Assembly: GCA_965224195.1 (NCBI GenBank) | Contig: OZ245040.1 | Location: 160,001-224,000, forward strand | Source of the DNA: Nitrosopumilus sp. | Lineage (GTDB): Archaea > Thermoproteota > Nitrososphaeria > Nitrososphaerales > Nitrosopumilaceae | Length of the DNA stretch: 64,000 nucleotides | Reading direction: 5' to 3' | Shown: positions 1-64,000 of the stretch, one piece after another | Layout of the letters: every line of letters starts with the position of its first letter | Position numbering within the stretch: position 1 is the first letter of the stretch | Notes under the pieces: model-generated | Seen by the model: only the letters and a program-made list of their open reading frames with translations | Told to the model about the DNA's origin: nothing | Database searches by the model: none | Position numbers and translations under genes: made by a program

Positions 1-84
1 AGATATGCAACAAACATTTTGATTAGATTAAAATTTTGAAAGACAAGTTACTAGAATAAATAGGAGAAGCTCTTCGGAAGATCC

Positions 85-1476
85 TTGAGTCAAATTACCA
101 CTGTAAATCCAGCAACAGGTGAAGATATTGCAAACTATTCTCCAATGGATAAGAATCAGGTATTTGATTTAGTAGGAAAAGCAAAAAGAGCATATCCAGA
201 ATGGAAAAAAGATTATGAGAAACGAAGAGGTTACGTTTACAATTTAGTTGAATATCTAAAGAAGAATAAAACAAAACTAGCAAAAATTGCTACATCTGAA
301 ATGGGTAAACCACTCAAAGAATCAATTGGAGAGGTTGAAAAATGTGCATGGGCTTTAGAATTTTATGCAGATCATGGAGATAGCTTTCTTTCTGATGAAG
401 TATTAAACACAGATGCAAGAAAAAGTTTTCTAACTTTTGAACCACTGGGAGTAATAGGCTCAATTATGCCATGGAATTTTCCTTATTGGCAAGCATTAAG
501 ATTTGCAGCTCCTTGTCTAATGGCAGGTAATGTGATTGTAATGAAACCCTCTAGAGTAACAATGCAATCAGGTATTGAAATTGAAAAGGCATTTACCGAA
601 TCTGGAATGCCTGATAGAATTTTTCAAACAGTAGTTGGAAGTGTAGAATCTGCAAATCATTTAATTGATTCTGACGTTAATGCAGTTACATTTACTGGCA
701 GTACTAATGCAGGTGCAAAAGTAGGCGAAAGAGCTGCAAAGCATTTAAAAAAATGTGTTTTGGAATTAGGAGGAAGTGATCCTTTCATAGTATTGGATGA
801 TGCAATTATTGAAAAAGCAGCAGAAGGTGCAGTCAAAGGCAGATTCATCAATTGTGGTCAAAGTTGTATTGCATCAAAAAGATTTTTTGTTGGGAAAAAT
901 ATTGCAGAAGAATTTATTGAGTTATTTATCAAGAAAGCATCTAAGCTCAAAATAGGTGATCCAATGTCAATTGAAACAGATATTGGTCCATTATCAAGTA
1001 AAGATGGATTAGAAACAATCTCTGGAATAGTTGAAGATGCAAAAGAGAAAGGTGCAGAAATTCTTCTTGGCGGTTCTCAAATAGAAGAAAAAGGATTCTT
1101 TTACAAACCAACTATCCTAAAAAATGTAAAACCAAATATGAGAATAGCACAAGAAGAAACTTTTGGACCAGTGGCTCCAATTACAATTGTTGAAAATGAA
1201 AGTGAGGCAGTTAAGTTAGCAAATGAGAGTGAATTTGGTCTTGGTGCAAGTATATGGACAAAAGATCTTGCTAAAGCAGATAAAATGTCTAGACGAATTG
1301 AATCAGGTATAGTAAGTGTCAATAATGTAGTAATTTCAGACCCACGAATTCCGTTTGGAGGGATAAAACATAGTGGATTTGGAAGGGAACTATCAAGATA
1401 TGGGATGTTAGAATTTATAAATTTGAAATCAGTTAGATTTTATGATAATTTAACACATCATCATTACGTAGAATAG
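85..1476 (+). CDS. NAD(P)-dependent aldehyde dehydrogenase (succinate-semialdehyde dehydrogenase-like)
   Basis: ALDH motifs PWNFP, FTGST, LELGGSDP, catalytic Cys in NCGQSC, EETFGP, PFGGIKHSG. Confidence 0.9.
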   Translation: MSQITTVNPATGEDIANYSPMDKNQVFDLVGKAKRAYPEWKKDYEKRRGYVYNLVEYLKKNKTKLAKIATSEMGKPLKESIGEVEKCAWALEFYADHGDSFLSDEVLNTDARKSFLTFEPLGVIGSIMPWNFPYWQALRFAAPCLMAGNVIVMKPSRVTMQSGIEIEKAFTESGMPDRIFQTVVGSVESANHLIDSDVNAVTFTGSTNAGAKVGERAAKHLKKCVLELGGSDPFIVLDDAIIEKAAEGAVKGRFINCGQSCIASKRFFVGKNIAEEFIELFIKKASKLKIGDPMSIETDIGPLSSKDGLETISGIVEDAKEKGAEILLGGSQIEEKGFFYKPTILKNVKPNMRIAQEETFGPVAPITIVENESEAVKLANESEFGLGASIWTKDLAKADKMSRRIESGIVSVNNVVISDPRIPFGGIKHSGFGRELSRYGMLEFINLKSVRFYDNLTHHHYVE

Positions 1477-1498
1477 ATTATTTTATTATTCTAAAATA

Positions 1499-1798
1499 TT
1501 AGTCGTCTGAATCAAAATCATCATCTAATTCTTCCTCTAAATCTTCATCATCATCACATTCTTCCAATTCAACATGTGTTGGATTGCCATCATCTCCAAA
1601 AAAAATCTCAACACAGACATCTGTAGCTAAAGTGGATACTAGAATTTCTGCAAGTTCTTTAGGAAAATTTCCTAATCTACTAGGATCTGATGAGTATCTA
1701 TAGGAGGTGATTTCATCTTCATGATAAAAATCAAATTCAATATCTCCATGAGTAAATTTTCTTACTGTTGTTACTTGACCAAATATACTGTGGGTCAA
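1499..1798 (-). CDS. Hypothetical protein with acidic C-terminus
   Basis: 99-aa ORF with TTG start, abutting the upstream hemerythrin gene; D/E-rich tail. Confidence 0.7.
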   Translation of the reverse strand: MTHSIFGQVTTVRKFTHGDIEFDFYHEDEITSYRYSSDPSRLGNFPKELAEILVSTLATDVCVEIFFGDDGNPTHVELEECDDDEDLEEELDDDFDSDD

Positions 1799-1800
1799 AT

Positions 1801-2357
1801 CTAACTACCTTGTTGAGAAATATCTTTTGTAAGATCTTCTGCTAGTTGTTCATAATGTTCCCTAGTTTTACCAATCTCATCAAGTTTTGATTTTTCAATT
1901 TCGGTTAATTCTTTATCAACTTTTTCTGAAACATATTGTAATCTTGCTTCTGCCATCATGAATAATTTATTATTCTCTTTCCACAAATGCTCAGTGATAT
2001 GTTCAACATATTGTTGCATATCACTCACTAATTTTGTTGAATCACCTGTTGAAAGATATTCTTTAGCTGACAATTCCATTTCTGCATCAATCTCTCGTGA
2101 GCGTTGATGATCAATTAGCATCATAGCAATTGGTCCCATGTTAGTAGGTAAACCAGCTTGCTCTAAAGCTGGAAATAATGATTTTTCTTCTTTACTATGA
2201 TGACAAACATCTGTAAAGTTTTTTGAAAAATCAATTACTGGTAATAATATTGATTCAGGAATCTGTTTACCATCATTTAGTAATTGAACAGTAGATTCCA
2301 TTGCTTTGATGACTTTTTCTATTAATTCGTGATCGCGTCTTAGTGATTAGTAGACAT
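1801..2357 (-). pseudogene. Hemerythrin HHE-domain protein, frameshifted at about codon 4
   Basis: HHSKEE, DHQRSR and EHLWKEN motifs. ATG at 2357 reads ATG TCT ACT AA TCA CTA AGA CGC GAT CAC; restoring one base gives MSTxSLRRDHELIEKVIKAMEST. Span is 557 nt, one short of a multiple of 3. Confidence 0.8.
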
Positions 2358-2455
2358 AATTAATTGAAATAAAATCCAATATCTATATCTTATTCATTTT
2401 AAAAAAATAATTAAAAGATAGAAATTAGTTAACTATGATTTGTTAACGTGTGGGT

Positions 2456-2695
2456 TTAACGATTAGAAAGGCTGTTTGCTTTAACAAATGTCCAAATCTT
2501 TTTGGTCATTTCACTTGGTGCAATTGGTTTCTTACCAAAGACTTGTTCTACTGTTTCAGAACGTCCTGCAAAACTAATTGCATATCCGCCAAATGCTGGT
2601 TTTTTAGATTTTAATTTGGTTGCTTTTCTTTTTGGAGCTGCTTTTCTTTTTGGAGCTGCTTTTCTTTTTGTTGTAGTTTTCTTTTTTACTGCCAT
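2456..2695 (-). CDS. Small basic protein: Lys-rich KRKAAP-repeat tail plus SWIB/MDM2-like domain
   Basis: N-terminal KKKTTTKRKAAPKRKAAPKRKAT; C-terminal PSEMTKKIWTFVKANSL resembles the SWIB consensus. Confidence 0.75.
   Translation of the reverse strand: MAVKKKTTTKRKAAPKRKAAPKRKATKLKSKKPAFGGYAISFAGRSETVEQVFGKKPIAPSEMTKKIWTFVKANSLSNR
2621..2670. repeat. 18-bp tandem repeat tgcttttctttttggagc, about 2.8 copies
   Basis: Direct repeats encoding KRKAAP on the minus strand. Confidence 0.85.
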
Positions 2696-2730
2696 TTCTT
2701 GTAATTTTATTTCAAAGAAAGTATAATAAC

Positions 2731-3387
2731 TTACACTTTTAGATAATTCAAAACAAGATGACTTTTGAGCCTCTTGACAGATTTGAGTTGTAGATTTGGG
2801 GATTTAGAGATTTTATCAAATCCACTACCTTGAACAAAGGATATCGAATCATTTCCTCCAATTACAAAAGGAGAAAGCGTAATTATTAATTCATCAAATA
2901 TATTTTGTTTAATAAATTCCCAATTCACTGTACCACCACCTTCAACCAATATTGTTTTGATTTTTTTCTCTGAAAGTTTTTTTAATAGAGATTTGATATT
3001 GACTGACTTTTCTCCAGTAACAATTACTTGGACTGGGAAATTTTTTAATTTTTGAAGATTTAATTTGGTAATTTTTTTTGATACAGCTATTATGGTTGGC
3101 ACGTTTACAGATGTTTGCAAAATTTTTGATTTAATAGAAATATCACCTTTAGAATCTAAAATTATCCTAATAGGGTTTTTTCCTTTAGTATAACGTACAG
3201 TTAACAAAGGATCATCACGCATTAGAGTATTTTTTCCAATAATTATTGCATCAGCTTTTGTTCTTAGTTTGTGTAATCTATGAAGATCTTGATTGGAAGA
3301 AAATTTTGAATCTCCTGTTTTAGTAGCAATTTTTCCATCAACAGATATTGCTGCACTCAAAATAATATATGGCTTAAATTTTTCCAT
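2731..3387 (-). CDS. arfC: 2,5-diamino-6-ribosylamino-4(3H)-pyrimidinone 5'-phosphate reductase (RibD C-terminal / ArfC type)
   Basis: SVDGKIA, DDPLLTVR, VEGGGTVNW; within the riboflavin cluster. Confidence 0.88.
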   Translation of the reverse strand: MEKFKPYIILSAAISVDGKIATKTGDSKFSSNQDLHRLHKLRTKADAIIIGKNTLMRDDPLLTVRYTKGKNPIRIILDSKGDISIKSKILQTSVNVPTIIAVSKKITKLNLQKLKNFPVQVIVTGEKSVNIKSLLKKLSEKKIKTILVEGGGTVNWEFIKQNIFDELIITLSPFVIGGNDSISFVQGSGFDKISKSPNLQLKSVKRLKSHLVLNYLKV

Positions 3388-4564
3388 GTACTATTTTTCC
3401 TCCAATCATTACTGCCTTTATTGTAGATTCAGATGCTCTATGTACAATTGATGCATGTGGATCATGTATTGGTTCTAAATCTAATGCATGTTTATCTAAA
3501 AATATACAATCAGCAAATTTTCCAGATTCAATACTTCCAATATTTTTATTTAAAATTTTTCCACCATTTACAGTTGCCATTTTAAGAATTTCTTTAGCAT
3601 CAATTCTTTTTTTATGTAACCCCATAGTTACTTTCCAAATAAAATCCATTTCTCTAAACATGTCAGGAGAGTTTATCATCACATTATCTGTGCCTAAAGC
3701 TAGAATACATCCAGATTTTTGTATTAAATCAATATCAGGAATTCCTTCAGCAAGCGATGAATTAGCTCTAGGACAAATTACAATACCTCTTGTTTTTTTA
3801 GATGTGATTTCAAGATCAGATTTTGAGGCATATGTCATGTGAACTAAAAAGTCAGGTTTTAGTGTTAAAGCTCTAATTATTTCAGATTTTCCAGTTATTT
3901 TTTTTGATTGAGTAATACTTTGTTTAGTTTCAGCAGAATGAATTGCTCTAATTTTTGATATTTTTGAATAATAATTCAATACAGAATTACTGTTTTCATT
4001 TGCACCACTCACACCAATGCCATCACATTTTTTGAGTAGTTCAAATAATTCAGAAGATTTTACGCTTGGAAATGATAAATTTTTTCTAATTTCTTTAGCA
4101 TCTTGATAAAATTCCATTCGACCTAAAATTATTGAACGTAAAGGAACATCTTCAAGGACTTTTTTTAATAAAATGACACCATCTAGCCCACCTTCCCTAA
4201 AATCAACAAACGTAGTAATTCCCTTTCTAAGCATTGAATGGCAAGTATTTTTCATAAAATTTCCCAGTATTTCATTTGATGTGTTTTTTAGAATTTTTGA
4301 TTTTGCTCCAAAGACTGGATGAATTTTTTCATTTACTGTATTGTTTAAAGAAACATCTTTTCCTACAGAATCTCCAATATGCGTATGAGCATTAATGAAT
4401 CCAGGTATCATTAAGAGTCCTTCACAATCTACACATTCTTCTTTTAAAATTGGTTTAATTTTTGAATGAATTTTTTTAAATTTATTGTTTTGAATTCTGA
4501 TATCAGTATTTGAAACATAATCTAATTCTTGACCAGTTAAAGCACTGATATTTTTTATTAACAT
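3374..4564 (-). CDS. Metal-dependent amidohydrolase/deaminase
   Basis: PGFINAHTH, IHSAE, LVHM, LGTDN, ATVNGG; overlaps both flanking rib genes. Confidence 0.85.
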   Translation of the reverse strand: MLIKNISALTGQELDYVSNTDIRIQNNKFKKIHSKIKPILKEECVDCEGLLMIPGFINAHTHIGDSVGKDVSLNNTVNEKIHPVFGAKSKILKNTSNEILGNFMKNTCHSMLRKGITTFVDFREGGLDGVILLKKVLEDVPLRSIILGRMEFYQDAKEIRKNLSFPSVKSSELFELLKKCDGIGVSGANENSNSVLNYYSKISKIRAIHSAETKQSITQSKKITGKSEIIRALTLKPDFLVHMTYASKSDLEITSKKTRGIVICPRANSSLAEGIPDIDLIQKSGCILALGTDNVMINSPDMFREMDFIWKVTMGLHKKRIDAKEILKMATVNGGKILNKNIGSIESGKFADCIFLDKHALDLEPIHDPHASIVHRASESTIKAVMIGGKIVHGKI

Positions 4565-5310
4565 GATAATTCATAAACTTCAGGTTTTTCTTTCCCTGAA
4601 TCACGAATTTTACGTATTGTATCAAGAGATTTTGTGGCTAATTTTACTGCCTCTCTACCGGTATTTGCATTACCAATGCCACAATTCAATAAAATCTCAT
4701 CTTCATTTTTTTCAAGATTAATGAAATCTTGAACGGATTCTTTTGCTTCATCAGTCGATACAACCATAAAATTATCTCCACCCATAAAAAATGTAAGAGA
4801 ATTTTTTTCTAAAAAGAATTTAGACATTTTTGAATACAATCCAAAAATTATTGATAAAATTTCATAAGGAGAATTAGTTTTTCGTTTGGATGTAAGATCA
4901 TCAACATCTAGATGCATTATTGAAACTTTACAATCAAATTTATCATAAACAAAACCAAAAATATTATGTTCAAGGTTTAAAACAATTTTATTTTGTTTTC
5001 CTTCATATGCTTTAAGATTTGCTTCAAAAGGTGAATTGCCATAACCGATAGAAATGGTTAATCCAACTACAAATAATTTTTTAAGAGTTTTTTGAATTTG
5101 AATATGTTCCTCTAAATCTAAGCCATTTGAAACTACAAAAAATTCATCTCCTCTATTTAGAAAAACTATGCAATTTTTTTCAGAAAATAATCTTTGCACT
5201 TCTTTGTAGATAGATGCTTGAAGCATTTGCAGTTCATGTTCTCTATCACTACCAAGAGTTAGTGTCCATGTACCATATTCTGTGATTTTTAAAATGCTTA
5301 GTTGAATCAT
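4558..5310 (-). CDS. gch3: GTP cyclohydrolase III
   Basis: YGTWTLTLGSDREHELQMLQA, FMGGDNF, CGIG motifs of archaeal GCH III. Confidence 0.88.
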   Translation of the reverse strand: MIQLSILKITEYGTWTLTLGSDREHELQMLQASIYKEVQRLFSEKNCIVFLNRGDEFFVVSNGLDLEEHIQIQKTLKKLFVVGLTISIGYGNSPFEANLKAYEGKQNKIVLNLEHNIFGFVYDKFDCKVSIMHLDVDDLTSKRKTNSPYEILSIIFGLYSKMSKFFLEKNSLTFFMGGDNFMVVSTDEAKESVQDFINLEKNEDEILLNCGIGNANTGREAVKLATKSLDTIRKIRDSGKEKPEVYELSC

Positions 5311-5723
5311 TTTTGAATCCTTTTTAATTCATCAGAAATTTTTACAACTGCTTCTACTGCTCGTTCTGCAACGGGTCTAATTCTGGCATAAGCATGTCTT
5401 TCCTGCATTCCTGGACCTGAAATTCCTAAAGATACAGGTTTTTGATATTTTAATGACAAATCTGTTAATGCTTGGGCAGCTGCATGTGAGATTACTTCAT
5501 CATGTTTTGTTTGCCCCTTAATGATAGCACCCAAGGTGACTACAGCATCAATATCTTTTTTCTGCAATAATGAATCAACTATGATAGGCATATCATAGGC
5601 TCCTAGAACCATACAAGTGAAAGATATTTTTAATTTCATTAGTTCTGCTTTTTCTTTAGCAATAGAAAGCATTCTAGACGTTATTTCCTCATTGAATTCC
5701 GAAACTACTATTGCTATGTTCAA
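5307..5723 (-). CDS. ribH: 6,7-dimethyl-8-ribityllumazine synthase
   Basis: IVVSEFN, GAYDMP, LGAIIKGQTKHD. Confidence 0.92.
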   Translation of the reverse strand: MNIAIVVSEFNEEITSRMLSIAKEKAELMKLKISFTCMVLGAYDMPIIVDSLLQKKDIDAVVTLGAIIKGQTKHDEVISHAAAQALTDLSLKYQKPVSLGISGPGMQERHAYARIRPVAERAVEAVVKISDELKRIQK

Positions 5724-5725
5724 AA

Positions 5726-6391
5726 CTAATTCACCTTAGCGTATTCTAGTAACTCTTTTCCATCAATCAATGGAATTCCGTTTTGTTTTGCAAATTTTTC
5801 AGCCTTATCCACAGATAATGCGGTATAAGTTTCAGCATCCATCATTTCACATATTGCAGTTACCGGAGTTAAACCTGCAATTTGTGCTAAATAAACAGAC
5901 ATCTCTGTATGTCCTTGGCGTGCAGCTAACAAACCTTTGGATGCTATCAATAGTGGAACATGTCCAGGAGTTTTAAAAGATGATGCAAATTTTTTCTGTT
6001 TGTTTTCAACATTATAGATTTTTGCCATTTCATTAATTGTCAATGCCCTATCTTTATCAGTAATTCCGGTGTATGTTTGGTAATGATTTACAGATAATGA
6101 AAAAGTTGGATGATCTCCATAAGGAGCTAATCCCATAATCATCTCTTTGTTTGAAATTGAAGACTCGGCAAGAATTTCATGCATATATTGTAAATCAAGA
6201 GATGCTGCAAAATTATTCTCAATTGCAATGCATAATAGTCCACCAGCATGCTGACGCATTCTTGCAACATGTTCAGGAGTCACAAATTCTGCAGCCACTA
6301 CCATATCAATTTCATTTTCTCTCCCTGCAGAGTCAAACAATAAAACAAATTCTTCACGTTTCAAAGATTGTAACGCAAAGTCAAGTGACAT
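5726..6391 (-). CDS. ribB: 3,4-dihydroxy-2-butanone-4-phosphate synthase
   Basis: DSAGRENEID, TGITDKDRA, PGHVP, RQGHTE, ICEMM. Confidence 0.93.
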   Translation of the reverse strand: MSLDFALQSLKREEFVLLFDSAGRENEIDMVVAAEFVTPEHVARMRQHAGGLLCIAIENNFAASLDLQYMHEILAESSISNKEMIMGLAPYGDHPTFSLSVNHYQTYTGITDKDRALTINEMAKIYNVENKQKKFASSFKTPGHVPLLIASKGLLAARQGHTEMSVYLAQIAGLTPVTAICEMMDAETYTALSVDKAEKFAKQNGIPLIDGKELLEYAKVN

Positions 6392-6468
6392 ATGAAAAAA
6401 CTTCTTAATCTAATTATAAAGTTTACTAAAAAATTGGTAGTTACCACTAAATTTGTAGATAATTGGCT

Positions 6469-7053
6469 TTACTTTAAGATATATTTGCCAAGAATGTCAG
6501 TTTCAATATTAACTTTATCGCCAACCTTTTTTGTGTAAAAATTTGTAACCTCAACTGTATGAGGTATCAAAGATATTGAGGCTAGTGAATTTTTTATGTC
6601 GACAACTGTCAAACTAATTCCATCTATAGCGATAGAACCTTTTTTCACTACAAATTTAGATAACTTTTTTGGAACTTCAAACCAAACTTGTACTTCTTTA
6701 GGTTTTTTTAGAATTTTTTTAATTATTGCAACGCCATCTACATGACCTAAAACAAAATGCCCTTCAAGTCTATCACCTGCTTTTAAACTACGTTCAATAT
6801 TTACAATTCCTCCAATCTTTAAATTTCCAAGATCAGTTTTTTTGGTAGTCTCTTCGATCATTTCAAAAATACAACTTGATTTAGAAAGTTTAGTTGCGGT
6901 AAGACAAACTCCATTTAGAGCAACACTTTGTCCAATTTTTAGCCCTTTTGCATGTTTTCCTAAATTTATAGTCATTTGAATAGCACTTCTATTTTTTGTA
7001 TTTTTAGAAATTTTTTCTACTTTACCAATTCCTTCAACAATTCCAGTAAACAT
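6469..7053 (-). CDS. ribE: Riboflavin synthase (bacterial-type alpha chain)
   Basis: N-terminal MFTGIVE, NGVCLT, GHFVLGHVD, DGISLTV, VNIETD. Confidence 0.93.
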   Translation of the reverse strand: MFTGIVEGIGKVEKISKNTKNRSAIQMTINLGKHAKGLKIGQSVALNGVCLTATKLSKSSCIFEMIEETTKKTDLGNLKIGGIVNIERSLKAGDRLEGHFVLGHVDGVAIIKKILKKPKEVQVWFEVPKKLSKFVVKKGSIAIDGISLTVVDIKNSLASISLIPHTVEVTNFYTKKVGDKVNIETDILGKYILK

Positions 7054-7122
7054 TAGAACATCTATAAATCATATCTATAAAATCCTTCACGTATTTACAA
7101 ATAATTTAGATTATCTACAAAA

Positions 7123-7827
7123 TTATTCAGAATCTGACGTCTTAAATTCATCATTACAAAATTGATGAAAAATAGAACATTTATTTTTCTTTGCGTCGTT
7201 TTTAATTTTTTCCATATCCTTATTGAGAACTCCTTGAACAGCTAAAAACGCATCATCATCCATTTTCAATTTTTCAAATAAGCATGATTTGGCAAGTGAG
7301 AGTTCTTTTAATTTTGGATCAATCATTTGTGCTTTATCATAGTAATCTATGGCATCATGATAGTTTTCTAAATGACTTAATGAAATTGCTTTATTCATTA
7401 AAGCCGTAACATCGTTTGAATCTATTAGGAGTGATGTATCATAGCATTCAAGGGCTTCTTTATGACGATTTAATTCATTTAGCGACAAACCCATACTGTT
7501 TAGAGCCCATGTATCCTTTGAATTAGTTGAAAGAATTTGCTGACATAATTCTAAAACTTGTTCATATTGTTTCAAATTTTCAAGAGCAAAAATCTTATTT
7601 TTTAAGGCATATGTATCAAAATTTTTTATTTCTAAAACCTTATTGCAATAATCAATAGATTCTTCATATTTTTTCAGATAAATCAAAGATAATGAGATGT
7701 TTTGTAATGCAAGCATATCATTTGGAATTTTTTCCAGCAATCCTTTGCAATATGTGTACATCTCCTCATATTTTTTAGCATTGAACATACTAGTTATCAC
7801 ACTTGAAGGATCAAGAAGATCTACCAT
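7123..7827 (-). CDS. Tetratricopeptide repeat protein
   Basis: Repeated ~34-aa TPR units (ALxN...Y/HxEAxxxYDxxL). Confidence 0.85.
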   Translation of the reverse strand: MVDLLDPSSVITSMFNAKKYEEMYTYCKGLLEKIPNDMLALQNISLSLIYLKKYEESIDYCNKVLEIKNFDTYALKNKIFALENLKQYEQVLELCQQILSTNSKDTWALNSMGLSLNELNRHKEALECYDTSLLIDSNDVTALMNKAISLSHLENYHDAIDYYDKAQMIDPKLKELSLAKSCLFEKLKMDDDAFLAVQGVLNKDMEKIKNDAKKNKCSIFHQFCNDEFKTSDSE

Positions 7828-7893
7828 CGTATATTTAGAGAATTTTCATTATCTTTAATCTATTCTAATTAAATAGAAATTTAAAAAATTGAA

Positions 7894-8037
7894 TTATTTC
7901 AAAGTTTTACGAAGTGTTTCATTCAAAACTTTAGAATAACTATATGACGATTGTTCTTGTTGAATTAGTTTTGCTTGACGTAGTCTAAGTTTTTTGTCAA
8001 GATCCTCATCAATCATTATTGTTACACGTTTACCCAT
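7894..8037 (-). CDS. 47-aa ribbon-helix-helix-like DNA-binding protein (not in ORF track)
   Basis: Manual translation [47 protein letters not shown]; RHH strand pattern KRVTIMI. Confidence 0.75.
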
Positions 8038-8084
8038 TTGTATCAAAAGTATTGTATGAAATTTTCAATATAAAACTATCTGGC

Positions 8085-8261
8085 TATCCTGAAAGTAAAA
8101 TTGAGGAACTAGTTAGAAAGAATTTTGACATGAAACCATCTGGAATCATATCTCAATTAGATTTGAAAAGACCTATTTACAAAAAAACTGCTGCTTATGG
8201 TCATTTTGGAAGAAATGAGCCAGAGTTTACTTGGGAAAAACCGATAAATCTAAAACATTAA
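8085..8261 (+). pseudogene. metK: 3' fragment of bacterial-type S-adenosylmethionine synthetase
   Basis: [30 protein letters not shown]...FTWEK is the MetK C-terminus; the rest of the gene is absent; left edge approximate. Confidence 0.85.
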
Positions 8262-8297
8262 AGCAACCTGCCGGATTGTAATAATTTTGGGTGATTA

Positions 8298-10362
8298 TCA
8301 ATTATATGGTAGTGAGGTAGGAGCACCTGACACGCCATCTGAATCTATTGCAGTGACTGTGACTGAACTGCACGACTGGATAGTGGCGTAAAGATCTTTT
8401 AAATAAGAAGTGTCTCTGTTTGATGGAGTACCAAATTCACTTATCCTCTGCGCTGTTAAAGTAAAACTACCAGTAACTTGGGTGTTAGTAGTACAGGTGT
8501 AATCTATTCTATAACTAGCAGTTGGTGAAACATTTGGTAGAGTGGATGGATACCATTTTTCGAGTGAGAGGATATTAAAATGTGTGTAATAGCTGCCACC
8601 CTCAATAGGACCTGGATAGGATGATTTTACAGCAACAGGACTGTGCATACCATCAGTGTTTTCGGCATGTATACCAACATTACATTTGGTGGTTGGGTTA
8701 GCATCAGCTGAATCAGTAAGCCTTGCTTGTGTAACACCATCAGATTGTGTTATGGTTTTAACACCATCTGTACCATCATTGCAGCTAAAAGTCACCTCAT
8801 AATGCTTGAGAGAGCCAGAGCCAAAGGATGCAGGTGCATCCCAATCCAGCAGGACACCATAGTCCGTGCTAAACCGAAGATTCGTGGGTGCAGGTGGAGC
8901 AGTAAGTGGACTAAGGTCTACAAGAGTACTGGTACTGTCAGAGTTTGAAGCTGCAACTGAGACTGAACTGCATGAGTCAATCTCATACGAGGCAGTAAGG
9001 AGAACAAATGGGTCTGCCAGTGCATCGTATTGTAATACAGTATACGTAGACGTACCAGTATCAGCAGCTCCACTAACAGGTGCGCATGTGTAAGTTACAG
9101 CATAGGATGCCAGTGGGGAGGTTCCGGTGCTGAGAGGAGCAGTCCATTTTTTTACCTTGAGCTTCTCGCCATCAATGGCATAGCCCCCACCAGTGATAGG
9201 ATCAGGTGCTACTGGTTGCGATACAGGTGGTGTAGCATCTGCGTTATGAGATGGTACCGTATATTCAATAATAGTAACGCGATGTACAAATTCAATATCG
9301 GCATCTGTACCATAGTATAGAGTGAGTGCAATAGTATACGTATATCCAGGAACAATGTCTTTAATTATGTGTGATGTTGATCTATTGCCATCTACAAAGT
9401 TCTTCGTACCAAAAGGTATGAATCCGGATGAACCCTCAGTTGGATCATTCCATTCCAGATTATAAGCAAATACATCACTGGATATTGGATGCCATGACAC
9501 CTCGATTGCATCACTGCCATCCATTGCAGCAGTTAATTGTATATTATCTGGTAGGTCTTTTAGAGGGGCGGTTAATGTAATTGTACTATTAATACCACCA
9601 CTATTAAGATATATTGGAGTTACATGAAACGTGCATAAGCCGTTTATATCCAAATTATCTATAGACGTAAATGTAAAGTCAGTAGTAAAGGTAGTATAGG
9701 TATTACCAGTAGCAGGACAATTGTATGAGATACTATAATAATGTACTACTTTATTATCTGAATTTGCTGGTGCTTTCCATGTTAAAGTGACTTTACTATC
9801 ACCTGTTTTTTCTATCTCTAAATTTTGTACTTTAGGATGATCTGATGATGCATCATCTGCAGTTGTTGTCGGGGATTGTCTGGTCTCCCTGATTTTGGGC
9901 TGCTCTGCTGCATTATCGTTATTGTCATTGCCGTTAATATTATTGTTAATATTATAATTATCATTATTATTTGCAGGCAGTACAACTGTCACATTATCAG
10001 ACCTGCCATTATCGACATCATATGCCCTGATGTGAACTTTACATGACTTATCATTAGCCACACCAAACGTGTAGAATGTATCACTGCCTGAAACCTTTAC
10101 CTTCTTTTGCTTCTTGCCATTAGAATCATCTGTATATGACAGGCACTTGCTTTTTATGAAATAGTTCTCAATGCCTTCCTGCGCATCCCACGATAACGTG
10201 GCAGTTGTACCATCACCGCTGCGCGCTATTGCAACATTTTGTGGGAGACCCCCCCCCCCCCGCTTTTAATGCAAATGCTTCAGAGGACTGGGCTGCAGTT
10301 AGTGCAACTACGGTAATCATTGTTACTGCCAAAACTGCAACCAAAAATATGTTAATGCTCAA
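8298..10362 (-). CDS. Secreted fibronectin type III repeat surface protein, out of frame at a G13 tract
   Basis: TTG at 10362 gives signal peptide MSINIFLVAVLAVTMITVVALTAAQSSEAFA; after the G13 run (10249-10261) the FN3 frame reads LPQNVAI...ATLSWD and continues into the 587-aa ORF; repeated LxW..P..Y FN3 patterns; visibly more GC-rich than flanks. Confidence 0.8.
10249..10261. repeat. C13 (G13 on coding strand) homopolymer
   Basis: 13 consecutive C in an AT-rich background. Confidence 0.95.
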
Positions 10363-10412
10363 TGAGTTCCCTGCATTGCATGGACTATAAAAATATTTTT
10401 ATCTGTGGTTCT

Positions 10413-10557
10413 GCAGACATCCTTCTCCTATTCTGGAAAAATAACAGAATCAGATGAGGAAAATGTGATTGCAGTTTCATTGATGAATTCCATGAGTAAA
10501 AATCCTGAAACAGCCCAAAATCTTAAATTATTACAGGATAGGAGAATCGATCATTAA
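10413..10557 (+). pseudogene. Possible start-less 3' remnant of an unknown gene
   Basis: Open frame QTSFSYSGKITESDEENVIAVSLMNSMSKNPETAQNLKLLQDRRIDH* with host-like codons; no family recognised. Confidence 0.3.
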
Positions 10558-10703
10558 TTCAATTGATTCTAACCAAAAATATCAAAACTCAATTCGATGA
10601 AATATCACCATTTTTTTTCTTTAATTGACTAAAAATCATTCACAAGGTCAGCTTTGAGATGCAATGTAACTTTTTATTCCCATTTTGAAAAGTAAATCAT
10701 AAA

Positions 10704-11171
10704 ATGTTTGATAAATTCAAAAATGAAGAAGGAGAAGAAATGGTAGAAGAAAGAACTGATAATGATAATACTGAAGAATCCAATTCTACAATAGAATCAA
10801 CCAGTCAAATTGGAATTGGAGAATTAATGGGTAAACGGGCAAAATTAGAAGAAGCAATAGATTACGTTGGTTTAATGATTAAAAATCTAAAAGATAAGAG
10901 AACTTTACTTGAAAAAGATATTGAAGAAGAATCAGTTGACATAAAGAATCTGAAAGAAAAGCTTCAGAAAGTTAGTGAATACATTGAGGAAGAAAACAGA
11001 GGAATTGCAGAACTTGCCAATAAGAGACAAAAAGTTGAAAATGAGGCAGATGAAGTAGGTTCCATCATCAACACATTGAGAGATAGACTTTCTGGTGTTG
11101 ATAGAGTAATTGATGATGAAGGTAGTAGAGTCAAAAAAATTAAAGAATCTAGAGATTCATTTAATGAATAA
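10704..11171 (+). CDS. Coiled-coil hypothetical protein
   Basis: Acidic N-terminus, then about 110 aa of heptad pattern; convergent with cdvB. Confidence 0.8.
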   Translation: MFDKFKNEEGEEMVEERTDNDNTEESNSTIESTSQIGIGELMGKRAKLEEAIDYVGLMIKNLKDKRTLLEKDIEEESVDIKNLKEKLQKVSEYIEEENRGIAELANKRQKVENEADEVGSIINTLRDRLSGVDRVIDDEGSRVKKIKESRDSFNE

Positions 11172-11181
11172 ATTTTAAAAA

Positions 11182-11823
11182 TTAAAGATATTTGCTAGTA
11201 GTTGCTTCTTGAGTATCTGTTGGAACCGAAGGGAACATTTGTCCTGCTGAAGTTTCAGCAACTGCAGCAGCTTCTTTTAAGATACTTTCAGATTCTGCAC
11301 TGGTTGTTTCATCCATTCCAAATGCTACATCTCCTGAGAAACTTTCTGTCATAAAGCCACCAAGCATTTCTGCCATTTGACCAATTTCTTGCTCAGCACC
11401 TGGCATAATTTTTCCAAGAGAAGATTTTAGATTTTTCATCAATCCCATTGTTGGCATTATAGCTACTACAGTATCTCCAAGATCACTGCATGTAATTAAT
11501 CGTAATTCTATTTGTTCTAATGCTATTCTAGCACTACTCAAAATTTTTGTCACCTTTCTTACTTCAGCTAATTCATTTCCAAGAACTTTGCTTGTTTGAT
11601 TATCATGTTTTTGTGTTGCATCTACGATTCGTTGGAATAATTTTGCATCACGCTCTTGTAAACTGGATAGCATAGTATCTAATTTTTTAATTTGTAGTTG
11701 TAATTTCTTAATTCCTTCTTGAACTCTTGGTTTTAAGGCGCCTTTAGGCTTGATAGTGTCATTGATTTTTTCACTAATTCCAGGCTTTGATTGCTTTGAC
11801 CATTTATCGGATAATCCAGGCAT
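11182..11823 (-). CDS. cdvB: ESCRT-III / Snf7-family cell-division protein (CdvB paralog)
   Basis: LGNELAEVRK, ALEQIELRL, DLGDTVV, ESESILKEAAAVAE, FPSVP; likely start MPGLSDKW at 11823. Confidence 0.85.
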   Translation of the reverse strand: MPGLSDKWSKQSKPGISEKINDTIKPKGALKPRVQEGIKKLQLQIKKLDTMLSSLQERDAKLFQRIVDATQKHDNQTSKVLGNELAEVRKVTKILSSARIALEQIELRLITCSDLGDTVVAIMPTMGLMKNLKSSLGKIMPGAEQEIGQMAEMLGGFMTESFSGDVAFGMDETTSAESESILKEAAAVAETSAGQMFPSVPTDTQEATTSKYL

Positions 11824-12002
11824 GAGTTTGATTTTAGAATATGTACTTAATTTCCTGTGTAAAAAATGGTTCACAGATCATAAAAAATTACTAGCTAAAA
11901 TTGAGAATTTTGAATACAAGTTCCTGATAAATCAAATTTCATAAAGGATACAAAAAAAAGTTTCTAATTAAAAAGCGTGATTTCAAATTAAAGTAAGAAA
12001 AT

Positions 12003-12293
12003 TTAGAATATATCTTTAGAATTCATTGATTTTATGATTCCATCATGTTTTTTATACTCTAACTGTAAATTATGTTCTAATCGTTTCATAGTTTCTAAAT
12101 GAGTTTCTTGATTTTCAGATTTAGGATTTTTTAATTCATATTTCTTATGCTCATCGAGTTTGTTGATTCTTTCTTCATTAACTTTTAGCTGTTGATCTAG
12201 TAAGTCTAATTAAATTTTACAATTTTTACACACTAATGATCTGTCTGTTTCTACATTAAACATAGAACTACATTTTTTACAAATAAAATCCAT
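12003..12293 (-). pseudogene. Zn-ribbon (CxxC...CxxC) coiled-coil protein with internal stop
   Basis: MDFICKKCSS...VCKNCKI*LDLLDQQ...KDIF*; 97 codons with in-frame TAA at 12210-12212. Confidence 0.7.
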
Positions 12294-12361
12294 TTATAAA
12301 AAATCTATAATGATTCTAAAATTAAGCGTATTAATAGAATGTATTTTTATAATAGAATTTA

Positions 12362-12805
12362 ATGCATATTTTATTGAATAAAAAAATTATTATAATTCCC
12401 ATAGTTGCCATATTAGCAATAATTTTAGTAAGTTTTTCAGCAAATGAAACAAGCGAAAAAAATAATATTTTATTTCATGTAACACTTGCAGATCCTAATC
12501 TTTATGTTAATGGTGTTTATACTGAAGAATTCACTCTTGAGAAAGGTGAATATTTTTTTAGATTTGTTCCAAATGGTAGTAGTCCAAAAATTTTATCAAT
12601 TACATTAAACGGAGATACATTTGATTATTCTAAAGACTTTCATCTAATAGGAACACCACATCAAACTGGAATCTCTGAATATTTTACATGGGATTATAAT
12701 GGACAGAAAAATATTATCAATTCAGAAATGCAAAAGGTTTCAATTACAATTAATGCAAACGGAGAAACTATTGGTTCAGTATCTGTAGATATCTTAGAAA
12801 ATTAA
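12362..12805 (+). CDS. Membrane-anchored/secreted hypothetical protein
   Basis: N-terminal hydrophobic segment after KK, then a beta-rich domain. Confidence 0.75.
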   Translation: MHILLNKKIIIIPIVAILAIILVSFSANETSEKNNILFHVTLADPNLYVNGVYTEEFTLEKGEYFFRFVPNGSSPKILSITLNGDTFDYSKDFHLIGTPHQTGISEYFTWDYNGQKNIINSEMQKVSITINANGETIGSVSVDILEN

Positions 12806-12936
12806 AAAGGCGTATTCCCCTTTGTTACAGAACAATGAGAGATTTCCTCTCTTAGTCAGTTGTTAAACAACTGAACACCTTTTCCGTTCTGCGGGGCTAC
12901 GCTGGTTTAGTCGATAACAATTATATCTTTCGACAT
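12804..12936 (-). ncRNA. Candidate unclassified structured RNA (~130 nt)
   Basis: GC-rich island with nested helices GCGUA/UACGC, CCCC/GGGG, GCAGAAC/GUUCUGU, UCAGUUG/CAACUGA, GAGAG/CUCUC; TATA-like TTTTAAATA about 23 nt upstream; U5 tail. Confidence 0.6.
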
Positions 12937-13066
12937 TAATTATAATAGGAACTTCAAGTATTTAAAATTTAATATAAAATTTTATAAAAAATCATTAATT
13001 TTTATATAATTTTTTATGACTATTTTTAATTAATGGATCTATAAATTACGAATTTTTGTTTGGATA

Positions 13067-13885
13067 TTGTTGAGATTAACAGGTAAAATTGCTCTAGTAA
13101 CTGGTGGAAGTCGTGGAATAGGATTAGCAACTGCAAAAATCCTATCAGAAAATGGTACGACAGTAGCAATTACTGCAAAAGACAAAGACAGATTAGAAAA
13201 TGCAGTAAAAGAGATTCCTAATGCTATAGGTATTGCAGGTAACATTAGAAATTCAAAAGATGTAAAAAATGTTGTAAATAAAATAATTGAAAAATTTGGT
13301 AAATTAGATATTCTTGTAAATAATGCTGGAATCTTTCCCAAAATAAAACAATTACACGAAATTGATGAAGATGAATGGAATGAGGTATTAGATGTAAATC
13401 TCACAGGACAGTATAGATTTACCAAGGAAGCAATTCCTTATTTACAGAAAACATCTGGTTCAATAATTAACATTTCATCAGATGCTGGAATAAAGGCATA
13501 TCAAGGATTTAATGCAGACGCATATTCTGCATCAAAAGCTGCGTTGATTTTATTAACAAAATGTTGGGCATTAGAATACTCTAAAGATAAGATCAGAGTT
13601 AATTGCATTTGTCCAGAGGACTTGTCCTGCATCGAATCAAGCAGGGTGGTAGCCTAAAGATAAGATCAGAGTTAATTGCATTTGTCCAGGGTAGTGGATA
13701 CAGATATGACAAAACCATTTTTGAAGACTGAAAAAGACAAGGAATTCATAAATGGTGAACATCCTATTGGTAGGATTGGACAACCTAGTGAAGTTGGAAA
13801 AGCAGTTTTGTATTTTGCCTCAGACGATGCATTATGGACAACAGGTGCAATATTGACTGTAGATGGAGGGGAATCAATTAAATGA
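13067..13885 (+). pseudogene. Short-chain dehydrogenase/reductase interrupted by a 36-bp duplication plus 37-bp insert
   Basis: TGGSRGIG, NNAG, YSASK, RVNCICP; C-terminal half VVDTDMT...VDGG resumes after the insertion in another frame. Confidence 0.88.
13581..13689. repeat. Perfect 36-bp direct repeats flanking a 37-bp unique insert
   Basis: ctaaagataagatcagagttaattgcatttgtccag at 13581-13616 and 13654-13689; insert at 13617-13653. Confidence 0.95.
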
Positions 13886-13925
13886 ATTCACAGGGATTTA
13901 ATACAACACCAAAGGAGAAAACACA

Positions 13926-14132
13926 ATGAAAGACAGAAAAGCAAAAGCAAAATTGATTATACTTTTAGGAATTATTTGGATAGTTATTACACTGCCTCTA
14001 CCATGGATAATAAATAATCCAGAGGTATCAACTGCACAATTCAATACTATACTTGCCATCATTGGCGTAATGTCAATTCCATTCATTATTCTCGGAGTGG
14101 TCTGGACTCTAAAGCCAGAACTCACAACTTAG
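13926..14132 (+). CDS. Small two-helix membrane protein
   Basis: Two hydrophobic segments; GGAG upstream of ATG. Confidence 0.75.
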   Translation: MKDRKAKAKLIILLGIIWIVITLPLPWIINNPEVSTAQFNTILAIIGVMSIPFIILGVVWTLKPELTT

Positions 14133-14142
14133 GTAATTTCAA

Positions 14143-14955
14143 TTGCAAGATATCCCAATTTCTGATAAGATTCCTGAATTAGATATTGCTATCAAGGCTG
14201 CAATTGAAGCAGGTAATGCAATTCTAGAGATTTATCAGAAAAACTACAAAACATCTACAAAAAATGATGATTCTCCAATTACAGATGCTGATTTGAAAAG
14301 CAACGAGGTCATTAAAGAGATTTTATCACAAACAAAACATTGGATATTATCTGAAGAAGATAAAGATGATCTAGGTAGATTATCACAAGAGACAATTTGG
14401 ATAGTAGATCCTCTTGATGGGACTTCAGATTTCATTGACAAAACAGGTGAGTTTACAGTTATGATTTCCTTAATTAAAAATAAAAAACCAATTCTTGGTG
14501 TAATTGGATGGCCTACAGAAAATACATTGTTTGTTGCTCAAAAAGGTAGTGGAGCATTTAGATTTTCAAATGAAAAATGGGAAAAAATTTCTGTTACTAA
14601 AACTTCAGAAGTCCCAAAATGTAGAACTGTAGGCTCTAGACATCATTTATCTGAGAAAGAAAAATCATTCATTAAAAAATTAGGTATTGAAGATTTCACA
14701 AGTATTGGTAGTTCATTAAAAGTTGGAAAGATTAGTTCTGGTGAAGCTGAAGCATACATTACAACAACAAATAAAATGAAAGAGTGGGATTCGGCCGCTT
14801 CATATTGTATAATTTCAGAAGCTGGAGGTAAAATGACAGATATGTTAGGAAATGATCTTACATACAATAACAAAGATGTGTATCATCAAAACGGAATTCT
14901 TGTCACAAACGGTTTAGTTCATAATAAAATAATTGAAGAATTTAAAAAATTATAG
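14143..14955 (+). CDS. cysQ: 3'(2'),5'-bisphosphate nucleotidase
   Basis: SPITDAD, WIVDPLDGT, GSSLK, EWDSAA; adjacent to cysC. Confidence 0.9.
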   Translation: MQDIPISDKIPELDIAIKAAIEAGNAILEIYQKNYKTSTKNDDSPITDADLKSNEVIKEILSQTKHWILSEEDKDDLGRLSQETIWIVDPLDGTSDFIDKTGEFTVMISLIKNKKPILGVIGWPTENTLFVAQKGSGAFRFSNEKWEKISVTKTSEVPKCRTVGSRHHLSEKEKSFIKKLGIEDFTSIGSSLKVGKISSGEAEAYITTTNKMKEWDSAASYCIISEAGGKMTDMLGNDLTYNNKDVYHQNGILVTNGLVHNKIIEEFKKL

Positions 14956-15465
14956 TAGGTTTCTTCCTTTAAGGAAGTCCTTTACTTTTTGTGCGCTGTC
15001 TGAAAGTGAATCATGTTCTGTATCAACTACCAAATCTGTTTTTTCTGGAGCTTCATAAGGATCATCAATTCCGGTAAATCCTTTGATTTCTCCTTTTCTA
15101 GCCTTGGCATACATACCTTTGACATCTCTTTCTTCACATTTTTCTAGTGAACATTTTACATAACATTCTGCAAACTGATCACCTGCATCGATAATTTCTC
15201 TAGCATTTTCTCTGTTCTCAAAATATGGAGATACAAGAGATACTACACTTGGAACACCGTGATTTAACAAAAGCTTTGCCAAATGAGCAACTTTTTTGTT
15301 ATGCTCATCACGTCCTGCTTTTGAAAAGTCTTTTAAAGAGAACCATTCTCTTAGTTCATCACCATCAAGCATTGCCAAATTTGGAATATCTTTTTGCAAA
15401 TCTTTTACAATCGTAGTCTTTCCTGAACAAGGAAGACCCGTCATCCAAAGAATGAAAGGTTTCAT
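14950..15465 (-). CDS. cysC: Adenylyl-sulfate kinase
   Basis: WMTGLPCSGKTT, LDGDELR, RDVKGMY, FTGIDDPYEAP; likely start MKPF. Confidence 0.93.
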   Translation of the reverse strand: MKPFILWMTGLPCSGKTTIVKDLQKDIPNLAMLDGDELREWFSLKDFSKAGRDEHNKKVAHLAKLLLNHGVPSVVSLVSPYFENRENAREIIDAGDQFAECYVKCSLEKCEERDVKGMYAKARKGEIKGFTGIDDPYEAPEKTDLVVDTEHDSLSDSAQKVKDFLKGRNLL

Positions 15466-15501
15466 GAATAAAATTTCTAAATAACCCATAAAGAGCTTAC
15501 G

Positions 15502-16044
15502 TTAATTTTTAGCCCAGGTTTGATTTTCCAAATAATCAATATCTGCAATTAGTTCCTCAACTTTTTTTACAATTGCAAAAATTGATCGATATTGTTCATA
15601 CATTTCAATTTCTTCTTCTTTTGATAAAACTTCAGCCTCTGCAGTATCAAAAAATTTGTCTTCTTTGTTAAGATGATCATTTAGAAAAATTGCATATGCT
15701 CTCAGATATCTTGATACAGGTTCTTGTGCATCCTCGCCATTTTTCCATCTTTTTAGATGATCTGATATTTGTCTAGCAATATTCCTTCCAAATTCATGCT
15801 CAATCATAAATTTTCGAATTTCTTCTTTTAAAGAATCATAGCTTGCAACACATGGAAAATACGAGTCTTCCTCTCTTGAATGATGAATTGTATCTACAAA
15901 TTCTGAAATTACTATAGTAATTTTTGTTAGATCTGAGAAGGAAATTGTTGTGCCTTTGTATAGCTCTGCAGCACATTTTGATACTATTTTCTCTAATCGA
16001 CGAACTTGATCATGATCAGTACGAAGTTGATTTGTAGCACTCAT
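15502..16044 (-). CDS. Hemerythrin HHE-domain protein
   Basis: LRTDH, HHSREE, EHEFGR, DHLNKED. Confidence 0.85.
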   Translation of the reverse strand: MSATNQLRTDHDQVRRLEKIVSKCAAELYKGTTISFSDLTKITIVISEFVDTIHHSREEDSYFPCVASYDSLKEEIRKFMIEHEFGRNIARQISDHLKRWKNGEDAQEPVSRYLRAYAIFLNDHLNKEDKFFDTAEAEVLSKEEEIEMYEQYRSIFAIVKKVEELIADIDYLENQTWAKN

Positions 16045-16145
16045 AATATTTGTCTCCAATATGTTATTTAAAAATCAGATAAAGCCTAAAAATACTTAAT
16101 TTTCGGGTTTAACTTTTATCCAGATGTATTTACATTCAGACATTA

Positions 16146-17618
16146 ATGAATCTCATAATTTTATCGATTTTGAATTTGTTTAGAGGTCAAACAGGAGATA
16201 TTACACCATTGTCAAATTTTGATACAAGTATGATTTTTGATAAAATTACAGAGTTACAAAAATCTATTATATCGTTATCAAATAATGATGGACCAATTGC
16301 TGAAGCTCATGTAATTTTACTTGCAGCAGGTGTAGTAATTTTTCTAGGAGTGGCAGGAGAAGCATTCTTCAAAAAAACTGGTATACCTGATGTGGCATTT
16401 TTAATGATTCTTGGAGTAATTATCGGACCAGTATTTGGATTAATTCAACCAGAAGCTGTAATTCAAGTTGTTCCGTATTTTGCAGCTCTTGCGTTGATTA
16501 TCATCATGTTTGATGGTGGTCTAAATCTAGATATCAAACATGTTATCAAAACTGCACATTTTTCAGTAACATTAGCTGTTCTTGGTTTTGTTCTATCTGT
16601 AGTAATGATTTCTATTGCTGCTCATTTTGCTTTAGGATGGGCATGGTTAGACAGCATACTATTAGCTTCTATTGTAGGTGGAAGTAGTTCTGCGATAGTT
16701 TTTGGACTGGTTAGAAATATCAAAATTTCAGAAGAAACTAAATCAATGCTTAGTTTTGAATCAGCACTAACTGATATTTTAGCCACCATTGTTGCATTCA
16801 TTTTATTTGAAGCAATTCTAGCAGGACACTTTGATCTTCAAACATTACAAGAGACTATTGGACGTGCAGTTATAGTTGGTCTAGTACTTGGATTTGGGGT
16901 TGGAATTCCTTGGATGTATATTTCAACTAAATTTAGTAATGCACAACACGCTTACATGCTTACGTTAGGCGTTTTGTTTGTTTTATTCTTCTTGGCAAAT
17001 TCGTTTGGAGAATCAGGAGCACTAACTGCACTAGTATTCGGTTTAATGATTGGAAACAAAAATCATCTTGCAAAAATTCTCAGATTCAAATTACCACGAA
17101 TTGAGTTGGATGATCCTACACATAATCAACTGACATTTTTGGTACGATCATTTTTCTTTGTGTTTGTAGGATTGATGGCAAGTTTTGGACAAATAGAATA
17201 TCTGATATTTGGAGTTTTGATGACAATTGCTGTATACTTTGGAAGAATATTAGTTGTAAAGATTACATTAACAAAACGATTTTCACTTTTGGATAGAGCT
17301 GTAACAAAGTCTATGATTCCTAGAGGTTTAGCTGCTGCAGTACTTGCAACTTATCCAATTACCATGGGATTACCAAATGCAGACGCATATCCACAACTGA
17401 TATTTTTTATTATTTTATCATCAGTAGTAATTACAACGATTGGCTTAGGAAAATCAAAGAAAATTCCTCCGCCAGAATCTGTTGAAGGTGGATTTGTTAC
17501 ACCTCCAGAGGAACCTAAAGATGATTCAGTAATTATAGATACAACATCTGAAAATTTGGTTGATACCATTGAAGGTGGGTTTATCAAAGAAAAACCTGAT
17601 GAAGCTCAAAAGAAATAG
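16146..17618 (+). CDS. Cation:proton antiporter (CPA1/NhaP type)
   Basis: Multiple TM helices; IMFDGG, FESALTD, PRGLAAAVLA. Confidence 0.9.
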   Translation: MNLIILSILNLFRGQTGDITPLSNFDTSMIFDKITELQKSIISLSNNDGPIAEAHVILLAAGVVIFLGVAGEAFFKKTGIPDVAFLMILGVIIGPVFGLIQPEAVIQVVPYFAALALIIIMFDGGLNLDIKHVIKTAHFSVTLAVLGFVLSVVMISIAAHFALGWAWLDSILLASIVGGSSSAIVFGLVRNIKISEETKSMLSFESALTDILATIVAFILFEAILAGHFDLQTLQETIGRAVIVGLVLGFGVGIPWMYISTKFSNAQHAYMLTLGVLFVLFFLANSFGESGALTALVFGLMIGNKNHLAKILRFKLPRIELDDPTHNQLTFLVRSFFFVFVGLMASFGQIEYLIFGVLMTIAVYFGRILVVKITLTKRFSLLDRAVTKSMIPRGLAAAVLATYPITMGLPNADAYPQLIFFIILSSVVITTIGLGKSKKIPPPESVEGGFVTPPEEPKDDSVIIDTTSENLVDTIEGGFIKEKPDEAQKK

Positions 17619-17648
17619 AACTATGCAGAACTTATCCAGATTAGAAAA

Positions 17649-17948
17649 TTAAGATTGTAATTTTTTTGTTATTGATTGAAGATATTTTTCGTTGTATTCG
17701 TTGAATAGTTGAATTTTATTCTGAGCTAGAGCCATCGCACCAGGCCTGGTGTTAATATGATTTTCAGCGATTTTTTGTTCTTCTAAGAGTTTCTCAAGAT
17801 TCATTTTTGGTACTGATTCTAATTCTACAAGTAATGTAGAAAGTTCTTTTTCAAGATTCTCTTTGGTATAAGGAAGTGCAGGTGGATCAGCACCTATAAT
17901 TTCTTTAGTTGTAATATTCCCAAATACTTTCTTATCCAAATCAAGCAA
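17649..17948 (-). CDS. Hypothetical protein
   Basis: 99-aa ORF with host-like composition. Confidence 0.7.
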   Translation of the reverse strand: MLDLDKKVFGNITTKEIIGADPPALPYTKENLEKELSTLLVELESVPKMNLEKLLEEQKIAENHINTRPGAMALAQNKIQLFNEYNEKYLQSITKKLQS

Positions 17949-18112
17949 TAATGAAAAGTAAAATTAGCAGTATAAATTCAATTTCATTTTAATCAAATTT
18001 GAAAATATGAGCGCACTGTAATCAAATGTTTTATCTTTAGATAATTTTACACTATTTCATAACGCCTAAAAATCAAAGTTTTACTTATAAGAAATCAAAT
18101 GCTAGTTTAGTT

Positions 18113-18385
18113 ATGGCAATTCCTACAGATGTAGAAGAAGTTGTTGAAAAACATATTAAATTAATGATTTCTCAGACTGAAACATATCTGCCATTTATCA
18201 GAGTTGCATTTCCATATTCAAATAATATTGCAGACGGAGTATACAATCTAATTATTGGAAGTGCATTATCGATATTTGTTAATCAATTTGCAATGAAAAT
18301 GAAAAATCCAACTGTAGATGATTTTACAGAATTTGGAAAAATTGCTTTAAAATATAGAGATCAAGTTGATCAGTTTTTTAAATAA
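18113..18385 (+). CDS. Hypothetical protein
   Basis: 90-aa ORF with upstream TATA-like CTTATAA. Confidence 0.75.
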   Translation: MAIPTDVEEVVEKHIKLMISQTETYLPFIRVAFPYSNNIADGVYNLIIGSALSIFVNQFAMKMKNPTVDDFTEFGKIALKYRDQVDQFFK

Positions 18386-18616
18386 TTAAGCTATTTCGCC
18401 TAGAAAATGTATAGTATCATTTGTTACAACAACAGTTCTATCTTTTGGAACATGATATAATTTTTTTGAACCGTTTGACGATTGAACGATTAGTTTTGAA
18501 AATGGATCTTTAAGTGATTTGTATAGAATTCCTTTATCCCCTACTGATTGTGACCAATGAGTACCTTGTACAAAAGAGATTGTTTGAAATTTTACAACTT
18601 GATATGAATAGACCAT
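18386..18616 (-). CDS. Hypothetical protein downstream of crcB
   Basis: 76-aa ORF starting 6 nt after the crcB stop. Confidence 0.7.
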   Translation of the reverse strand: MVYSYQVVKFQTISFVQGTHWSQSVGDKGILYKSLKDPFSKLIVQSSNGSKKLYHVPKDRTVVVTNDTIHFLGEIA

Positions 18617-18622
18617 TTCTAA

Positions 18623-19003
18623 TTAATTGTTAATTATCGCACTCATTAATGACTTTCCACCAATCAGTGCTGCAATTGAAAGGCTAATGTTAGCTATCAA
18701 GTTTATTGCAAATGTGCCATAATGGCTTTGTTCAAGAAGAGTATTAGATTCAAGTGCAAGTCCTGACATCGTGGTAAGTGAACCACAGAATCCTATAGCA
18801 GCAAATAGAGAATATTTTCCATCAAGATGCCATTGTTGAGACATTACAATAAAGGCACCAAGGATAAATGCTCCAAGTACATTAACTGCCAAAACATTGA
18901 CAGGTATTGTATTGAAAAGTAAAGGAGATTCAATGACTTTGAATCTTAGATACGCTCCAAGTACAGAACCTACTGCAAGAAAAACAAATTCTAAACCTTT
19001 CAT
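18623..19003 (-). CDS. crcB: Fluoride channel Fluc/CrcB
   Basis: GSVLGAYLR, VNVLGAFILG, GFCGSLTT; four TM helices. Confidence 0.88.
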   Translation of the reverse strand: MKGLEFVFLAVGSVLGAYLRFKVIESPLLFNTIPVNVLAVNVLGAFILGAFIVMSQQWHLDGKYSLFAAIGFCGSLTTMSGLALESNTLLEQSHYGTFAINLIANISLSIAALIGGKSLMSAIINN

Positions 19004-19049
19004 CTACACAACTGAATTAATTGACATTATTAGTGCTATTTGGATAAAT

Positions 19050-19072
19050 TTTAGGCATAATTTATGCCTAAA
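19050..19072. promoter_or_regulatory. Perfect 11-1-11 inverted repeat in the divergent crcB / DUF1059 promoter region
   Basis: TTTAGGCATAA-T-TTATGCCTAAA. Confidence 0.55.
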
Positions 19073-19134
19073 CAGTTTTTATTTAAAAAAATGTATTCAC
19101 AGTTTTTATAGGTTCAATATTTTTTCCAGACTGA

Positions 19135-19326
19135 ATGACATTAAAGTTGAGATGTGAAGACTATGGTTTTGAATGTGAATACATTATTGATGAAGAAAAA
19201 ACTTTAGGTCTTATTGAAAAACTTAGAAATCATTTTGAAGAAGAGCACGGAATTGATTATACTATTGAGGCAGTTACTCAAATGATTACCAATCGTGGAC
19301 ATTCTTTAGAATCAATTAAGAAATAA
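19135..19326 (+). CDS. DUF1059-like small metal-binding protein
   Basis: LRCEDYGFEC...NHFEEEHG (CxxxxxxC...HxxxxH). Confidence 0.75.
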   Translation: MTLKLRCEDYGFECEYIIDEEKTLGLIEKLRNHFEEEHGIDYTIEAVTQMITNRGHSLESIKK

Positions 19327-19362
19327 ACTTCTTAAAGAAATTATTTTCATTTTTAATATTTA

Positions 19363-19806
19363 TTATAATTGTATTATAGGAGAAAATATTTTTTCATATA
19401 TTATTTCTTTAAGTTGATTTGCCAAATCCATTATTACTCTAACTTGTTCTAATGTAATTTCCTTAAGACTTTGTATTGAATTATTTAGTTCTAATATTTC
19501 TGCTTGTAATCTAGATTTTTCATTATTAAGCGAGAATATTTGGTTTTGTAGATTTTTGTTTTGTTGTTTTAAATTATCATTTTCTTTAGTTAATCTTTTT
19601 ACCTTATCTGAATCAGATTCATGTGGAAAAGGATCTGGTGCAGGATCTGGTGCAGGATCTGGCATTCTAATGGGCTCGGGTATAGGACTAGGTTCTGGTA
19701 TTTGTGGTGGTCCTGGTTCTTGTTCTGTTTCAATGGCAAAAGTAATTTGTGTAAAACTAACAAATGCAAATAGGGCAATTATGCCAAAAATAAGACTAGT
19801 TTTCAT
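19363..19806 (-). CDS. Secreted proline-rich / coiled-coil protein
   Basis: Signal peptide, PEP/PDPA repeats (12-bp repeat at 19630-19662), C-terminal heptads. Confidence 0.75.
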   Translation of the reverse strand: MKTSLIFGIIALFAFVSFTQITFAIETEQEPGPPQIPEPSPIPEPIRMPDPAPDPAPDPFPHESDSDKVKRLTKENDNLKQQNKNLQNQIFSLNNEKSRLQAEILELNNSIQSLKEITLEQVRVIMDLANQLKEIIYEKIFSPIIQL

Positions 19807-19973
19807 ATTATAATTTCACAAAAACGTTACGGCAGTTTTGTATAAGAATATGATTATTGATTTCTAAGAACTAGTAATTTGTCCAATTAATTGTTGAACA
19901 ATCCGTCAAACATTGCACAGTTTTCCCATTCTGACTTTCAAAAAAATTCATCGAACCTTTCCTGGAGAGAATA

Positions 19974-21198
19974 ATGGCTAGACGTAGACTGAAACTATAT
20001 GGAAAAAAGGCAACGTCTAATGATATTCTAGAGGAGGTTAACAGACTCCTTTACGCTAAAGGAAACAGACCATACCCACTAAAGCCTTCAGAGATTGCTA
20101 ACGCAATTGGTATGTCTCGTCAGTCTGTTTACAATTACATCAAAAAACTCTCAAATCGAGGAAATATGGTCCGACTCCAGTCTGGTCATTTCTTTTTGCC
20201 AAAGGCAAATGATACAGAATTTCGCCAGTTCAACAAACTACACAAATTCACATCTGATCCGCTCGTTTCTGAATGGATGGATGATTTACTCACCAGACGG
20301 CAAGGACTTCCCCTAAAAGTATGGAAGACTAGACTCCGCTCAGTTGAAACAATCTGCAATACATGCAAAGTGACTCCATATGATCTTACAATCTCTAAAA
20401 AGAAAACAGAAAAAATTATGCGAACATTTGCAAAACATTTCCAAAATGGGGAGATTATTTGTTCAAACAGTGGGTAAAGGAAATTCATTAGGGATGAACA
20501 CAACAGTGTATGCCAAAGTACAAGCAATTCGTGATTTTTGTTCATTTTATGATGTTACCTGGAGAAAAGGAGTAACTGGAATAATGTCTCAAAAAACTCC
20601 ACATCATGGAAAATATGCTGATGTTAGATTAACTGATGAAGAACTTGAGAATGCTGATAATTTCATCAAGGAAAAATGGGGATTGGATTCAGATGTGTAT
20701 AGGTGGTTTTGGATTGGAATAGAATCCTGTGCCAGATTCAGTGCATTATACAATATGAAAAACAAATTTACAAAATTTGAAACAAAATCTAAAAAAATTA
20801 TTGTTTTAATGTCAGTTTTTGAATCAAAGACTGAAGATATCCGTGGAGGAAAATGGACCAAATTTATCACAAGACCAGAAACTCAAAAAAGTCTTGAATT
20901 AATCAAGAGTAGGAATTGTAATAGAATCTATGAATCAAATCTATCAAAATTTCCATTCAAAAAAGAAATGTATCAAAAATTATTAGAAATTTATCGATAT
21001 TTAGGGAAAACTGAAGCCTATTTTCAGCATCATCCATCCCACGTTCTAAGGCATATTGGTGCCCATTATTGGCTTTCAAAAACGAATTACAATTATGGAA
21101 TAATAGCTGAAGTTGGGGGATGGTATACTATAGATGAATTAAAGAAGAGTTATGGGCAAATTCCTCCAGAAAAAATTTTAGAGGTGATTAGTTTATGA
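19974..21198 (+). pseudogene. HTH-fused tyrosine recombinase/integrase, frameshifted near 20473
   Basis: N-terminal wHTH (PSEIANAIGMSRQSVYNYIKKL); catalytic set R (CARFSAL), K (ESKT), HxxRH (HVLRH), GW, Y (KSYG). Deleting one G from AGTGGGTAAAGG joins the two ORFs. Confidence 0.82.
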
Positions 21199-21214
21199 TT
21201 ACCATCAAACTATC

Positions 21215-22273
21215 AGATGAGTTGTGCAATTAGTCCAATTTGAGTATAATCTCAACATTTTCTAATCATAAGATCCAAAGCTAAGGCTGAATTATTTTCA
21301 ATTCATGTTTAATTGCACAAAACTGGCAAAAAAACCAAAACAATTCCTGTCAATAGCAGGACTAACTGTTCCACAATTTGATTCCCTATACAACGAAATA
21401 AAGAAAAATTGCAAAACTGCAGAACAAAAGGGACTGTCCAAAAACAGAGAAAGAGACATTGGTGCAGGACACAAGTTTGACTTGTCCTTCAAAGGCAGAA
21501 TTCTAATGTTTTTCATGTACTACAGAATGTACACAACATATGACATGCCAGGGATGACATTTGATTTGGACAAACCAAACGTAATGAGAAACATCGGATG
21601 TTTGGAGCCTGCAGTGAAGCAGTCCATATAATTGCTGCCAAAAAATATGCAGATTCAAAAGAGATTAACGGCATGCAGGAATTCTTTCCGGAATTAGTTG
21701 CAATCACTGATGGCACAGAACAGCCCATCCCAAGACCAAAAAACAAAAAGAAAAGAAAGGCACGCCATTCAGGCAAAAAGAAAAAGCATGCAGTACAAAA
21801 TCAAGTCGCCATAAATCCTGATGGGATAACAATCCACAAATCTGCACATTCGCCTGGCAGCCATCATGATTACAGAATTTACAAATCAAAGCATCCAACA
21901 TTATCTGAAAGGTTGCTGCAGTTTTATGATCCTGGATGTTTGGGGACGGAAAAAGACTTTCCAGAACAGGCAAGTGTTTTGCCATGCAAGAAAAAGAAAG
22001 GAAAAAAATTGACTGTTGCTCAAAAGGAGTGGAACAAGATGCAGTCAAAAATTAGAATAAAAGTTGGACGTGTCATTGCACAAATCAGGCAATTTCGGAT
22101 AAATCGCGATGTGTTTAGAAACAAATTATGCAGATATGATGTGATAAGTGAAATTGTTTGTGGGACTGTCAGTTTCAAGATTAAATGGAAAGAAGAATTC
22201 ATTGCAATTCCATAAAATTAAGAATTAAATGACAGAAAAGTTAGATTTTTGCTTGTAATTGCGCAACTCATCT
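21215..22273 (+). mobile_element. IS5-family (ISL2-like) insertion sequence, degenerate
   Basis: 18-bp terminal inverted repeats AGATGAGTTG(T/C)GCAATTA at 21215-21232 and 22256-22273, one mismatch; flanks only imperfectly duplicated. Confidence 0.88.
21305..22215 (+). pseudogene. IS5-family DDE transposase, frameshifted near 21628
   Basis: GLTVPQF, DGTEQPIPRP, SGKKKKH, GSHHD; final catalytic Glu position reads RIKVGR. Confidence 0.88.
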
Positions 22274-22292
22274 ATTATACATCATATATATT

Positions 22293-22442
22293 CTAAATCT
22301 TCTTTTTTAGATTTGCGACTTGTTTTTCCAAAGATGTGATTCTTTTTTCTAATTTTGTGACTACTTTGGCTGCTCTTTTTTCTAATTTGGCCAGTCTACG
22401 TTCCTGTTACTGCTCATGTTGTTTGTCAGTCAGTTTTACCAT
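22293..22442 (-). pseudogene. Small basic coiled-coil protein with internal stop
   Basis: MVKLTDKQHEQ*QERRLAKLEKRAAKVVTKLEKRITSLEKQVANLKKKI*; TAA at 22407-22409. Confidence 0.55.
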
Positions 22443-23172
22443 GAATAATTTATGGATATTTTGAACTTAAGAGTATTGTAAAACAAAAAGCAATCAAAAC
22501 AAGGACATGAATGGAATCAAAAATTCCACTAGTCTCTGCCAAAAACTCCTGCAATTGATAGCATCTCCTCGTTGTATTAGTTATGTCAAAATCGTATTTA
22601 ATGATGATCTTAATTTTGAGAATAATGATAAAAATTGAAACTTAAGACCAACAACGATTAGTTACTTGGTGAGAGTTTCAATAGTTTTAGTTTGAAAATA
22701 TAGTATTTAGATCGTACTGAGAAATTCTACTAATCAATCCTACCTGTTCCTTTTATTGTAAATTACTCTAGTGTCATTACAAGTTATTTGTTATACCAGT
22801 CCAGAGGTTGGGTAAATTTGGCCCAATCTTTTCATTTTAAATCTAGTACTGACAATTACAATCAGCTACAAAGCAATACTAGCTATCAAAATTACAAAAA
22901 ATTACGAAGTAAATTCCAAATTGTACTAGAATAATTTACGAACAAACAGCTACAAAATCACACTTGTCAAAGATTGAACTGCCATACAACACTCTTTTGT
23001 TACAATTTACACAAATATCATCTTGTGTTAATTTGTCAAGGATTGTAATGGATTGTCAAATGGTATGCCCATGATATCGTGAAATTTTCACTAATGGACA
23101 GTCAATTAGACGGTCAATGTCTAACAGTAGGTGTGATAATGGGGTAACCGAAAACTCTAAGAATGAAAAATA

Positions 23173-23403
23173 TTATTTATAGAAATCAGGTTCTTGATCT
23201 CTTTTCTGCTTTGGAAGATCTTCCATAACGGCTTGAACTACTTCATTATGATTATACGTTAAATGTCTGAGAAACTTTGCTGATTCATCTGCTCTAGTTT
23301 TTTCATCTGCAAATAACATTTCAGGACTACTCAATCCAGTCATCATTTCATTGCATTCTTTGCATGGTTCAAAGTCAAGATAGAGTTTCATATTTCTCGT
23401 CAT
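23173..23403 (-). CDS. Small CxxC/H-containing protein, third gene of the hsp20-cdc48 operon
   Basis: PCKECNE...RHLTYNH; 17 nt after the cdc48 stop. Confidence 0.75.
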   Translation of the reverse strand: MTRNMKLYLDFEPCKECNEMMTGLSSPEMLFADEKTRADESAKFLRHLTYNHNEVVQAVMEDLPKQKRDQEPDFYK

Positions 23404-23420
23404 TTTTCTTAGTATTTAGA

Positions 23421-25562
23421 CTATTTTATGGATTGAGGTATAGGTGCCTCTTTCTTTCTAGGTCTAATCTTATCCACAGCGTCAATTAGATCTTGTTGTG
23501 TAATCTTGATCTCCTTGACATTCTTTGACTTGCCAGAAACATATCTCTTCAAAGCTGTAATAGCTGCTCTACTTGCGACTGCTGTAATCTCAGCTCCACT
23601 AAAATCATCAGTAATTTTTACAATTTCTGAGATTTTTACATCATTTGCAAGAGGCTTTTTCTTTATATGAATCTCAAAGATATGCTGTCTTCCTTTTTCA
23701 TCAGGATTTGGAACTTTGATGATTCTATCAAATCTACCTGGTCTGAGAAGTGCTTCATCAACAATATCCAATCTATTTGTTGCACCAATTATCAACACGT
23801 TGTTTAGTTCTTCTAGTCCATCAATTTCTGTTAGAATTTGAGACACTACATTTTCTGTAACATGTGAATCAGAGCCTCCACTTCCTCTTCTTGGAACAAG
23901 TGCATCGACTTCATCTAAGAATATAATACATGGAGCTGCTTGTCGTGCTTTTCTGAATATTTCTCTGACACCTTTTTCAGATTCTCCTACCCATTTTGAG
24001 AGTAGTTCAGGACCCTTGATGCTGATAAAATTAGATTCTGTCATTTTTGCAAGAGCTTTTGCTATCATTGTCTTACCAGTTCCTGGAGGACCATAAAGTA
24101 AAATTCCCTTTGGAGATTCTACATCGACATAATCATACGCATCCTTGTATTTGATTGGCCACTCAACAGCTTCTTTGAGTTCTTCCTTTAATTCATCTAA
24201 ACCACCAACATCATCCCAACTTACGTTTGGAATTTGGACTTGGACTTCTCTAAGTGCACTTGGACTGACTTCTTTTAGTGCATCTCTAAAGTCATCACTT
24301 GTAATTTGGATCTTTTCAAGTATTTCTGATGAAATTTTTTCTTCGTCATAGTCAATCTCAGGGAGAATTCTACGGAGCGATTTCATTGCAGCTTCTTTGA
24401 CTAAAACTTCCAAATCAGCTCCTACAAATCCATGTGTAGTTTTTGAGATTTGTTTTAAATCTACTTTTTCATCAATGGGCATTCCACGTGTATGAATTGA
24501 AAGAATGTCAAATCTTCCTTCATCATCAGGAATTTCAATTTCAATTTCTCTATCAAATCTACCTGGTCTTCTAAGCGCAGGATCAATTGAATCTGGTCTG
24601 TTAGTAGCTGCAATTACAACAACTTTACCTCTAGACTTCATTCCATCCATTAGAGTTAGTAATTGTGAAACAATTCTTTTCTCTAGTTCACCAGAAACTT
24701 CATCTCTCTTTGGAGCAATAGAATCAATCTCATCAATGAAAATTATGCTAGGAGCATTTTCTTCAGCTTGAGTAAAGATTTCTCTAATTCGCTCTTCACT
24801 TTCTCCATAATGTTTGCCCATTATTTCAGGACCACTTAGCGAGATAAAGTGGGCATTTGTTTCGCCAGCTACGGCCTTTGCTAATAGTGTCTTACCAGTT
24901 CCTGGAAGACCATACAAGAGTACGCCTTTTGGTGCTTCCACTCCTATTTTATCAAATAATTCAGGATGCCGCATTGGCAATTCCACCATTTCACGAATTT
25001 TTTGAACCTCTTTTTTCAAACCCCCAAGTTCGTCATATGTTATTCTTGGAACAGAAGAATCAACTGCTTTAGTCATTGCTCCAAGTTTGAATACTGTGTT
25101 TTCAGTTACAAAAACAGGTTTTGATGGTTTTGTACTTGTTATAATAAACTGAACCCTTCCACCCATCTGTGTATTAAGAGATACTGAATCTCCAGTTGTA
25201 AATACATGATTGAGATAATTGTAAATCATATATTCTTGTAATCCTTCTGCAGCAATCTTTTCAGTTGGAGATAAAACAATTTGTTCAGCATTCACAGCTT
25301 CAACTGTTTTTAGTAAAATCTTATCACCAATTCCAGCTCCAATATTTTGTCTTGCCATTCCATCTATTTTGATAATACCTGAACCATATTCTTCAGGTGC
25401 ACCGGGCCAAAGTTTTACATGTGTTTTTTTGTTGTATGTGAGTTCTAATATTTGTCCGGTATTCCATTTTTGATCTTCAATAATTTTAGGATCAACTATA
25501 GCTCTCCCCCTTCCAACATGTTGTTGTGGGCTTTCTTCAATTTTTAAAATTACTTCACTCAT
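23421..25562 (-). CDS. cdc48: CDC48/VCP (p97) family AAA+ ATPase
   Basis: N domain plus two AAA modules with Walker A/B and RPGRFDR. Confidence 0.95.
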
Positions 25563-25590
25563 ATTATTACCTCAAAAATTAACGAGGGGT

Positions 25591-26091
25591 TTATTCAACC
25601 TCCACCGTTTTGCTTTTTGGTTTTTCCTCTTCAGCTAATTTGAAGACGATTTGTAAAACTCCATTTTTGTAAGAAGCTTTTGCAGAGTTTTCATCAACTT
25701 TGTGTTGTACAGGAACTTTTACATGATATTTTTTTTCATCATGTCCTGCTGAAAGATCAACTGTTTTGTTTTCAACAACAATTTTGACATCAGATTTATC
25801 AACTCCTGGCATCTCAGCTATGAGTTTTACTACTTTTTCTTTTTCATCGACAATCGTGTCAACTAGTGGTTCTCGTGTATCAAAAGTTGGAGCAAGGCTT
25901 GGTTTAGCATTTCCATATTCGTTTACAACAGGTTTTCCATCAGGACCAACAGTCATTGTATAACCGTAATAATGTGGACCTGATTCAGAACCATTTCCCT
26001 TGAATTCCTCAAAAACGTCATCTGTGTTAAAAAAAGTGTTTGACATTTTTTTGAAGATTCTATCAAATTCGCTATCAAAGAAATTTGTCAT
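25591..26091 (-). CDS. hsp20: Small heat-shock protein
   Basis: GYTMTVGPDGKP, AEMPGV, ASYKNGVL, terminal VEVE. Confidence 0.93.
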   Translation of the reverse strand: MTNFFDSEFDRIFKKMSNTFFNTDDVFEEFKGNGSESGPHYYGYTMTVGPDGKPVVNEYGNAKPSLAPTFDTREPLVDTIVDEKEKVVKLIAEMPGVDKSDVKIVVENKTVDLSAGHDEKKYHVKVPVQHKVDENSAKASYKNGVLQIVFKLAEEEKPKSKTVEVE

Positions 26092-26104
26092 ATTTATCTA
26101 CTAT

Positions 26105-26122
26105 ATGTAATATATATTACAT
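26105..26122. promoter_or_regulatory. Perfect 18-bp palindrome between the hsp20 TATA box and start codon (candidate operator)
   Basis: ATGTAATATATATTACAT directly downstream of minus-strand TTTATATAA. Confidence 0.55.
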
Positions 26123-26195
26123 TATATAAAGATTATTGGTATTTCTCTGATTTCTTACATAATCCTATTATAACTGACATGATATAATAATCTTA

Positions 26196-26861
26196 ATGAG
26201 GGTATCAAGCGTGTCTATTCCTGAAGTTGTAAGAGAGATTATCAGTAGGAATCGTTCAATTTCTGATTGCATGAAGATGGATTTGATAAATTACACAGCA
26301 CTGGCAGTAAAGATTCAACCAGATATAGAAAAAATTCTAGGAAACTCTGTTAATCTCAATACAGTAGTTGTTGCCATTAAGAGATATGCTGATTCGTTTG
26401 AAATTAAAGAAGATGTCAAAGAAGAATCAGTTTTGAAAAATGCAAGATTGGCATTAACTGATGGAATAATGGATGTTAAATTTTCCATAAAAGATTCTAA
26501 TCAAATGGATCCAATGGTAATTTTAGACAAATTCTCTAAAGTAACTAATAACTATGATTTTTTTAGGATGTCTGATTCGTTTAGATTTTTGGCAGAAGAT
26601 ATGGATGACATTAGACAAATCTTCAATAGCGTTCCAGAAAGAGATGATATGTTTAGTACTGGACTTGCAAAAATTAGAATTTCAATACCAAACTCTCAAA
26701 ATCAATCAGACGTAGTATCCTATGTTGCTGAGGTATTACATGCAAATGGAGTAGAATTAGTAAATGCATTTTTCAGTCAGGATAACATTACAATTATACT
26801 CAACGAGAGAGATTCATCAAGGGCATATGATATCTTACATTCCGATATCATGAGGACCTGA
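26196..26861 (+). CDS. ACT-domain protein with N-terminal HTH-like region
   Basis: INYTALA...VVAIKRY N-terminus; C-terminal ACT-like segment. Confidence 0.78.
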   Translation: MRVSSVSIPEVVREIISRNRSISDCMKMDLINYTALAVKIQPDIEKILGNSVNLNTVVVAIKRYADSFEIKEDVKEESVLKNARLALTDGIMDVKFSIKDSNQMDPMVILDKFSKVTNNYDFFRMSDSFRFLAEDMDDIRQIFNSVPERDDMFSTGLAKIRISIPNSQNQSDVVSYVAEVLHANGVELVNAFFSQDNITIILNERDSSRAYDILHSDIMRT

Positions 26862-26915
26862 GTATAGTAGTGAATTTAATAAAAATTATTCTTATAGCAT
26901 ATATTCACCCAATTT

Positions 26916-28289
26916 ATGGAAAAGACACAATTGGCAAGAAATAAGAAAAAAATTGTAATTTTAGGGGGTGGATTTGCCGGAGTAGAATGTGCTAGACGGT
27001 TAGAAAAAGAATTTGGAAATAATCCTGAAATAGAACTGGTAATGGTAAGTGAAGATAATTTTCTATTATTTACACCAATGCTGCCACAGGTAGCGTCTGG
27101 AATGATTGAAACTAGGCATATTGTTTTACCAATTAGAACTATTTGTAAAAAAACAAAATTCTATGAAAGTCGAATCAAAAACATTGATCCGTATGGAAAA
27201 ATTGTAACATTATGGGGAACTGGAGATAAAAGAAGCATCTCATTACATTATGATTTTCTAGTTGTTGCATTAGGTAGTGAAACTAACTTTTTTGGAATGG
27301 CTGATGTTGAGAAAAATGCATACACAATGAAGACACTCAATGACGCTGTAATGTTAAGAAATAGAGTTATCGATATGTTAGAACAAGCAGAAAATGAAAC
27401 CAATCCAATTCTTCGAAAAAGTTTTCTAAATTTTGTAGTGGTAGGTGGTGGATTTGCAGGAATTGAAACTGCAGGAGAATTGATGGATCTTTTATTGGAC
27501 GCAAGAAAATATTATCCAACAATTCACAAAGACGATATCAAAGTAATTGTGTTAGAGGCTTTAGGAATGATCCTTCCTGGATTTAATACAAAACTGGCAA
27601 ACTTTGCTAAAGACAAGATGGTAGAAAGAGGAATTGACATTAGACTAAAAACTGCAGTTACTAGTTTTGATGGAAATGAAGTTACTACAAAGTCATTAGA
27701 TGAAAATCTAAAGGATTCAATTGATACATCTGAAATTAATTCAATAATTACAAAGACATTGATTTGGACTGCAGGTGTTACTCCAGTTAATACGATTAAG
27801 AGATCAATGTTCAAAACAGAAAAAGGAAAAGTTTTGGTAAATGATTTTCTAGAAGTTGCTGATTTTCCTGGAGTGTTTGCTATAGGTGATTGTGCATTGC
27901 ATATTGATCCCCAAACACAAAGACCGTTACCTCCAACTGCTCAAATTGCGGAAGCTCAAGCAAAAATCGCTGTCAAAAATTTAATTTCTTTAATTAAAAA
28001 TTCTACAAAAGAAAAATTTGTTTATCATTCCAAAGGCCAAATGGCAATTATTGGAAAAAGATCAGGAATTGCCACATTTTTAGGAATGAATATTTCAGGA
28101 TTTTGGGCTTGGTTAATTTGGAGAAATGTTTACCTCTCAAAAATTACAACATTTGACAAAAAAACTCGCGTATTTCTTGATTGGGTAATAGATTTGTTCT
28201 TTGATAGAGATATTTCAAGATTAAAGTTAATGAAACGTGAAACTGAAAAAGAATACAAGTTACTTGATGAAGTAGATGATATTTGGTAA
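26916..28289 (+). CDS. Type II NADH dehydrogenase-like FAD/NAD oxidoreductase
   Basis: Two GGGFAG motifs, LFTPML, IWTAGV, FAIGD, PPTAQ. Confidence 0.9.
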   Translation: MEKTQLARNKKKIVILGGGFAGVECARRLEKEFGNNPEIELVMVSEDNFLLFTPMLPQVASGMIETRHIVLPIRTICKKTKFYESRIKNIDPYGKIVTLWGTGDKRSISLHYDFLVVALGSETNFFGMADVEKNAYTMKTLNDAVMLRNRVIDMLEQAENETNPILRKSFLNFVVVGGGFAGIETAGELMDLLLDARKYYPTIHKDDIKVIVLEALGMILPGFNTKLANFAKDKMVERGIDIRLKTAVTSFDGNEVTTKSLDENLKDSIDTSEINSIITKTLIWTAGVTPVNTIKRSMFKTEKGKVLVNDFLEVADFPGVFAIGDCALHIDPQTQRPLPPTAQIAEAQAKIAVKNLISLIKNSTKEKFVYHSKGQMAIIGKRSGIATFLGMNISGFWAWLIWRNVYLSKITTFDKKTRVFLDWVIDLFFDRDISRLKLMKRETEKEYKLLDEVDDIW

Positions 28290-28301
28290 AAAGAGAATCT
28301 G

Positions 28302-29822
28302 TTATTTTCTAATTTTATAAATAACTAATGCTGGTGCTGCAAAATACATTCCAACATTCATCAAAATAATTCCAATTCCATATGATAACATTTTTTCTTC
28401 AGAATCAATTTCAACGTAATTTAAAATTGATAATGTGGATAACATCGGAGTAATAGAAAGTTTTACAAATTCTTTGAAAAGGGGGTTTTCACGCTCCATA
28501 TCGGCAATTACAGGTGAAAATGAATAATAGAATTGGTTAAAGCCACTCATGAAAGCAATTCCAGACTCTGTTGATAATATAGTATTGTCTCTAAGTTCTC
28601 TTAGTTGTTGAATGTGTGGTGCCATTTCAGAACCATATGCTGCAGTTGCAATCAAACATCCGCCATTTTCTTCAGGATTAGATTCTGGTACTATTATTGA
28701 AAAAGATTCTATGGTTTCATCAAATTTTGGAAGTTGAGAATTAAAATCATCTACACCATTACTATATGCAAGGGTATAGAATTTTTCATTATCATAAAAT
28801 ATAATTTCTTTAAATTGAACTTCATAATTTTCTCCATTTGATGAAAAGAATCCTTTTGCTTCAGTAACATATGCATCATATTCATTTATCATCATCTTAT
28901 TCTGTAAAGTAACTTCTAATTCTCCTTTTTCTATTACAGGTTTAATTGTTTCAAGTTTTTCAGAAATAAGTTCATCAAATGTTCGTTGATTTGTTTCTTG
29001 TACTGTTAATGAAATAACTGGATTCATTGCACCTGTTTTTGGACCTACTGCAACTACATCAGGAGAATTTGGTTGTGTCTTGTCTTGTTCTTGTAATAAC
29101 CAACCTTCAGGTACACTTAGTTTAATTTGATGTTCTGTACTTTGATATTCTTGATTGCCTGTTGATGGGGTTATAACTGATTGAGTACGTTCAGGATCTT
29201 TTAATTCAAGAGAATTTGAAATCTCAGAAATACTAACTACTGTGGTTTTTGTAATTCTGACTTGTTCGGGATCCAATGGTTTATCATTACCATCTGTTGG
29301 TATCGCTGCAATTTTGTCAAGTGTATCAAAACTTTCTTCAGTTACAATTCTACCAAATACAGTGTATTGTTCATCAAGGAAATTAGAATCAGCATGAACT
29401 ATGAAAAATTGAGAACCACCACTATCTGGATCAGCAGATCTTGCCATTGAAACAATTCCACGATTATGTTTTATTGTGTTAAACTCTGCATCTACACTTG
29501 TATCTGGACCACCAGTTCCCCAAGAGTTAGGATCACCATCAATAGTATTTGGATCGCCACCCTGAATCATAAATCCAGGAATGATTCTATGAAATAATAC
29601 ACCGTCATAAAATCCTGTTTGAGATAATATTATAAAATTTTCAACATGTTTTGGAGCATCATTTGGAAAAAATTCTATGACAATTTCTCCAGAACTAGTT
29701 TCTAAGATAACTACAGGATCTAGAATGTTAATTTCATTAAATTCAACTGTTTGTGCAAATGTGTAGCTGCCTGAACTAACTACAAATAATGAAAATATTA
29801 AGACCGTGAAAATTTTATTCAA
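28302..29822 (-). CDS. Secreted cyclophilin-type PPIase with CFI-box-CTERM anchor
   Basis: FHRIIPGFMIQGGD, SQFFIV, YTVFG; C-terminal GGCLIATAAYGS...LRELRD plus TM helix. Confidence 0.9.
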   Translation of the reverse strand: MNKIFTVLIFSLFVVSSGSYTFAQTVEFNEINILDPVVILETSSGEIVIEFFPNDAPKHVENFIILSQTGFYDGVLFHRIIPGFMIQGGDPNTIDGDPNSWGTGGPDTSVDAEFNTIKHNRGIVSMARSADPDSGGSQFFIVHADSNFLDEQYTVFGRIVTEESFDTLDKIAAIPTDGNDKPLDPEQVRITKTTVVSISEISNSLELKDPERTQSVITPSTGNQEYQSTEHQIKLSVPEGWLLQEQDKTQPNSPDVVAVGPKTGAMNPVISLTVQETNQRTFDELISEKLETIKPVIEKGELEVTLQNKMMINEYDAYVTEAKGFFSSNGENYEVQFKEIIFYDNEKFYTLAYSNGVDDFNSQLPKFDETIESFSIIVPESNPEENGGCLIATAAYGSEMAPHIQQLRELRDNTILSTESGIAFMSGFNQFYYSFSPVIADMERENPLFKEFVKLSITPMLSTLSILNYVEIDSEEKMLSYGIGIILMNVGMYFAAPALVIYKIRK

Positions 29823-29894
29823 TAATTTTTTTCAATATTGCTTACTTAAAAGCTAATTGTATTAGTTTTTAATAAAGTTCAATAATCAACCCAT

Positions 29895-30377
29895 ATGCAA
29901 TCTGATGAGAAAATTCAAGCACATATAGTTTCAATTTGGCGAGAATCTAAAAAATTCTTTTCAATTGGTGGAAAAGAAGGCATGTTGGTACTAACTGACA
30001 AACATTTGATGTTTGTACATAAAACAAAATCTAAAATGAATTGGTGGAAAGCCATTACTCAAAGACAAGTAGTTAATTTCATCAAATCAAAAAATACTAT
30101 GATTCGTCATGATGGCTATAATGAAGAAGATTTGATGAATGATTGTGAAGATAAACGAAATACTGAATTAAGTTTTGATGATATTTCTAGTATTAGTTTT
30201 ACAGAAAAAGATTGGGGAAGTTCATTACAATTAGAGTTTCAAAAAGATGAAAAATTTCAGTATTCAATTGCCCAAGATTGGGTAAAATATCCTGCAAAAG
30301 AGCCTACAAAATACATGAAAGTGGATTGGGAGCCTTTTGTGCAATATATTAAAGACAGGCAGAAATTTACCAAGTAA
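29895..30377 (+). CDS. Hypothetical protein (PH-like fold possible)
   Basis: GMLVLTDKHLMF pattern; 2 nt upstream of cbiE. Confidence 0.75.
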   Translation: MQSDEKIQAHIVSIWRESKKFFSIGGKEGMLVLTDKHLMFVHKTKSKMNWWKAITQRQVVNFIKSKNTMIRHDGYNEEDLMNDCEDKRNTELSFDDISSISFTEKDWGSSLQLEFQKDEKFQYSIAQDWVKYPAKEPTKYMKVDWEPFVQYIKDRQKFTK

Positions 30378-30379
30378 AA

Positions 30380-31096
30380 TTGAGTAAAGTTTACGCTGTA
30401 GGTGTTGGACCTGGTTCTCCAAAATATGTTACAGGAATTGTAAAAGAAATAATTCAGAGTTGTGATGTAATTATTGGTTACAAATACACATTGAAAACAA
30501 TAGAAGATTTGACTATAGGAAAAGAAGTTTATGAAATCACTATGAATGATCAAGAAGATTCTTATCAAAAAATTCTTCCAAAGTTGGGTGATAGGACTCT
30601 AGTCATACCATTTACTGGTGATGTTAATTTTTCCGAATCTGAAGTTGTTGATAGATTAATTGAAATTTTTGGTGATGTTGAAATTATTCCAGGAATTAGT
30701 TCAATACAGGTTGCTGCATCAAGGGCAAAAGTTCCGCTTGATAAATCAAAAATAATTACGATGCATGTTACAACTCCAATTGAAGATAAGAAATTAGAAT
30801 TGCAAAAAGCATTGATTGATGGTTTTAGTGTGATTTTAGTACCGAGACCTTGGCCAAAACAACCAGACAAACATTTCATGCCTTCAGAAATTGCAATTTA
30901 TCTTAGAGAGTATAATTTTGAGACTGATAAGATGAAAGTTCATGTTTATGAAGCAATAACTACTGAAAATGAAACGAGTTTTGAGGGAACAATAAAAGAA
31001 TTAGAAGGAAAAGAATTTTCGGATTTATCTGTAATGGTGTTTAATCAAGTGAGCCTTGATTCATACATGAATTATAGATGGCAATGGGAAAATTAA
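30380..31096 (+). CDS. cbiE: Cobalt-precorrin-7 / precorrin-6Y C5-methyltransferase
   Basis: VGVGPG, TGDVNFS, IPGISSIQVAA. Confidence 0.82.
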   Translation: MSKVYAVGVGPGSPKYVTGIVKEIIQSCDVIIGYKYTLKTIEDLTIGKEVYEITMNDQEDSYQKILPKLGDRTLVIPFTGDVNFSESEVVDRLIEIFGDVEIIPGISSIQVAASRAKVPLDKSKIITMHVTTPIEDKKLELQKALIDGFSVILVPRPWPKQPDKHFMPSEIAIYLREYNFETDKMKVHVYEAITTENETSFEGTIKELEGKEFSDLSVMVFNQVSLDSYMNYRWQWEN

Positions 31097-31989
31097 TTAC
31101 CTAAATTTTGACCTGTGCCTAAAATCAAATTATCTGAGCTTGGAAATACATAGACTACAATTTTCATCCATGGATAATCTGGATCATATAATCTGTAAAA
31201 TCCTGTATCATCAAATGTAATAGTGACAGATTCATTTGGAGTAATTATGCCAGTGGAAATTCTTCCATCTGGTATGAATGTAACATAACGATCACTATTT
31301 TCTTTACCACTAATAATATTATGTGAGACTAGATCATCATTTACTATTGTAATGGTAGCACCAGGTTCAACTGAAATTCTATCATGTGAGAAAAATCCTA
31401 ATCCTATGGAACTATTTTGCTGTCCAGGAGCTGTGTTAACAGGAATCCCTTGAGTTGAGGAATATTTGAGAATGTGAATTACAGTTTCATCAGATGTTAT
31501 AGATTCTGAAGAAATAGAATCAATTTTAATTAAACTAGATAATTTTATAGTGTAAATTATTTTGTAAGCATCATCAGACGTTGTAATTCTACCAGTAAAT
31601 CCATAAACTGATGCATCTTTACTTTCACTAACTAGTCTTCCAAAAAAGCTAATTGATGTATCAAATCCACTTGAACTTTCACTTTCTCCACTAATTCGAA
31701 TGTATTTTCCTTCACGCAAAAATTTGCCTTCCAAATTAGAAACTATAAATTCTTCATCATCTAAGGTGATAAAACCATCTTCTGTTAGAAAGTTAATTGT
31801 GCTTCCACGTTGATCCTATGAAGGCAAACCTAGATCAATTTCAGATATTCGTATAATTTCCTCAGTTACTGTAAAACCTGAACCCTCTAAAAGAAATGCC
31901 TGATTCTCAGAAATTTCAGCAAATGATTCATTTACAAAATAACCTGATGAAACCACAAGTAAAGCTAGTAATGTAATGACTGCCCTCAT
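31093..31989 (-). pseudogene. Secreted protein with C-terminal cupredoxin-like domain, internal amber stop
   Basis: ATG at 31989 with signal peptide; in-frame TAG at 31816-31818 (codon 58); frame continues to NDDLVSHN...GFYRLYDPDYPWM. Confidence 0.8.
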
Positions 31990-32074
31990 GATCAATTTTA
32001 GTCTAATTTGGTTTATAATTTGCTACTAAAGTATTTTAAATCTATTCCATAGTTAGTATAAACACGAAATAGTC

Positions 32075-32893
32075 TCATTCAGACTTTTTTGAGATTATAA
32101 GAAAGGAGGGATCAATAAGCTGTTTTAAGCCTAATGTAATCCTAAGATTTCCGTCTTCATCACGAAATATGTATGTATAAACTGCAGGAGAGTCTTTTTT
32201 GCTTTCAATTTCAGTGCCGATTGTTATATAATCAAAATACCAATCTATTTTGTGCTTGTTTATTTCTAAAATTTCATTGATTGTTTTTTCACTGTGAATA
32301 TTAAAATCGCATCTCCAAAGGTCTTTGTCATCAATAACTGATCTGTCACGAAATTTAAGAATGACATCGCAGGCTTCTGGAATAAATCTACCTTGCATAA
32401 TAGCAATTCCTCCTGGATTCAACATGGTAATTATTTTGTTTAAAAGAGCAGTTGGATCTGGAAATATTTGAAAAGTTCCAAAACAAAAAATTATATCAAA
32501 ATTTCCTTTAAAGTTTAGGATGTCACTATTTACCAGAGTTATTGAGGTATTGTCTTTTAGGATCGCCTTTGCTGTATCTAAAAACTCTTGAGTTAGATCT
32601 AATCCAGTCAGATTATTATCTGGATAATTATCAAAAACATATTTTAAAAATTCGCCATTTCCACACCCAATATCTAATAATAAACAGCGTGATTCCAAAT
32701 GTTGGTTTTTTTCTGTTATGATCTTTAATGCATGACGAAAGATAAATTTGGGATTTTGTAGTCTATTTTCGTCTATTTTACTATATGGAGAGGCATCTGG
32801 AATTGCATAGTATTTTCCATGAACCGATTCGTTAAAGCCATATTTTTTTGTCATAAGTTGGTAATTTTTTTGCGTTAAATAACTTCTTTTCAT
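32075..32893 (-). CDS. Class I SAM-dependent methyltransferase
   Basis: LLDIGCGNG, GLD, FDIIF, LNPGG. Confidence 0.85.
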   Translation of the reverse strand: MKRSYLTQKNYQLMTKKYGFNESVHGKYYAIPDASPYSKIDENRLQNPKFIFRHALKIITEKNQHLESRCLLLDIGCGNGEFLKYVFDNYPDNNLTGLDLTQEFLDTAKAILKDNTSITLVNSDILNFKGNFDIIFCFGTFQIFPDPTALLNKIITMLNPGGIAIMQGRFIPEACDVILKFRDRSVIDDKDLWRCDFNIHSEKTINEILEINKHKIDWYFDYITIGTEIESKKDSPAVYTYIFRDEDGNLRITLGLKQLIDPSFLIISKKSE

Positions 32894-32898
32894 ATCCT

Positions 32899-33459
32899 TT
32901 AAAATCCAGGCATGTCCATTAGCCTTTCTTGTTGATGTAATTCTATCATGTAAAATTCAAGATATCCTCCAGCCAAGAGAATACCTACTACAATTCCAAT
33001 CTCAATTAATGTTGGTTTGAGAAATTGAATTAAATTAATTTTTTTAATCACTGCTCTAATTAGAATAAAACTTCTGGAAATTCCAAAAGAGTATGCAATT
33101 AATTCCATCAATCCAAAAGGTGTCAAGAAAAGAATTGAAAGTGGAGGAATTTCAGCAATTTGTGGTGTAGTTAATGCTATTGAAGCAAAAGCAAATCCCG
33201 TAGACCAAGCAGAAAAAAGTCCCCATCCCATCCCAAATCCAGGAATGAACATTGGTAATGCAATGGTCAAGTTATGAGTAAAGATCCCAAAAGCATCAAT
33301 ATCTAAAACAAGATCTTCAAATTCTGTCATGAAGGCTTTTGCCTCCTCTTCACTAACAGTAGACATTGAACCAATTTGAAATGCAGTAGCAAAGAATCCA
33401 AGAAATATAAAAAATGTAATTATTCTAATTTTATTCATATAGCCATACCTGGTGAACAA
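32899..33459 (-). CDS. Stage II sporulation protein M-like membrane protein
   Basis: IFTHN, PFGLMEL, AGGYLE; multiple TM helices. Confidence 0.78.
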   Translation of the reverse strand: MFTRYGYMNKIRIITFFIFLGFFATAFQIGSMSTVSEEEAKAFMTEFEDLVLDIDAFGIFTHNLTIALPMFIPGFGMGWGLFSAWSTGFAFASIALTTPQIAEIPPLSILFLTPFGLMELIAYSFGISRSFILIRAVIKKINLIQFLKPTLIEIGIVVGILLAGGYLEFYMIELHQQERLMDMPGF

Positions 33460-33514
33460 TATTTGAGGGTTGGTGTAGGCGCAGATTTAATTAAACCAGA
33501 TGATATTTTTTGAT

Positions 33515-34960
33515 ATGAAAAAGGAGTTATCCTTTGCATTAAACTATGCATTAAACAAAGGATTTCAGATTCATCCAGATGCTTTTAAAATATTAGAAAA
33601 TGTAGATGTTAAAAAATTAGAGAAAATAATTAAAGAAATTGTAAGAGAGAAGACAAAGCAAAAATTATTTCAGATTAGCCAGGATGATTTAGAAACTTAT
33701 CTTGGAATTAAAGAAGATTTATCATTACAGAGTGAAATCAAAATAATATCAGACCCTACTAGTAAGATTACATCTGGAGAGGGGGTAAAAGGATACAATG
33801 CTTTGTTTTCTAGCCGTTTTAACAAGCTTAAACGAATCATCTCAGATAGACCAGAATCAAAACTACTCAAATCTGCGGCATCTCTAAAAAATACAAAAAT
33901 CGATGATGACCAGTATGTATGCGGACTAGTTACAATTAGAAATTCTGAGAGAAACATCACAAAGATAGTTCTGGAGGATCCTTCAGGCTCATTTGAGGGT
34001 ATAATTTTTGATGAGGAATTGCAAAAAACCGCAGAAACTTTGCTAATAGATCAATTCGTCATGGCAAGAATAGGTTCTGCTAAAAACTCAGGATATATCA
34101 TCAAAGATCTTATTTTACCAGACATTCTAGAGCAGGCAAAAAACAAGTCAGAAAGTGACACATATGCAGTCTTTCTATCTGACTTGCATATCGGAAGCAA
34201 ATACTTCATGGAAGAAGAATTTTTACAATTTGTATCATGGATTTCCAGTCCAGATCTTGTTGCAAGAAAAATTCGATTTATCCTAATTGGAGGTGATATA
34301 GTGGATGGTGTTGGAATTTATCCTAATCAAAATAAAGAATTGGTTTGTCAGACAATCCAAGAGCAATTAAAAAAAGCAGAAAATTTGATTGATAAGATTC
34401 CCAAAAATGTAAAAATCATCATTATGCCAGGAAACCACGATCCTGGTAGAAGAGCATTGCCACAACCTGCCATCCCTAAAAAATACAATTCAGGTCTATG
34501 GGAGAGGGAAAATGTAATGATGGTTGGTAATCCGGCAGTGATATCATTAAATGGAGTTATCGTCTCAATGTTTCATGGACAAAGTATAGATGATATTGTA
34601 AAGACCACACCTGGTCTTAGTTATGACAGACCTACCAATGTAATGAAACATCTGCTCAAAGCAAGACATCTTAGTCCAATTTATGGTAGTCAGACACCAA
34701 TTGCGCCTGAAATGGAGGATTTGATGGTAATTCAAGACATTCCAGATATTTTTCATGTAGGCCATGTTCACCGAGCCCAATTAGACATGTACAAAGGAAT
34801 TTTGTTGATAAATTCTGGTTCTTGGCAAAAACAAACCCCTTTTCAGGCCAGTGTAGGAATGATCCCAAATCCAGGTATTGCCATAATTGTTAATCTAAAA
34901 ACCTTCCAAGTCTTCCATGAAAATTATAGTTCTAATTTAGATAATGTCTTGCAAACTTAG
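33515..34960 (+). CDS. polB: DNA polymerase D small (exonuclease) subunit DP1
   Basis: SDLHIGS, GDIVDG, PGNHD, FHG, GHVH calcineurin-like motifs; likely start MKKEL. Confidence 0.93.
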   Translation: MKKELSFALNYALNKGFQIHPDAFKILENVDVKKLEKIIKEIVREKTKQKLFQISQDDLETYLGIKEDLSLQSEIKIISDPTSKITSGEGVKGYNALFSSRFNKLKRIISDRPESKLLKSAASLKNTKIDDDQYVCGLVTIRNSERNITKIVLEDPSGSFEGIIFDEELQKTAETLLIDQFVMARIGSAKNSGYIIKDLILPDILEQAKNKSESDTYAVFLSDLHIGSKYFMEEEFLQFVSWISSPDLVARKIRFILIGGDIVDGVGIYPNQNKELVCQTIQEQLKKAENLIDKIPKNVKIIIMPGNHDPGRRALPQPAIPKKYNSGLWERENVMMVGNPAVISLNGVIVSMFHGQSIDDIVKTTPGLSYDRPTNVMKHLLKARHLSPIYGSQTPIAPEMEDLMVIQDIPDIFHVGHVHRAQLDMYKGILLINSGSWQKQTPFQASVGMIPNPGIAIIVNLKTFQVFHENYSSNLDNVLQT

Positions 34961-36145
34961 ATCATCTTTGAATGATTTTTTTATCATTTCAGATGATATT
35001 GTGAGTTTGTATTTTTTTGTCCTTCCATGAATGCCTTGATGAATTAGTCTTCCAGAAATAATTCCAGACAATTCAATTTCACTTAGCATTTGTGTAATTC
35101 TTCTTTGAGTAAGTTCGTCTTTTCCTAATGTCTTACAAAGATTTTTGTAAGAAGAATAAATTTCACCAGTTGAAGAGCCATTAGCCTTCATTATGGCTAT
35201 AATTACCAATTTTTCATGAAGTGGGTATGATTTGAGGGAGGCTTCTTCTTTGTTTTCTTCAATTTTTAAAGAGGCTTCCCTGACATGCTCAATTGTGACT
35301 TTGTCAGATTGTTGTCTTTCTGCAAGTTCGCCTGATACACGAAGTAGATCAATGGCCCTTCTAGCATCACCATGTTCCCCTCCTGCAAGGGCGGCACAGA
35401 GGTTTAAGGCTGGTTCTTCTATGGAATTTTCAATAAAAGATTCGTTGATTCTCTCTTCAAGAATTTTTTTAATTTGTTCAACATTATAATTTGTAAAGAC
35501 AATCTCTTCTTCTCCTAGACTACTAATCACTCTAGGATCTAGTTTTTCTTTGAATGTTAAGTCATTTGAAATTCCTACCATAGTTAGAGAACCTTGTTTT
35601 AATTGCTCATTTGCCCTTGTTAATTGATATAGAATATCCTTGCCTGTTTTCGCTACTAGTTGGGCAAGATAATCAATCTCATCAATTACAAAAATTGCAT
35701 TAAGTTTTCCCTCATCAATTTTGTTTAGTAGCCTTTTGAAGACTTCGCTAATAGCAAGCCCATTTGAGGGTAATTCGTCTTGTTCTAGGCCTAATTGCCT
35801 GCCTAGACTGACTAATAATCCGTATAATGTAGTCTCATTTTTTGAATTAGAATATACAAGTTTGATTGGAAAGTTTGATTTCTCAACTCTTTCTTGAATT
35901 TTAGATAATACTTTTTTTACAACTAATGTTTTACCAGTTCCAGGTTTTCCATAAACTAAAAGATTTGATGGTCTGGATTGTTTTAGAATTGGTAATAGAG
36001 ATTGAGTAACTTGTTCTTGTTCATTTTTTCTATGTAAGATGGTATTTGGAATATATGTAAAATGAAGTATATCACGGTTTTTAATAATTGATTTTCCAGA
36101 TTCAGCTGCATCAAGTAAATCATCTATCGGATCAGACATACTCAC
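34937..36145 (-). CDS. cdc6: Orc1/Cdc6 replication initiator
   Basis: GKPGTGKT, IDEID, GDARRAIDLLR, C-terminal winged helix with GRT. Confidence 0.95.
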   Translation of the reverse strand: MSMSDPIDDLLDAAESGKSIIKNRDILHFTYIPNTILHRKNEQEQVTQSLLPILKQSRPSNLLVYGKPGTGKTLVVKKVLSKIQERVEKSNFPIKLVYSNSKNETTLYGLLVSLGRQLGLEQDELPSNGLAISEVFKRLLNKIDEGKLNAIFVIDEIDYLAQLVAKTGKDILYQLTRANEQLKQGSLTMVGISNDLTFKEKLDPRVISSLGEEEIVFTNYNVEQIKKILEERINESFIENSIEEPALNLCAALAGGEHGDARRAIDLLRVSGELAERQQSDKVTIEHVREASLKIEENKEEASLKSYPLHEKLVIIAIMKANGSSTGEIYSSYKNLCKTLGKDELTQRRITQMLSEIELSGIISGRLIHQGIHGRTKKYKLTISSEMIKKSFKDDLSLQDII

Positions 36146-36626
36146 ACACCTTCATTTCTTCTCAACACTAATACAACTATATCTGAATTAAGAGAGTATA
36201 GAATAATAATAGTAGTTTAGTTTGTAATTAATTATTTTTAGTTAGTTTTAGATTTTCTATTAAAAAAAAATTAAAAAAAACATAGAGTGGAAATATCGGT
36301 GTGTGGGTTTAATCCTAAATTAGGAGTGAGTTAACAAAATTGTTAATTTAGTGTTAAGAAATGTCTGAAAAAGCCCATTTTAACCCCATTATTTCCACTC
36401 CAGGCGTTAAGATGGATGTTAACACTGTGAATATCTTCAATCTAACCCCATTATTTCCACTCCAGGCATGAAATTATCTTAATTTAGGGGACTAATTATG
36501 AATTAATTATTAATAACAAAATATACTCTAGGCGTGGCTCAGGCAGTCAATGTTAACAAACCACTTAGTTAACAAATATTCTGAGATCATTTCAACTGTT
36601 AACATCTGATCAGTTAGATCTCAAAG
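36146..36626. other. Probable replication origin oriC
   Basis: Intergenic region upstream of cdc6 with very AT-rich tract (~36200-36280), two identical 25-bp ORB-like repeats TAACCCCATTATTTCCACTCCAGGC (36381-36405, 36443-36467) and an inverted core GAGTGGAAATA (36285-36295). Confidence 0.88.
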
Positions 36627-37013
36627 ATGGCTAAAAAACGTATTCGAATTGATATGGAAGATTCTGATGGTGCACGATATGACATCAAATTAGAAGGTAA
36701 TGTAACCAAAGATAAAATCCTCAAAATTTTCGAAATGATGGACTTGATGAATATTGAAGAAGAACAAGAACCAACAAACATGAATTCAGTAGGTTCTAAA
36801 ATTTCAAATATTGTTGACAAGTTTTTCCCAATGGGCAAATTCACTTCAACAAATATTCTTGAAAAGTATGAAGATGAATATAATGAACCTGTAAAACTTA
36901 GTATTATTTCCACATACTTGTCACGATTTGTTACAAAAGGTAGGGTAAATAGAACAAGAACTGGCAGAGAATGGACATATCAAACCATTAAAATACCTCA
37001 AAAACAACAATAA
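36627..37013 (+). CDS. Winged-helix DNA-binding protein flanking oriC
   Basis: FTSTNILEKYE...LSIISTYLSRF...RTGREWTY wHTH pattern. Confidence 0.8.
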   Translation: MAKKRIRIDMEDSDGARYDIKLEGNVTKDKILKIFEMMDLMNIEEEQEPTNMNSVGSKISNIVDKFFPMGKFTSTNILEKYEDEYNEPVKLSIISTYLSRFVTKGRVNRTRTGREWTYQTIKIPQKQQ

Positions 37014-37017
37014 TCAA

Positions 37018-37179
37018 TTAAGAAATCGTTACTTTTCTAACCAATAATCTATCTTTTCCGAGAATTACTTTAACATATTCACCTTTTTGGATATCCATAT
37101 ACTTTCTAAACTGTTTTGGGATTGATATTGTACCTGCAGAAGTGATTTTCACTAAAACTTCATTATCATTTACTGACAT
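37018..37179 (-). CDS. AbrB/MazE/SpoVT-family DNA-binding protein (not in ORF track)
   Basis: MSVNDNEVLVKITSAGTISIPKQFRKYMDIQKGEYVKVILGKDRLLVRKVTIS*. Confidence 0.85.
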   Translation of the reverse strand: MSVNDNEVLVKITSAGTISIPKQFRKYMDIQKGEYVKVILGKDRLLVRKVTIS

Positions 37180-37300
37180 ATTGGTATTATAATTTAATAA
37201 TATATATAATTTAATAAATTATTTAAATACATTTTCATTATAAAATATGCCTAATTATCTTAAAATTCAATAAATTTACCACTAAAAAAATCTAAATTTC

Positions 37301-37906
37301 TTATTGTACTAAGAGATTTTTGTCTGTTTGTTCCACTTTTGCAATTCCTTTTTCAGTAATTGAGTAAGTATATGGTTTAGATTCAGTATTTCTTTGAACA
37401 TATCCTTCTTCAAACAACTTTTTCATCAGGCGTGAAGTATGCTCTCTACTTTTCTTTAATGTGATTTGTATGTCACGTGATGTCATAGATTTGCTTGTGA
37501 TTAGATGCAACACATAATCAACTGGATTTGTAGGCGTAATATTTTGAATAATAGGTGTAGAATCTACCTTTTCAGGTACAACTTCAGTCTTAGTGACAAC
37601 CTCAATTGGTTTTTCTTGGACTTCACTCTTTACCAATTTTTCTAAAAATTGTTTTAATTCTAGGTTAGGATCCTCTACTTTTTGTTCAATTCCTTGAATT
37701 TCTATAGCATCTAGGCGTATTTTCATATCAATTAACTGTCTTTCATAATATTCTAGACGTTCAGCTTGTGAAGCATCAAATACATCATTTCTAGTTTTTA
37801 CTAATGGACGTACTTTGAAATAGGCATACAATCCAACAATACCAATAATGAATGCTAAAATCACACTTAAAATCACTTCAGGTTCAGGAATTTCTACTAA
37901 CATCAC
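37301..37906 (-). CDS. Membrane-anchored coiled-coil protein with C-terminal winged-helix domain
   Basis: TM helix VILSVILAFIIGIVGLYAYF; coiled coil; MTSRDIQITLKKSREHTSRLMKKLFEEGYVQR...YSITEKG. Confidence 0.85.
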   Translation of the reverse strand: MMLVEIPEPEVILSVILAFIIGIVGLYAYFKVRPLVKTRNDVFDASQAERLEYYERQLIDMKIRLDAIEIQGIEQKVEDPNLELKQFLEKLVKSEVQEKPIEVVTKTEVVPEKVDSTPIIQNITPTNPVDYVLHLITSKSMTSRDIQITLKKSREHTSRLMKKLFEEGYVQRNTESKPYTYSITEKGIAKVEQTDKNLLVQ

Positions 37907-38150
37907 AACTTCTATGCCTGCAACGTGATTTATCGTGATTGAACAATTTTATTTCACACTTTAGATTAACAATCTCACACACATTATCACATACAATTTA
38001 GATTGACATTAACTTAGGTAATCACATACATCACATGTTACATGCCTGACGAATGAGCCTGTCAATCACATTAATCACCTCTTCTTCCCTTTCAGGAAAA
38101 ATATCACTCTCATTAATCACACTAATTTGTTCTGAAAGCTTTGATATCAC
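37860..38150. repeat. Cluster of 13 ATCAC/GTGAT pentamers
   Basis: ATCAC at 37860, 37872, 37902, 37986, 38021, 38030, 38065, 38074, 38103, 38116, 38146; GTGAT at 37925, 37935. Confidence 0.8.
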
Positions 38151-38393
38151 ATCTATATCATCAGGTAAAAGTATGCCTAGACCACGAAAAAGTATGATTG
38201 AGTAGAATAATCCAATTAATTTGTCTCTAGATTGCCCAACTTGCCTGTAATACGCACCTTTACTAATAGAAAAATTGGATTCAAGAAGATCTTTCTGATT
38301 TAAAATAATTTCAACTTGTCGCTCTGTAAACAGTGATTTTTTGATGATTTTACGGATAATATTGTTAAAATTAGATTTTTCTAACTTATCCAT
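38031..38393 (-). CDS. Hypothetical protein with HTH-like segment
   Basis: LFTERQVEII...ISKGAYYRQVGQSR; likely start MDKLEK. Confidence 0.72.
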   Translation of the reverse strand: MDKLEKSNFNNIIRKIIKKSLFTERQVEIILNQKDLLESNFSISKGAYYRQVGQSRDKLIGLFYSIILFRGLGILLPDDIDVISKLSEQISVINESDIFPEREEEVINVIDRLIRQACNM

Positions 38394-38457
38394 AGCTATA
38401 CAAATCTGTATGCAGCATTCCAATTAAACTTTAAAGAGACATGTACAAACCCATTCT

Positions 38458-39210
38458 ATGGCTGAAGACAAAGTTGAATCATTTCTAAAGTCAGAATTAA
38501 AAAAGAAAAATATATTACTTTTCGTATTAATTGATTCAGAAGTATCCAATTTAGAGGCATCAAGCAAACTTGCCAAAGATGTTGAGAAGATTGGAGCCTC
38601 GGCAATTCTAGTTGGAGGCTCATCAGCAACTAATCAAATTGAGATGGCCCAAGTTGTAAAAGGAATCAAAAAAGGTCTAGAAATTCCAATCATTCTATTT
38701 CCAGGTAATGTTACAGGTGTCGTACCTGACGCAGATGCCATATTATTTAGTTCATTAATGAATTCTGAAAATCCTTATTTCATCACCCAGGCACAGGCTT
38801 TAGGTGCCCCAAATGTCTTAAAATTTGGATTAGAACCACTCCCAACTGCATATTTGGTCATAGGAGATGGAACATCAGCATGGTTTGTTGGTTCAGCAAG
38901 AGGAATTCCATTTGAAAAACCAAAAATTGCTGCAGCATACTCACTAGCTGCTCAATTTCTAGGTATGAGATTTGTTTACTTGGAGGCAGGATCTGGTGCA
39001 AAAACCCATGTTACTCCTGAAATGGTAAAAACTGTCAGACATGCATTTAATGGATTTTTGATAGTAGGTGGAGGCATCAAAGATGTAAAAACTGCTGAAA
39101 GTTTGGCTAAAGCCGGAGCAGATGCCTTGGTTATTGGAACCTTCCTTGAACAAGGTGGAAGTATCACAAAACTCGAAGAAATAGCAAAAGCAATTCAAAG
39201 AAGCAAGTAG
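38458..39210 (+). CDS. Geranylgeranylglyceryl phosphate synthase
   Basis: ILVGGS, LFPG, YLEAGSGA, VGGGI. Confidence 0.92.
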   Translation: MAEDKVESFLKSELKKKNILLFVLIDSEVSNLEASSKLAKDVEKIGASAILVGGSSATNQIEMAQVVKGIKKGLEIPIILFPGNVTGVVPDADAILFSSLMNSENPYFITQAQALGAPNVLKFGLEPLPTAYLVIGDGTSAWFVGSARGIPFEKPKIAAAYSLAAQFLGMRFVYLEAGSGAKTHVTPEMVKTVRHAFNGFLIVGGGIKDVKTAESLAKAGADALVIGTFLEQGGSITKLEEIAKAIQRSK

Positions 39211-39222
39211 TAAAGGACTATT

Positions 39223-42200
39223 ATGTCTGAAAACAATGCAATTTCTCGAATTAGTGATATCAAAATGCCAGAACACTATCTGGATTACTATACCCGTCTT
39301 TCAGATGAGACATATTCAATATTTGAACATGCAGCTTCTGCAAAATCTACTCTAGTTGATTCTTCAGGTATTATTGAACCAAAAATCGCTTTTGATCTAG
39401 CAGATAGAGTTGCAAAAATACATGAAATTGATATTGCTGATCCATTAAGAGAAATTTTAAAAATTAATGGGAAAGAACTTTCAGCATTAATTTTAGCAAA
39501 AGAGATTGCTCAAGGCAAATACTGTCTTCCAGATGCTACATTAGAAGACAAATTAGATCTTGCAGTACGTGTAGGACTAGCTATTATTACTGAAGGAGTT
39601 ACTATTGCACCATTACAAGGAATTAGTGAAGTAAAAATTAAGAAAAATAAAGATGGCACTGAATATCTCTCTGTTTCAATTGCAGGACCAATGCGTTCAG
39701 CAGGCGGAACCGAGTCTGCTGTAACTTTGTTAATTGCAGACCATGTCAGAAAAATTGCAGGTCTATCAAAATTTCAAGCTAATTCATTTGATGATGAAAC
39801 AGGTAGATTTGTTGAAGAATTACGAATCTATGAAAGAGAAGCAAGCAGCTTTCAATTTCATATTTTAGATGCAGACATTGAACATGTAATTTCTAATCTT
39901 CCTGTAGAATTAGCAGGTGTTGATACTGATCCGTATGAGGTGGTTAACCATAAAGGCATGACTAGAATCAAGACTGACCGTGTTAGAGGTGGAGCTTTAC
40001 GAGTCTTAAATGATGGATTGATCGGAAGATCAAAAAAACTTCTCAAGAGAATTGAACTGTATAATCTAGATGGGTGGGAATGGCTCAATGATCTCAAAGG
40101 ATCTGTTCAAACTGATGACAATCAAGAAGACGCAGCAGCCAAAAGAATGCATGAAGTAATTACTGGCAGATCTGTCTTATCCATGCCTAACAAATTAGGA
40201 GGATTTCGTTTAAGGTATGGTAGAGCATGTAATACTGGTTTTGCAGCAGTAGGAATTCATCCAGTTATTGCGGAAATTCTAGATCATACGATTGCAGTAG
40301 GAACTCAAATCAAAATAGATATCCCTGGAAAAGGAGCAACTGTGGCATTTGTTGATTCAATCGATACTCCAACTGTCCGTCTCAATAATGGTAATGTTGT
40401 AAAAATTCGTGATGTAAAACATGGACTAGAAATTAAAAATAATATTGAAAAAATTCTACATCTTGGAGATATTTTAATTTCATTTGGGGATTTTTTAGAA
40501 AATAATGCTCAACTGGTACCTTCAGCTTATGTTGAAGAATTCTGGATAGAAGAATTAAAACAAAATATTGAAAAATATGATCCAAATGATCAGGTTTTAA
40601 ATCAATTTTTAAATAAAATTCCTACAATAGATGAAGCATTAAAAATTTCACTTGATTTTAAAATTCCACTTCATCCACATTATTTGTATTTCTGGGATAA
40701 AATTTCATCAGAAGATCTTCTCAAACTTTTAGAACCAAAAAAAGTTAATGAAATGTCAATTGAATATTCTATTCAAGTTAAGAAAATTCTTGAAAACTTG
40801 GGAACTCCTCATAAAGTTGAAAATGAAACATTGATCTTAGAACATCAGGAAGCAAAAATTTTCTTTAATTTACTTTTTAGAGAAAAACCAACAATTAGTG
40901 ATTTATCTGTTCCAAAAATCTTGTCAGAATCATCAGGTATTCAAATTAAGAATAAATTTTCAACAAGTATTGGAGTTAGAATTGGAAGACCTGAAAAAGC
41001 AGCTCCAAGACAAATGAAACCTCCTACACATACATTATTTCCAATTAGTGACAAGGGTGGTCCTACTAGAGATCTACTAAAAGCATCCAGAACTGAGCAC
41101 TTTTTTGCTAATATCATTAACCGTAATTGTACTCAATGTAATCAACCTTCTATTGGAATTAGATGTTCTATTTGTGGTACTAAAACATCGATAACTTACA
41201 GATGTTCCAATTGCAGAGATATTCTTAATGAGCCATTTTGCGAAAAATGTAAACGAAAAGCTCCAGCTCATTCTTATCAAGTATTTCCATTAAAATCTAG
41301 ATTGTTTTTAGCTCAGGAAAAAATGGGAATTCGTGCAAAAGAACCATTCAAAGGAGTCAAGGAATTAATTAATCAAGATAAAATTGCTGAACCATTAGAA
41401 AAGGGACTTGTAAGACAAAGTTTTGGTTTAACCACTTTCAAAGACGGAACAGTAAGATGCGATGCAACAAATTCTCCAATTACTCAATTCAAACCATCTT
41501 GGATTGGAACGTCCATTGAGAAATTAAAAGAACTTGGATATTCTCATGATATTGATGGAAAACCTCTTGAATCTATTGATCAAATTATTGAAATTCGAAT
41601 GCAGGATGTCATTATACCAAATGAAATCGGAAATTATCTAGTTAATGCTTGTAAATACATTGATGTTCTTTTAAAAAAATTCTACGGAAAATCTTCATTT
41701 TATAATGTTAAAAATAATGAGGAATTAATTGGGCATCTAATAATTGGTTTAGCTCCTCACACATCAGTAGGAATAGTAGGACGTATCATAGGATATACTG
41801 AAACTCATGTTTGTTTTGGAACTCCAAATTGGCATTCTGCAAAAAGAAGAGATGCTGATGGAGATGCTGATTCTATAATGTTACTAATGGATAGTCTTCT
41901 TAATTTTTCAAGACAATTTCTTTCAGATAGAATTGGCGGATTAATGGATGCGCCGTTACTTATTCAACCACATGTTTTACCACATGAATCTCAACCACAA
42001 GCACATAATCTTGAAGTTACAAAAATACTTCCTTTAGAATTTTTTGAATCTACATTCGAACAAGTAAAAGCATCAGATGTATCCTCAATTGAGATTATCA
42101 AATCACGACTTGATACTGAAAGACAATTCTATGATTATCACTTTACACATCCTACTTCATCTCTTACTACATCTAAATCAAGAAGTGCATATTCCACATT

Positions 42201-42600
42201 AGGTTCAATGCTTGACAAATTTGATATGCAAGTTAGAAATGCCGAATTAATCAATGTTGTAAACCCTGCAGAACTTGTTTCAAATGTAATTTCAACTCAT
42301 TTGGTTCCAGATTTGATGGGAAATCTTAGAGCATATGCAAGACAAAGTTTCAGATGCACAGCATGTGGAAAATCATGTCGTCGTATGCCTTTAATCCAAA
42401 CATGTGTTTGTGGGCATAAGCTAATTGCCACAATTACTAGAGGTTCTGTAGAAAAATATCTCAAACTTGCAAAAAGACTTGTTGAGAAATATGATGTTGG
42501 TGAATATCAAAGAGGAAGAATTCACGCCTTATCTGATGAAATTGAATTGGTATTTGGAAAGAGTCAAGGAGATCAATCCTTACTTTCAGACTATTCGTAA
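39223..42600 (+). CDS. polC: DNA polymerase D large subunit DP2
   Basis: AGPMRSAGGT, RIGRPEKA, FKDGTVR, KRRDADGDAD, Zn-binding CxxC pairs; no intein evident. Confidence 0.96.
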   Translation: MSENNAISRISDIKMPEHYLDYYTRLSDETYSIFEHAASAKSTLVDSSGIIEPKIAFDLADRVAKIHEIDIADPLREILKINGKELSALILAKEIAQGKYCLPDATLEDKLDLAVRVGLAIITEGVTIAPLQGISEVKIKKNKDGTEYLSVSIAGPMRSAGGTESAVTLLIADHVRKIAGLSKFQANSFDDETGRFVEELRIYEREASSFQFHILDADIEHVISNLPVELAGVDTDPYEVVNHKGMTRIKTDRVRGGALRVLNDGLIGRSKKLLKRIELYNLDGWEWLNDLKGSVQTDDNQEDAAAKRMHEVITGRSVLSMPNKLGGFRLRYGRACNTGFAAVGIHPVIAEILDHTIAVGTQIKIDIPGKGATVAFVDSIDTPTVRLNNGNVVKIRDVKHGLEIKNNIEKILHLGDILISFGDFLENNAQLVPSAYVEEFWIEELKQNIEKYDPNDQVLNQFLNKIPTIDEALKISLDFKIPLHPHYLYFWDKISSEDLLKLLEPKKVNEMSIEYSIQVKKILENLGTPHKVENETLILEHQEAKIFFNLLFREKPTISDLSVPKILSESSGIQIKNKFSTSIGVRIGRPEKAAPRQMKPPTHTLFPISDKGGPTRDLLKASRTEHFFANIINRNCTQCNQPSIGIRCSICGTKTSITYRCSNCRDILNEPFCEKCKRKAPAHSYQVFPLKSRLFLAQEKMGIRAKEPFKGVKELINQDKIAEPLEKGLVRQSFGLTTFKDGTVRCDATNSPITQFKPSWIGTSIEKLKELGYSHDIDGKPLESIDQIIEIRMQDVIIPNEIGNYLVNACKYIDVLLKKFYGKSSFYNVKNNEELIGHLIIGLAPHTSVGIVGRIIGYTETHVCFGTPNWHSAKRRDADGDADSIMLLMDSLLNFSRQFLSDRIGGLMDAPLLIQPHVLPHESQPQAHNLEVTKILPLEFFESTFEQVKASDVSSIEIIKSRLDTERQFYDYHFTHPTSSLTTSKSRSAYSTLGSMLDKFDMQVRNAELINVVNPAELVSNVISTHLVPDLMGNLRAYARQSFRCTACGKSCRRMPLIQTCVCGHKLIATITRGSVEKYLKLAKRLVEKYDVGEYQRGRIHALSDEIELVFGKSQGDQSLLSDYS

Positions 42601-42602
42601 AT

Positions 42603-43925
42603 CTATCTTAATTTGACGTATTCGTAAGCACCCAATTTGTTATCAAAGCAGAATTTAACTTTTTGAAAGTCTTTTCTGAATGCTTTAACTTTTGAAAGTA
42701 TTTTCTGTGGATCTTTTTTGTCAATTACAACTTGTTTTAGATAGGAAGCAATTTCTTGCATTTCATTTTTCTTCATTCCTAATCGTGTAATTTCAGAAAC
42801 TCCTAATCTTATTCCACCAGGATGGAAATAGTTTCTTCCTGCTTTAATATCACCAGGGATTAATTGTCTATTTACAATAATATTTGCTTTTTCTAAATTA
42901 GCTTCTATCTTTCCACCATCAGAATAATCTAAAACGTTAACTACAATCTGATGTGATTCTGTAAAGCCTCTACTTTCACCTAATACTTTGAATCCCATAT
43001 CACTCAAGGCTTCTGCAAATATTTTAGCATTTTTGATTACTTCAACTGCATAATCTTTTCCATACTCTAAAGCTTCTGCAAATGCAACTGCTTTTCCGGC
43101 CATATGATGAATATGATGACTACTAGTAAGACCAGGAAAAGTTGCTTTTTTGATACCTTCTTCGTGTTCTTTTGAGCCTAAGACAAGTCCTCCTTGAGGA
43201 CCAAACAAAGTCTTATGAGTACTCATAGTCATTGTATCTGCTCCTTCGCGTAAAGGATCTTGGAATCTCCCACCAGCAATTAATCCTGCAACATGAGCAG
43301 CATCATAATTGATATGCATATCATAACTCTTTAGAAAATCTGATAATTCTTTGACAGGATGAGGAAACAAGAATAATGAACCACCAAACATTGCCATCTT
43401 TGGAAGACGATTTTGTTTTTTGAGATCTTTAATTTTTTGTTTAGTTTTATCTACATCAATTGTCATTTCTTCAGCATTAAACGGATAAAATTCAATTTCT
43501 AATCCATGAACCAATCCAGCAGTTCCAGAATGTTCCTTCTTACCATGAGAGATATGTCCACCTGCTGGAATTGATGGTGCTAACATAATGTCTCCAGGAT
43601 TTGTAAATGCAGAATAAACTGCTAAATTTGCAACGACTCCTGAAATTGGTCTAACGTCAGCAAATTTTGCTTTGTATAATTTTTTAGCTAACTTCATGCA
43701 TTCAAACTCTACCTCATCAATGTAGGTACAACCAGCATAGACTCTTTCTCCAGGCCATCCTTCTGCGTATCTATTTCCAAAATCAGAAATTATTGCCTCC
43801 CTAACCGCTGGGCTAGGGATATTTTCACTTGCAATTAATGGAATTGAGTTTTCAAACCATTTGTGATGTTCTTTTAATTTTGTAAAAATTTTATCATAAG
43901 ATTCTTTATTCTGGGATTTTGTCAT
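42603..43925 (-). CDS. glyA: Serine hydroxymethyltransferase
   Basis: LIASEN, YAEGWPG, GGHISH, STHKTLFGPQGG. Confidence 0.95.
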   Translation of the reverse strand: MTKSQNKESYDKIFTKLKEHHKWFENSIPLIASENIPSPAVREAIISDFGNRYAEGWPGERVYAGCTYIDEVEFECMKLAKKLYKAKFADVRPISGVVANLAVYSAFTNPGDIMLAPSIPAGGHISHGKKEHSGTAGLVHGLEIEFYPFNAEEMTIDVDKTKQKIKDLKKQNRLPKMAMFGGSLFLFPHPVKELSDFLKSYDMHINYDAAHVAGLIAGGRFQDPLREGADTMTMSTHKTLFGPQGGLVLGSKEHEEGIKKATFPGLTSSHHIHHMAGKAVAFAEALEYGKDYAVEVIKNAKIFAEALSDMGFKVLGESRGFTESHQIVVNVLDYSDGGKIEANLEKANIIVNRQLIPGDIKAGRNYFHPGGIRLGVSEITRLGMKKNEMQEIASYLKQVVIDKKDPQKILSKVKAFRKDFQKVKFCFDNKLGAYEYVKLR

Positions 43926-44019
43926 ATTTTGCATCTTGATTTTCCCAATTTAAAAACACCGATGTGATTTCAAAATTTTCGATCTTGATCTGGAAGATAT
44001 AAAAGGGGAATCGGGAGTT

Positions 44020-45735
44020 TTGGCATCTATGGGAATGCAGGCAACCTCAAAAGGCAATATGCCAGTTGTTTTGCTAAAAGAAGGCGGTACTGAAACTAAA
44101 GGACGAGAAGCCCAAAAAAATAACATTGCAGCAGCCAAAATTGTTGCCGAAATTGTTCATACCAGTCTTGGTCCAAGAGGCATGGATAAAATGCTAGTTG
44201 ATTCCTTGGGTGACGTTACAATTACAAATGATGGCGCTACCATTCTAAAAGAAATTGATGTTCAACATCCAGCAGCAAAAATGCTAGTTGAAATCTCAAA
44301 AACTACTGATAATGAAGTAGGAGATGGTACAACTTCTGCTGTTATATTAGCAGGTGCTTTACTTTCACAAGCTGAAACATTAATTGATCAAGATGTACAT
44401 CCAACAATTATTGTAGATGGATATAGAAAAGCTGCAAGAAAAGCAAAAGAATACCTTGAAGATATTGCAGACACAATTACAGCTAATGATAAAAATATTC
44501 TAAATAAAATTGCAAAAACTTCAATGCAAACTAAATTAGTTAGAAAAGACTCTGATCAATTAGCAGAGATTATTGTAAAATCAATTCTTGCTGTTGCAGA
44601 AAAAGATGGTGAATCTTTTGAAGTTGACATTGATGATATTAAAGTAGAAAAGAAAACAGGTGGTTCTATCAAAGATTCTATGATTATTCAAGGTATTGTT
44701 CTTGATAAAGAAATTGTTCATGGAGGAATGCCAAGAACAATTACCGATGCTAAAATTGCATTAATCAACACTGCATTAGAAATTAGTAAAACTGAAACTG
44801 ATGCTAAAATTAACATTTCAAATCCTCAACAACTAAAATCATTTTTAGATGAAGAAAATAGAATGCTAAAAACAATGGTTGACAAAGTAATTGGTTCTGG
44901 TGCTAATGTAGTATTATGTCAAAAAGGACTAGATGATATGGCTCAACATTATCTTGCAAAAGCTGGTATAATTGCTGTTAGAAGAATTAAAGAAAGTGAT
45001 CTTACTAAACTTGCAAAAGCAACAGGCGCTAGAATAGTTACTAATCTTGATGATCTCTTTGAAAAAGATCTTGGTATTGCTGAAACTGTAGAAGAAAGAA
45101 AAATTGAAGAAGACAAATGGGTATTTGTTGAAGGATGTAAACATCCAAAATCAGTAACATTACTTCTTCGTGCAGGCTCACAAAGAGTAGTAGATGAGGT
45201 AGAACGTTCTGTTCATGATGCTTTGATGGTTGTAAAAGATGTGATTTTAAAACCTCAAATTGTAGCAGGTGGCGGTGCCCCTGAGACATATGCAGCGACC
45301 AAAATTCGTGGTTGGTCTAAATCTTTAGAAGGTAGAGAGCAACTTGCAGCAGAAAAATTTGCTGATGCATTAGAAGAAATTCCAATGGCACTTGCTGATA
45401 ACGCTGGAATGGATCCAATTGATACTCTTACACTTTTACGTTCTAAACAACAGAAAGGTGAAAAATGGACTGGAATTGATGTAATGAAAGCAAAGATTGG
45501 TAATATGAAATCAAGTGATATTATTGAACCACTTACAGTTAAACTACAAATTGTTTCAGCAGCTGCAGAAGCTGCATGTATGATTCTTAGAATCGATGAT
45601 GTTATAGCTACTCAAAAATCTGCAGGTGGACCTCCTGGTGGAGAAGGCGGAATGCCACCTGGAATGCCACCTGGAATGCCACCTGGAATGCCACCTGGAA
45701 TGGGTGGTATGCCTGATATGGGCGGAATGATGTAA
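44020..45735 (+). CDS. ths: Thermosome (group II chaperonin) subunit
   Basis: [29 protein letters not shown], Gly/Met tail. Confidence 0.96.
45649..45702. repeat. 12-bp tandem repeat ggaatgccacct x4.5 (GMPP)
   Basis: Identical units in the thermosome C-terminal tail. Confidence 0.9.
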
Positions 45736-45789
45736 ATCATTTTGAAAACTTTTCAAACCTTTAATTGCTAAATCTATTTACGAAAAATA

Positions 45790-46068
45790 TTGAATCAAAC
45801 AACATCCAAAGCGCTTACTGGATTCAAGTACATTTACCTAATTGCCTTTTTTACATTACTGGCAGGATTATTCCATCCACTTATCACTAACACTAGTTTT
45901 GATGGAGTGATTAGTGGAGTATTGATATTATTTATAGGTCTTGCCGGTGGGGTTTTACTATACAGAGCTGCAACATCTGAAAGTAAAAGAGTAATTTTTC
46001 TAGGAAGTGGGTTTACCTTAATGGCTATTTCATTATACTATATTTTTCAATTTACTGGAAGAGCTTAA
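45790..46068 (+). CDS. Small three-helix membrane protein
   Basis: Three hydrophobic segments. Confidence 0.72.
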   Translation: MNQTTSKALTGFKYIYLIAFFTLLAGLFHPLITNTSFDGVISGVLILFIGLAGGVLLYRAATSESKRVIFLGSGFTLMAISLYYIFQFTGRA

Positions 46069-47537
46069 ACATCAAAATACAGATAAAATTCGTGTGGATG
46101 TGGTCTGATGGCTATCTCCCGTTGATCTCTTCTTTCTAATTCTATAATTTTATCAATTACATCATTTGTGAAAATTGTGTTAAGGTATTTTCTATCACTT
46201 TCTAATTCATCTAATGCTTCTCCAAGACTTTTTGGAAGAACACCAATTCCTCTTTTTGCTCTGTCAGATTTTGTCATCTTGAAGATATCGTCACGAACTT
46301 CAGGTCCCGGATCCATTTTCTTCTTCACTCCATCCATTCCTGCTGCAGTTACAGCTGCAAATACAAGATATGGGTTTGATGAAGGATCAGGTGCTCTAAA
46401 TTCAAGCCTCTTAAGATTAGCATAATTTTTCCCTTTGAGATGTTTTGGAACTCTGACTATTGCAGAACGGTTTCCAGAACTCCATGCAATGTATGCTGGA
46501 GCTTCATATCCTGGAACTAATCTGTGATATGAGTTAGTTGTAGGATTACAAATAGCAGATAATGATTTTGCATGATTAATGATACCGCCACAAAAGTATC
46601 GTCCAAGTTGGCTTAATTCAATTTCATCGTCTGCATCATAAAATGCATTTAGATTATCCTTCCATAAACTAACATTAACATGCATTCCAGAACCAGAATC
46701 CATTGCAATTGGTTTTGGCATCATTGTTGCAACTTTTCCATATTTTTGTGCAACATTTCTAATAACAAATTTGTATGATTGTGCAGCGTCAGCAGCATTT
46801 GTCATGCGATCATACTTGATATCAATTTCACATTGACCTGCTGTTGCTACTTCGTGATGGTGATTATCACATAAAATTCCAAAATTTTTATTGAGAATAT
46901 TTACACATTCATTTCTATATGGTGTAAGAGTATCTGCTGGAGTACTTGGGTAATATCCCTCTTGTAATCCCATAGGATAACCATTACCTGATTGATTCCA
47001 TGGAGCCTCTTTTGATTCAATAGAATATGATTGACCTTTGTAAGGAGTTAGAACATCCCAATGTACTTTATCAAATACAAAGAATTCAACTTCTGGACCC
47101 CATGTACTATAATCAAATCCTTGAGTTTTGATATATTCTTCAGCTTTTTGAGAAATTCCTCTTGGGTCTCTTGATAATCGTCCTCTATCTTCACCCCAAT
47201 AGACATCACATAGTAGTCTAGCAGTTTTATTTTCAGTCATCCATGGAATAATTGCAAATGTATTTGGATCAGGTTTTAAAAGTAAATCTGAATCATTAAT
47301 GCTGGCAAATCCAATAATAGATGAACCATCTAATTTTGGTAATCCATCTCTCATTTGTTCTGGAGTGAAGGTATTTGCTGAAATTGTAGTATGATGAAAA
47401 TGACCTGTAAGACCTGTAAATTGTAAATCTATAAACTGAATTTCTTCATGTTGGATTCTCGAAAAAACTTCGTCAGAGGAATATCCTATTGGAATTGCTT
47501 TACCGTGGCTGACTTTATATGGCAATTTATACTTCAA
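46065..47537 (-). CDS. glnA: Glutamine synthetase type I (copy 1)
   Basis: DGSSI, GPEVEFF, HHEVATAGQCEI, MPKP..DSGSGMH, RLVPGYEAP, NRSA, RLEFRAPD; start uncertain by a few codons. Confidence 0.95.
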   Translation of the reverse strand: MKYKLPYKVSHGKAIPIGYSSDEVFSRIQHEEIQFIDLQFTGLTGHFHHTTISANTFTPEQMRDGLPKLDGSSIIGFASINDSDLLLKPDPNTFAIIPWMTENKTARLLCDVYWGEDRGRLSRDPRGISQKAEEYIKTQGFDYSTWGPEVEFFVFDKVHWDVLTPYKGQSYSIESKEAPWNQSGNGYPMGLQEGYYPSTPADTLTPYRNECVNILNKNFGILCDNHHHEVATAGQCEIDIKYDRMTNAADAAQSYKFVIRNVAQKYGKVATMMPKPIAMDSGSGMHVNVSLWKDNLNAFYDADDEIELSQLGRYFCGGIINHAKSLSAICNPTTNSYHRLVPGYEAPAYIAWSSGNRSAIVRVPKHLKGKNYANLKRLEFRAPDPSSNPYLVFAAVTAAGMDGVKKKMDPGPEVRDDIFKMTKSDRAKRGIGVLPKSLGEALDELESDRKYLNTIFTNDVIDKIIELERRDQREIAIRPHPHEFYLYFDV

Positions 47538-47578
47538 TCAAACACAAATACATCAGCCATTTAAGGATTAGGTAAGAC

Positions 47579-48136
47579 ATGTCAGAATCAAATCAAATCG
47601 ATATCAACTCTTTACATCATATAGTTTTACGTGAAATTGAAGATGATTCAATTTCAGAAATTGATCCTAATTTTTACAGAAATTTAGCTGATTTCATTGG
47701 AAATTTACAAAAACAAGAATTTGATGGAGTAGAAAATAAAATTAAAGATACTATGGTAGAGATGGTAACAGAATTAACATCATTATTAATAGAAATTAGA
47801 CTAGATAAAATTTCAAAAAATTCTGATTTAGAAATAAGTTATTTACTAGATGAAGAAAAATTCATTCTTGATTCACAAGAAGATCAGAAAGAAAGAATAG
47901 AAATGATTGTATCGGCAACAATTAATGGAAAATCAAAATTTCTAGAATCATTAGCCCAAAATCATAAAACAAAAAAAATTGTTATTCGATTCTTACATAA
48001 AGTAGATGAAATTGTTGGTGCAGATCTTGAAAAATATGGTCCTTTTAAGACTGAAGATATAGCTACTATTCCATATGAGAATGCTCAGGCTTTAATTGCA
48101 AAAAATGTAGCAACTAAGGTTCATTTGGAAGACTAG
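47579..48136 (+). CDS. DNA replication GINS family protein
   Basis: RLDKI...LLDEEK; C-terminal B domain VGADLEKYGPF..EDIATIP..NA. Confidence 0.85.
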   Translation: MSESNQIDINSLHHIVLREIEDDSISEIDPNFYRNLADFIGNLQKQEFDGVENKIKDTMVEMVTELTSLLIEIRLDKISKNSDLEISYLLDEEKFILDSQEDQKERIEMIVSATINGKSKFLESLAQNHKTKKIVIRFLHKVDEIVGADLEKYGPFKTEDIATIPYENAQALIAKNVATKVHLED

Positions 48137-48167
48137 ATAGAAATTATACCTTTAATCATCATAAAAT

Positions 48168-48452
48168 ATGTCTCATACAGGCGTTGAAGTGTTTGATTTT
48201 CTTCTTTACACAATTTATCCTGTAATCGGAATTTTTACAGTGGAAGTTATCAGCAGATTAGTAAAGGCACCAAAATGGATAAAATTATGGACACAAGCAA
48301 TTGTGTCTATTGGCTTTGGGGTTTACTATTGGTTCATTTTACCAGCACCACAAAATTTTCCATTAACTGCAATGGTGATGTTTGCACTTGCTATAGCTTT
48401 GATTTATCAAGGAAGAAGAGCAAAAATTTCTCCTGATAAAAGTCCGTATTAA
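48168..48452 (+). CDS. Small membrane protein
   Basis: Three hydrophobic segments. Confidence 0.75.
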   Translation: MSHTGVEVFDFLLYTIYPVIGIFTVEVISRLVKAPKWIKLWTQAIVSIGFGVYYWFILPAPQNFPLTAMVMFALAIALIYQGRRAKISPDKSPY

Positions 48453-48676
48453 TTTCGAAATCTTCTAAAAATTCGTTTTAAAATATTTGGTTTGTTACGT
48501 CCACCATCACGAATAACTTTTCCCTCTCCAAATCTTTTAGCTCTAATTTGACTGAGTTTTACACATCTATGTTCTTCAGGTAGTCTATGTTCTGCACAAA
48601 AAGGATCTTTGCAGTAATTACATTGAAAAGGCATATCAGTTAAATCACCACAATAAGCGCATTTTTCAGATTGCAT
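48449..48676 (-). CDS. AN1-type zinc finger protein
   Basis: CAYC...PFQCNYCKDPFCAEHRLPEEHRC. Confidence 0.9.
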   Translation of the reverse strand: MQSEKCAYCGDLTDMPFQCNYCKDPFCAEHRLPEEHRCVKLSQIRAKRFGEGKVIRDGGRNKPNILKRIFRRFRN

Positions 48677-48783
48677 ATTTTATAATACTATTTTTCTTTT
48701 AATAAAGGTGCTAGAATTTTCTTGAAACTTCTTAATGTCTAAACATTTTTACGATGTTCAACCATAGTTTGTGTGAAGATTAT

Positions 48784-49524
48784 ATGATTAAAGATAAAGT
48801 TGCAATAATTACTGGAGCCAGCAGTGGAATAGGATTTGCTACTGCTTTGGCCTTATCAAAAGCAGGTGCAAAAGTTGCAGTAGGTGCTAGAAGAGTAGAT
48901 AGATTAGAAGAACTAGCAAAAAAAATCACATCTGATGGTGGAGAAGTATTTTTTCAAAAATTAGATGTAACACAAAGATCTGAATGCGAAAATTTTGCAA
49001 AAGCTGTTTTAGAGAAATGGGGCTCTATTGATATTCTTGTAAATAATGCAGGTTTGATGCCTTTGAGTTTATTCAAAAGCCTCAAAGTTGATGAATGGGA
49101 TAGAATGATTGATGTGAATATCAAAGGTGTTTTGTATTCTACAGGAGCTGTAATTTCACATATGAAAGAAAAGAAATCAGGTCATATAGTTAATCTTTCA
49201 TCAGTAGCAGGAAGAGTAGTTTTTGTCGGTGGTAGTGTTTATTGTGCAACTAAATATGCTGTTGCAGCATTTACTGAAGGATTAAGACAAGAATTCAGTG
49301 TTCGCTCTAACATTAGAGTAACTAGCATTGAACCCGGAGTTGTTGTAACAGAACTTAATGATACTATTACTGATGAATCCTTACAAGGATTTGTTGAAAA
49401 TGCAAAGAAAATGGAAGCTTTACAAGCAGAGGATATTGCAAATGCAATTTTGTATGCAGTTGATTCACCATCACACGTTAATGTAAATGAGATTTTGATA
49501 CGACCTACAACTCAAGCACTTTAA
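48784..49524 (+). CDS. Short-chain dehydrogenase/reductase
   Basis: TGASSGIG, ARR, NNAG, YCATK; likely start MIKDK. Confidence 0.92.
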   Translation: MIKDKVAIITGASSGIGFATALALSKAGAKVAVGARRVDRLEELAKKITSDGGEVFFQKLDVTQRSECENFAKAVLEKWGSIDILVNNAGLMPLSLFKSLKVDEWDRMIDVNIKGVLYSTGAVISHMKEKKSGHIVNLSSVAGRVVFVGGSVYCATKYAVAAFTEGLRQEFSVRSNIRVTSIEPGVVVTELNDTITDESLQGFVENAKKMEALQAEDIANAILYAVDSPSHVNVNEILIRPTTQAL

Positions 49525-49525
49525 A

Positions 49526-50674
49526 TTGACAAATATTCCACATGTTGTAATTTTAGGTGGAGGTTTTGGTGGACTTTCAGCTGCAAACGAATTAAGAAAC
49601 ACATTACCATCATCACAAGTAAAAATTACTGTAGTTGATAAAAAAGACTGGTTTATGGTAGGATTTGCAAAGTTATGGATCATAAATGGAACTCGCACTT
49701 TTGAAAATTCAACCGGATCCTTAAATGAATTACAAAAAAAAGAAATTGATTTCATTAAAGATGAAATTATATCAATTAATTTTGAAAATAAAAATGTAAA
49801 AACAAAAACTAAAGAAATTTTATTTGATTTTTTAATTATTTCAATGGGAGCAGTATTAGCTCCTCAAAAAATTCCTGGATTAGAACAAAATGGATTCAAT
49901 CTTTATGATCATAATCAACTTTTAGAAATCCGTGAAAAGCTTGAGAATATTGAATTTGGAAAAATTGCAATTTCTATAATGGGAATGCCTTACAAATGCC
50001 CTCCAGCACCATTTGAGGCTAGTTTATTGATAGATTCTATGCTTCGAAAACGAGGAATTCGTGATTCTGTACAAATTGATTTTTACAGTCCTGCTCCTAT
50101 TACTTTGCCAGCTGCTGGACCTGAAGTTAGTAAACAAATTCTTGAACTGGTAAATTCTGTACAAATTGTTTTTCATAATTCGTGTAAAATAAAATCTGTT
50201 GAATCTAAAAAATTAATTTTTGAAGATAGTGAAGCTGATTTTGATATACTTTTAGCTATTCCACCACATATTGCTCCTAAAGTAATTTATGATTCTGGAT
50301 TAGCTAAAGAACCTGGATTTATTCCAATAGATAGAGATTGTAAAACACCAATTGAAAATGTCTTTGCAGTAGGTGATGTAACTAGTTTAACAGTTGTAGA
50401 AAAAATGGCAGTTCCAAAAGCTGGAATTTTTGCAGAAGGAGAAGGTATTACAGTAGCACAAAATATTATTGCAAAAATTCAATTTAAAGAAGAATCTGCA
50501 TTGTTTGACGGAAAAGGTGGCTGTTTTATTGAGTCTGGCAGAGATACTGCATCTATAATTGAAGTTGATATGTTTTCACACTCAAAACCATCAACAAATC
50601 TCACAGAATCAACAACTGACAATCTTTCTAAAAAAATAGAATTTGAAAAAGAAAGACTATCAAAATGGTTTTAG
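49526..50674 (+). CDS. FAD-dependent oxidoreductase, sulfide:quinone oxidoreductase / flavocytochrome c-like
   Basis: GGGFGG, YKCPPAPFE, FAVGD, PKAG, GGCFIESG. Confidence 0.82.
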   Translation: MTNIPHVVILGGGFGGLSAANELRNTLPSSQVKITVVDKKDWFMVGFAKLWIINGTRTFENSTGSLNELQKKEIDFIKDEIISINFENKNVKTKTKEILFDFLIISMGAVLAPQKIPGLEQNGFNLYDHNQLLEIREKLENIEFGKIAISIMGMPYKCPPAPFEASLLIDSMLRKRGIRDSVQIDFYSPAPITLPAAGPEVSKQILELVNSVQIVFHNSCKIKSVESKKLIFEDSEADFDILLAIPPHIAPKVIYDSGLAKEPGFIPIDRDCKTPIENVFAVGDVTSLTVVEKMAVPKAGIFAEGEGITVAQNIIAKIQFKEESALFDGKGGCFIESGRDTASIIEVDMFSHSKPSTNLTESTTDNLSKKIEFEKERLSKWF

Positions 50675-50675
50675 T

Positions 50676-50885
50676 TTATTCATCTGAATCTTTACTTTTT
50701 GAAAGATGTTCTAAAATTGCTTTAACTCCCACATCTATTTCTTGAATATTTTTTGAAAGATTGAGTTTTTCTGGAATATTATTTTTAAAATCTTCAGCTT
50801 CTGATTCTATACTTCTTTTTTGAACACAATCTAGATGATCTTGATCTGTAGCAGAAATCTTATGGCAAATATTGCAAAGTTTCAT
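50676..50885 (-). CDS. Small hypothetical protein (CxxC...H..C)
   Basis: MKLCNICHK...DHLDC. Confidence 0.6.
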   Translation of the reverse strand: MKLCNICHKISATDQDHLDCVQKRSIESEAEDFKNNIPEKLNLSKNIQEIDVGVKAILEHLSKSKDSDE

Positions 50886-50941
50886 TAATTTTGTTTATCA
50901 ATAGGACGATTTAATAATTTCATTTTGTGCCTCTGAAGCGA

Positions 50942-51015
50942 GGGATCGTAGTCTAGCTTGGTATGATACTAGTCTGGGGGACTAGTGGTCGCAGGTTCAA
51001 ATCCTGCCGATCCCA
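50942..51015 (+). tRNA. tRNA-Pro (GGG)
   Basis: Acceptor GGGATCG/CGATCCC, anticodon arm CTAGT-CTGGGGG-ACTAG, T arm GCAGG-TTCAAAT-CCTGC; no encoded CCA, no intron. Confidence 0.95.
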
Positions 51016-51777
51016 TTATAATTTTAGAATTTTAAGTAACTTTTCAAAATTCTCTCTTGATTTTTCTTGTTTGTATGATTTTAGTGTCTCAATAATTTTT
51101 TCTTTGGATGAATTTTTGTAAATTTTTTGAGCTGTTTTGGAAATTCCGGATCCAATGAAAAAGGCTTGAGTAATTGATGTAACATTAGAGGGTCTTCTCT
51201 TCGTACTTGAACTTTCAAAATCAATTAACGAAGATTTTGTTTTCCCTACAATAACATGTTTTGAAATATTACTTAATTCACCATGATCAAATCCTATTTG
51301 GTCTAATCTATAACAATCTTCTAATACACTTTTTATTGTTGATTTTAATTTTTTTGCACTTCCAACTCCTTTCAACATCTCAATCCAATTACTAAATTTT
51401 TCTCCTTCAAGATATTCCATAACTAAGAAATTTTTACTAACATCAATCTTTTTTGGACCAACTTTAACTGAATTAACTAATTTTAACAACACTGCTTCAT
51501 TTTTCATATTTTTTCTTGGAGAATCAGTTCTTCTAATTTTTAAGGCGACTTCTTTGTTACCTTTCTTTGCAATTACTACAACACCAACGTACCCTTTTCC
51601 TAAAATTGCCAAATTTTCAAGTGTAGTAGGACCGGTTAAAGAAATTGATTTAATTTTTAATTTTTCTAATTCATTTATTCTTGATTTAATTTGACGACTA
51701 GTTGCATTTGGATATCCTATAATGTTTGAATATGGTTTTTTTAAAAATTTTTTAATTAAAATGAAGGAGTGTGCCAT
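51016..51777 (-). CDS. RIO/Bud32-like Ser/Thr protein kinase
   Basis: LGKGYVGVV, VALKIRR, MEYL, HGELSN, LIDFES. Confidence 0.85.
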   Translation of the reverse strand: MAHSFILIKKFLKKPYSNIIGYPNATSRQIKSRINELEKLKIKSISLTGPTTLENLAILGKGYVGVVVIAKKGNKEVALKIRRTDSPRKNMKNEAVLLKLVNSVKVGPKKIDVSKNFLVMEYLEGEKFSNWIEMLKGVGSAKKLKSTIKSVLEDCYRLDQIGFDHGELSNISKHVIVGKTKSSLIDFESSSTKRRPSNVTSITQAFFIGSGISKTAQKIYKNSSKEKIIETLKSYKQEKSRENFEKLLKILKL

Positions 51778-53083
51778 CTACTGAAATTAATTCAGATGCT
51801 TCTTCTTTAATTGATTTGCTTAGATTTTTATTTCCTACAGATATCTTGAAACCTCGTTTAAAATCACTTTGAAGACCTTTTGGTATGCCTACCTGAAAAT
51901 TTTTCTTTAAAAATTCTTTCATAAAGTTCACTGCATCAGTGTGATTTCTTTTTTCTAAGGAAATTATTTTTCTGTTATTTCCTACCCATACCAATTCTGC
52001 ATTTTTGAGATTTTTAGCAATGAATCTATGGGTACTATCTTCTCTAAAAAATTCAGGTCCACTTTTGGAATAAATTTCATTGATTTTGGTAGACTCTAAA
52101 AAGAACAAAAGATAGGCTTCTTTTTGTTGATCTATGTGAGATTTACTTCTCAGTACTGTAAATCCTCCTAATTCTAGTTGTGTGGACAATGTTGAAGTTG
52201 CTCTTTTAATTTGCCCCCAGATAATATCTGGACTCCTAGCTTTGAAATCAAATTTTACAATCAATAAATTATTCCAAAATTTATTTGAGATTCTTGATTT
52301 TTTAATCTTGAAAAATCCTAAACCTGGTTTTTCTTTAAACGCTCTTGAAATAAGAATAAATTTTCCAATATTTTCATCAGAAATAGCAGCAGTTAGATTT
52401 CGATTACTGTCTATGGGATCAATTACTACAATTGATGTATCAAATTTTTTACTTGTTTTTCCAATGATTTGATTTTCATTAATTTTTGAAATTGATTTTA
52501 TTAGATTTTCAAAACTCCCAAATTCTAAAATCAAAACTTCTGAAATATATCCACTGAATCCTTGTTTTGCTATTTCTGCACCATAAATTCCATTTGACTT
52601 TAGAAATATCTTCAAAACTCGTACCTCGTTTCTCATTTTTGGTGTTAATGATTTTTTCATAAATTTTGTATGAAACGGTGATCTATCTGCAGCACTTTTC
52701 CATTCTCCAATTTTTACATCATAACATGGCACAACATTGATCTTGGTATTCTTAATTTTAGCCTCAACGTATGGATGTTGAGAATATCTAACATAAGGAG
52801 AATATTTTTTTAATGAATCAAATCCAATTTTTTTAGAAATTTTCTCAAATTTTTCTTCAGATACATTTTTTTTAAATTTAATGAAAATATCCACATCCGC
52901 ATCTTTAGTTAGCCAAGTTCCTTTTGCAAATGATCCACCAAATTCTAATCCTACCACTTCTGAATATTTTTCAGTTTCTTTTTCAACTAAGATAAAAGCT
53001 ATATCTGCAATTTGCTTCTTTGATTTTTCTATTATTTTCGAAGGTATTACAGTTTTAGAAACTTTAGAAATTATTGGTCTCAT
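51752..53083 (-). CDS. cca: CCA-adding enzyme (class I)
   Basis: GGSFAKGTWL..DADVDIF, HPYV, SAADRSPFH, GFSGY; likely start MRPII at 53083. Confidence 0.93.
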   Translation of the reverse strand: MRPIISKVSKTVIPSKIIEKSKKQIADIAFILVEKETEKYSEVVGLEFGGSFAKGTWLTKDADVDIFIKFKKNVSEEKFEKISKKIGFDSLKKYSPYVRYSQHPYVEAKIKNTKINVVPCYDVKIGEWKSAADRSPFHTKFMKKSLTPKMRNEVRVLKIFLKSNGIYGAEIAKQGFSGYISEVLILEFGSFENLIKSISKINENQIIGKTSKKFDTSIVVIDPIDSNRNLTAAISDENIGKFILISRAFKEKPGLGFFKIKKSRISNKFWNNLLIVKFDFKARSPDIIWGQIKRATSTLSTQLELGGFTVLRSKSHIDQQKEAYLLFFLESTKINEIYSKSGPEFFREDSTHRFIAKNLKNAELVWVGNNRKIISLEKRNHTDAVNFMKEFLKKNFQVGIPKGLQSDFKRGFKISVGNKNLSKSIKEEASELISVDGTLLHFN

Positions 53084-53626
53084 TTTTTTTGCATTAATCT
53101 CCACTAAATCTGAATAAATTGGTCCACTTGTAGTAAGCACACTTTTTTTCAATTTAATATTTGACACCTTTTACACTCCAAAACTTGTCATTTTATGGTT
53201 TTTCAATTCTCCTGATATATCTCCAATCTTCTTTTTAATTCTAAATACTGTGATATGAGGTTTGAATGGTTTATCTGAAAAAAATCCTAGTGGTTCTAAC
53301 ACTTTTTCTACTTTTTTGGATAATTGAATTAACATATTTCCGCCATTTTCATTTGTTCCAATCCAAACTACTCTTGGAAATTTAGGTTTAGGAAAGGCTC
53401 CAATTTCTTTTAGATTAACATCAAAACTTGAAAATTTGATTGTTTTAAGAGATTGAATAATTTTTTGAGTGATTTCTTCTGAAATTTCTCCTAAAAATTG
53501 TAAAGTAAAATGCAGATTTGATAATTCTACAGGTTTAGCATCAATATTGATTTCTTCTTGAAATTCCTTAACTGAATTTATTATATTATTATTTGTAATT
53601 TCAATAGCTACAAAAACACGCATCAT
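53084..53626 (-). pseudogene. thpR: RNA 2',3'-cyclic phosphodiesterase (2'-5' RNA ligase family) with premature stop
   Basis: HFTL and HITV 2H motifs; TAA at 53171-53173; the C-terminal KKSVLT.SGPIYSDL continues in frame after the stop. Confidence 0.82.
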
Positions 53627-53692
53627 AATATTTTTTGAAGTATGTTTATAATTATTTCCGGTAGCTTCATAGACGAGCCTTTTTTTTGATAT

Positions 53693-54244
53693 ATGTTGAC
53701 AAAACTAATTGTATGTTTAACAGGAATGCCAGGAGCAGGCAAGTCTACTATTGCAGAAGGATTACAATCCAAAGGATATGAAATTATCAATATGGGAAAT
53801 ACTGTAAGAGAAGAAGCTAAAAGAAGAAATTTAGAATCTACTAGAGAAAATTTAGGAAAATTAATGCTTGAGTTAAGAGAGAAAAATGGTCCTGGTGCTA
53901 TAGCTGAATTAGTTAAACCACAAATAGAAACTTCAACTTCAAATATAATTTTAATAGATGGAGTTAGATCCAATGATGAAATTCAAGTATTAAAAAAATA
54001 TGGTACAGTAAAATTATTAGCTGTTCATGCTTCTACTGATACTAGATTTGATTTCCTACAAAAAAGGGGAAGATTAGATGATCCTCAAACAAAACAACAT
54101 TTTGAAGAAAGAGATAATCGTGAATTAGGAGTTGGTGTAAGTAATTCTATTGCACTTTCTGATAATGCAATATCTAATGTAGGTAAAACAAAAGAAGAAT
54201 TAATTGAACAAACTTTTAAAATAATTCAAAAATGGTTAGAATGA
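53693..54244 (+). CDS. Archaeal P-loop kinase (dephospho-CoA kinase-like, UPF0200)
   Basis: GMPGAGKS, IDGVRS, RGRLDD, RDNRELG. Confidence 0.8.
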   Translation: MLTKLIVCLTGMPGAGKSTIAEGLQSKGYEIINMGNTVREEAKRRNLESTRENLGKLMLELREKNGPGAIAELVKPQIETSTSNIILIDGVRSNDEIQVLKKYGTVKLLAVHASTDTRFDFLQKRGRLDDPQTKQHFEERDNRELGVGVSNSIALSDNAISNVGKTKEELIEQTFKIIQKWLE

Positions 54245-54639
54245 AAATTCCAAACATTAATTGTAAAATTGAAATGGTTTGTCCAGTAAACTTATCCGAA
54301 GATCCTGATAAAGTTATACAAGCAATTTCTAATATTTTTCCACACTCAGATATTAAGAATGAAAATTTTTCAATTAAAGCACAATCAAATGAATTAAAAT
54401 CTTTGGAAAAAATTTATGAATCAATTGTATCCACACAATCTCAAAAAAGTTATACACGTAATTTAGAAAATAATTTAGAAGAAAATAGTACTTGGTTTTT
54501 TCTAAATAAACAAGCAGCTTTTGTAGATCAAGTTGCAATATGTGATGAAGCAGAAGAATCCCCTCTTGGGCCAATTAAGGTAATCATGAATTCATCAAAC
54601 ATTGATAGAATAATTGATTGGATTTCCTACAAAAATTGA
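54241..54639 (+). CDS. UPF0201/DUF54 RNA-binding-domain protein
   Basis: SEDPDKV..AI.NIFP, LNKQAA, SPLGPI. Confidence 0.82.
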   Translation: MKIPNINCKIEMVCPVNLSEDPDKVIQAISNIFPHSDIKNENFSIKAQSNELKSLEKIYESIVSTQSQKSYTRNLENNLEENSTWFFLNKQAAFVDQVAICDEAEESPLGPIKVIMNSSNIDRIIDWISYKN

Positions 54640-54723
54640 TGATAATTAGCTAAGAAAATTCACTCATTTTTGACTATTTTTTTCAGTTTGAATCTAAAAT
54701 CTATTTTTTTGAATTACTCTTTA

Positions 54724-55566
54724 ATGTTCATTAAATTAGGCATAATTGCAGGTATTGTAATCTTGGGAGGGATGATATTTTCAAATGAAATTGATAACTT
54801 GTTTCCTACAACTTCAGCTACTGTGCTTGATTCTCTAAAAAACGATGTAAGCATTTTCGGTTCAAAGGCTTCTGATTCAGTTGAACAAAGGATTGATTCA
54901 TCAATAGATAAGATTGTAGATAAAACAAGCGAATCAATATCTAATGAAATAAATGACGCTGGAGATAAAATATCAGATGAAATCTCTGAAGTAAAAGAGT
55001 CATCTCAAAAAACAATCGAAGAAGAAATCTCAAATTTTAATCCAATAGAATCAATCCAAAATATTTTCACTGGTAATTCAAATTCTGGTTTAACTAGTCA
55101 ATCATCAACTAGTCAATCATCAACTAGTCAATCATCAACTAGTCAATCATCAACTAGTCAATCATCAACTAGTCAATCATCAACTAGTCAATCATCAACT
55201 AGTCAATCATCAACTAGTCAATCATCAACTAACAATATTTTATCTCAAAATACTATTTCAATAATACCTGAAACTCTTTCTTTATCTACCAAACAACAAT
55301 CAGATGATAATATTTTACTTCAATATGTTGATACAAGTGGAAAAACAAAAAGTGTTAATGTAATTATTAGAACTACTGATAAAGAAATTTTTTCTGGTAC
55401 ATACTTTGCTTCAAAGTTTGATACAAATGTAAATGATGCAACAGGAATTCCATATTATATAGATATGATTGTAGAACATGAAGATTATGGAACAGTTACT
55501 TCATCAGTTTACAATCCAGGAGATTCTTCTGATACCAAAATTAACGGTATCTTTTCTCAACCATAG
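54724..55566 (+). CDS. Membrane-anchored protein with Ser/Thr/Gln tandem-repeat linker
   Basis: N-terminal TM, helical region, (SQSST)9, C-terminal beta domain; likely start MFIKL. Confidence 0.8.
   Translation: MFIKLGIIAGIVILGGMIFSNEIDNLFPTTSATVLDSLKNDVSIFGSKASDSVEQRIDSSIDKIVDKTSESISNEINDAGDKISDEISEVKESSQKTIEEEISNFNPIESIQNIFTGNSNSGLTSQSSTSQSSTSQSSTSQSSTSQSSTSQSSTSQSSTSQSSTSQSSTNNILSQNTISIIPETLSLSTKQQSDDNILLQYVDTSGKTKSVNVIIRTTDKEIFSGTYFASKFDTNVNDATGIPYYIDMIVEHEDYGTVTSSVYNPGDSSDTKINGIFSQP
55093..55230. repeat. 15-bp VNTR actagtcaatcatca x9.2
   Basis: Nine identical units plus ACT. Confidence 0.95.
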
Positions 55567-55567
55567 T

Positions 55568-56287
55568 TTATTTTTTAAATAATGAAATTAATTTTGGTAA
55601 CGTTTCTACACTTGTATTTCTAATAATTTCATCCATTTCTCCTGACAACTCTGTATTTTCTGGATTAATTTCTATTAATGTTGCATTATTTTGTTTTGCA
55701 TATAGTGGAAGTGTATTTGCTGAAGATACTACAAGTGATGTTCCCACTATGACCATTAAATCACATTGACTTGCAAATTCAATAGCATTTTGCCATACAT
55801 CTTGTGGTAGTGATTCTTCAAACCATACTACATCTGGTCTTAGTATATTTCCACATTTACAAAGTGGTGGAAAATCAGAAATTTCAGTTAAAATTTCTTC
55901 ATTATAATCACAAACAGAGCATTTGATTTTTACAATACTTCCGTGCAATTCTAAAACATTCGAACTTCCAGCTTTCTTGTGTAATCCATCTATATTTTGT
56001 GTTAGAATCGTAACTTGAGCATGTTTTTCGAGTTCTGCAATTGCCTTATGGCCTGGATTTGGCTGTGCCTGAAAAATATTGCTTCTTCTCTCATTATACC
56101 ACTCCCACACCAGTTTAGGATTCTCATAAAATGCATCAATAGTAGCAAGTTTCATTGGATCATAATTTCGCCATAATCTATCATTTCCTCTGAATGTGGG
56201 AATTCCACTTTCTTGTGAAATTCCAGCTCCTGTTACAAAAACAATTTTTTTATAATTTTTAATTTGATTACTAATTGATTCAAACAT
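55568..56287 (-). CDS. cobB: Sir2-family NAD-dependent deacylase
   Basis: GAGISQESGIPTFRG, TQNIDGLH, HGS, RPDVVWF, GTS. Confidence 0.92.
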   Translation of the reverse strand: MFESISNQIKNYKKIVFVTGAGISQESGIPTFRGNDRLWRNYDPMKLATIDAFYENPKLVWEWYNERRSNIFQAQPNPGHKAIAELEKHAQVTILTQNIDGLHKKAGSSNVLELHGSIVKIKCSVCDYNEEILTEISDFPPLCKCGNILRPDVVWFEESLPQDVWQNAIEFASQCDLMVIVGTSLVVSSANTLPLYAKQNNATLIEINPENTELSGEMDEIIRNTSVETLPKLISLFKK

Positions 56288-56288
56288 T

Positions 56289-57188
56289 TTATTTAATTTC
56301 TATCTTTAAAAGATCTTTTGCAGTAATTACTAAATCATGAATTTCTTTAGCTTCTTTCAAATGTCCTTCTTCATCTTTGTATCTAGCTGAAAAATGTGTT
56401 AAAACTAAATTTTTTACTCTAGCATTTTTTCCTAATGTTGCTGCTTGTTTTGCAGTAGAATGACATGTATCTTGTGCTCTATCTTTTTCTTCTTCTAAAA
56501 ATGTTGAATCAAATACTAGATAATCACAATTCTCAAAAAATTTTTCTAATTCTATAGTTGGCATTGTATCTCCAGAAATTCCAATTTTTTTACCTGGACG
56601 TTTTTCTCCTAATACTTGATTTGGCTTTATTATCTTATTATTAATTGTGATATTCTGACCTTTTTGTAAATCACTCCACAGTTTTCCTTCAGGAATTCCT
56701 AATTGATTGGCTTTATCTAGATTAAATCGTCCAGGTTTATCTTTTTCTTCAAACAAATATGAGAAAGCAACTACTGAATGATTTGCTTTACATACGTAAA
56801 TAGAAAATTTTTCATTCTCAAACACTTTTCCTTCTTTGATTGTAGTAATTAAAACAGGGAATGATAATCTAAAATTTAACACTTTGATATTTGCTGCAAT
56901 GAATTCTTCAATCCCATTTGGTCCAAAAATTTCTAATGTTTCAGTTCTATTTTGCATTGACATAGTTTGTAACAATCCTAAAATTCCTACACAATGATCT
57001 CCATGCATATGTGTAACAAACAATTTCATTTTTTTATTCCAACCCAAACCTGATTTCATAAATGATATTTGAGTAGCTTCTCCGGCATCAAACATTAAAA
57101 TCTCACCATCTCTTTCTAAACAAATGCATGATAATCCTCTATTTTCAGTGGGTTGGGCAGCAGAAGTACCTAGGAATACAAGTTTCAT
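56289..57188 (-). CDS. rnz: Ribonuclease Z
   Basis: LGTSAAQP, THMHGDH, exosite GIPEG, SGDT, HST, THFSARY. Confidence 0.94.
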   Translation of the reverse strand: MKLVFLGTSAAQPTENRGLSCICLERDGEILMFDAGEATQISFMKSGLGWNKKMKLFVTHMHGDHCVGILGLLQTMSMQNRTETLEIFGPNGIEEFIAANIKVLNFRLSFPVLITTIKEGKVFENEKFSIYVCKANHSVVAFSYLFEEKDKPGRFNLDKANQLGIPEGKLWSDLQKGQNITINNKIIKPNQVLGEKRPGKKIGISGDTMPTIELEKFFENCDYLVFDSTFLEEEKDRAQDTCHSTAKQAATLGKNARVKNLVLTHFSARYKDEEGHLKEAKEIHDLVITAKDLLKIEIK

Positions 57189-58130
57189 TTTATCAGAATT
57201 GTTCTTGTCAAGCTTTTATGCTTATAGATATGATATTTTTTTAATCCACTTAATTTTGAGTTAAAATCCATTTCTTTTTTGTACATAATCGCAACTCTTT
57301 TTCGTTTAGGAAGCATTGAGAAAAATTTCTTCAATATTTCTTGAGGTTTTTCTGATGTTTTTGAGGCTGTTTCATATGGTAAATCAGTTACAATTCCATC
57401 AAATTTATCAGATATTTTTGATAATTCATGAAATTCTGAGTTCAAAATTTTTGAATGATAATTGTTCACTTTGAGATTTTTTTAGCAATTTCACACATTT
57501 TTCATCAAAATCCAATCCAATTCCATGAATTCCTATAGATTCTGCCTCAAGCAGCGTAGTACCTGTTCCACAAAATGGATCACAAATGGTCTCCCCTTTT
57601 TTCATTCCAATTAGATTAATCATTACTCTGGTTAGTTTCCAATCTAATCCATGAGGGTATTTCTTGATCTTTTTTGGCCTTATCTGTTCTTTGGATCGTT
57701 TTGAAAACCCAAAAAAGTTTTCATTATTTGTAAAAATCAGATATACTGTAATATCTGGATTTTCTAAATCCACTTTTGCATGAGAAAATTTTGATATCAT
57801 GTCTCCCATAGAACTCTCTAATTCTGGAATGTTGAATTGATTCGATGATAAATTAATCACTCTGCAAACAAAACTTTTTGCATTTTTTAAAACTCCAATA
57901 TTCTCTTCATCTAAAAATAATCCTGACATTTTTCGTAAAATTTGCCCTGAAGTTTTTACAAATGTAGCACGTTTTGCTATTTCATTTACATTTGTTTTAG
58001 ATTGAACAATTACTAAATTAGAAATTATTTTTATTTTAGAAAATCTATCATATATTTTTGCTATTACTGTAATTTCATCTGTTGCAAGTTCTAGATAATC
58101 TTTAGATAAAACAAAAAAACTTTCTGGCAT
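57185..58130 (-). pseudogene. THUMP-domain tRNA (guanine-N2) methyltransferase, Trm11/TrmG10-like, frameshifted
   Basis: THUMP region plus DPFCGTGT; adding one A to each of two A-runs near 57477-57502 restores EKMCEIAKKNLKVNNY and joins the TDLPY half. Confidence 0.8.
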
Positions 58131-58132
58131 AA

Positions 58133-59011
58133 TTAAATTGCCTTTGCAATAATATTAGAAATATCTACAATGGATGTTTTACCTGGAATTGTATTTGCAC
58201 CAATAATTTTTGTGACACCAGCTTTTTTGATTTCTCTCTCAGCATCATTCATTAAAAGTGCATGAGTACATGCAACATACACTTTTTTACATTTTTGTTT
58301 TTTAAGAAATTGTGTAGCTTTCACAATACTTTCTCCGGTACTAATCATATCATCAACTAATATCAAATCTCTATTTGCAACTTCGTCTAGATTTTTTGTT
58401 TTAATCTGAATCTTACCTGTTTTTCTATCTCTTTTTTTCTCTAAAGCAATGTATTCTGAGCCTAATTCTTTTGCAAATTCTTTTGCTCTTTCTTTTCCTC
58501 CTTGGTCTGGTGATATAACAAGTGGATTTTTCAGGCTCAATTTCTTGAAATATTGTACAAGTTCGGGAATTGCAGAAACATTCTTTGTTTTAATGGAAAA
58601 ATGTTTGAATCCAATTAAACTGTGAATATCAACTGCTATAACTTTTGATGCGCCAGCTCCTTTGAACAGCTTACCAAGAACTTTCATCGTCACAATTTCT
58701 CCTGGTAAAAATTCTCTATCTTGTCTTGCATATCCCATATATGGAATTACAGCAATTACTTCTGATGATGTTTCTTTAGCTTTTGAAATAAGTGATAATG
58801 CTTGAATTAGATTTGTATCAACTGGAGGGTAAATTGATTGTACAACAATAGATTTTTTTTTAGATATTTTTCCACTTAGTGTTATCTTACTTTCGCCGTC
58901 AGCAAAAACTTTAACTTGTGATTTTACAAAATTTGCCTTTATTTTTTTAGATAATTTTTTGGCTAAATCCTCAGAAGATTTTCCTGCAATTACTGATAAT
59001 TTACTCAACAA
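58133..59011 (-). CDS. prs: Ribose-phosphate pyrophosphokinase
   Basis: FADGE, PYMGYARQDR, DIHS, SPDQG, LVDDMISTG, ACTH. Confidence 0.94.
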   Translation of the reverse strand: MLSKLSVIAGKSSEDLAKKLSKKIKANFVKSQVKVFADGESKITLSGKISKKKSIVVQSIYPPVDTNLIQALSLISKAKETSSEVIAVIPYMGYARQDREFLPGEIVTMKVLGKLFKGAGASKVIAVDIHSLIGFKHFSIKTKNVSAIPELVQYFKKLSLKNPLVISPDQGGKERAKEFAKELGSEYIALEKKRDRKTGKIQIKTKNLDEVANRDLILVDDMISTGESIVKATQFLKKQKCKKVYVACTHALLMNDAEREIKKAGVTKIIGANTIPGKTSIVDISNIIAKAI

Positions 59012-59050
59012 GAAAACATGATTTAATGCGATTCTTAAGTTTTAAGAAGA

Positions 59051-60793
59051 TTATTCTTCTTCGCCACTACCGCGACCAATATCCCCAATACCATATTTGT
59101 CAATAGCCTCATTTCTCTTATCTTCTAGCTTATCGATCTTTTCTTGTTCGCGTTTTTCATCTCCTTGGTATACTGTTCTAATTGGCCATGGAATTCTAAT
59201 ATCATATTTCTTAAATTCTTCGTACATGATCATCCTCATATCTGTTTTAGTTTTGAATTGTGCACCATAATTTCTGACATATACTAATAATATAAAATCT
59301 AATGCAGAATCATTAAAATTATTAAACCTTACAATTGGTTGATTAATATCAACATGAATATCTTTATCACAACCACAACTTGGTTGGTTATTTTTTAGGT
59401 ATGGACATCGAATTTGTCTAATTAGATGTCCACCCTTACCATCAACGACTTCATTCATTGCACGTTTCCCAATTTTTATAAGAATAGCTGAAACTTGTTT
59501 AGGATCATTAAGATATGAAACACCTACCTCAACAATAGCAGGTACCATCTTTATTCCCTGTGTGTAGTTGATTACCTGTGCACTGACTAATTGTCTTGTT
59601 GGAATTATTGCAATTGATTCGTTTAATGCATCTCGAATATAGGTAACTCTAGGCGTAATTTTGTGTACATATCCATTATAACCTGTATCAAGTTTTACAC
59701 GTTCACCTTCGACAAATATCTTATCTTTTCGAATCATAATATATGCAAAATAATTCTGCATAGTCTCTTGTAATGCCAATCCTATCCCAATTGCCATTCC
59801 TCCTGTAGCTGTAGCAAGTACAATCAAGTCTACTCCCCACCATGCAACAACTCCTAAAATTGTCGCAATAAAAATTCCTATTGGAAGAATTTGTTTTGCA
59901 GACTTAGGAATTCCCTCTTTTTTCTTTTTTGCATATCCTGCAGGACGAGAACTTGGAATTAGTGGTTCAAAGCTATTTGATCTTTTTTCCTCTCTCCATA
60001 CATCAATTGGAAATATTTCATCAGGTTTTGCACCTGGTTTTAACTTTCTACCCGATTGATTATTACCGGTAACACAGTTTTGATAATATTTGTCATATTT
60101 TGTACGTTCTGACTGTTTCCACTCTTCAAATGGTTTATCAACTAATTTTTCATATCCACCAATTGGATTTCCTTTTGTTGTACGAAATTGCTCCAATTGT
60201 AACATTCCTTCTTTTCTTTTGAGCATCTCTTTGAATTTTTCTTCATCTATCTCTTCTGGAGTGACTTTTGGTGGAACCCACTTGTACAATTTAGGGAATA
60301 GGTTATCTTTATCATCAACAAATCCTCTCATTTCAAACCAAGCATCAAAATCCTCTTTTTCTTGTTCACGTTTCTCACGTTTGGTAAGAGAAATTGGAAT
60401 AAGATGAGAAATCGTGTAACCAATTACCAAAATGTTGAAAGTATTGAGAATCTTTGCAAATACTTCTTGAGGAGATATCTCTTCATCTCCAACTATCGTC
60501 AAGTCTTCTCCTACCAAAATTCCATTTTGTATGTAAATATTGATTATCGTAATAAACACAATTGCAAAAACTGGAAGAACTGCTCTTCGTAGAAATCTTG
60601 AGGCATGTGGTCTTTGATAATAGAATTTCTTTGAACCTACCCAAGATGAAAATTTCTTATAACCAACAGTTATTCCAATCATCCCTACAATCATTATCAA
60701 AAATGTAATTTGAAGTGATTCAGATGATGCTAAAAGCTGTGAAACGGTTTCAAATTCCCCTGCAGAAATTTGTGATATCTCTTCCTCAGCCAT
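59051..60793 (-). CDS. mscS: Mechanosensitive channel, MscS family, with large inserted soluble domain
   Basis: AIGIGLALQETMQNY, GERV, IIPT, VGVSY, IRIPWP. Confidence 0.88.
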   Translation of the reverse strand: MAEEEISQISAGEFETVSQLLASSESLQITFLIMIVGMIGITVGYKKFSSWVGSKKFYYQRPHASRFLRRAVLPVFAIVFITIINIYIQNGILVGEDLTIVGDEEISPQEVFAKILNTFNILVIGYTISHLIPISLTKREKREQEKEDFDAWFEMRGFVDDKDNLFPKLYKWVPPKVTPEEIDEEKFKEMLKRKEGMLQLEQFRTTKGNPIGGYEKLVDKPFEEWKQSERTKYDKYYQNCVTGNNQSGRKLKPGAKPDEIFPIDVWREEKRSNSFEPLIPSSRPAGYAKKKKEGIPKSAKQILPIGIFIATILGVVAWWGVDLIVLATATGGMAIGIGLALQETMQNYFAYIMIRKDKIFVEGERVKLDTGYNGYVHKITPRVTYIRDALNESIAIIPTRQLVSAQVINYTQGIKMVPAIVEVGVSYLNDPKQVSAILIKIGKRAMNEVVDGKGGHLIRQIRCPYLKNNQPSCGCDKDIHVDINQPIVRFNNFNDSALDFILLVYVRNYGAQFKTKTDMRMIMYEEFKKYDIRIPWPIRTVYQGDEKREQEKIDKLEDKRNEAIDKYGIGDIGRGSGEEE

Positions 60794-60923
60794 ATTTAAC
60801 CACCATTCTAATCAAATTCATGTCCTAGAATACAAACGTTAAGACATATTATTATTAAATTCGAAAAATATTATGCGTAACTAGTATGCAACCTTTAACA
60901 AGGGTTTTCACATTATTTACAAA

Positions 60924-62270
60924 ATGACCTATCAAGAATCAGTATGGGATGATTCACCATCACTCAAGTCTTATACATTAGCAAATTTTCGTACTCTTCC
61001 ACAAATTCAAAACCTTGGTGAAGAAATACAATTTGAAATGGAAGTTGTAGGAAATGTCTTACCATTTAAAGCAAATAATTACGTTGTTGAACAATTAATT
61101 GATTGGAATAATATTCCAAATGATCCAATGTATGTTTTGACTTTTCCTCAAAAAGGAATGCTAAAACCGGAACATTACAAAAAAATGGAAACAACATTAA
61201 AAAATAATTCTGATAAAAAAGAAATAGCAAACATAGCAAATGAAATTCGTTTACAATTAAATCCACATCCAGCAGGACAAATAGAGCTTAATGTTCCAAC
61301 ATTAAAAGATGGAACTAAACTTTACGGAATGCAGCATAAATACAAAGAAACTTGTCTTTTCTTTCCTAGTCAAAGTCAAACTTGTCATGCTTATTGCAGT
61401 TTTTGTTTTAGATGGCCACAATTTGTTGGAATGGATGAAATGAAATTTGCTATGCAAGAAGGTGATCAACTAGTACAATACGTTACAGAACATCCTGAAA
61501 TCAGTGATGTACTTTTCACCGGCGGTGATCCAATGATTATGAAAGCAAAAGTATTTTCAAAATATATTGATACTATTATTGAATCAAAACCTCAAAATTT
61601 AAAAACGATTAGAATTGGAACAAAAGCTCTTTCTTATTGGCCTTACAAATTTTTGACTGATTCAGATTCTGAAGAAATGTTGGATGTATTTAGAAGAATA
61701 ACTGATAGTGGATTACATCTTGCATTTATGGGCCACTTTAATCATCTTAATGAATTATCTACAGAAGCGGTAAAATCTGCCATCAAAACAGTGAGAAAAA
61801 CTGGTGCAGAAATTCGAACCCAATCTCCTCTTTTAGCACACATTAATGATGATGCTGACATGTGGGCAAAAATGTGGACTAAACAAGTTCAACTTGGTTG
61901 TATACCATACTACATGTTTGTTGTAAGAGATACAGGTGCTCAACACTATTTTGGAGTTCCATTGGTTAAAGCATATGAGATTTTTAGTAAAGCATATTCT
62001 TCTGTTAGTGGATTAGCTAGAACTGTTCGTGGTCCTAGCATGTCTGCAACTCCAGGAAAAGTGCAAGTAGTAGGAACATCAAAACTAAATAATCAAAAAA
62101 TACTCGTTTTACGATTTTTACAAGGAAGAAACCCTAACTGGGTCGACCAACCATTCTTTGCAAAATATGATGAAAATGCTATCTGGTTAGATGATCTAAA
62201 ACCTGCATTTGAAGAAAAATTCTTCTTTGAAGACGAACTTGATGTTATCAAAGCATCAAAGATGAGTTAA
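60924..62270 (+). CDS. KamA-family radical SAM / PLP 2,3-aminomutase
   Basis: HKYKET, CHAYCSFCFR (CxxxCxxC), VLFTGGDP, IRIGTK, HFNH, PYYMF, PGKV. Confidence 0.88.
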   Translation: MTYQESVWDDSPSLKSYTLANFRTLPQIQNLGEEIQFEMEVVGNVLPFKANNYVVEQLIDWNNIPNDPMYVLTFPQKGMLKPEHYKKMETTLKNNSDKKEIANIANEIRLQLNPHPAGQIELNVPTLKDGTKLYGMQHKYKETCLFFPSQSQTCHAYCSFCFRWPQFVGMDEMKFAMQEGDQLVQYVTEHPEISDVLFTGGDPMIMKAKVFSKYIDTIIESKPQNLKTIRIGTKALSYWPYKFLTDSDSEEMLDVFRRITDSGLHLAFMGHFNHLNELSTEAVKSAIKTVRKTGAEIRTQSPLLAHINDDADMWAKMWTKQVQLGCIPYYMFVVRDTGAQHYFGVPLVKAYEIFSKAYSSVSGLARTVRGPSMSATPGKVQVVGTSKLNNQKILVLRFLQGRNPNWVDQPFFAKYDENAIWLDDLKPAFEEKFFFEDELDVIKASKMS

Positions 62271-62359
62271 TTTCAACAAATTTTATAATTTACCTGACTA
62301 ATTTGACAATTCTAACTTACAAGATAACATTAGTAAACTAATTTAGAATCAATATCAAA

Positions 62360-63805
62360 TTGAATTCAGATCAAGTATTACAGACTATTCAAGACGAAAA
62401 TATATCGTTCATAGATTTTTGGTTTGTAGATATTTTTGGTGAACTCCATAATGTTGGAATGCCAAGCTATGCAATTGGCAAAAATAGTTTTGTAAATGGT
62501 CTTGAAAAATTAGATGCAAGTTCAATTGTTGGTTTTAAATCTGTAAATAACTCTGATATGATTTTAATGCCTGATCCAAAATCATTCAAAATTCTTCCTA
62601 ATGATTATGATCCAGGTAATAGAAAAAATGCAAGAATTTTTTGTGATCTTTATGATGGAAGTACAAGCAAGGAATCAAGATACACTAGAGATTCTAGAGG
62701 TATAGCTTTCAAAGCATCAGAGAAATTAAAAGAATTTGGATTAACTCATACTAATTGGGGTCCTGAGATAGAATTTTTTGTTTTTGATGCAATCAATGTT
62801 TATCCATCTCCGTATGCAGCAACTCATTTTGGAGGAGGTTCAGGTTATTCAATTGAATCCAAAGAATCCCCTTGGGCAAAAGGAAATATTAGTACTGCAA
62901 TTGATATCAAAGAAGGGTACTATCCATCACAGCCAAAAGATACTCTTAATGGTTTTAGGAAAGATGTTTGTGAAGATTTATACAATTATTTTGGAATAAA
63001 AATTGAAGCTGAGCATCATGAAGTTGCAACTTCTGGTCAATGTGAAATCAATTTAGTTTATGATGAAATGATTACTATGGCTGATAATGTTATTGCAGTT
63101 AAAAATTTAGTAAAAGTTAAAGCTAAGAGAAAAAATAAAGTTGCAACCTTTATGCCAAAACCAATTTTTGGCGATAATGCATCTGCTATGCATACACATC
63201 AAAGTCTATGGAATGAAAATAAAAATGAAATGTACGATCAAAATGATGATGTCGCACAAATGAGTCAAATTGGTAGATATTATGTTGGTGGAATTCTAAG
63301 TCATGCTTCAGCATTATGTGCGATATCAAATCCTACAACAAATTCATACAAACGTCTTGTTCCTGGATTTGAAGCACCAGTCAATGTTTGTTGGGGATTA
63401 GCAAATCGTTCTACAGCTATTAGAGTTCCAATGTATAATAGAAATCAAGAAAAAAGTAAGAGAATTGAATATCGTGTACCTGATCCAACTGCAAATATCT
63501 ATCTTTTAGAAGCTGCATTATTACTCGCAGGACTAGATGGAATTAAAAATAAAATCGATCCCGGTGATCCAGTTGAAGAAAATGTCTATAAACTTTCTAC
63601 AGAAAAGAAACGAGAATATAACATTGGATCTTTACCTGTATCTTTGAAAGGCGCATTAGATTCTTTGTCTAGTGATTCAAATTTCTTGATAGATGTTTTC
63701 ACAAAAGATTTTCTAGATGCATATTCTGAATTAAAATATAAAGAATATACTGCATTTGCACAAACCCCTACAGCCTGGGAAGTTTCAATGTATGCAGATG
63801 CATAA
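62360..63805 (+). CDS. glnA: Glutamine synthetase type I (copy 2, divergent)
   Basis: DASSI, GPEIEFF, HHEVATSGQCEI, MPKP..DNASAMH, RLVPGFEAP, NRST, RIEYRVPD. Confidence 0.9.
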   Translation: MNSDQVLQTIQDENISFIDFWFVDIFGELHNVGMPSYAIGKNSFVNGLEKLDASSIVGFKSVNNSDMILMPDPKSFKILPNDYDPGNRKNARIFCDLYDGSTSKESRYTRDSRGIAFKASEKLKEFGLTHTNWGPEIEFFVFDAINVYPSPYAATHFGGGSGYSIESKESPWAKGNISTAIDIKEGYYPSQPKDTLNGFRKDVCEDLYNYFGIKIEAEHHEVATSGQCEINLVYDEMITMADNVIAVKNLVKVKAKRKNKVATFMPKPIFGDNASAMHTHQSLWNENKNEMYDQNDDVAQMSQIGRYYVGGILSHASALCAISNPTTNSYKRLVPGFEAPVNVCWGLANRSTAIRVPMYNRNQEKSKRIEYRVPDPTANIYLLEAALLLAGLDGIKNKIDPGDPVEENVYKLSTEKKREYNIGSLPVSLKGALDSLSSDSNFLIDVFTKDFLDAYSELKYKEYTAFAQTPTAWEVSMYADA

Positions 63806-63875
63806 TTGGTACAAACATCAATAATTTTATGAAAATTAGTAGAACATTTTTAAAATCAAATTTGGTTTTTTTAGT

Positions 63876-64000
63876 ATGAAATTAGAACTAATGATTTTAT
63901 TTTTATTTCTTGTTCCTGGTATAGCTGGAATTGCTTATGGACATACCGTAGATGCTGTAGGTGAATATAGAATAGAAATTGGTTGGATGAACGAACCTGT
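63876..64000 (+). CDS. Secreted protein, N-terminus only (runs off window)
   Basis: MKLELMILFLFLVPGIAGIAYG-HTVDAVGEYRIEIGWMNEP; signal peptide followed by His. Confidence 0.7.
   Translation, partial: MKLELMILFLFLVPGIAGIAYGHTVDAVGEYRIEIGWMNEP

Follow-up and report, generated by a model that had tools for sequence, protein, structure and literature searches.

An SDR gene of the archaeal genome G000 carries a scar that very probably arose when a CRISPR adaptation complex, most likely the type I-G Cas4/Cas1-Cas2, carried out one off-target, full-site integration of a spacer. The geometry of the scar, its empty ancestral site, the donor of the inserted sequence, the presence of the machinery in the same genome and the recurrence of similar structures along the chromosome were all observed. 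The mechanism is already known; the completeness of the evidence and the genome-wide density are what make the scar of interest. G000 comprises 2.07 Mb in 2 contigs at 33.6% G+C, with a chromosome (C1) of 2.06 Mb, and is archaeal by its ribosomal proteins and its Orc1/Cdc6 and GINS genes. The window analysed here is a stretch of 64,000 nucleotides (C1:160001-224000), and positions given without a prefix are window positions.

The original prediction described a perfect 36-bp duplication around a 37-bp insert inside the SDR gene, and this was borne out in full: the two copies are identical at 36 of 36 positions, start 73 nt apart and cannot be extended by one base on either side (T versus C before, A versus G after), and the intervening 37 nt bear no relation to the flanks. 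As had also been claimed, the insert is GC-rich (20/37, compared with 33.6% for the chromosome) and holds a potential hairpin pair, present as the inverted pair CCTGC/GCAGG. An exact 36-mer repeated at a spacing of 73 nt is beyond chance, the background periods of the genome-wide scan described below holding 0-2 non-tandem pairs each.

The gene is indeed destroyed. Its N-terminal part (PF00106, adh_short, E 4e-55, profile positions 1-180 of 195) belongs to an ORF that crosses repeat 1 and the insert and ends at a TAA in repeat 2, and its C-terminal part (PF13561, adh_short_C2, profile positions 175-234 of 236, E 4e-13) is left severed from the start. With a net addition of 73-1 = 72 nt, the latter has returned to the original frame. 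The base said to be lost just after repeat 2 is missing as stated: in an alignment, the window has a single G between CCAG and GTAGT where six same-genus relatives have GA or GT. The loss was confirmed by a 7032-nt unitig of run X18 over 13660-14300, with 0 differences, and by unitigs of run X19, likewise with 0 differences. The canonical integration reaction does not account for this deletion, which counts against the integration reading; it may be a later slip in the G run.

Table 1. Coordinates of the SDR scar and of related features (window positions, or chromosome positions where prefixed with C1)
Feature	Position	Strand	Description
SDR N-terminal part	13067..13580	+	Upstream of the duplicated segment; ORF 13067-13657
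Repeat 1, left copy of target	13581..13616	+	36 nt of SDR coding sequence; single copy in six aligned relatives
Spacer-like insert	13617..13653	+	37 nt; matches a resident multi-copy element, in its PD-(D/E)XK nuclease gene
Repeat 2, right copy of target	13654..13689	+	Shifted frame: TAA at 13655, 13661 and 13673
1-nt deletion site	13690..13691	+	Gly codon (GGA/GGT in relatives) without its third base
SDR C-terminal part	13691..13885	+	Original frame; ORF 13676-13885 in frame of 13067
Insert donor	35937-35966	-	In Orc1/Cdc6 gene 34937-36145; 2 mismatches over 36; insert at C1:907258
Insert donor	47965-47998	-	In GINS51 gene 47579-48136; insert at C1:898236
PD-(D/E)XK gene family	C1:282550, 794041, 1511833, 1625072		Plus fragments; expanded in G000 only
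cas1 genes	C1:714347, 947177, 1455266		Three CRISPR loci
Array A	C1:707205-713740		90 copies of 36-nt repeat; type I-G
Array B			69 copies of 30-nt repeat; Cas4-Cas1b-Cas2 module
Array C			132 copies of 37-nt repeat, spacers 35-36 nt; type I-B
Ectopic units, examples	C1:3947, 682088, 703813, 739057, 882675, 886994, 898236, 907258, 911485, 912527
Ectopic units, further examples	C1:912671, 1228750, 1326525, 1363425, 1692970, 1698884, 1745573, 1892823, 2053228

Reads support the structure as real DNA. Exact unitigs span both junctions at approximately chromosomal depth in X18 and X19 (13587-13646 for repeat 1/insert, 13618-13683 for insert/repeat 2): their depths are 407 and 397 against a flank of 486.5 in X18, and 111 and 110 against 107.6 in X19, and the unitig of the 36-nt repeat itself lies at ~2x flank depth. 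Raw Hi-C reads from a third run of the same study covered the region with no indel or joint carried by at least 3 reads; one Hi-C read skips the SDR unit. X18 and X19 are perhaps the source data of the assembly, which means that misassembly is excluded but that the runs are not independent biology, and contig data are blind to a minority of insert-free cells, the empty allele having no 31-mer of its own. The junction unitigs stand at 0.82-0.84 of flank depth in X18 and at ~1.0 in X19, and the donor-gene unitigs comprise three variants with depths of 985, 223 and 77; these depth differences and variants may reflect a mixed population or extrachromosomal copies.

Comparison of homologous sequences showed the SDR site to be ancestrally empty. 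A 601-nt query spanning the site finds a match to each of its halves in 13 same-genus genomes, and in the relatives with checked coordinates, G015, G012 and G003 among them, the two matches overlap by a single 36-mer. The six aligned relatives have no insert. In addition, contigs of relatives in the marine metagenome X1 skip 13617-13690 and have GA, GT or TGGA there.

The insert is neither an IS end nor an adapter, origins that would have spoken against the original prediction; it is an internal piece of a multi-copy island gene of the same genome. Its counterparts, each over exactly 37 nt and with non-SDR flanks, are C1:1512390-1512426 (+, 1 mismatch) and C1:794137-794173 (-, 3 mismatches). 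The two matches lie inside a gene of 232 aa with a weak match to PD-(D/E)XK nucleases (PF12705), located in two mosaic islands together with restriction-modification genes, transposases and many unassigned ORFs. Within G000 this gene is matched 11 times, by four full-length copies (86-100% identity), by fragments and by one distant copy, and 47 of 60 other genomes of the genus contain only a 31-38% homolog, a distribution that has the pattern expected of a repeated mobile element. Among the viral_contigs, the exact 37-mer had 0 matches and the PD-(D/E)XK protein no relative.

No PAM was recognised in the flanks of the protospacer, a point against the integration reading. The upstream trinucleotide is TCC, or TCA on the other strand, and the bacterial I-G PAM is TTN (PMC6547450), which may differ in this archaeon; the six inserts with a genomic source likewise had no common flank motif. 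No native PAM could be derived because the native spacers (288 of G000; 648 of G000, G009 and G051) found no protospacer in four genomes or genome parts, except for one ectopic unit of G009 described below. Native G000 spacers had no match to their own chromosome, as expected since such spacers would be self-targeting. At C1:1626224-1626330, ~500 nt from one copy of the PD-(D/E)XK gene, we observed an orphan I-G-like repeat (4 mismatches to array A) with a 38-nt spacer and a truncated second repeat, and solitary B-like repeats (5-6 mismatches) were found at C1:790579 and C1:795315, in an island with another PD-(D/E)XK copy. The mobile islands seem to carry mini-arrays or solitary repeats.

The window holds no cas genes, as had been noted, the three cas1 genes of the chromosome all lying outside it. 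G000 nevertheless encodes three complete adaptation modules, with a Cas1 gene and a Cas2 gene next to each of its three arrays (three of each in all); no Cas1 was found in G000 outside these CRISPR loci, and no casposase is encoded. Array A is accompanied by a Cas4g/Cas1g fusion (714.7 bits), Cas3g, Csb2 and Cas7g, with Cas2 alongside. When the scar was set against native repeat and spacer lengths, the agreement was with this array: the 36-nt duplication equals its 36-nt repeat, and the 37-nt insert equals the commonest length of its 89 spacers (37 nt in 31, followed by 36 nt in 30). Only in array A is 36/37 the modal combination of repeat and spacer.

The original prediction called the event a "neo-CRISPR" ectopic acquisition. 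The off-target integration is supported, whereas the label is overstated, the structure being a single repeat-spacer-repeat without the signs of a working array. Folding of the native I-G repeat gives a hairpin with a 7-bp stem (-8.2 kcal/mol, z -2.8), while the SDR 36-mer, at -1.8 or -0.2 kcal/mol, is no more stable than shuffled sequences, and its unit holds one spacer only. Because the repeat hairpin is absent, we regard the SDR unit as probably an inert scar that inactivates the gene, and not as a working mini-array.

The following course of events would give rise to the scar. The complex would have captured a 37-bp prespacer from the PD-(D/E)XK gene of the multi-copy mobile island, or from an unseen relative of it. 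The two 3' ends of the prespacer would then have attacked both strands of the SDR gene 36 bp apart, a spacing that the complex would normally measure across its own 36-bp repeat, and gap filling would have duplicated the 36 bp on either side of the spacer. We infer these steps, as well as the identity of the acting module among the three.

The genome scan for other such duplications that had been proposed was run and found more of them. C1 was scanned for non-tandem direct repeat pairs outside arrays, matching at 23/24 positions or better, 30-200 nt apart and with only two copies allowed within ~500 nt. Of 88 rows, 37 were at periods 70-76, compared with 0-2 per period elsewhere between 30 and 119; a second cluster of rows was seen at periods 120 and 150-156. 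Merging duplicate rows gave 41 units at periods 64-80. Four were removed on inspection, namely 690217 (multi-copy insert), 1073462 (repetitive gene), 813401 (repetitive stretch) and 1277616 (tandem-duplication signature), and 778950 was removed by a tandem test, leaving 36 units in the 2.06-Mb chromosome with the SDR scar included. The search thus returned ~35 further units, with a sharp peak at periods 70-76.

The 35 units outside the window have repeats of ~30-46 nt, inserts of 29-41 nt and periods of 66-80 nt with a mode at 73. None lies between 200 and 600 kb of C1, and 11 lie between 700 and 1000 kb. Copies are perfect in 17 of the 37 units examined and differ by 1-2 mismatches in the rest, and this spread suggests events of different ages. 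Relatives are empty at four further sites (882675, 886994, 898236 and 907258), and three other units sit in strain-specific DNA. Sixteen units fall in a restorable ORF of at least 150 aa; 10 of them break the ORF and 6 leave it open with 24-25 extra codons. Selection for in-frame units was considered and dropped, as 13 of 36 periods are divisible by 3 and ~1/3 is expected by chance. Two results on the targets count against the integration reading: base counts at the boundaries of the 17 perfect units gave no clear target motif, and random 36-mers came as close to the native repeats, by best identity, as the 36 targets did (z 0.1-0.5).

For at least 6 of the 36 inserts, the chromosome contains the sequence a second time. 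The Orc1/Cdc6 and GINS51 genes of the window (Table 1) are donors, or close homologs of donors, of ectopic inserts, and these two inserts can be called self-derived because the orthologues of relatives match them too. Counting a third donor, at C1:234869, a stretch of 39 kb holds three of the five chromosomal sources (post hoc P ~0.01). Prespacer capture may have a hot spot near the origin; the GC skew of G000 indicated no origin.

Three further structures were noted along the chromosome. The stretch C1:1090832-1091014 contains a nested unit, X(37)-Y(36)-Z(~37)-Y(36)-X(37), in which a second spacer seems to have integrated exactly into a first ectopic spacer; this region had no match in the relatives. 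A 29-nt imperfect pair at 36379-36469 of the window (d=62) was rejected as an integration unit, since the same structure occurs in the homologous sequence of G051, which marks it as an old internal repeat of a gene. Finally, a ~1.1-kb element at C1:896589-897658 has counterparts in more than 30 places in G017 and in several in G015, at 70-76% identity; it probably represents an insertion sequence that multiplied in these genomes.

Cas1 is present in 24 of the 61 genomes of the genus that were searched for it. The same scan was applied to 0.8 Mb of each of three other genomes, the stretches of G009 and G051 being chosen around cas loci, so that densities are only roughly comparable. G009, which belongs to another species, has an I-G array with 131 copies of a 36-nt repeat and a B-type array. 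In its sample, 18 of 24 rows (17 loci) were at periods 70-74. One of its units, at C1:1872101-1872208, is an exact 36-nt duplication around a 36-nt insert, and this insert has 35 nt in common with native I-G spacer 12 of the same genome (C1:1995542-1995581), the ends being trimmed by 5 and 1 nt. The pair represents an independent capture of one protospacer, and no other observation ties the scars to I-G adaptation as directly. Spacer 12 could target its own chromosome, which the cell presumably tolerates because a PAM is missing. In G018 (no Cas1, 53% G+C), six rows at period 75 all came from one repetitive gene cluster, and the 0.8 Mb contained no convincing unit and at most two doubtful ones. 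G051, with I-G only (array of 122+10 repeats), yielded ~1-3 candidate units, a result that counts against the integration reading; few units in spite of I-G mean that I-G alone does not predict a burst.

A variant of this explanation, which we hold to be unlikely, is that the same reaction was carried out by another module of G000, either type I-B (array C, with a slip of 1 nt from its 37-nt ruler) or the Cas4-Cas1b-Cas2 module of array B. Both modules are intact, and duplication lengths across the genome do not separate module A from C: exact duplications peak at 37 nt (9 units) before 36 nt (6 units), which favours the variant, as do two exact 30-nt duplications at ~912673 and 1228750, equal in length to the array B repeat and fitting module B. 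For the SDR scar, however, the duplication is exactly 36 nt, with boundaries that are unambiguous because the protospacer match is exactly 37 nt, and array A alone has the modal 36/37. In addition, the G009 sample, in which no 37-nt-repeat array was found, has units at periods 72-74 and none at 66-67. It is because of the exact 36-nt duplication that the SDR scar is assigned to the I-G module.

Less probable again is an undescribed non-CRISPR process that adds ~72 nt by inserting a short copy of the cell's own DNA, often a hairpin, with a compensating duplication of the target. The second chromosomal copies of at least 6 of the 36 inserts would suit such a process, as would the scarcity of units in G051 and a few units that pair a long duplication with a short insert (43/32, 46/34 and 49/29). 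The inserts, however, are not hairpin-prone: their mean MFE is -1.45 (native spacers -1.85, random 36-mers -1.48), and z is below -2 in 2 of 36. Nor is the period, with an sd of 1.88, tighter than that of the native array (1.29). Mean G+C is 0.41 in the ectopic inserts, equal to the 0.42 of native spacers, and 0.34 in random genomic 36-mers, and the 35 nt common to the G009 insert and a native I-G spacer also argue against this process.

Replication template switching or microhomology-mediated repair, which would have copied 37 nt of the island gene and duplicated a 36-nt piece of the target, is very improbable. It could draw on short palindromes at the junctions (GTCC-AGA-GGAC and GGAC-TT-GTCC) and on the 1-nt deletion adjoining repeat 2; it gives no reason for 36 units at the native CRISPR period, and the donor flanks share no microhomology with the target. 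The footprint of a transposon, MITE or casposon, for which the 5-bp inverted pair of the insert might speak, and an assembly artefact have together a negligible probability: the insert is internal coding sequence of another gene and not an element end, a short target duplication (2-15 bp; 13-14 bp for casposases, PMC8464041) would be expected in place of 36 nt, the only Cas1 genes of G000 are those of its CRISPR loci, and exact junction unitigs exist in two runs.

Off-target integration by the CRISPR adaptation complex, the explanation we prefer, has precedents. Non-canonical "neo-CRISPR" integration was reported for the type I-E system of E. coli with over-produced Cas1-Cas2 by Nivala, Shipman and Church in 2018 (Nat Microbiol 3:310, as cited in 10.1101/148544, PMC7054753 and PMC6698737). 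As there, the SDR scar has an insert of spacer length and a duplication of a non-CRISPR target equal to the native repeat length. The E. coli events require the adaptation complex; for the present scars, a dependence on Cas1 is hinted at indirectly, by the G009 insert with 35 nt of a native spacer and by the lack of convincing units in 0.8 Mb of the Cas1-less G018. Unlike them, the present case is natural and free of over-expression, archaeal and of type I-G, with 36/37 rather than 28/33, and it is fixed at about chromosomal depth, with 36 units in one genome and targets without detectable likeness to the repeat. Natural evidence for off-target integration has been described as "circumstantial" so far and comes from two other species (10.1101/148544). 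In vitro, Cas1-Cas2 of Pyrococcus furiosus performs off-target integration (PMC6698737), which resembles the present case in being full-site integration into non-CRISPR DNA by an archaeal Cas1-Cas2; the P. furiosus sites have sequence features of the repeat according to the same source, whereas none were found in the G000 targets. Likeness to the repeat or to the leader-repeat junction, as reported for E. coli and P. furiosus off-target sites, is a tendency and not a definition.

Three other systems bear a partial resemblance. The type I-U/I-G Cas4/1-Cas2 of Geobacter sulfurreducens, studied at its array, takes up spacers predominantly of 36 bp with TTN PAMs (PMC6547450); it shares the Cas4/Cas1 fusion with G000 and differs from the SDR case in the protospacer flank (TCC/TCA here) and in the target, which is here a chromosomal gene. 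The family 1 casposase of Ca. Nitrosopumilus koreensis is a ruler-using integrase of the Cas1 family that duplicates its target and inserts short oligonucleotides in vitro (PMC8464041), but it is sequence-specific and its duplication is 13 bp, and G000 encodes no such enzyme. In Streptococcus thermophilus, "ectopic" spacer acquisition occurs inside arrays (PMC7999890); the spacer is likewise placed away from the leader-proximal repeat, but at a true repeat, whereas here it is in a protein-coding gene. In the literature searched, with partial coverage of subscription papers, no description of a natural genome carrying such units by the dozen came to light. Within the same partial coverage, no report was found of off-target integration by type I-G or in this archaeal group.

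Off-target Cas1-Cas2 integration is regarded as a rare and harmful side reaction, known mainly from engineered E. coli and test-tube work. The SDR case is natural and brings all elements together in one genome, namely the empty site, the donor, the matching array and the read support, and such scars recur dozens of times across two species. We consider it reasonably probable that, in at least two species of the genus, a CRISPR integrase, probably the I-G Cas4/1-Cas2, writes spacers across the chromosome to the extent of ~18-21 fixed units/Mb, many of the spacers coming from host DNA that would be intolerable in a true array, with at least 10 ORFs of G000 broken and ~6 extended by 24-25 codons. 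The scars would then record the self-derived spacers that a real array could not keep, giving an uncensored view of captured DNA. Several questions are made testable in this way: which factor keeps the integrase on target, given G051 with its few scars; what CRISPR adaptation costs the host in broken genes; and whether the scars serve as seeds of new arrays or protein segments. If this holds true, CRISPR adaptation would, beyond immune memory, be a substantial natural cause of insertional mutation and would supply new coding sequence.

Follow-up and report, generated by a model that had tools for sequence, protein, structure and literature searches.

A candidate beta-glutamate osmolyte module of an aminomutase, a MscS-type channel and a second glutamine synthetase in Nitrosopumilus

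A three-gene locus of Nitrosopumilus sp. encoding a KamA-like aminomutase, a MscS-type channel and a second glutamine synthetase (GlnA2) constitutes, on balance probably, an osmolyte module, and these are the probable best candidate genes for making and managing beta-glutamate. The locus lies in a 64,000-nucleotide window (positions 160,001 to 224,000 of contig OZ245040.1, assembly GCA_965224195.1), to which the coordinates below refer. Our analysis covers how the genes are built, arranged and distributed, together with conserved residues and fold; from these we infer the substrate and product of the aminomutase, the role of the channel and the substrate of GlnA2. In the mechanism that we propose, the aminomutase would shift the C2 amino group of L-glutamate to C3, yielding beta-glutamate, which is the chief organic solute in Nitrosopumilus, and the 580-residue channel would act as an emergency valve releasing solute as external salinity drops. 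GlnA2 would be a catalytically intact, ammonia-using glutamine synthetase (GS) paralogue that depends on the aminomutase, and its favoured role would be to amidate beta-glutamate, at the expense of ATP, to zwitterionic beta-glutamine, an optional step that may have been lost in many lineages.

The MscS-like channel gene (59051-60793, minus strand, 580 aa), an ORF with matches to PF00924 and PF21082, is separated by a 130-bp putative divergent promoter region (60794-60923) from the gene of the radical SAM/PLP enzyme (60924-62270, plus strand, 448 aa), a candidate glutamate 2,3-aminomutase. An 89-bp spacer (62271-62359) then leads to the second glnA, which encodes the type I glutamine synthetase paralogue GlnA2 (62360-63805, plus strand, 481 aa, TTG start). 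The ORF positions agree exactly with the trio described in the initial annotation of this DNA, which had also placed a conventional glnA elsewhere in the window. We find the latter at 46065-47537 (minus strand, 490 aa), outside the module; it encodes the housekeeping glutamine synthetase GlnA1, which scores 540.2 bits against TIGR00653 (GlnA) and serves here for comparison. ORFs resembling PRPP synthetase, a methyltransferase and RNase Z (named by eye) flank the locus, and the genes downstream of the module appear unrelated to it.

The aminomutase gene is present in 91 of 121 Nitrosopumilaceae genomes, covering 25 of 27 genera; whole genera (g9, 0/5; g25, 0/5) are among the roughly 30 genomes of the family that do not have it. 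A class-level sample contains it in 80 of its 95 Nitrosopumilaceae genomes; none of the 55 genomes drawn from 12 other Nitrososphaeria families has it. Comparison of loci recovers the module arrangement across genera, and this recurrence indicates that the arrangement did not arise by chance; the gene linkage on which the initial annotation had built its proposal is thus conserved. Since the genomes compared belong to one family and are related, the co-occurrence counts reported here overstate independence.

By its sequence and structure model, the aminomutase has the fold, the cluster motif and the PLP lysine of lysine 2,3-aminomutase (LAM). The model (pLDDT 92.5, pTM 0.90) retrieves a single strong match in a fold search, the LAM of Clostridium subterminale (KamA/AblA, 2A5H; E 5e-18, 394 aligned columns, TM 0.61/0.67), with the next match at 9.3e-06. 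Sequence identity between the two enzymes is ~20%, and the aminomutase carries ~28 additional N-terminal residues. The CxxxCxxC cluster motif, which both have in common, corresponds to C154, C158 and C161 (C125, C129 and C132 of 2A5H); across 40 aligned members of the family, these cysteines and K379 do not vary, and G200-G201-D202 (GGD) varies little or not at all. A gapless register with 2A5H, counted from the alignment end (A365 = C323), pairs R163 with LAM R134, R335 with D293, S372 with D330 and K379 with K337, the PLP-binding lysine of the clostridial enzyme; in a wider alignment, R335 is retained in 35 and K379 in 49 of 62 rows. The Arg of the alpha-carboxylate site (R163) is therefore common to both enzymes, whereas D293 and D330, the Asp pair that binds the epsilon-ammonium of lysine in LAM, give way to Arg335 and Ser372, changing the charge of the pocket. 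An Arg in place of an Asp facing the distal group fits a substrate with an acidic side chain. C268, a Zn-site residue of LAM, is aligned with Asp, and the C-terminal region of the aminomutase contains no Cys; the Zn-site cysteines of LAM are not kept.

Sequence profiles place the aminomutase below every curated NCBIfam KamA-family cut-off: its best match is TIGR00238 (122.4 bits, cut-off 199.2), and it scores 80.8 bits against TIGR04368 (clostridial Eam, cut-off 650). It is a member of a large uncurated subfamily, with 3542 cluster representatives matching it at E <= 0.001, many of them full-length and 30-64% identical; none of ten scanned representatives reaches an NCBIfam cut-off, and the source databases label the family 'lysine 2,3-aminomutase' or 'KamA family'. 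With a homologue encoded on a Streptomyces plasmid, the aminomutase shares 46.5% identity over 93% of the length, as well as the full signature QHKY, CHAYCxxCFRW, GGD, (E/V)RDTG and GLARTVRGP(S/V)MS..PGK. The gene of this homologue is set between type I PKS genes and adjoins PLP-enzyme, AMP-binding and hydrolase genes, and an Amycolatopsis homologue adjoins a Glu/Leu/Phe/Val dehydrogenase, a PLP aminotransferase and CoA-ester enzymes. The RDTG signature is also kept by a family member fused to a Lys/Orn N-monooxygenase domain (P0008) and by a Rhodococcus member clustered with a SidA-type monooxygenase, two settings that point to substrates of another kind.

In its gene content, the Streptomyces setting is similar to that of IdnL4, a radical-SAM enzyme tied by genetics to the conversion of L-Glu to beta-Glu in incednine biosynthesis, where IdnL3 is the PLP-dependent beta-glutamate decarboxylase; according to a review, IdnL4 activity was not observed in vitro. 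The archaeal aminomutase would thus be connected to IdnL4 through gene context in one Streptomyces plasmid, orthology being presumed. IdnL4 supplies a polyketide starter (3-aminobutyrate-starter macrolactams) and is neighboured by PKS genes, whereas the archaeal enzyme, adjoined by a channel gene and a GS gene, would make an osmolyte that accumulates in bulk in the cytoplasm. The clostridial Eam and the methanogen Eam of Tunckanat et al. 2022 belong to the same superfamily and have the proposed reaction, L-glutamate to beta-glutamate, in common with the aminomutase. Lys and Asn reportedly replace the two Asp of LAM in the clostridial enzyme, so that the Arg/Ser pair would achieve an equal change of charge with other residues, and the methanogen enzyme is said to carry an N-terminal extension of ~160 residues, which the archaeal aminomutase does not have. 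An osmolyte role has been proposed for bacterial eam and, according to a citing paper, for methanogens.

The channel exceeds the cut-offs of PF00924 (30.3 bits against 20.2) and PF21082 (26.5 against 21) and falls below those of the NCBIfam MscS, MscK and MscM equivalogs (26-41 bits), its matches to MscS and MscK being weak at 31-41 bits. It is built of N-terminal membrane helices, a Lys/Glu-rich insert, a MscS pore with beta-domain (~289-445) and a C-terminal domain (453-534). Among the 121 family genomes, 77 have this long channel type, 76 of them together with the aminomutase, and the channel gene is divergent from the aminomutase gene in 27/30 and 9/17 loci of the two sets examined. Three loci from other genera have the order aminomutase, DUF432, 279-aa MscS and GlnA2, with an adjoining Na+/H+ exchanger gene on the opposite strand. 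The 279-aa protein is 25% identical to the long channel and non-orthologous to it, and these three loci do not have the long channel. The association of channel and aminomutase suggested by the initial annotation finds support in their co-inheritance, with a second MscS type lying inside the clusters elsewhere.

GlnA2 exceeds the TIGR00653 cut-off (510.9 bits against 429.15) and is 44% identical to GlnA1. We mapped GS residues onto 1F1H for 13 GlnA2 and 20 GlnA1 sequences, using the numbering of the S. typhimurium enzyme. The motif changes claimed earlier are real: KLDASS and DNASAMH in GlnA2 stand against KLDGSS and DSGSGMH in GlnA1 (13/13 GlnA2, 0/20 GlnA1). The NGSGMH-type motif that had been taken as reference is indeed altered in GlnA2, but GlnA1 does not have the canonical NGSGMHxH either, since it carries Ser or Ala at the N264 position and Asn at H271. 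The invariant substitutions of GlnA2 are G51A in the D50-S53 loop and G265A and G267A in the N264-H269 loop (A53, A274 and A276 here; 13/13 GlnA2, 0/20 GlnA1), the latter loop being the one that contacts the substrate alpha-amino group. All 13 GlnA2 sequences keep D50, S53, E129, E131, Y179, E212, E220, N264, H269, H271, R321, E327, R339, R344, E357 and R359, leaving the catalytic, metal, ATP, glutamate and ammonium-site residues intact. We considered and rejected an assignment of GlnA2 as a gamma-glutamyl-polyamine synthetase or GS-like amide ligase, as it scores 239.3 bits against NF045547 (cut-off 650) and retains the ammonium-site residues D50, S53 and Y179. A GS match is present in 121/121 family genomes, and identity between orthologues is 73-81% for GlnA1 and 57-83% for GlnA2. 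GlnA2 was detected in 66 genomes, 64 of them aminomutase-positive; among these 64 it is adjacent to the aminomutase in 48 and located elsewhere in 12.

Both spacers of the module contain conserved elements. The divergent spacer holds AACCTTTAACAAGGGT at 60890-60905, a partial inverted repeat (AACCTT / AAGGGTT) whose TATA-like TTTAAC lies 25-30 nt upstream of the aminomutase ATG, and the related element GAATACAAACGTTAAG at 60828-60843, which is oriented to the channel gene. Aligning 36 divergent spacers gives.TG.AAC.TTTAACAA.G as the consensus at a conservation of at least 80%, and AACCTTTAACAA has a single occurrence in the 2.07-Mb genome. In the 89-bp spacer, TTAC-N9-TTAGTAA at 62317-62336, ~23 nt upstream of the GlnA2 start, is a candidate for a promoter or operator of GlnA2 itself; its core C.TAC...TTAGTA.A is conserved among 31 aligned spacers of 24-104 bp, and the 13 genome-wide occurrences of the pattern form no evident regulon. 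GlnA2 presents two faces: a beta-glutamine role is favoured by its nested distribution, its close linkage and the three Gly-to-Ala substitutions that never vary, and disfavoured by its own conserved upstream element and its absence or decay in 27 of the 91 aminomutase-positive genomes.

We hold with good confidence that the aminomutase makes beta-glutamate. PMC8269262 reports beta-glutamic acid at ~730 mM in N. maritimus SCM1, more than any other metabolite identified there; such a pool requires a dedicated enzyme, and the aminomutase is the sole aminomutase candidate, being the only KamA-family gene of the present genome (next match 20.5 bits). Together with the charge of the pocket and the Streptomyces homologue, these observations make the step from glutamate to beta-glutamate likely, well supported though indirectly, and to this extent they uphold the route from glutamate through beta-glutamate to beta-glutamine put forward in the initial annotation. 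The enzyme could instead use aspartate, glutamine, ornithine or arginine and form another product, beta-glutamate arising by another route, as in the older CoA-dependent route proposed for methanogens (PMC1224877). This would agree with the varied contexts of the family, which also include NRPS, type III PKS and an ATP-grasp with a SidA-type monooxygenase, and no enzyme of the subfamily has been reported as active or assayed with success in vitro. We nevertheless judge it unlikely in view of the Arg-for-Asp exchange alongside the retained alpha-carboxylate Arg, the identical signature of the PKS-embedded homologue, the size of the beta-glutamate pool served by one candidate gene and the linkage to two different MscS channels, which fits a bulk solute. 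A true lysine 2,3-aminomutase making beta-lysine is very improbable, even though the database annotations say so and LAM is the best match by fold and sequence: both Asp that would bind the epsilon-amine are replaced (R335, S372), the Zn-site Cys is an Asp, and the score against TIGR03820 (AblA/KamA lysine 2,3-aminomutase) is 105.6 bits for a cut-off of 525.4. Moreover, the AblB-type acetyltransferase, already noted as missing next to the module, has no match to TIGR03827 at E <= 0.001 anywhere in the 99.85%-complete genome.

It is also likely that the channel is functionally coupled to the aminomutase. A mere syntenic neighbour, kept by descent and functionally unconnected, would be consistent with the relatedness of the genomes, with the tendency of divergent neighbours to stay together and with the 15 aminomutase-positive genomes that do not have the long channel. 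It would be at odds with the 30 aminomutase-negative genomes, where the long channel appears in one incomplete assembly only, and with the small non-orthologous MscS that occupies the three clusters devoid of it, and we regard it as quite unlikely. In Nitrosopumilus maritimus, mscS is reportedly co-transcribed with the ectoine genes (ectABCD-mscS), which would likewise couple osmolyte synthesis to a MscS-type release valve in this group of archaea and argues further against mere neighbourhood. That system differs in its solute and enzymes, and the module channel is divergently transcribed and unusually long (580 aa); no ectoine synthase scores above cut-off in the present genome. For GlnA2 the weighing is closer. 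Synthesis of beta-glutamine is plausible but tentative, and there is nearly an even chance that GlnA2 is just another isoform of alpha-glutamine synthetase with separate salt or nitrogen control and no beta-glutamate activity, providing glutamine as osmolyte or nitrogen buffer or rebalancing a glutamate pool drained by beta-glutamate synthesis. An isoform of this kind would explain why GlnA2 passes the GlnA equivalog cut-off and has its own upstream element, and why it was lost repeatedly while the aminomutase remained; indeed, GlnA2 keeps all site residues, including N264 and H271 (lost in GlnA1), like ordinary bacterial GS, and so could be an ordinary alpha-glutamate enzyme. Near confinement to aminomutase-positive genomes and adjacency to the aminomutase gene are, however, not required of a general isoform, and the Gly-to-Ala changes sit where a beta-amino substrate would differ. 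Precedents exist on both sides. PMC2412884 describes a Halobacillus halophilus glnA2 whose transcription rises ~4-fold with salinity in glutamine/glutamate osmolyte synthesis, likewise a second glnA apart from nitrogen-assimilation control, with alpha-glutamine as product. A methanogen GS is reported in PMC1224877 to turn beta-glutamate into beta-glutamine; the type I GS of Methanohalophilus portucalensis, which amidates beta-glutamate, takes part in osmolyte chemistry as proposed for GlnA2, but in the methanogen a single GS does both jobs according to the review, whereas here a separate paralogue is linked to the aminomutase. Beta-glutamine has no report for these archaea in the literature passages searched.

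Returning to the osmolyte module that we favour, its most far-reaching form would combine GlnA2 as the first beta-amino-acid-specialised GS paralogue, solute switching, venting by the long MscS and a single acquisition of the module from bacteria, a combination that is rather unlikely to hold in full. If it does, the changes at G51, G265 and G267 would retune the amino-group pocket for beta-glutamate amidation, and the marine family's ancestor would have gained the whole module once, from bacteria, with a dedicated long MscS venting the pool. Marine ammonia oxidisers would then switch between anionic beta-glutamate (with K+) and zwitterionic beta-glutamine as salinity and the supply of nitrogen change.

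The channel gene of the module encodes a 580-residue MscS-family protein (59051-60793, minus strand), which passes the Pfam cut-offs for the MscS domain. A divergent spacer of 130 bp separates it from the gene for the 448-residue KamA-like aminomutase (60924-62270, plus strand), which is followed after 89 bp by GlnA2, a second glutamine synthetase (GS) of 481 residues (62360-63805, plus strand). The housekeeping enzyme GlnA1 (46065-47537, minus strand) shares 44% identity with GlnA2 and extends about 15 residues further at the N-terminus; both synthetases exceed the GlnA equivalog cut-off of 429 bits (540 for GlnA1 and 511 for GlnA2). These open reading frames confirm, position for position and with the 89-bp gap included, the initial annotation of an mscS gene, an aminomutase gene and a second glnA alongside a conventional one. 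A thermosome-like chaperonin is encoded at 44020-45735 (plus strand) and ends in a C-terminal tail of Gly/Met/Pro-rich repeats.

The aminomutase is a distant member of the KamA superfamily, scoring 122 bits against TIGR00238 (cut-off 199) and falling far under the cut-offs of the lysine, arginine and glutamate aminomutase and EpmB equivalogs. Its close homologues in a protein search are all Nitrosopumilus-like and named either 'lysine 2,3-aminomutase' or 'KamA family'. The only solved structure related by sequence is the C. subterminale lysine 2,3-aminomutase (LAM; PDB 2A5H; E 4e-19), which is also the best structural match (E 5e-18, TM 0.61/0.67 over 394 aligned columns; runner-up 9e-06) of an AlphaFold model computed from 40 family sequences (pLDDT 92.5, pTM 0.90). 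C154, C158 and C161 are in register with the LAM cluster cysteines, the GGD motif is retained, R163 aligns with LAM R134, which we take to be the α-carboxylate ligand, and K379 corresponds to the PLP lysine K337 by gapless extension of the 2A5H alignment. As judged from these correspondences, the catalytic apparatus is present. The zinc-site cysteines of LAM, presumably including C268, are not retained: C268 aligns with an aspartate and the C-terminal region is devoid of cysteines. LAM D293 and D330, which we assume to be the aspartates holding the lysine ε-ammonium, are replaced with R335 and S372, turning the distal end of the pocket from negative to positive, as an acidic side chain such as that of glutamate would need.

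The aminomutase is the only KamA-family member in the window's genome. The previously noted absence of an adjacent AblB-type acetyltransferase extends to the whole of this genome, where no ectoine synthase was detected above cut-off either. Heal et al. 2021 place β-glutamic acid at the top of the identified metabolites of N. maritimus SCM1, at 730 mM intracellularly, and describe an increase of β-glutamate with depth in seawater particles (PMC8269262). Bacterial eam genes, regarded as osmoprotectant genes, are associated with Na+ riboswitches. We consider β-glutamate the most likely product of the archaeal aminomutase. Our literature search retrieved no paper tying a gene or an aminomutase to β-glutamate in Nitrosopumilus-type archaea. 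The reaction and the solute are already known, whereas the dedicated channel and the modified GS set the archaeal module apart from known systems. The archaeal enzyme falls in an unassayed subfamily that is distinct from the clostridial glutamate 2,3-aminomutase Eam and apparently also from the methanogen glutamate 2,3-aminomutase published in 2022.

Searching 1.84 billion cluster representatives yielded 3542 relatives of the aminomutase at E <= 0.001 and 325 at E <= 1e-30, many of them full-length with 30-64% identity. None of the ten representatives scanned reached an NCBIfam cut-off, which points to a large uncurated branch. Of 62 full-length rows aligned, 35 have R335 and 49 have K379, and one sub-branch has Ser335. 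In a quick unrooted tree with unresolved deep branches, the archaeal sequences group together in a single supported clade amid bacterial relatives. Among annotated plasmids, 48 records contain a homologue, the best being 44-52% identical over ~93% of the length and belonging to Actinomycetota and Burkholderiales. A Streptomyces sp. plasmid homologue, which has every signature stretch in common with the archaeal protein, lies between type I PKS genes and is flanked by a proline-iminopeptidase-family hydrolase, a PLP-dependent enzyme and an AMP-binding enzyme. An Amycolatopsis homologue adjoins a Glu/Leu/Phe/Val dehydrogenase, a PLP aminotransferase and CoA-ester enzymes. Other plasmid homologues are found with an NRPS, with a type III PKS or, in Rhodococcus, in a cluster that also encodes ATP-grasp enzymes and a monooxygenase of the SidA type. 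Given these mixed contexts, one substrate for the whole subfamily is not certain. In incednine biosynthesis, β-glutamate is the intermediate, IdnL3 is a PLP-dependent β-glutamate decarboxylase and the radical-SAM protein IdnL4 is held to be a glutamate 2,3-aminomutase, its role having been confirmed by knockout and its activity in vitro not having been observed (PMC11284099).

Two cluster representatives have additional domains: P0008 (882 aa) is an aminomutase fused to an L-lysine/L-ornithine N-monooxygenase domain (PF13434, E 2.5e-100), and P0135 (464 aa) includes a 2Fe-2S ferredoxin domain, possibly a built-in reductant. A genome scan with P0102 (608 aa), possibly of methanogen type, matched just one locus, in Phycisphaerae, whose neighbouring genes were uninformative, and none of six long representatives had a methanococcal-looking composition when judged by eye.

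The aminomutase gene occurs in 91 of 121 sampled Nitrosopumilaceae genomes (one as a fragment only), in 76 of the 95 high-quality genomes and in 25 of 27 genera, counts that take in three unpublished genomes (G092, G093 and G077) with no conclusion altered. Within the window's genus, each of the 39 other genomes sampled carries it. In a class-wide sample (E <= 1e-20), 80 of 95 family genomes and the window's own were positive, as against none of 55 from 12 other families. This distribution and the bacterial relatives would fit a single acquisition by the ancestor of the family. In one genus the aminomutase gene seemed to contain an in-frame TAG; in the one genome translated, this is the regular stop codon, which the aligner had run past. 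At one locus of the window's genus (L050:5339-6730, minus strand, genome G110), the aminomutase gene adjoins neither the channel gene nor GlnA2, which lies ~600 kb away, and neighbours a TnpB/IS605 OrfB-type gene (PF07282, PF01385); this looks like a transposon-associated rearrangement.

The gene arrangement described in the initial annotation recurs in other genera. The long MscS type is present in 77 of 121 family genomes (E <= 1e-40), and 76 of these are aminomutase-positive; only G059 departs from this, a 91%-complete assembly whose GlnA2 gene stands at the start of a contig. Of the 30 best loci, 27 have the long channel gene divergent from the aminomutase gene, as do 9 of 17 loci that are more distant. 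Among the matches listed, from which GlnA2-type genes were assigned by reading, at least 66 of 121 genomes have such a gene, 64 of them being aminomutase-positive; the other two are incomplete assemblies in which a contig begins with GlnA2. Within the same listed matches, the 64 genomes with both genes have them adjacent (48), within 5 kb (4) or elsewhere or on another contig (12), while 27 genomes have the aminomutase alone (four with possible GlnA2 remnants) and 28 have neither.

The long MscS was not found in 15 aminomutase-positive genomes. Three of these, from two other genera, have an alternative layout, in which a small RHH-like protein and the aminomutase are followed by a DUF432 protein (PF04254, E 7e-23), a canonical MscS of 279 residues and GlnA2, with the DUF432 and MscS genes lying at L034:5388-7056, L035:5889-7489 and L036:4113-5725. 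A Na+/H+ exchanger gene lies adjacent on the opposite strand, converging on GlnA2. The 279-residue and long channels share only 25% identity across the pore region, and the recruitment of two different channels to the same aminomutase speaks for a functional link with a bulk solute. The long MscS is probably the release valve of the aminomutase module, to which the DUF432 protein may also belong. Loci lacking the long MscS encode a conserved protein of 176-185 residues beside the aminomutase (L035:3505-4062, minus strand; L034:3041-3595; L036:7312-7866; L039:2771-3301). On visual inspection its N-terminus resembles a ribbon-helix-helix fold; Pfam gives no significant match, and the protein may be a regulator.

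Alignment of 36 divergent spacers revealed a conserved TATA-like element, AACCTTTAACAAGGGT, 25-30 nt upstream of the aminomutase start, which occurs once in the window's genome, and a related element faces the channel gene. Across 31 aminomutase-GlnA2 spacers (24-104 bp), TTAC-N9-TTAGTAA is conserved upstream of GlnA2. The region upstream of GlnA1 has neither the aminomutase nor the GlnA2 element. Neither the looser core TAACCTTT (68 genomic sites) nor the GlnA2 palindrome (13 sites) picks out a coherent set of genes, and no wider regulon emerged. Only one RNA-recorded run matches part of the stretch (share 0.11) with contigs 90-99% alike that hold parts of all three genes and cover 21 of 30 bins; these contigs cannot show transcription, its level or its strand and could come from DNA, and some GS pieces continue into GlnA1-like sequence.

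Mapping on S. typhimurium GS (1F1H) indicates that the catalytic, metal, ATP, glutamate and ammonium-site residues are all kept in 13 of 13 GlnA2 sequences. GlnA2 should be an active, ammonia-using ligase. The altered motifs ascribed to GlnA2 in the initial annotation hold up as three Gly-to-Ala changes: one, G51A, is in the D50-S53 loop, and the other two, G265A and G267A, are in the N264-H269 loop. All three are invariant in the 13 GlnA2 and found in none of 20 GlnA1; however, GlnA1 itself departs from the bacterial consensus, with Ser or Ala at N264 and Asn at H271 in 20 of 20 sequences. A third GS type (L076; G091:C70:21600-23450), ~49-51% identical to GlnA2, has Gly265, Ala267 and Ser at the H271 position, and a similar copy in genome G085 contains an in-frame TAG.

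The N264-H269 loop presumably contacts the substrate α-amino group, and the nesting of GlnA2 within aminomutase-positive genomes fits use of the aminomutase's product. Conversion of β-glutamate to β-glutamine has been reported for the GS of a methanogen (PMC1224877). Synthesis of β-glutamine by GlnA2 is accordingly possible, and we propose it tentatively. There is close to an even chance that GlnA2 is instead an ordinary α-glutamine synthetase isoform under separate control and inactive on β-glutamate. GlnA2 is frequently lost and has its own conserved upstream element, both in keeping with an ordinary isoform, for which the salt-induced ordinary GlnA2 of Halobacillus (PMC2412884) offers a precedent. 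GlnA2 evolves faster, its orthologues being 57-83% identical as compared with 73-81% for GlnA1, and one genome of the window's genus has a truncated GlnA2 with an internal stop.

If GlnA2 acts on β-glutamate, small changes would be shown to retune a glutamine synthetase for a β-amino acid. The archaeal aminomutase would give the uncharacterised IdnL4-like subfamily a simple member from primary metabolism. Nitrosopumilus-type archaea rank among the ocean's most abundant cells, and a gene for β-glutamate would let this solute be traced in metagenomes and metatranscriptomes and would serve as a marker of how the Nitrosopumilaceae adapted to salt.
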